DNA of 5,489 bases from Candidatus Hermodarchaeota archaeon (GCA_048886185.1 JBHLKY010000063.1:1-5489); one strand, 5' to 3'; positions 1 through 5,489 are shown, counted from the first letter of the stretch. Notes: generated from the letters alone by a model not told the origin. Made by a program: numbers and translations.

Positions 1-1388
1 TCCACTCGCCACTGATTCGTTGGACGGCCAAGAATCAGGTATGCTTGTCCTGATCCACTTCCTGCTTCCCAACTACCCTTTGCTCCAATTATTATATCAT
101 CATACCCATCTTTATTGGTATCACCAACGATCGCTACTGCATTTCCTGAGTTATACAAGTTATCTTCTCCGATAAAGGAGGCACTAGCTTCAGCTAGGTC
201 TATATCCATTTGCCATTGATTTGTTGGCCGACCGAGAATCAAGTACGTCTGACCTGCACCGACTCCTCCCTCCTCATTCCCGCTTGCTCCAATCACAATA
301 TCATCAAAACTATCATTATTAACGTCTCCAGCACCTGTTACAGCGAATCCCGAATAATCAAAGCCATCTTCCCCAATGAAAGAGGCGTTGGCTTCAGATA
401 GATCCATATCCATTTGCCATTGATTTGTTGGCCGACCGAAAATCAAGTATGTTTGGCCTGCACCAAGTCCTCCCTCATCATTCCCGCTTGCTCCAATCAC
501 AATATCATCAAAACTATCATTATTAACGTCTCCAGCACCTGCTACAGCCCGTCCTGAATAGTCAAGGCTATCTTCCCCAATGAAAGATGCATTGGCTCTA
601 GATAAATCTATATCCATTTGCCATTGGTTTGTTGGCCGACCGAGAATCAAGTACGTCTGACCTGCGCTGGATCCTCCCTCATCATTCCCACTTGCTCCAA
701 TCACTATATCATCAAAACTATCATTATTAACGTCTCCTACTCCTGCAACGGACCATCCTGAACTATCAGAATATTCTTCTCCGATAAAGGAGGCATTAGC
801 TTCAGCTAGGTCTATGTCTATTTGCCATTGATTTGTTGGCCGACCGAAAATCAGATATGTTTGGCCCGCATCATTTCCTCCCTCCTCATTCCCGCTTGCT
901 CCAATTACTATATCATCATAACCATCGTTATTAACATCACCTGCACCTGCTACCGCAAAACCAGAATTATCATGGCTATTTTCCCCAATAAAGGAAACAT
1001 CAGCTTCTGACAAGTTAATATCCATCCGCCACAGAGTAGTTGGACGACCAAAGATAAGGTAAGTTTTTCCAGCATTTTCTCCCCCCTCATTATTTGATAC
1101 TGCTCCAATTATAATATCATCATAACCATCATTATTAACATCACCCACACCCGCCACGGCCCATCCAGATATGTCCTCACTTTTTTCTCCAATGAAAGAA
1201 GCGTTAACTTTTCCTAGATTTGTATCCAAATGCCACTGATTAGCAGAGAGCTGGGGGAGTTTTGTAGTTTCATCTTTAATACATTTTATAGCTTCTGATG
1301 GGTCATTATTAGAGGTTAAAGGTTGATAGAAGTTAATTAACATTCCTAGAATGAATAGCCAAACTATCAAACATGGGATAACTTTCAT
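1..1388 (-). CDS. Secreted/surface FG-GAP repeat protein (integrin-alpha/GPI-PLD-type Ca2+-binding beta-propeller); 3' end lies outside the window
   Basis: Manual translation from ATG at 1388-1386 stays open for 462 codons to the window edge (nearest upstream in-frame stop TGA at 1424-1422). Begins MKVIPCLIVWLFILGMLINFYQPLTS (hydrophobic), followed by repeats such as ANASFIGEDSLDYSGRAVAGAGDVNNDSFDDIVIGASGNDEGGLGAGQTYLIFGRPTNQWQMDMDLSE. These carry the FG-GAP pattern (SG.aVAgaGD...IGA...aG..YLi.G) and the D-x-N-x-D-(G/S)-x-x-D Ca2+ loop. Confidence 0.95.
   Translation of the reverse strand, partial: MKVIPCLIVWLFILGMLINFYQPLTSNNDPSEAIKCIKDETTKLPQLSANQWHLDTNLGKVNASFIGEKSEDISGWAVAGVGDVNNDGYDDIIIGAVSNNEGGENAGKTYLIFGRPTTLWRMDINLSEADVSFIGENSHDNSGFAVAGAGDVNNDGYDDIVIGASGNEEGGNDAGQTYLIFGRPTNQWQIDIDLAEANASFIGEEYSDSSGWSVAGVGDVNNDSFDDIVIGASGNDEGGSSAGQTYLILGRPTNQWQMDIDLSRANASFIGEDSLDYSGRAVAGAGDVNNDSFDDIVIGASGNDEGGLGAGQTYLIFGRPTNQWQMDMDLSEANASFIGEDGFDYSGFAVTGAGDVNNDSFDDIVIGASGNEEGGVGAGQTYLILGRPTNQWQMDIDLAEASASFIGEDNLYNSGNAVAIVGDTNKDGYDDIIIGAKGSWEAGSGSGQAYLILGRPTNQWRV
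18..1241 (-). repeat. Six complete intragenic 204-bp (68-aa) tandem repeats, with a seventh starting at 17 and cut by the window edge
   Basis: The Ser codon of the SFIGE motif begins (minus strand) at 1199, 995, 791, 587, 383 and 179, an exact 204-nt period with no indels. Units begin at 1241, 1037, 833, 629, 425, 221 and 17. Long nucleotide identities exist, e.g. 274-337 is identical to 478-541. Confidence 0.97.
1311..1388 (-). other. Putative signal peptide / N-terminal membrane anchor of the FG-GAP protein
   Basis: MK followed by about 18 apolar residues (VIPCLIVWLFILGMLINF) and then a polar segment. The cleavage site cannot be assigned by eye. Confidence 0.7.
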
Positions 1389-1922
1389 CTTAAAACTATC
1401 ATGATATTTAATAATTGTTTTTCACTCCATGTTCTCAATATTGTTTTCATATATTTGATCCAAGATATAGTTTAATATTGTGATCTATTTTTAGCTTTTT
1501 TTGCAATCTTATATTTTACCATTTTCATTAAATTTAACTTCCTATAAAATCTCAAAGAAAAGATTTCAGGCAATATTGAAAGAGGATAAGACTGGATAAT
1601 ATTGGTATTAAACATTTCTGTAAATAAAATTCTTTCTTTTTTATTTATCTCATTAAAAATTCCTTTATTGTTAATTTCTAATTATATTGTAGCTTTAATT
1701 TTTATTAATTCTGTTTGAGCCTATCTAATGCCAATAATGAAAACAAATAAATAATTAATGATAAATTTAATAAAGTTTTCGAAAATAAAATAATAATTGT
1801 CTATTAATCACTTTTATTTTAGAAAGTGAAATAAAGAATGAATCAGCAATGAAAAGAAACTAATTCAATTTAATTTAGGTTTTCTATATGTTCAATGCAA
1901 ATCATAAATCAGTGATTCAACT

Positions 1923-1940
1923 AAAAATAAAATAATAAAA
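1923..1940 (-). terminator. Possible archaeal-type oligo(T) terminator for the 1960..2910 gene
   Basis: The minus strand reads TTTTATTATTTTATTTTT starting 19 nt after the TGA stop. The surrounding DNA is very AT-rich, so specificity is weak. Confidence 0.35.
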
Positions 1941-1959
1941 TGCTTTTTGTGATAATTAT

Positions 1960-2910
1960 TCATTGAGAATGATCAAATAGATCTATCTTGTTATTTCGTA
2001 GATCACGATAAAGATTTCTAACCCATTTTTCTTTCACTATTCCTTTAAGCCCCAGCCATGCCCAAAAAAAGAAATTTGACACATCTATTTCTTGTATTCG
2101 ATGATCAGGAATCTTAGTTATCGGAAGTTCCCTCCAAACTCGCTGAGATGCTAGTAAGTCATATACTGGCAATAAATCTTCTCTTATAAAAGACTCCTTC
2201 GCAGGTATCCCCAACTGCCCAATTATTTTATCAAGTTGATCTAATATTGTTTGCCAATAATCTTTCCTTTGAGACTTCTCTATAGCATCAGGTAATCCCT
2301 CTTTGAATACCATTCTTTGTAGTATAATCTTAAACTTTGTTGTATCGGGCAAAGATTTTGAAATCTCTTTGTAATGTTGAGTTATTGCCTGAGTTAATAC
2401 TTCAATTAAATCTTTGGCAAAATATCGGGATTGCGGATTATTTATAACCTCTTGATAGCATTTCAAGGCATTATTGTAACTTGAACTAAAAATTTTTTTC
2501 AGAATAGCATCAATAGAACAAAGATCAGCACTTAATTTATTAAAAACTTCCTCAATGACCCCTCGCGATGTATTGATTAAATCTTCATCTTTTCTATCAT
2601 AAATTAGGAACACAGACAACGGGGCACCATGTTCTACAATCCGTTTATCACTTGAAAATTGATTACTAATCCGCCAATTATACCATACGGTTCTATTCCC
2701 AGTTACAGCTAAGTCAGGGCCACAAAGTTCATTATAGATTGTTTTTTGTTTTTCTGTATCTAACCCCTCAATCACCCTCAATTGAAGTCGTAATGCTAGA
2801 GTGGTTAAATCCTCTTCTAAGGAATCCATGGAAAAATAATCTAGTATTATAGGACCAGAATCTATAAATGTTTGAATAAACACCTGTTGAAAAATCCTTT
2901 GCAGTGACAA
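1960..2910 (-). CDS. Hypothetical protein with an N-terminal uDENN/NPRL2-like longin domain and a helical (possibly winged-helix) C-terminus; candidate small-GTPase regulator
   Basis: 316-aa ORF from TTG 2910 (in-frame TAA just upstream at 2919-2917; alternative GTG start at 2883) to TGA at 1962-1960. Residues ~8-126 show beta1-F-x-x-x-G-P (FIQTFIDSGPIILDY), a helix, GP (ELCGPD), a strand (TVWYNWRI), a D-K-R loop, a strand (LSVFLIY) and a closing helix. This order of elements matches longin/uDENN domains as I recall them. The ORF is firm; the domain call is motif-level only. Confidence 0.6.
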   Translation of the reverse strand: MSLQRIFQQVFIQTFIDSGPIILDYFSMDSLEEDLTTLALRLQLRVIEGLDTEKQKTIYNELCGPDLAVTGNRTVWYNWRISNQFSSDKRIVEHGAPLSVFLIYDRKDEDLINTSRGVIEEVFNKLSADLCSIDAILKKIFSSSYNNALKCYQEVINNPQSRYFAKDLIEVLTQAITQHYKEISKSLPDTTKFKIILQRMVFKEGLPDAIEKSQRKDYWQTILDQLDKIIGQLGIPAKESFIREDLLPVYDLLASQRVWRELPITKIPDHRIQEIDVSNFFFWAWLGLKGIVKEKWVRNLYRDLRNNKIDLFDHSQ

Positions 2911-2990
2911 TTCAACTTACACTCTTATAAATTACATAAAATCCGACTCAACAAAGAATAAGCCATGAAATACATTATATTTGGCTACAT

Positions 2991-3038
2991 TTCTTTTCCT
3001 CTTCAAAATAGTTTTTGATGAATATAGCAGGAAAAGAA
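2991..3038. promoter_or_regulatory. Nested inverted repeat (hairpin/cruciform or operator) in the divergent intergenic region
   Basis: Perfect 10-bp arms TTCTTTTCCT (2991-3000) / AGGAAAAGAA (3029-3038) enclose a 6-bp stem TCAAAA (3003-3008) / TTTTGA (3013-3018) with a TAGT loop. The structure is seen directly; its function is inferred. Confidence 0.45.
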
Positions 3039-3076
3039 CATTCACAATTAGATTAGGTTTACATTAATCCATATTA

Positions 3077-3108
3077 TCTTAATTTTTTTATCGATAAAAT
3101 TTTTAAGA
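3077..3108. promoter_or_regulatory. 32-bp dyad, candidate operator overlapping a putative BRE/TATA of the regulator gene
   Basis: TCTTAA-TTT-TTTTATCGATAAAA-TTT-TTAAGA: a perfect 14-bp core palindrome (3086-3099) plus perfect 6-bp outer arms, so 13 of 16 symmetric pairs match. It ends 33 nt before ATG 3142. Confidence 0.6.
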
Positions 3109-3129
3109 ATATCTATTAATATTTTGGAT

Positions 3130-3134
3130 GGAGT
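3130..3134 (+). promoter_or_regulatory. Shine-Dalgarno-like GGAGT upstream of ATG 3142
   Basis: GGAGT lies 7 nt before ATG 3142, which favours this start over the ORF-track TTG at 3124. Confidence 0.5.
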
Positions 3135-3141
3135 AAAAGGT

Positions 3142-4668
3142 ATGTCAGGGCGTAAAGAAGAGAAGTTACGATCTGTTGAAGAGAGAGATCCTGCTAATGC
3201 ATATTTAGAACCAATCCCAGCTAATTCTTTTCTTAGAGCTCGCTTATTGAGATTATTCACTCAAGCGGGATTGGCAGACCTTGAAGCTCAAATATTGTTA
3301 TCTATAATTCTTCATGGGGGAAAAATGAAAACAACCTCTTTAGCAAGAGATCTAGATATTACTATATATCGTCTTCTTTCAGGTCTTCCAACTCTGGAGG
3401 TACTTGGTTTAACATCAATCTCACACCACCGTCCAAAAACTGTGATTTTGACGATTCCTTTGGAGGATATAATCCAGAGATTAGCGCTCCAAAAACTTGG
3501 TTCACAAATTAGGAGTACTCCTCAAGAAGCTCACGATCTTCTAAACAGGATTCACTTGGAATGTATTAATCATAAGGAAAATGACACTCTTAAAACTCTA
3601 ATCAATTATTATCAGAGTTTAAGGAGTCTTAAAAACCGCGTTAAGTCCATTTTTCACATTACAGATTTTGCATTTTCCTCTTTATTTCTCCAGAGTAATG
3701 AGAGCTTCATATTAGCTTCTCTAATCAAGGAAGGAGGTTATGTAGCCAAACGAAATTTCTTTAAAGAGATCATCAAACCTTTTAAGAGGGAGGATTTCCG
3801 AATTGATCTTTCAGATTTAAAGAAAGATTTAAAATATTTAGGATATTCTAATGGAGAACAAACGAAAATTGCTTCTCAAATAAAATTATATTTTGAAGAG
3901 GGAACGAATCGAATAACAATATCTGGAGAAAAAGACTTTAATATAATATTAAATAATTTAAGCCCCTTTTGTCAAACCATTTTCAGTGGATCAACAAAAG
4001 AACACGAATCCGAGAATGGACGTCATCCAAAAGCAACTGTTGCTCTTGTGCTAGTAAAATCACTAGATGAGATCGCAGATTCTCTTCACAAACCTGTTAA
4101 AGAGTTTTATTCTGTTCATAAGGATGACATTCAGCATTTAGAATATGCAATGAAGTATGTAAAATTCATTGATCCTGAAATCTTTCAATCAACTTTAAAT
4201 TCATATGATTCTTTTATTAAAAGGTTGGATAGGGAGTTAAAATATGTGAAATATGTTAGAATAAATGTCTTCCATGATAGATATCTAGAATTTATTTTAT
4301 CACGAATAATTGATAGTGAAAATAAGAAATTTCGCCTTGAATTCATTGTTAATGAAGAATTACACGATAAATTTATCAATGTTATACAGAAAGAATTACG
4401 AGCAGGATATATGACACGAGGAATCCTTCTAAATGATAGTGTTGTTTTTCTTCCAGTTTTTGAGATATTAGACGGAAATCTTATCATTATGACATACAAA
4501 GCTGAGAATAGCTGCTTAACATATTTTGAAGAGATATCGCAAAACCATCCTGCAACGTTTACTACCCTCAATAGTGATGTAGAGAATGATTTACTCCAAT
4601 TTCAAGAAATTTTTAGAAAACATCAAAATAAAGTCATACATTTAAGTAATTACATGATTAAACAGTAA
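3142..4668 (+). CDS. TrmB-family-like transcriptional regulator with tandem winged-HTH modules and a C-terminal PLD-fold effector-binding domain
   Basis: N-terminal LFTQAGLADLEAQILLSIILHGG-KMKTTSLARDLDI...GLPTLEVLGL...RPKTVILTIPLEDII fits the TrmB wHTH pattern (lGl..Ea.il..L..g...a.elA..l.i...L..L..lGl...P......p.e.i). A second copy is recognisable (FLQSNESFILASLIKEGG...HPKATVALVLVKSLDEI). The C-terminus (...VRINVF...RLEFIV...PVFEILDGNLII...LLQFQEIF) fits the non-catalytic PLD-like TrmB sensor domain. Alternative start TTG 3124; stop TAA 4666-4668. Confidence 0.75.
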   Translation: MSGRKEEKLRSVEERDPANAYLEPIPANSFLRARLLRLFTQAGLADLEAQILLSIILHGGKMKTTSLARDLDITIYRLLSGLPTLEVLGLTSISHHRPKTVILTIPLEDIIQRLALQKLGSQIRSTPQEAHDLLNRIHLECINHKENDTLKTLINYYQSLRSLKNRVKSIFHITDFAFSSLFLQSNESFILASLIKEGGYVAKRNFFKEIIKPFKREDFRIDLSDLKKDLKYLGYSNGEQTKIASQIKLYFEEGTNRITISGEKDFNIILNNLSPFCQTIFSGSTKEHESENGRHPKATVALVLVKSLDEIADSLHKPVKEFYSVHKDDIQHLEYAMKYVKFIDPEIFQSTLNSYDSFIKRLDRELKYVKYVRINVFHDRYLEFILSRIIDSENKKFRLEFIVNEELHDKFINVIQKELRAGYMTRGILLNDSVVFLPVFEILDGNLIIMTYKAENSCLTYFEEISQNHPATFTTLNSDVENDLLQFQEIFRKHQNKVIHLSNYMIKQ

Positions 4669-4681
4669 TAAGTGGTTGATT

Positions 4682-5257
4682 ATGGTTAATCCTGAACATT
4701 TAGCCCGAATAACTGGATCTCCTGTAAAATTAGTGCTTTGTGGTTTGGATTTTGCTGGAAAGACTGCTCTTATTTACCGTTGGAAAACGGGTAAATTTAA
4801 TCCAGATCTAAGTCCTACTCTATCACCTACTCTAGAAAGTGTTTCAATAAGAGGAGGATTAGTTTATGCTACTGTATTTGACTTGGGAGGGCAAAGAAAG
4901 TTACGAAAGCAATGGAAAGCATATCTTGAAAGAGGGAATGCTGTTATTTTTGTCATAGATGCGCATGATAAAGAAAGGTACTTTGAGATGAGAGATGAAT
5001 TTAATAATCGAGTTCTCCCAGAATTAGGGGAGAAACCCTGCGCAATTATTTGTAATAAACTAGATTTGATCTATAAACAGAGTCAAAAACAATCAATCAA
5101 TGAATTAATTATCGAAGTTGAGGAGACCATCCAAAAATTACTGCAATTATCCATAAAAAAGGAGGATCTTGGGCAGTTTGATGTGATAGCTACTTCAATG
5201 GTTAATGGGCTAGGATTAAAAAAGGTTGCTCAATTTTTACGTTTAAGATTAGCATAG
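4682..5257 (+). CDS. Arf/Sar1-family (Arf-related) small GTPase
   Basis: G1 GLDFAGKT (4742-4765; the Arf signature is GLDxAGKT), G2 PT, G3 DLGGQ (4880-4894) followed by RKQWKAY (Arf1 RPLWRHY), VIDAHDKERYFEMRDEF (Arf1 VVDSNDRERVNEAREEL), G4 NKLD (5054-5065), G5 TSM (5192-5200). Starts 13 nt after the regulator stop; alternative start TTG 4676; stop TAG 5255-5257. Confidence 0.93.
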   Translation: MVNPEHLARITGSPVKLVLCGLDFAGKTALIYRWKTGKFNPDLSPTLSPTLESVSIRGGLVYATVFDLGGQRKLRKQWKAYLERGNAVIFVIDAHDKERYFEMRDEFNNRVLPELGEKPCAIICNKLDLIYKQSQKQSINELIIEVEETIQKLLQLSIKKEDLGQFDVIATSMVNGLGLKKVAQFLRLRLA

Positions 5258-5297
5258 TGTATTTCATAATAAATGATCTATGAACAGTAAATTTGAT

Positions 5298-5303
5298 GAG
5301 GAG
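5298..5303 (+). promoter_or_regulatory. Shine-Dalgarno GAGGAG for the tautomerase gene
   Basis: GAGGAG lies 7 nt upstream of ATG 5311. Confidence 0.8.
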
Positions 5304-5310
5304 ATGTAAT

Positions 5311-5489
5311 ATGCCAGTCATCCATGTCCATATTTGGAAAGGAATCTCTGAAGAGAGAATTAAGGAAATAATTGAAGGTATTACGAATGTATTTGTAAAA
5401 ATAGGAATTCCCTATCAAGCAGTAGAAGTCATTATTCACGAAATCCCTAAAGCTCATTGGGGTATTGACGGAAAACCCGCAACAGAGTC
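5311..5489 (+). CDS. 4-oxalocrotonate tautomerase family protein; stop codon lies outside the window
   Basis: Not in the ORF track. Translates as MPVIHVHIWKGISEERIKEIIEGITNVFVKIGIPYQAVEVIIHEIPKAHWGIDGKPATE(S). It has Pro-1 after Met removal, a beta-alpha-beta layout, the V.ViI.E...hWGi.G motif and a strong SD. Confidence 0.93.
   Translation, partial: MPVIHVHIWKGISEERIKEIIEGITNVFVKIGIPYQAVEVIIHEIPKAHWGIDGKPATE

Follow-up and report, generated by a model that had tools for sequence, protein, structure and literature searches.

The window analysed here, meaning the whole 5,489-nt stretch of DNA, comes from a Candidatus Hermodarchaeota archaeon (GCA_048886185.1 JBHLKY010000063.1:1-5489), whose genome of 4.84 Mb is 96% complete. 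The sequencing runs listed as containing this DNA are sediment metagenome DNA runs, its possible source, with no RNA run among them. It holds five genes, the last of which is represented only by the start of a tautomerase gene; the other four, with the features discussed below, are collected in Table 1. A protein of 316 residues containing a longin domain is encoded on the minus strand, and is transcribed divergently from an operon that encodes a TrmB-like protein and an Arf-family GTPase. The longin gene likely starts with the TTG at 2910, because F7, which lies upstream of the alternative GTG at 2883, is kept in more distant homologues.

Table 1. Coordinates of the genes, domains and motifs in the window, of paralogues of the longin protein, and of proteins encoded downstream of the longin gene at other loci
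Feature	Sequence	Position	Strand	Basis or remark
FG-GAP-repeat surface protein	window	3-1388	-	downstream of longin gene
Longin-plus-helical-domain protein, candidate Arf GAP, 316 aa	window	1960-2910	-	likely start TTG 2910
Longin domain, residues 1-135 (β1 β2 α1 β3 β4 β5 α2 α3)	window	2506-2910	-	AF2, Foldseek, VIA-align
G19-P20 (GP motif), β1-β2 turn, within F15-I-D17-S-G-P	window	2851-2856	-	conservation and predicted Arf interface
D88-K89-R90, β4-β5 loop; R90 (CGG 2643-2641) candidate arginine finger	window	2641-2649	-	conservation and co-fold
All-helical C-terminal domain, residues 130-305	window	1996-2523	-	AF2
Divergent intergenic region, longin gene and TrmB-like/Arf operon	window	2911-3141	.	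with imperfect palindrome 3077-3108
TrmB-like protein, 508 aa from ATG 3142 (ORF from 3124, 514 aa)	window	3142-4668	+	operon with Arf gene
Arf-family GTPase, predicted client, 193 aa	window	4676-5257	+	PF00025; 8 nt after TrmB-like stop codon
Arf P-loop, GLDFAGKT	window	4742-4765	+	
Arf switch I	window	4805-4831	+	
Arf catalytic Gln73, in DLGGQ	window	4892-4894	+	
Paralogue L023	G000 C13	59621-60661		keeps D-x-G-P and D-x-R-[IL]
Paralogue L024	G000 C11	105403-106179		keeps D-x-G-P and D-x-R-[IL]
Paralogue L025	G000 C30	8539-9336		keeps D-x-G-P and D-x-R-[IL]
Paralogue L026	G000 C14	22217-24505		weak match, β4-β5 region only, D-K-R kept
Downstream surface protein, FG-GAP/Big	L001-3	L001 9579-11660		
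Downstream surface protein, CBM_56/Reelin-like	L006	7145-10330		
Downstream protein, 876 aa	L011	6053-8683		
Downstream protein, Big_7, 1284 aa	L012	9852-13706		

Genes adjoining the longin gene

The GTPase is assigned by PF00025 (E 9.2e-29; 100.6 bits, cut-off 22.3), and among solved structures its nearest relatives are SAR1b, Arl8 and Arf1/4 (E about 1e-18). The motifs G1 (GLDxAGKT), G3 (DxGGQ) and G4 (NKxD) are invariant in five orthologues. The original prediction held that this neighbour keeps the catalytic Gln of the GGQ motif, and it does so as Gln73, again invariant in the orthologues. No obvious arginine of its own was seen in the P-loop and switch I motifs inspected. Switch I reads D-L-S-P-T-L-S-P-T, an LSPT repeat, where the orthologues have D-L-K-P-T-[ILF]-[SA]-S-T at equal length and without gaps; judged by this alignment, the repeat is a pattern of substitutions within a close clade and not an insertion.

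The source genome (G000) also has Arf-like ORFs of 300-350 aa that carry extensions of about 150 aa (C17:28773-29762, C4:29676-30725, C6:87723-88676, C14:4556-5503 and C1:249540-250436). In most of these the extension is at the C-terminus; the C1 ORF has it at the N-terminus. These ORFs are probably the roadblock/longin-fused GTPases described for Asgard archaea. Longin-Arf fusions have been noted by Zhu et al. (PMC11914678).

The 508-residue protein matches no Pfam family above cut-off. Its model (pLDDT 75.7) consists of two winged-helix units and a C-terminal α/β domain. Its closest solved structures are TrmBL2 and TrmB (probability 0.96-1.0, E about 1e-3), together with the PLD-like polyphosphate kinase (PPK1). 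Its language-model neighbours are archaeal HTH regulators. A weak BRO1 match of the 514-aa ORF (E 6e-4; 19 bits, cut-off 35) was set aside, the fold search giving TrmB/TrmBL2 instead. The palindrome in the divergent intergenic region, with 16-nt arms that are 81% complementary and zero spacer, is a possible operator.

On the other side of the longin gene, every locus with enough sequence encodes a large secreted or surface repeat protein downstream. The position is kept, while the type of protein varies between loci.

Fold and conserved residues of the longin protein

The original prediction placed a longin-like domain at 2533-2889, with a D-K-R loop at the position of the arginine fingers of eukaryotic GAPs, and read it as an arginine-finger GAP for an Arf-like GTPase. 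This span translates as it was given (QQVFIQTFIDSGP...EEVFNKL). In the translation of ORF 1960-2910(-), Arg90 is encoded by CGG at 2643-2641 within S-S-D-K-R-I-V-E-H-G, and the F-x-x-x-G-P motif near the N-terminus is found as FIDSGP at residues 15-20 (F15-x3-G19-P20).

The protein matches no Pfam family at E<=1 and no NCBIfam family, 12 members of its own family give zero Pfam matches at E<=10 and none in NCBIfam, and phmmer and profile searches of PDB sequences returned chance matches only. The AF2 model (mean pLDDT 85.5, pTM 0.65, from an 18-sequence alignment) has β1 at 7-16, β2 at 19-27, α1 at 35-48, β3 at 62-67, β4 at 73-82, a short helix at 89-94, β5 at 96-104 and α2/α3 at 106-129, followed by an all-helical domain up to residue 305. 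This is the canonical longin topology β-β-α-β-β-β-α-α, with a five-stranded sheet. The GP motif is located in the β1-β2 turn, and R90 in the β4-β5 loop (strands 73-82 and 96-104), that is, between two strands as originally proposed.

Foldseek against the PDB gives as its top match 8yqg, the longin domain of a Lokiarchaeota Roadblock-Longin protein (E 1e-4); the FLCN-FNIP2 and NPRL2 entries, representing families to which the domain had been likened, also match and rank directly after it. VIA-align was used both for a second look and for an exhaustive PDB search independent of Foldseek. Longin or roadblock domains fill nearly all of its 50 top rows, the lowest of which include a few GAF-like sensor domains. 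The Asgard longin 8yqg has Z 10.7-11.9 (rmsd 3.7-4.0 over 147-150 residues), the Lst4 longin 9.9-10.1, NPRL3 9.4-9.5, NPRL2 8.9, the FLCN complex 8.8, chains of the C9orf72-SMCR8 complex 7.8-8.8, AP sigma 8.0-8.8 and MglB 7.8-8.2. The predicted topology, Foldseek and VIA-align all indicate a longin, and at the level of these models the fold is settled. The longins of GAP complexes (Z 8.7-10) exceed the AP sigma subunits (8.3-8.8) by a margin of just about 1, so that a GAP-type longin is not recognisable by fold alone, and the structural preference for GAP-complex longins is slight as modelled. Atlas searches gave clusters that carry NPR2, NPRL3, C9orf72 and uDENN families (TM 0.61 by row for those with PF06218 NPR2), and the whole protein showed weak similarity to NPRL3 (TM 0.45, 219 aligned) and C9orf72.

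Residues 130-305 are covered by no solved-structure match in the VIA-align searches of the PDB. This helical domain is kept in most of the core subfamily (W219 and the NFFFWAWL helix), is truncated in P0017 and P0019, and has an unrelated C-terminus in its place in P0015.

The family is small. An exhaustive representative search found just 11 relatives, with identity down to 24%, and a profile search for further homologues added three sequences. Proteins 75-86% identical to it are assigned to Hodarchaeales or Hermodarchaeota, which makes the source an Asgard archaeon. At E<=1e-10, among 301 Asgard genomes sampled, 7 of the 21 belonging to its own GTDB genus have the protein family. Outside the genus it occurs once, in a genome from a different taxonomic family of the same class, and the 279 others lack it.

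Within the core subfamily, F15, D17, G19, P20, D24, L62, G64, P65, D66, R73, W76, W79, D88, G95, S115 and I119 are invariant, and 11 of the 12 sequences have R90. A deeper alignment on the family profile has 35 distinct rows. Some of these come from species-level genomes, and four are distant paralogues or relatives, of which the source genome contributes three. Here D17-x-G19-P20 is found in all rows that cover the region (one N-truncated row does not), and D88 in 35 of 35. Arg90 is kept in 34 of the 35, distant paralogues included, and so passes the conservation check that had been proposed for it; the exception is P0017, a truncated protein of 247 aa, which has Ile. R73, W76 and W79 are specific to the subfamily: the paralogues lack them, along with most of G64-P65-D66. 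The conservation of D-x-G-P and D-x-R, as far as can be judged from the alignment, is more than chance. The motifs that survive deep divergence are exactly the pair, a GP before β2 and an arginine, by which GAP longins have been defined (PMC12290439).

The paralogues in the source genome were found by the family profile at E 7e-10 to 2e-2 (Table 1). L026 is a TPR protein of 763 aa with a C-terminal longin-like region, and adjoins a small-GTPase ORF (C14:21498-22178). L023, L024 and L025 have no GTPase within 12 kb.

Gene linkage and the predicted longin-Arf complex

The longin gene, a gene for a TrmB-like protein of about 510 aa and one for an Arf of about 190 aa form a module that occurs in about ten loci or genomes, in two arrangements. 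The divergent arrangement is that of the window, of L001-3 (longin 78% identical to the window copy), of L006/7 (about 25-29%), and of genomes G102 (the same as L011), G280, G130, G238 and G214. A co-directional, tightly spaced trio is found in G250:C369 and on the P0019 contig. In L012, 5.5 kb separate the longin gene from the rest of the module. The module contains no second longin gene.

The partners are orthologous. The Arf copies are 43-86% identical with Gln73 invariant, and the proteins of about 510 aa are still 37% identical (E 5e-101) where the longins are only about 25-29% identical; synteny holds down to a longin identity of about 25-30%. P0013 (L004, 39% identical) is an exception, with a different small GTPase near it and the orthologous Arf not nearby; the second exception is a distant relative, L034, whose contig is short. 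The source genome has about 32 small-GTPase ORFs, which puts the expected chance of finding one less than 5 kb away to either side at roughly 7% for each locus. The linkage is not due to chance.

The longin of P0019 (517 aa), like that of L033 (G250:C369 1851-5650), is preceded by an N-terminal ectodomain of about 260 aa and a TM helix, with a basic stretch after the helix. The helical C-domain is absent from this variant, and a protein of about 540 aa and the Arf are encoded co-directionally with it. Its sequence suggests a membrane-tethered form of the longin.

Residues 1-186 of the longin protein were co-folded with the adjacent Arf, GTP and Mg. The ipSAE was 0.63 (0.63, 0.59 and 0.67 in the separate runs), against 0.03 for the best control. 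In a calibration made without custom alignments or riding ligands, both of which were used in this co-fold, 58 of 80 solved complexes attained this mark, as did 2 of 110 mismatched pairs. Agreement between the runs covers 68% of contacts or more, with a partner pLDDT never below 85. With an unrelated protein in place of the Arf the score was 0.00.

On the longin side, the predicted interface consists of residues 15, 17-21, 36-47 (α1), 88-91 and 94-97; on the Arf side, it consists of 25-26 (D25-F26, P-loop), 44-52 (switch I) and 73-79 (switch II). The residue pairs of lowest error are R90-P47 and R90-F26, together with Q73 and each of F15, D17, S18 and G19. R90 is thus placed on F26 of the P-loop and P47 of switch I, a placement relative to Arf residues and not to the nucleotide, and the GP turn is predicted to lie against Q73, K75, L76 and P47. 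Of the 21 conserved positions, eight belong to the interface, which takes up 22 positions of the 135-residue domain (hypergeometric p = 0.007). R73 was rejected as an alternative finger: it starts β4, takes no part in the predicted interface, and varies in the paralogues. The pose may in part reproduce solved platforms of longin or roadblock domains with GTPases.

Function and comparison with known systems

On the basis of these observations, we hypothesise, with a probability of roughly 0.6, that the 316-residue protein is a longin regulator of the FLCN/NPRL2/SMCR8 type which acts as an arginine-finger GAP for the adjacent Arf. The original reading is to that extent supported computationally. 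The longin domain would dock on the GTP-bound Arf encoded 1.8 kb away. Its D-x-G-P turn between β1 and β2 would pack on switch II and the catalytic Gln73, while the β4-β5 loop would put Arg90 beside the P-loop and switch I, pointing toward the phosphates. Insertion of Arg90 would then speed GTP hydrolysis. Binding of the Arf through the GP/Arg face is quite likely, and is more secure than catalysis. Catalysis and a preference for one nucleotide state are inferred; the helical C-domain and the TrmB-like protein may also have a role. The conserved synteny with the orthologous Arf lends the GAP reading independent support. Against it, there is no link at sequence level to the eukaryotic GAP longin families. 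Furthermore, the eukaryotic GAP longins act as heterodimers of two longins that carry DENN or NPRL C-domains, whereas the module lacks a second longin and the C-domain is all-helical. The narrow structural margin over AP sigma, the Ile of P0017 at position 90 and the lack of the orthologous Arf near P0013 also count against it.

The main rival accepts the docking and differs over its consequence: the longin would bind the Arf on the usual platform surface as a GEF, effector or scaffold, with R90 and the GP motif serving binding. Most longin/roadblock platforms are indeed GEFs or scaffolds (PMC10933270), Mon1-Ccz1, TRAPP and AP sigma score much like the GAP longins in the structural comparison, and synteny and the co-fold speak for binding, not for catalysis. 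A non-catalytic or GEF-type platform is nevertheless rather unlikely. The GP motif is specific to GAP longins and is absent from the adaptin, TRAPP and DENND longins (PMC12290439), and an arginine conserved across the superfamily is predicted to sit against the P-loop and switch I with the catalytic Gln next to it, an arrangement typical of a finger and not of an exchange wedge.

A different client is less likely. Here the longin would be of GAP type, with another small GTPase, for example a Rag-like one, as its real client, and the linkage to the Arf would reflect shared regulation. The numerous small-GTPase ORFs of the genome, several with longin/roadblock extensions, the action of FLCN and NPRL2 on Rags, and the different GTPase near P0013 would all fit. 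This becomes quite improbable when it is considered that the same orthologous Arf accompanies the longin through at least nine loci and two gene orders, and that the co-fold with an unrelated protein scored 0.00, a control that does not extend to paralogous GTPases. The absence of any Pfam or NCBIfam annotation would even be compatible with a protein unrelated to GTPases, whose motifs are structural and whose neighbourhood is incidental. We consider this very improbable, given that the conserved residues cluster on one surface, which is the predicted Arf interface, and that synteny persists at such low identity.

If the arginine-finger GAP reading is true, then arginine-finger catalysis by longins predates eukaryotes and can be carried out by a single small subunit. 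Earlier work found that Asgard GTPase genes rarely adjoin their regulators, and the pairs are therefore hard to predict. The present locus offers one concrete, expressible pair, the 316-aa longin and the 193-aa Arf, with named residues to probe (R90, G19/P20, D88 and Q73 of the Arf). A wider reading, unlikely as a whole, is that the trio is a self-contained archaeal GTPase switch tied to gene regulation, a one-chain forerunner of FLCN/GATOR1/CSW that works on Arf and not on Rag. The Arf could control, or be read out by, the co-transcribed TrmB-like winged-helix DNA-binding protein, and the divergently transcribed single-subunit longin GAP could reset the switch. In the variant tethered to the membrane behind an ectodomain, the longin could be a GAP coupled to a surface receptor.

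The comparison with characterised systems is as follows. NPRL2 (in GATOR1, Arg78) and FLCN (Arg164) resemble the 316-residue protein in being catalytic longin subunits with a GP motif and a loop arginine finger, which we take to lie between β4 and β5 of the longin domain. They differ in their clients, which are Rag heterodimers (RagA/B, RagC/D) and not Arf, and in being obligate heterodimers (with NPRL3 and FNIP, respectively); their Pfam models (PF06218 and PF11704) do not match the 316-residue protein. MglB, the roadblock GAP of MglA in Myxococcus, is likewise a prokaryotic protein of the roadblock/longin superfamily and uses the same platform surface on a small GTPase. It is a roadblock homodimer that is not known to have a GP motif or to supply an arginine, and it repositions residues of MglA itself. 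SMCR8, an Arf GAP with Arg147, shares the longin fold, the GP motif with a loop arginine, and an Arf-family client that has the catalytic Gln. In the C9orf72-SMCR8-WDR41 entries 7MGE and 6LT0, chain C, whose subunit identity was left unassigned in the comparison, gave Z 8.4-8.8. SMCR8 differs in requiring another longin, C9orf72, which carries a WD motif, and in its DENN C-domain, whereas the module has no partner longin, and there is no detectable sequence similarity between the two proteins.

The source genome has a PF11704 (Folliculin) protein of its own, of 437 aa (L008 625-1938(-), equal to G000 C6 about 93398-94711), with H-G-P and D-P-E-A-R-G motifs. A 158-aa ORF (L008 2508-2984) adjoins it, and the Arf-like ORF with a C-terminal extension at C6:87723-88676 is about 4.7 kb away. 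PF06218 (NPR2) has no match in the genome. Comparison of the 316-aa family with the PF11704 protein by hhalign was not significant (probability 0.7%), and the pairwise score was within 1.7 SD of shuffles. A phmmer search of the PDB with the PF11704 protein did not return FLCN, and thus provides no transitive residue alignment to FLCN R164. Because neither the Pfam models nor hhalign place the 316-residue protein with these families, and because the genome has a separate PF11704 protein, we regard it as a new subfamily of Asgard GAP-like longins and not as an orthologue of folliculin or NPRL2.

The class of GAP-like Asgard longins is itself already published. Abundant NPRL2-like longins and FLCN-like proteins have been described in Asgard archaea, with conserved neighbourhoods missing for most of their genes (Liu et al., bioRxiv 10.1101/2020.10.19.343400), and the same lack was noted in strain MK-D1 (Tran et al., PMC10933270). 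More recently, a GP motif in the loop preceding β2, spatially adjoining an arginine finger, was found in 15 Asgard longins, with ArfR or Rag clients left open (Traffic 2025, PMC12290439). The protein described here is like these FLCN/SMCR8-type or NPRL2-like longins in being a stand-alone longin with a GP before β2, an arginine in the same spatial arrangement, and a proposed GAP role toward ArfR or Rag GTPases (PMC12290439; 10.1101/2020.10.19.343400). It differs in that its subfamily goes undetected by PF11704 and PF06218, has the loop D-[KPS]-R-[IV] in contrast to the D-P-E-A-R-G of the PF11704 protein in the source genome, bears a distinct helical C-domain, and has a conserved gene partner, generally lacking according to those papers. 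What is new is thus a narrow-clade subfamily, invisible to Pfam, with a named candidate Arf client; its contribution is a specific conserved pairing of longin and Arf, a third conserved partner, and predictions at the level of single residues.
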